DNA of 8,983 bases, from positions 136,190 through 145,172 of the forward strand of contig JAQGDQ010000547.1 of NCBI GenBank assembly GCA_030141605.1. Direction: 5' to 3'. Shown here in pieces: positions 1 to 8,983 of the stretch. Made by a program: the position numbers and the translations under genes. The stretch is from Tubiluchus corallicola (lineage: Eukaryota > Animalia > Priapulida). The notes under the pieces were generated by a model. That model was not told the origin of the DNA, searched no databases, and worked only from the letters and a program-made list of their open reading frames with translations. How positions within the stretch are numbered: position 1 is the first letter of the stretch; every line of letters begins with the position of its first letter.

Positions 1-434
1 GCTGTTAGTTCCTTGCAATTTTAAAGAAATATATTGCGTGGGTGACAGATGTCAGTGCCATTTTGATTTTTTAACAAACGAATGTACTTATCGATAATCG
101 AAATTGTTCAACCTTATTATTAACAACCAATTTTATGGTTTTTCTTACTTCTCAATGACTGAATGTTTGATGAATGAATGTTGCTTTTTTTGTTGTCGTA
201 AAATTCTAATTTATAATTAAGTCAACTTGTTGCCATTGTTCTGACGTCATCCATTATACTCTGCTTATAACCTTATAACTTTAATTCAGTAAAAGCTGCT
301 ACTGGCATTGCATTATAAGTGAGGACTATGTAGGATGTTTGCGTATTTTTGATTATATGTGTATTTATACTCAAAATTTTTTGCTGGGCCTTTTTTGGCT
401 AGTTTATAATTAAGTCGACTTGTTTATTTGGCAG

Positions 435-579
435 CAAGAGACTCATCGGGAAGCAGCGATAATGACACTGCCGATGCTCGAAGCAGTCACAGAGGTAGAG
501 GGGGTGGAGGACGGGGGCGTGGTCGAGGACGGGGCAGAAAAAATACTCGAGGGCGGGGCAGGTCTCGTGGAACTGGACG
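435..579 (+). CDS. Internal coding exon of an unidentified host gene; Ser-rich then RGG/GAR (Gly-Arg) repeat segment
   Basis: Acceptor tttatttggcag| ends at 434 and donor cg|gtatgt starts at 580. GC-rich island in AT-rich DNA. Phase 1 start reads RDSSGSSDNDTADARSSHRGRGGGGRGRGRGRGRKNTRGRGRSRGTG plus CG, with no stops. The 2-nt CG overhang joins G5489 of the next exon to make CGG (Arg) in frame. Confidence 0.8.
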
Positions 580-905
580 GTATGTTTTCCTTAGTATTTA
601 AAGTAAAAATCTTTTTTTTAACCACCTTTGGCTTATATATATTTAGCTTGTAAACTGTGATTTGCATAATACAGGGTGTGTCAAAAGTAATTATACACTT
701 TGATTTTGAATTTGCTAGCTCTTGATTAATGAAAAGGGGCCTTTGAAAATTCTTTTCATTTAGTTTTTGTCTGGAACCACGTTGCTGTGACGATGACCGT
801 AATTTTAGAAAGTAGAATTGAAGCCCAGAGACAGCCTGGCAATAAGGCCTTTCGATCACCATCTGAAATTCAGCGCATTGTATGAACCATACCATTCCCT
901 CACTA

Positions 906-1281
906 CAGTCCACCCTCGTTAAACCGGACTAATTGGGGGGTGTGGGTGTGGTCCGGTTTAGCCGATTGTCCGATTTATCCGATATGCCTATATATGGTCT
1001 ATATTATACAGGAATAATCACCTTATTAAGACCTATATACTGTGCACTATATACCTTACTGTATATTACTTTAAAATGGTTAACCTGTGAGGATAAAGAA
1101 CTTATTGTACAGTTTAAATAAAAAATGGCCTCGGCCCGTCAATGGCTTGTGGTGAGTTGGTAGGCCGTGTTGTGTTTAGTGCTCCGGCTCGGTCGGAAAT
1201 CGGTCAGTTTCCTTTACCACGATGACGTCCGTCTTATCCGATATCCGGGCTAACGGGATCCGGTTTAACGAGGGTCGACTG
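906..1281. mobile_element. Tc1/mariner superfamily (Tigger/pogo-like) MITE, 376 bp
   Basis: TIRs CAGTCCACCCTCGTTAAACCGGA (906-928) and TCCGGTTTAACGAGGGTCGACTG (1259-1281) match at 22/23. TA target duplication at 904-905 and 1282-1283. Subterminal tccg…(t/a)(a/t)ccga-type repeats at both ends. Confidence 0.9.
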
Positions 1282-1427
1282 TATTAACAATGTAGTTTTT
1301 CAACAAGGTGCAGCGCTTCTTCATCACTCAATAGCCATGAGGGACTTTTTAATTGTAAAATGCTCGACTTACCTTTAGATTGATCTCTGACGTTGTTAAG
1401 TCCCTAAAAAAGGTAATGAAAATAAAC

Positions 1428-1471
1428 AGCCTGCTAGTGCAGTGGTTCAAAGCCCGCTAGTGCAGTGGTTC
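1428..1471. repeat. Tandem duplication, 21-bp unit with 23-bp period
   Basis: agcctgctagtgcagtggttc (1428-1448) and agcccgctagtgcagtggttc (1451-1471), 20/21 identical. Confidence 0.85.
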
Positions 1472-1510
1472 TTTCCAGATTTTCACCTTCTTTTTCTTCC
1501 CAGCTTTTCC

Positions 1511-1945
1511 CTATGCGGGGTCGCCGTTGTGAATGAGTTTTCTCCACACATTCCTGTTGTTGACCATCTCTTCATTTATGTTCTTCTCTCTAAGGTCTCC
1601 TTTAATACATTCAATCCCTCTCCGCTTGGGTCGTCCTCTTCCTCTATTTCCCAGCACTTCCATTTCCATGACCTCCCTTCCCACATGATCTTCACCAACT
1701 CTTCTTTTCAGGTGTCCATACCATCGCAATCTTGCAAGGCTTCCACTACTTTTATTGTTCCTCTGATATTATTATTTCTAATTTTAACTCTTCTTGTTAT
1801 TCCCACCATCCATCTCAACATCCTCATCTCCACCACATCCATTTTCTTCTCTTCGGTCTTCTTTAGAGAAGCTGCTTCCAGCCCATAGATTAGAGCGGGT
1901 CTGACCACTTCTTTGTGGACTTTACCTTTAAGTCTCACCGACTCA
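1511..1945 (-). pseudogene. Degenerate C-terminal fragment of an RTE LINE ORF (region downstream of the reverse transcriptase domain)
   Basis: ORFs 1708..1950 and 1511..1729 join through a frameshift near 1730. They carry RTE hallmark motifs (RPALIYG, EMRMLRW, LRWYGH, RGRGRPKRR, DP-stop). No endonuclease or RT core is present. Confidence 0.88.
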
Positions 1946-1985
1946 TTCATAGAAGGTTTTGGCGCAGTTTTTACACACGGATGCC

Positions 1986-3295
1986 CAGGGCACTTTATTT
2001 ATGACTTTAGTCATAAATTGCATAAATAGCTTATTTAATACTAATTTCAGATTTTATTTATGACTATTTATGACGTGTCAAATTTTGACCAAAAATGCCA
2101 TCCTGAGCTAAAAGAAATACATATTTTTAATCAGAATCTTGTATTTTGCCTTTCTTCTTTCTTCATTACATTAAAATGTAATAAAAATGTCTACTTTCAT
2201 CATTCCAAGGCCTGAAGTTTCTCGTATTGTTTTGCATGCAGGCATCCCTCCAGACTGAAATCCGTGATCGTGTTTATAATAATTATAGTATCGGTTTTAA
2301 TTTGTTTAGGATGACCTATAAAATTACTGCTCATAAAAATCAATCTATTAATTAATTCGTACAGTCACAATTCGTAGCCACAATTAGTACAAGTAAATAA
2401 TGTATTTTTTTAAATATCGATTTTAAATTTAATGTTGGAAAATACTATTGGCTATTACATCTTTCTAGGGAACCGTCACGTATGTTTTCTAATTAAAATT
2501 GCATTAAGCAAAATAACTAAACAAGAAAAACAGTTAAATTTTAATGACAATGAAGCAGCAAATTCTCCCAAAGATAAAATATGCTCAAATTCTAGCAGAC
2601 GGCATTATTCTTATTTCTTGAGGATGAGGCAGTAAGGCACGGGAAACGCTTGCGGCAAACTCGAGCTAAAACCTACACCCAAGCCATTGACTTACGCCGC
2701 TTAGGGGTGAGCATCGAAGTTCGGTTCGATTCGAATTCGAAAGTCACAAATTCGGTTCGATTCGAATTCGCTTTCTGGTAGAGAATGCTCACCCCTAACG
2801 CCGTTAGGATGAGAAAGGCACTGAAATGAACGTGCAAAGAAAAGAATTAGAAGTGTAGATTTCTGTTATTGTGCAGAGCGTAGGTTTGAGGCGGTAGAAC
2901 TTTAGGACATTAAAATAGGTAAGCTGTCTTTAATTCAAATTTTCGATGGAACGACAACGATTCTGTCGGTGCCTATTTATTTTTTCGCGGTAACGCGCTC
3001 ATTTACTTTTTATTATTTAGGTTGCTTCTAGACGAGTTAATGACAGATAAACGCATCAGTTAGACAGTCTCAGTTACTGTGTTAGTCCACCAAACAGTCA
3101 CGCGCAAGCTTCTTATGGACTGCCTGTGTGTGTGGGAGAGAGAGAGAGACGGTGGAAACAGTTTTCTGTACTGAATTTTTTGTTCCATTCTTCGGGAAGT
3201 GATTATTTTTCTTTCGTTATTTATGACAAATTTGAAATCTTATTTATGACTATTTATGACTATTTTGCAAGAAAAGTCATAAATAAAGTGCCCTG
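1986..3295. mobile_element. Non-autonomous DNA transposon with an 8-bp TSD (hAT-like), 1310 bp including a nested MITE
   Basis: Perfect 23-bp TIRs CAGGGCACTTTATTTATGACTTT (1986-2008) and AAAGTCATAAATAAAGTGCCCTG (3273-3295). Perfect 8-bp TSD CGGATGCC at 1978-1985 and 3296-3303. Clustered subterminal (T)TTATGAC repeats near both ends. No transposase ORF. Confidence 0.93.
2702..2797. mobile_element. 96-bp hAT-like MITE nested in the 1986-3295 element
   Basis: 13-bp perfect TIRs TAGGGGTGAGCAT / ATGCTCACCCCTA. 8-bp TSD ACGCCGCT (2694-2701) and ACGCCGTT (2798-2805). Internal 20-bp direct repeat TTCGGTTCGATTCGAATTCG at 2720-2739 and 2751-2770. Confidence 0.88.
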
Positions 3296-3310
3296 CGGAT
3301 GCCCTTCCTG

Positions 3311-3393
3311 ACCCTAACCCTCCCTTTTTATCCGGGCTTGGGACCGGCACTGAGTTGGGCTGGCTTGCCCCCCCCCCCCCCCGTGGCTAGGTT
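3311..3393 (-). ncRNA. Type-P1 twister self-cleaving ribozyme, 3' cleavage-product form, at the RTE 5' end
   Basis: Minus strand reads AA-CCU-AGCC-AC-G15-C-AAGCCA-GCCCAACUCAGU-GCCGG-UCCCAAGC-CCGG-AUAAAA-AGG-GAGGG-UUAGGGU. P2 is CCU/AGG and P4 is CCGG/CCGG with loop UCCCAAGC. The loop CCC can pair with GGG of GAGGG (pseudoknot T1). The core closely matches my recollection of the rice Osa-1-4 twister (UGCCGGUCCCAAGCCCGGAUAAAAGUGGAGGG). Confidence 0.85.
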
Positions 3394-3883
3394 CTTTTCA
3401 GATTTTCATCTAATTTGACTAAAAGATTTGCCAAGCGTTTAGTTCATCTGCAAAACATTTTGCTTTATTTCTTAAAAAAATAAAGAAAATGCAAAGCGTG
3501 CAAGTGATTTCTGAGACACCTGTAATATATTTAAATATACCTGCAATTTTGTATATTTTCATTTTTTATCTCTACATAACTGATTTGTAGGTTGACAGAC
3601 ATATAAGTGACAAGAGCCATTGAAAACTGTAGAAAAGCATTTCGTGTAAAATTTGCTGTTGAAAATGTATTTAAATGATCATGAATGTGGTCTGTGACAT
3701 TAAACTGTAAGTAAGTATTGTTTCGGTTCCACATAAGATACACAAACTGATATCTGAACAACATTTGTTATATTATATTGAATGTCACGTTAAAATATGG
3801 ATGACCAAATGTGAGAACTCAATTGAGAACATTGAATTCTTCAGCTACCATGTGTTTTTAACTCTGTTATATCAGGAAAATAG

Positions 3884-3957
3884 AATATATATATGTATAT
3901 ATATATACATATACTAGTCGTTTATTATATATATATCTAGTATATATATTATATATT
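3884..3957. repeat. Imperfect (TA)n microsatellite / SINE tail
   Basis: Interrupted (AT)n runs abut the SINE 3' end. A similar TA-rich tract lies on the other side at 4504-4554. Confidence 0.8.
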
Positions 3958-4503
3958 GGCTTCCTTCTGTCTGGGAAGACAATGGAGTGTGCGCCAAGAG
4001 AGTCAGTTATTGATCACATTGATGGAGCTGCAGCGTCGACTGTGGCTGAGCAGTGCGATCCTTGAACCACTGGAATGGCCTCTCCAGGGCGCACGCCTGG
4101 GCAAGGTGTATGGGGCTTCTGAGTTGCCCAGACAACAGGAACCCCCTCTCTTCCTCCCTGGTGTAGTCCAAAGGAAAGCGGAGTGATACGTTTGGCACCA
4201 GGTTGGCTGCAGGAGCTGCCGGAGTCAGTGAGCATGCTGCACTGGTCCGCCTTCGGGGCTCCACTCCTGATTTGGAAGGTTTACTCCTCTACACATGGCC
4301 GTTGGGTCACTTGACCTCCTCCGTCCTCTAGCCGTTGGCTGCTTGTGCAGCTCCTCCGCTTAGTGTCAAGATACAGTGTGGGCATCCTGCAAGCCTACAG
4401 CACCTGGTATTCCTGGGTGGTCACCTATCCAAGTACTAACCAGGCTCTACGTTGTTTAACTTCGGTGATCAGAACCGGTGTTTTCAACGTGATTTGGCCG
4501 TAG
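3958..4503 (-). mobile_element. 5S rRNA-derived SINE (SINE3) with a bipartite RTE (BovB/AviRTE-like) body
   Basis: 5S head at 4503-4391 with no oligo-T terminator, then a GC-rich body resembling an RTE 5' UTR (~4290-4075). Next comes the RTE ORF end SRIALLSHSRRC…stop (4065-4003) and an RTE-like 3' terminus ccattgtcttcccagacagaaggaagcc with a TGTCT/AGACA hairpin, running into an AT tail. TA-rich flanks on both sides. Confidence 0.85.
4391..4503 (-). pseudogene. 5S rRNA-derived sequence (SINE head carrying the pol III type 1 internal promoter)
   Basis: Minus strand ctacggccaaatcacgttgaaaacaccggttct[5-nt deletion]gatcaccgaagttaaacaacgtagagcctggttagtacttggataggtgaccacccaggaataccaggtgctgtaggctt is colinear with animal 5S rRNA. 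Box A-like (agttaaacaacgtag) and box C-like (tggataggtgacc) motifs are retained. It lacks the first 2 nt and has several substitutions. Confidence 0.9.
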
Positions 4504-4741
4504 TTATATTATATATTATATTGTACTATATTATATATATTACTATACTATATTAGTGTCTGATAGAAAAACTGGTTTTAGCCACCATGCTGCTCTGTCT
4601 GTCTTCCTTTTTGAGAGACTTATGAATGTCTAAGATGTCTTTATTGATTGTTTATCTTATTTCAGAGGACTGCTCTAGGTAATTAGGTACATTACAGTTT
4701 TGCCAGACAATTATTCGTTCCAGCCAAAGACTAATTTCTCA

Positions 4742-5410
4742 TATGTGCGCTTGCATAGCAAAATCGTCCATAAGTCGGCAATTAACCTTTTCTAGTTGTT
4801 CACATACCGTGAATCTCCATTTCGTGCGGATCATTTTGATACCAAGCTCATCGTTCTGTGTTATTTCTAAGCTGAGATAATCCACGTTGAAGTTGAGTGC
4901 ATGCTACGTACTAAAAAACATAATCTTGAGAAAATCGCTGTTAAAGTTGACCATCGTTTTTTGTCGCGTTTCTATAAAACACTTGACAACTGTACGAAAG
5001 TGTGGTTGCTATGGACTTTACAAAAGCACGTTGAAGTTAAGTTTAAATCCAGTAGATGGCTCTTCCTGACGAAGATGTGAGCTTGTCAACAGAAAAAACC
5101 AGAAACAAATGACTCCTTCCGCAAATTATTATCGGAGTTTGAAAATGCAAGTTTTTTACAATTGCAGTACTAATTTCTAGGCAGAGAAATGGGCACGGGG
5201 CTATAAAATTAAATTTTTGTTATTCTTGGGACATTTTCTTGATAATTTGATGCTAGAATACAAAAGTCCAATATATTTAGCATTTGTTTTTATAAAAAAA
5301 AACAAAAAAATGACATTTGGCTACATTTTTGGTGCATTCTGCCTTGAAGCATCATAACATAGTTTTAAGTATGCCGACTTATGGACGAGTTTGCTTTGCA
5401 AACACACATA
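4742..5410. mobile_element. MITE with ~39-bp TIRs, superfamily uncertain
   Basis: TATGTGCGCTTGCATAGCAAAATCGTCCATAAGTCGGCA (4742-4780) matches the reverse complement of 5372-5410 at 35/39. If the termini are GTG…CAC (4745-5407), the flanks ATAT/ATAG could be a 4-bp TSD. Interior is non-coding. Confidence 0.82.
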
Positions 5411-5488
5411 GGGGTTTGTACAGGTTTGTGCTATTTTTAAATGTGATCATTTCTGTACAAGCTCCGCTAAATTGAATTTCCCTAACAG

Positions 5489-5634
5489 GGGAAAGTCGAA
5501 GAGACGGTTGACTGAAGATGAAGAAGAATCAGATGTAGAAGAGAAGAGGAGAAAGGCAAAGCCTGATAGCTCTGATAAAGAAGATGATGATGAGAATCGT
5601 GTAATGGATGCACGTGATCATTCTCCTGAAAGAG
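5489..5634 (+). CDS. Internal coding exon of the same gene; basic clusters with acidic Asp/Glu/Ser tracts (nuclear-protein-like disordered tail)
   Basis: Acceptor ttccctaacag| ends at 5488 and donor agag|gtaggg starts at 5635. Reads G + GKSKRRLTEDEEESDVEEKRRKAKPDSSDKEDDDENRVMDARDHSPER + G (146 nt = 1+144+1). Phase is compatible with exon 435-579. Confidence 0.8.
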
Positions 5635-5690
5635 GTAGGGACTAATGGTTTTAAATGAGAGAATATCGAGCATTAACCTCATTTGATGAG

Positions 5691-5754
5691 TGGACATTGG
5701 ACAGTACTTGTAGTAGTCTTTTTGAACACTGGACAGTACTTGCAGTAGTCTGTT
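5691..5754. repeat. 32-bp tandem duplication
   Basis: tggacattggacagtacttgtagtagtctttt and tgaacactggacagtacttgcagtagtctgtt, 28/32 identical. Confidence 0.8.
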
Positions 5755-5806
5755 TGGATGCTTTTGCACAGAAAGCTCAATGTTCAGTTTTATATCAAAT
5801 TTCATC

Positions 5807-5844
5807 TGTGTGTGTGTGTGTGTGTGTGTGTCTGTGTGTGTGTG
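5807..5844. repeat. (TG)n microsatellite
   Basis: About 19 dinucleotide units with one TC interruption. Confidence 0.95.
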
Positions 5845-6443
5845 CATGCGTGTTCTTTGTCAAGATTAAAAAATGTGTTTAAAACGTAAATAGTTCATCT
5901 TTTTTTCAAGAATTTTCAAGTGATCAGCAATTTTATACAAAAAAGTACAAGCAATGAACTATGCTTAGATTATTTAGTTTAGATATAGTTTTTTGGAAGC
6001 ATTTTTAGGAAACATTTTTGTAGAATTGCTTCATTATTGAAATTTTGGAAACTTTATTATGAAGACTTATTATTGAGCATACTCTGATTGCTCTAACAAG
6101 CTATGTTGTTTTCACTACAATAATAATATTAATTTCACATTTAAAAAGCTTTATAAATCGAGAGGCGTTTTAATATGATATATTAACGTAGTTGTTGTTG
6201 GCATTATGGATTTATTAATTTTTCTTGCGCATTTATGATAAATTGATGAAGAGAACTGCAATATTGAACTTCCAGTCAAAGCTTTGTTCTAGTATAAACT
6301 TTGCGTTTTACATTGCTTTGCATAATTTTAAATTTTAAAATTGTAGATGGCCTGATAAGTCAAGTCTTGAAATAGAAATGAATAATGCACTTGCAAGTTA
6401 GAATCCTGTGGTTTTAACATTCCTAATGAGTGTGTGCATCATT

Positions 6444-7610
6444 ATCAACAACAGCACACGAAAACAACAAAATGAGGCAAACAACTGCAAATCATACAAT
6501 CAACAACAGCACACCAAAACAACAAAAAGAGACAAACAATTGCATATCATACAATCAACAACAGTACACGCAAACAACAAAAAGAGACAAACAACTGAAA
6601 ATCATACAATCAAAACAGCACACACAAACAACAAAAAGAGACAAACAACTGCAAATCATACAATCAACAACAGCACATGCAAACAACAAAAAAAGACAAA
6701 CAACCGCAAATCATACAATCAAAACAGCACACACAAACAACAAAAAGAGACAAACAACTGCAAATCATACAGTCAAAACAGCACACACAAACAACAAAAA
6801 GAGACAAACAACTGCAAATCATACAATCAACAACAGCACACGCAAACGGCAAAAAGAGACAAGCAACTGCAAATCATACAGTCTACAACGACACACACAA
6901 ACAACAAAAAGAGACAAACAACTGCAAATCATACAATCAAAACAGCACACACAAACAACAAAATGAGGCAAACAACTGCAAATCATACAATCAACAACAG
7001 CACACGCAAACAACAAAAAGAGACAAACAACTGCAAATCATACAGTCTACAACGACACACACAAACAACAAAAAGAGACAAACAACTGCAAATCATACAA
7101 TCAACAACAGCACACGCAAACAACAAAAAGAGACAAACAACTGCAAATCATACAATCAACAACAGCACACGCAAACAACAAAAAGAGACAAACAACTGCA
7201 AATCATACAATCAAAACAGCACACGCAAACAACAAAAAGAGACAAACAACTGCAAATCATACAATCAAAACAGCACACACAAACAACAAAAAGAGACAAA
7301 CAACTGCAAATCATACAATCAAAACAGCACACACAAACAACAAAAAGAGACAAACAACTGCAAATCATACAATCAAAACAGCACACGCAAACAACAAAAA
7401 GAGACAAACAACTGCAAATCATACAATCAAAACAGCACACACAAACAACAAAAAGAGACAAACAACTGCAAATCATACAATCAACAACAGCACACACAAA
7501 CAACAAAAAGAGACAAACAACTGCAAATCATACAATCAACAACAGCACACACAAACAACAAAAAGAGACAAACAACTGCAAATCATACAATCAAAACAGC
7601 ACACACAAAC
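6444..7610. repeat. Minisatellite, 54/55-bp unit, ~21 copies
   Basis: Unit aaacaacaaaaagagacaaacaactgcaaatcatacaatcaa(c)aacagcacac(a/g)c. The core atcatac occurs 21 times between 6492 and 7588. Strongly A/C-biased on the + strand. Confidence 0.97.
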
Positions 7611-7775
7611 GTTAAGATACGGCACACTGCTACAAAAATCACAGTTACACAAAAATTGTATAATTTAGCAACGAAAAAAGAAAAATGACTTAAAAGTAGC
7701 AGTATTATATATACCAGCTGTATCTGTACACTTTCAAATTTTAACATTTCAACTTCTCTAATTTTGCACTTCCAG

Positions 7776-7792
7776 ATGAGGCTGGCATTTAA
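7776..7792 (+). CDS. Probable terminal coding exon (…D-E-A-G-I-stop)
   Basis: Strong acceptor with a branch-point-like ctaat and pyrimidine tract (ctctaattttgcacttccag|). G5634+AT makes GAT, followed by GAG GCT GGC ATT TAA. AT-rich UTR-like sequence follows. Confidence 0.45.
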
Positions 7793-8383
7793 TATAAATA
7801 TCTATGTTGATATTGATGATCGAAGACCGAAGTTTCACTCCAATAGAGAGATAAATTTGTGAGATGGAAAATATTATTTACACAAAATTTTGATTAGCCC
7901 TTTCTTGTCTTGTTAAGAGTTACTACTGCCTTTTTATTTTTGAGGCGTCATTCAGCCTTTGATTAAATTGAAATTGATGCTCATTGCAAGAAGGTTTACA
8001 GTTGGAGTAAGTGCTGTATCTTCACAACAGTAGTTTTGACGGGTCCGTTTACCTTCTTGCAAATTTATTTTACATTTAACTTGATCCAGTTTCCATTCTG
8101 CGCGGTATTTCTAGACGACGTACCTAGTGTAACTCCTCGAACTTTTCGTATGTGGTGCTTCAGCTTTTTAACTGACAGAGCATTGAAACGTCGTCTATTG
8201 GAATGTTAAAAGAGGTAAACGGCTTTTGTTTTAACCACTGTTATTGTCCAGATCATTTGTCGTTTATTGCTAGATGTAAATTTTATTATAAACGTCATGT
8301 AAGTATACCTTTGAAGTGCTCAAGTCTTACTGAAACCTACAAAGTCACTAATGTGAAACACTGTAACTGCACGAATTTAGCAG

Positions 8384-8400
8384 AATAAATTCTTATTAAA
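8384..8400 (+). promoter_or_regulatory. Candidate polyadenylation signal(s)
   Basis: AATAAA at 8384-8389 and ATTAAA at 8395-8400, followed by a TG-rich stretch, about 600 nt after the putative stop. These hexamers are common by chance in AT-rich DNA. Confidence 0.2.
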
Positions 8401-8983
8401 ACAATATATGTTACAAATGTGATGTAATCAGTGTGATAGAGGGGAGTGTCGGTACAATTGAAACCATAGCACTCTTGGAAACTAAGGTAAAGAGACGGTT
8501 AACAGTTTGAATGTTTAACCGACCACTAACTGGTGTAACCATTTAGAAAATCATTAACCGTTTAACCGCTTGTCTACAATTATCTGGCAAACGTGGATGT
8601 TGAAACTAACAATGTGATCACCATCTGACTATTGAAAACTGTTTACAAGAGAAATTCCCATATTTTCTCTTATTGTGCATGGTCATAGCGCCATCCTGCC
8701 GAAATCATTGTAGTAGTGAAAGTAGCACGGGAGTCATGGACCTGTAGCAACATTAACGCATGGTGCTTTCTTGTTCATTGTGCATTAATATTCAGAGTTT
8801 GTGCACTTGGCAGACTCTGGGAGTTTATGTACAGCCAATGATCTGTGAGTAATATTTAAAAAACTTTTGATGTTAAACTAATTGGAGAAAATAAATGTTC
8901 TATGTTCTAAACATGGCACGATTCGGACAGGGTAATGGCGTTGCAGGTATTTCTTTATAATGGTTCATAAAGTGGAATTTTAG

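What the first reader, a model, noticed from the sequence alone, without database searches (positions are those of the whole stretch)
3311..3393. Twister ribozyme forming the exact 5' end of a miniature RTE retroelement
Seen: the minus strand has a complete twister core (P2 CCU/AGG, P4 CCGG/CCGG, loop UCCCAAGC, GAGGG, and a P3 arm with a G15 run). It begins with AA at 3393, where the element meets the target-site duplication. Established: twister cleaves at N^A just 5' of this AA, and twisters cap the 5' end of RTE elements such as Schistosoma Perere-3. Inference: this copy was reverse-transcribed from a self-cleaved RNA, so it kept the 3' product and lost the P1 5' strand. The flank (…cugaaaag) offers only about 2 bp against the P1 3' strand (UUAGGGU), so this copy is probably weak or inactive in cis. 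The last 4 nt (ggtt on +) are shared with the target site, so the junction is a microhomology and is ambiguous by 4 nt.
Basis: partly seen in the sequence, partly recalled or inferred. Interest (0 to 1): 0.85.

Follow-up and report, generated by a model that had tools for sequence, protein, structure and literature searches.

The report
Twister-headed miniature RTE jumping gene
These 83 bases have the sequence of a twister self-cutting RNA and sit at the front of one aged copy of a short, abundant jumping element, and sister copies begin at the letter where this RNA is predicted to cut, so it is likely a further example of a trick already published for a blood-fluke retrotransposon rather than a new principle.

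Summary
The minus strand at 3393-3311 carries every twister core element (Rfam twister-P1, 29.8 bits, E 0.0033, below the curated cut-off). It heads a 589-nt internally deleted RTE-like element with a 15-22-nt target-site duplication, later interrupted by a 1310-nt DNA transposon. In public runs the family is abundant. The 9 best-supported loose-end rows at its head (66 contigs, two studies) all diverge right after the AA, so the family settles the 4-nt ambiguity of this copy. First, P2 has 4 pairs in the family; this copy lost one, and also has a P3 mismatch. Second, a 2-bp P1 is no reason to call it inactive: published tests show P1 is dispensable and P2 flaws are tolerated. A competing helix is predicted in this copy, so its activity is open. 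Cleavage was not tested. The arrangement is published (Perere-3; noted for RTEs generally), bipartite RTE derivatives are common, and this scan noted the same thing on other DNA five times. Verdict: new member of a known kind, low interest.

The parts
3311..3393 (-). Twister ribozyme, type-P1 layout, without a fixed P1 5' strand; predicted cut just 5' of 3393
   Evidence: Rfam RF03160, E 0.0033; pair checks; cut position from PMC8501958 Results
3388..3391 (-). P2 5' strand; partner 3326-3323; top pair is A.A here and A-U in the family majority
   Evidence: table 3, place 3326: over 99% of depth differs in all 4 runs
3348..3385 (-). P3 arm with a G run of 15; other copies show a U before a run of 8-12 G, so P3 has a G.A mismatch here
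   Evidence: (loose ends)
3390..3408 (.). Target-site duplication, copy at the element's 5' side; 3390-3393 shared with the element (microhomology)
   Evidence: empty-site paralogues
1467..1485 (.). Target-site duplication, copy at the element's 3' side (extends to 1488 with a second mismatch)
3304..3393 (-). Element head (ribozyme plus start of 5' UTR), 90 nt
   Evidence: 50 of 55 letters like the head of autonomous relative L027 over 3296-3350
1941..1985 (-). Rest of the 5' UTR part, up to the internal-deletion junction near 1940
   Evidence: bridging contigs table 8
1487..1940 (-). 3' part: last ~140 codons of an APE+RT ORF (frameshifted near 1740), short 3' UTR and degenerate GAA-like tail
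1986..3295 (.). Later insertion of a hAT-like non-autonomous DNA transposon (inverted ends, 8-bp duplication at 1978-1985 / 3296-3303); the label hAT is recalled from these features
   Evidence: family contigs skip 1318 nt here (table 5)

Best explanation
This is the twister-ribozyme head of one aged copy of an abundant, internally deleted RTE-like retroelement, and the ribozyme likely cuts the element's RNA out of longer host transcripts just before the AA, which would explain why sister copies start at that letter. Shown here: the twister core, the two-part anatomy (135 nt of 5' end joined to 454 nt of 3' end), the target-site duplication, the family's 5' ends at the AA, and a later DNA-transposon insertion. 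Inferred from Perere-3: a read-through host transcript folds the ribozyme, with flank as a variable and largely dispensable P1; cleavage leaves a 5'-AA RNA; the APE+RT protein of an autonomous partner copies it in trans by target-primed reverse transcription; the cDNA end joins the target, here over a 4-nt microhomology. This copy keeps all catalytic positions but has a mismatch in P2, one in P3 and a predicted competing helix. I put its cleavage in vitro at about even odds. It lies antisense in a probable host intron, so it would not cut that pre-mRNA.
For: Core and pseudoknot pairs intact. In one search the table shows 20 loose-end rows (93 more not shown). The 9 rows at the head, from X1, X2 (one sample) and X3 (another study), 66 contigs in all, either read the last 12 letters of the head and then diverge (7 rows) or diverge right at 3393 (2 rows). 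Depth over the head is hundreds- to thousands-fold above the flank in 4 of 4 runs (not a copy number). The family majority restores the fourth P2 pair, giving a P2 type not among the 53 distinct relatives examined; 37 of the 39 with a recognisable AA anchor have 4 of 4 P2 pairs, in six sequence types. 20 of 64 twister-motif loci have an APE+RT ORF downstream on the same strand, and 1 of 64 upstream. L027 has the most similar head (61.3 bits) in front of endonuclease and RT frames. The window's peptide matches residues 821-961 of the 962-aa APE+RT protein P0004. Three listed contigs with other letters bridge the deletion junction (table 8, records 20, 30, 31).
Against: No cleavage and no RNA data. 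The Rfam score is below the curated cut-off. The loose-end table is not a census: 93 rows are hidden, contigs break at the variable G run, and X1 and X2 count the same copies. The P2 anchor was chosen as the best-pairing one, which favours 4 of 4, and 14 of 53 contexts had no anchor. 44 of 64 motif loci show no ORF downstream (many are short, and some carry a full P1). Energy folding gives the native P2 a probability of 0 for this copy and also with the majority letters, and the minimum-energy fold of L027 is not native either; pseudoknots are not modelled, so folding does not test activity. RTE clade was not tested by a tree. The share of bipartite versus full-length copies is unknown: in X3 the 3' part is about 2- to 16-fold deeper than the head.
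Confidence: 0.85

Rival explanations
1. The 5' end is set by a transcription start (an internal promoter) at the AA, and the twister fold is an inherited relic or serves only as a translation or stability element.
For: A fixed start would give the same pile-up. No cleavage was tested here. PMC5786205 (section 23) notes that 5' regions of LINEs drive transcription.
Against: The end coincides to the letter with the known twister cut position (PMC8501958). Family copies keep all four P2 pairs in a changed sequence. Perere-3 heads cleave in vitro and in yeast reporters.
Confidence: 0.07
2. The short form is not a transposing family: this is one full-length or truncated RTE copy that lost its middle after insertion.
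For: One X3 contig leaves the window at 1936 and, read by eye, continues into upstream ORF codons like those of P0004, so longer elements exist. Other internal deletions also occur (table 5).
Against: Contigs from two studies that differ from this copy by 8-12 letters bridge the same junction (table 8). In X1 the head is about as deep as the 3' part, unlike 5'-truncated LINE families. Bipartite RTE families are described as common (PMC7245038, passages).
Confidence: 0.06
3. For this copy only: reverse transcription stopped up to 4 nt short and the AACC comes from the target, so this junction says nothing about cleavage.
For: The four letters are present in the other copy of the duplication.
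Against: It cannot be excluded, but it does not touch the family-level result, and the outcome in sequence is the same.
Confidence: 0.3

Closest known systems
T-variant twister ribozymes at the 5' end of Perere-3 (RTE clade), Schistosoma mansoni; PMC8501958 (abstract, introduction, most of Results, first part of Discussion read; supplement searched for four short motifs, none found)
   Same: Twister core starting at AA next to the target-site duplication; P1 5' strand supplied by the flank; APE+RT element; short-repeat 3' end.
   Different: Here the carrier is a 589-nt internally deleted derivative with no intact ORF; P2 and P3 sequences differ from the paper's Table 1; the tail is GAA-like rather than GTAA; activity is untested.
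Truncated twisters at 5' ends of RTE-superfamily elements; PMC7761336 (passages; cited there as in preparation)
   Same: States that truncated but catalytically competent twisters are conserved at RTE 5' ends.
   Different: No data shown there; non-autonomous derivatives are not mentioned in the passages seen.
Bipartite non-autonomous RTE LINEs (RTESINE1/2, WALLSI3, MAR4_MD, Bov-A); PMC5786205 (passages, section 23), PMC7245038 (passages)
   Same: 5' end plus 3' end of an RTE joined by internal deletion, no small-RNA head; a 5' ribozyme is proposed there as the reason such elements keep the true 5' end.
   Different: Those passages cite HDV-like ribozymes, not twister; this element keeps about 140 codons of ORF.
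R2 SIDEs (short internally deleted elements); seen only in passages of the review PMC6765202
   Same: Ribozyme-headed internally deleted parasites of a LINE.
   Different: HDV-like ribozyme, R2 clade, site-specific insertion in rDNA.

Membership tests
twister ribozyme, type P1 (RF03160) | Score at or above the Rfam gathering cut-off (67.2 bits) | tested here: not met
   29.8 bits, E 0.0033; the 6 hits in 5 relative loci score 45-61 bits, also below
twister ribozyme, type P1 (RF03160) | Conserved L1 (AA and GAGGG), L2 GC, L4 and P4 | tested here: met
   compared with Table 1 of PMC8501958
twister ribozyme, type P1 (RF03160) | Two pseudoknots complementary | tested here: met
   T1 3 of 3, T2 2 of 2; complementarity only, formation not shown
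twister ribozyme, type P1 (RF03160) | P2 stem of 4 pairs, with covariation | tested here: inconclusive
   3 of 4 in this copy; 4 of 4 in the family majority; compensatory types among relatives from other genomes; no compensatory change seen among copies of this family
twister ribozyme, type P1 (RF03160) | Full P1 stem | tested here: not met
   2 pairs, chance level; hence filed as the T-variant form, in which P1 is variable
twister ribozyme (any form) | Site-specific self-cleavage | not testable with these tools
   needs a cleavage assay
bipartite non-autonomous RTE LINE | 5' and 3' parts of an APE+RT LINE joined by internal deletion | tested here: met
bipartite non-autonomous RTE LINE | Target-site duplication and short-repeat 3' tail | tested here: met
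   empty-site paralogues
bipartite non-autonomous RTE LINE | Several copies share the junction | tested here: met
   3 of the 32 listed pieces bridge it with 31+ letters each side (table 8); share of the family unknown
bipartite non-autonomous RTE LINE | No small-RNA (Pol III) head | tested here: met
   the only Rfam match at the head is twister-P1
bipartite non-autonomous RTE LINE | Parent falls in the RTE clade by RT phylogeny | not tested
   single APE+RT ORFs of about 960-1010 aa among the hits fit RTE; the clade label itself is recalled
Perere-3 itself | Intact single ORF downstream of the ribozyme | tested here: not met
   ORF deleted up to its last ~140 codons; works like Perere-3, is not a member

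The most novel reading that the evidence does not exclude
The family's insertion machinery prefers targets that put a U directly before the element's AA, so that each new copy rebuilds the canonical U^AA cut site from host DNA: endonuclease or junction choice tuned to the ribozyme. The base before the AA is U in 8 of the 9 head loose-end consensus rows and in 29 of 38 unrelated twister loci, but in only 6 of the 12 RTE-linked ones; this copy has G. An AT-rich genome and ties in the consensus could produce the same picture.
Probability: 0.12. Interest if true: 0.5.

Novelty: new member of a known kind. Interest (0 to 1): 0.2.

Why it matters
It adds one more abundant family in which a twister ribozyme appears to define the 5' end of an RTE-like element, here a non-autonomous miniature. 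A family with many copies, each with a different flank, would be a ready natural library for asking whether flank (P1, the base before the AA) or internal decay decides which copies keep spreading, a point that the Perere-3 model proposes and the large cleavage screen puts in doubt. The principle is already published.

Tried and rejected
No assembled genome is held for this window, so copies were examined only through contigs of public runs. No RNA holder was listed. Run X6 (RNA is a guess) gave one contig, from a different twister-headed family. Pfam found nothing significant in the two window peptides. Twister patterns found 0 loci in genome contigs and viral contigs; P0004 found no relative in genome contigs. 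Minimum-energy folding gave z-scores of -0.44, 0.37 and -0.82 and no native fold, also for L027, so it is not a test of activity. One search used pair positions off by one for P3 and P4; one search corrects it. Papers: searches. One search (twister, RTE, truncated, retrotransposons, self-cleaving; 2021 on) found 0 papers. One search listed 4 papers, and in the listing and the two I read (PMC8501958, PMC6765202) I saw no twister-headed non-autonomous RTE; subscription journals and Repbase are not covered. The supplement of PMC11662667 could not be read; it may hold a tested relative of this ribozyme. PMC6007223 (abstract, passages) describes T bias at the first base of RTE duplications and about 10 nt upstream, not at the base before the element's 5' end, so it does not explain the U before AA. 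Look-ups by sequence and by place in earlier findings were empty. The host was not identified; the best named protein hits are shrimp records at 78%, which does not name the host because RTEs move horizontally (PMC6007223 abstract).

Full report
Observation. The minus strand from 3393 carries AA, the P2 5' strand, GC, a long P3 arm with 15 G, P4 with its loop, the P2 3' strand and GAGGG. Rfam finds twister-P1 at 3371-3314 with 29.8 bits and E 0.0033, below the curated 67.2; the alignment is exact over the 3' half and misplaced over the long P3. Pair checks give P4 3 of 3, T1 3 of 3, T2 2 of 2, P2 3 of 4, P3 6 of 7 plus a 4-pair inner hairpin, and P1 2 contiguous pairs. Two P1 pairs are chance level: 25.5% of window positions give as many.

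The element. A 19-nt direct repeat with one mismatch (1467-1485 / 3390-3408; 22 nt with two) brackets the element. Inside, 1986-3295 has inverted ends and an 8-bp duplication; contigs in all four runs skip exactly 1318 nt there, so it is a later insertion. What remains is 589 nt: 135 nt of head and 5' UTR, then 454 nt holding the last ~140 codons of an ORF and a degenerate GAA-like tail. The peptide finds 69 relatives (E up to 0.001, of 91 candidates); several are 960-1010-aa single ORFs with endonuclease and RT domains, and the window aligns to residues 821-961 of P0004 with a frameshift near 1740. The RTE label rests on this architecture and on recall; no tree was built.

The family. No assembly was available. 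Four public runs (two samples, two studies) hold the stretch. Summed contig depth over the head is 668,925 against 114 at the far flank in X1, 20,524 against 13 in X2, 47,640 against 3-11 in X3 and 5,106 against 6.5 in X4; the tool warns that this is no copy number, but the family is clearly abundant. This copy differs from the X1 majority at 10 listed places in 1487-1985 and at 3326 (15 rows hidden), so it is aged. Three of the 32 listed pieces bridge the deletion junction while differing from this copy, and one X3 contig leaves at 1936 into what reads by eye as upstream ORF, so short and long forms both exist.

The key test. Laying contigs on 3305-3425 shows 20 loose-end rows, with 93 hidden. 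Nine rows concern the head in X1, X2 and X3. Seven of them (48 contigs) leave the window after 8-12 letters of the homopolymer run, read the same 12 letters ending at the AA, and then lose agreement; two (18 contigs) leave exactly at 3393. No listed row from these runs puts a family 5' end elsewhere. Five rows (before 3391-3393) and three (behind 3422-3424) belong to the flank, which is itself a repeat: 32, 38 and 18 contigs run from 3391 into sequence like the left flank at 1448-1466. These are empty sites and confirm the duplication. Of the other three rows, two are the X6 contig of another family and one is a 2-contig X3 row on the downstream side (before 3318). Limits: X1 and X2 are one sample, and this is not a census.

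What is special to this copy. Over 99% of depth at 3326 has the other letter in 4 of 4 runs, which completes P2 as 4 pairs; the loose ends show a U before the G run, which completes P3. With its own letters this copy is predicted to pair 3391-3385 with 3319-3313 (probability 0.53-0.93 in three windows); with the two majority letters that falls to 0.04-0.19 and P3 forms. Pseudoknots are not modelled, native P2 is not predicted in either case, and other family differences in the head may be hidden, so this is a hint only.

Relatives. A core pattern gave 64 metagenome loci. An APE+RT ORF follows on the same strand in 20 of 64 and precedes in 1 of 64. Of 53 distinct contexts, 39 have an AA anchor and 37 of those have 4 of 4 P2 pairs in six types; the family's type is a further one (anchor chosen by best pairing). 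Among the 12 RTE-linked contexts with a good anchor, P1 has 0 pairs in 5, 1 in 5, 2 in 1 and 4 in 1. L027 has the most similar head in front of endonuclease and RT frames.

Mechanism. Shown: anatomy, duplication, family 5' ends at the AA. Inferred from PMC8501958: cleavage leaves a 5'-AA RNA, the flank forms a variable P1, and the element is copied by target-primed reverse transcription; here the protein must come in trans. An upstream hairpin is predicted in this flank. I leave this copy's activity at about even odds. Two exon-like stretches (435-579 and 5489-5634) have AG/GT ends and compatible phase on the plus strand, so the element probably lies antisense in an intron.

Known or new. Twister at RTE 5' ends is shown for Perere-3 and stated for the superfamily (PMC7761336). 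Bipartite RTE derivatives are common and their link to 5' ribozymes has been proposed; R2 SIDEs are the same idea with another ribozyme. My six searches found no paper on a twister-headed non-autonomous RTE, but the library is partial. Five earlier notes of this scan describe the same arrangement on other DNA (unchecked, not counted as support). Verdict: new member of a known kind, interest 0.2.

Noticed in passing
window 4505-3957, minus strand: A 5S rRNA-derived head (4505-4392, 89.6 bits) followed by about 430 nt of GC-rich body, between AT microsatellites: probably a 5S-headed SINE.
   Followed up: no
window 2702-2797: A 96-nt element with 13-nt inverted ends and an 8-bp duplication (1 mismatch) nested in the DNA-transposon insert; very deep in the runs, with many loose ends at 2796-2798.
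   Followed up: partly
window 1986-3295: hAT-like non-autonomous transposon inserted 7 nt downstream of the finding, inside the element's 5' UTR; multi-copy by depth.
   Followed up: partly
window 1428-1485 and 3390-3500: The target site is itself a dispersed repeat with many empty-site paralogues; a 23-nt tandem duplication lies at 1428-1471.
   Followed up: partly
window 6444-7610: Tandem array, 55-nt unit, 21.4 copies, 94% matches, strongly strand-skewed.
   Followed up: no
window 904-1283 and 4742-5410: Two pairs of inverted repeats (25 nt, 330 nt apart; 39 nt, 591 nt apart) that look like MITE ends.
   Followed up: no
window 435-579 and 5489-5634: Probable host exons on the plus strand, RG-rich and acidic, with compatible phase; gene not identified.
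   Followed up: partly
run X6 contig laid at 3316-3350; L009:2457-2560: A second twister-headed family: the X6 contig shares the core but its flanks resemble, by eye, the downstream sequence of L009.
   Followed up: no
L027:744-800: The 3' end of one element is followed about 20 nt later by the twister head of the next: tandem copies or an assembly loop.
   Followed up: no
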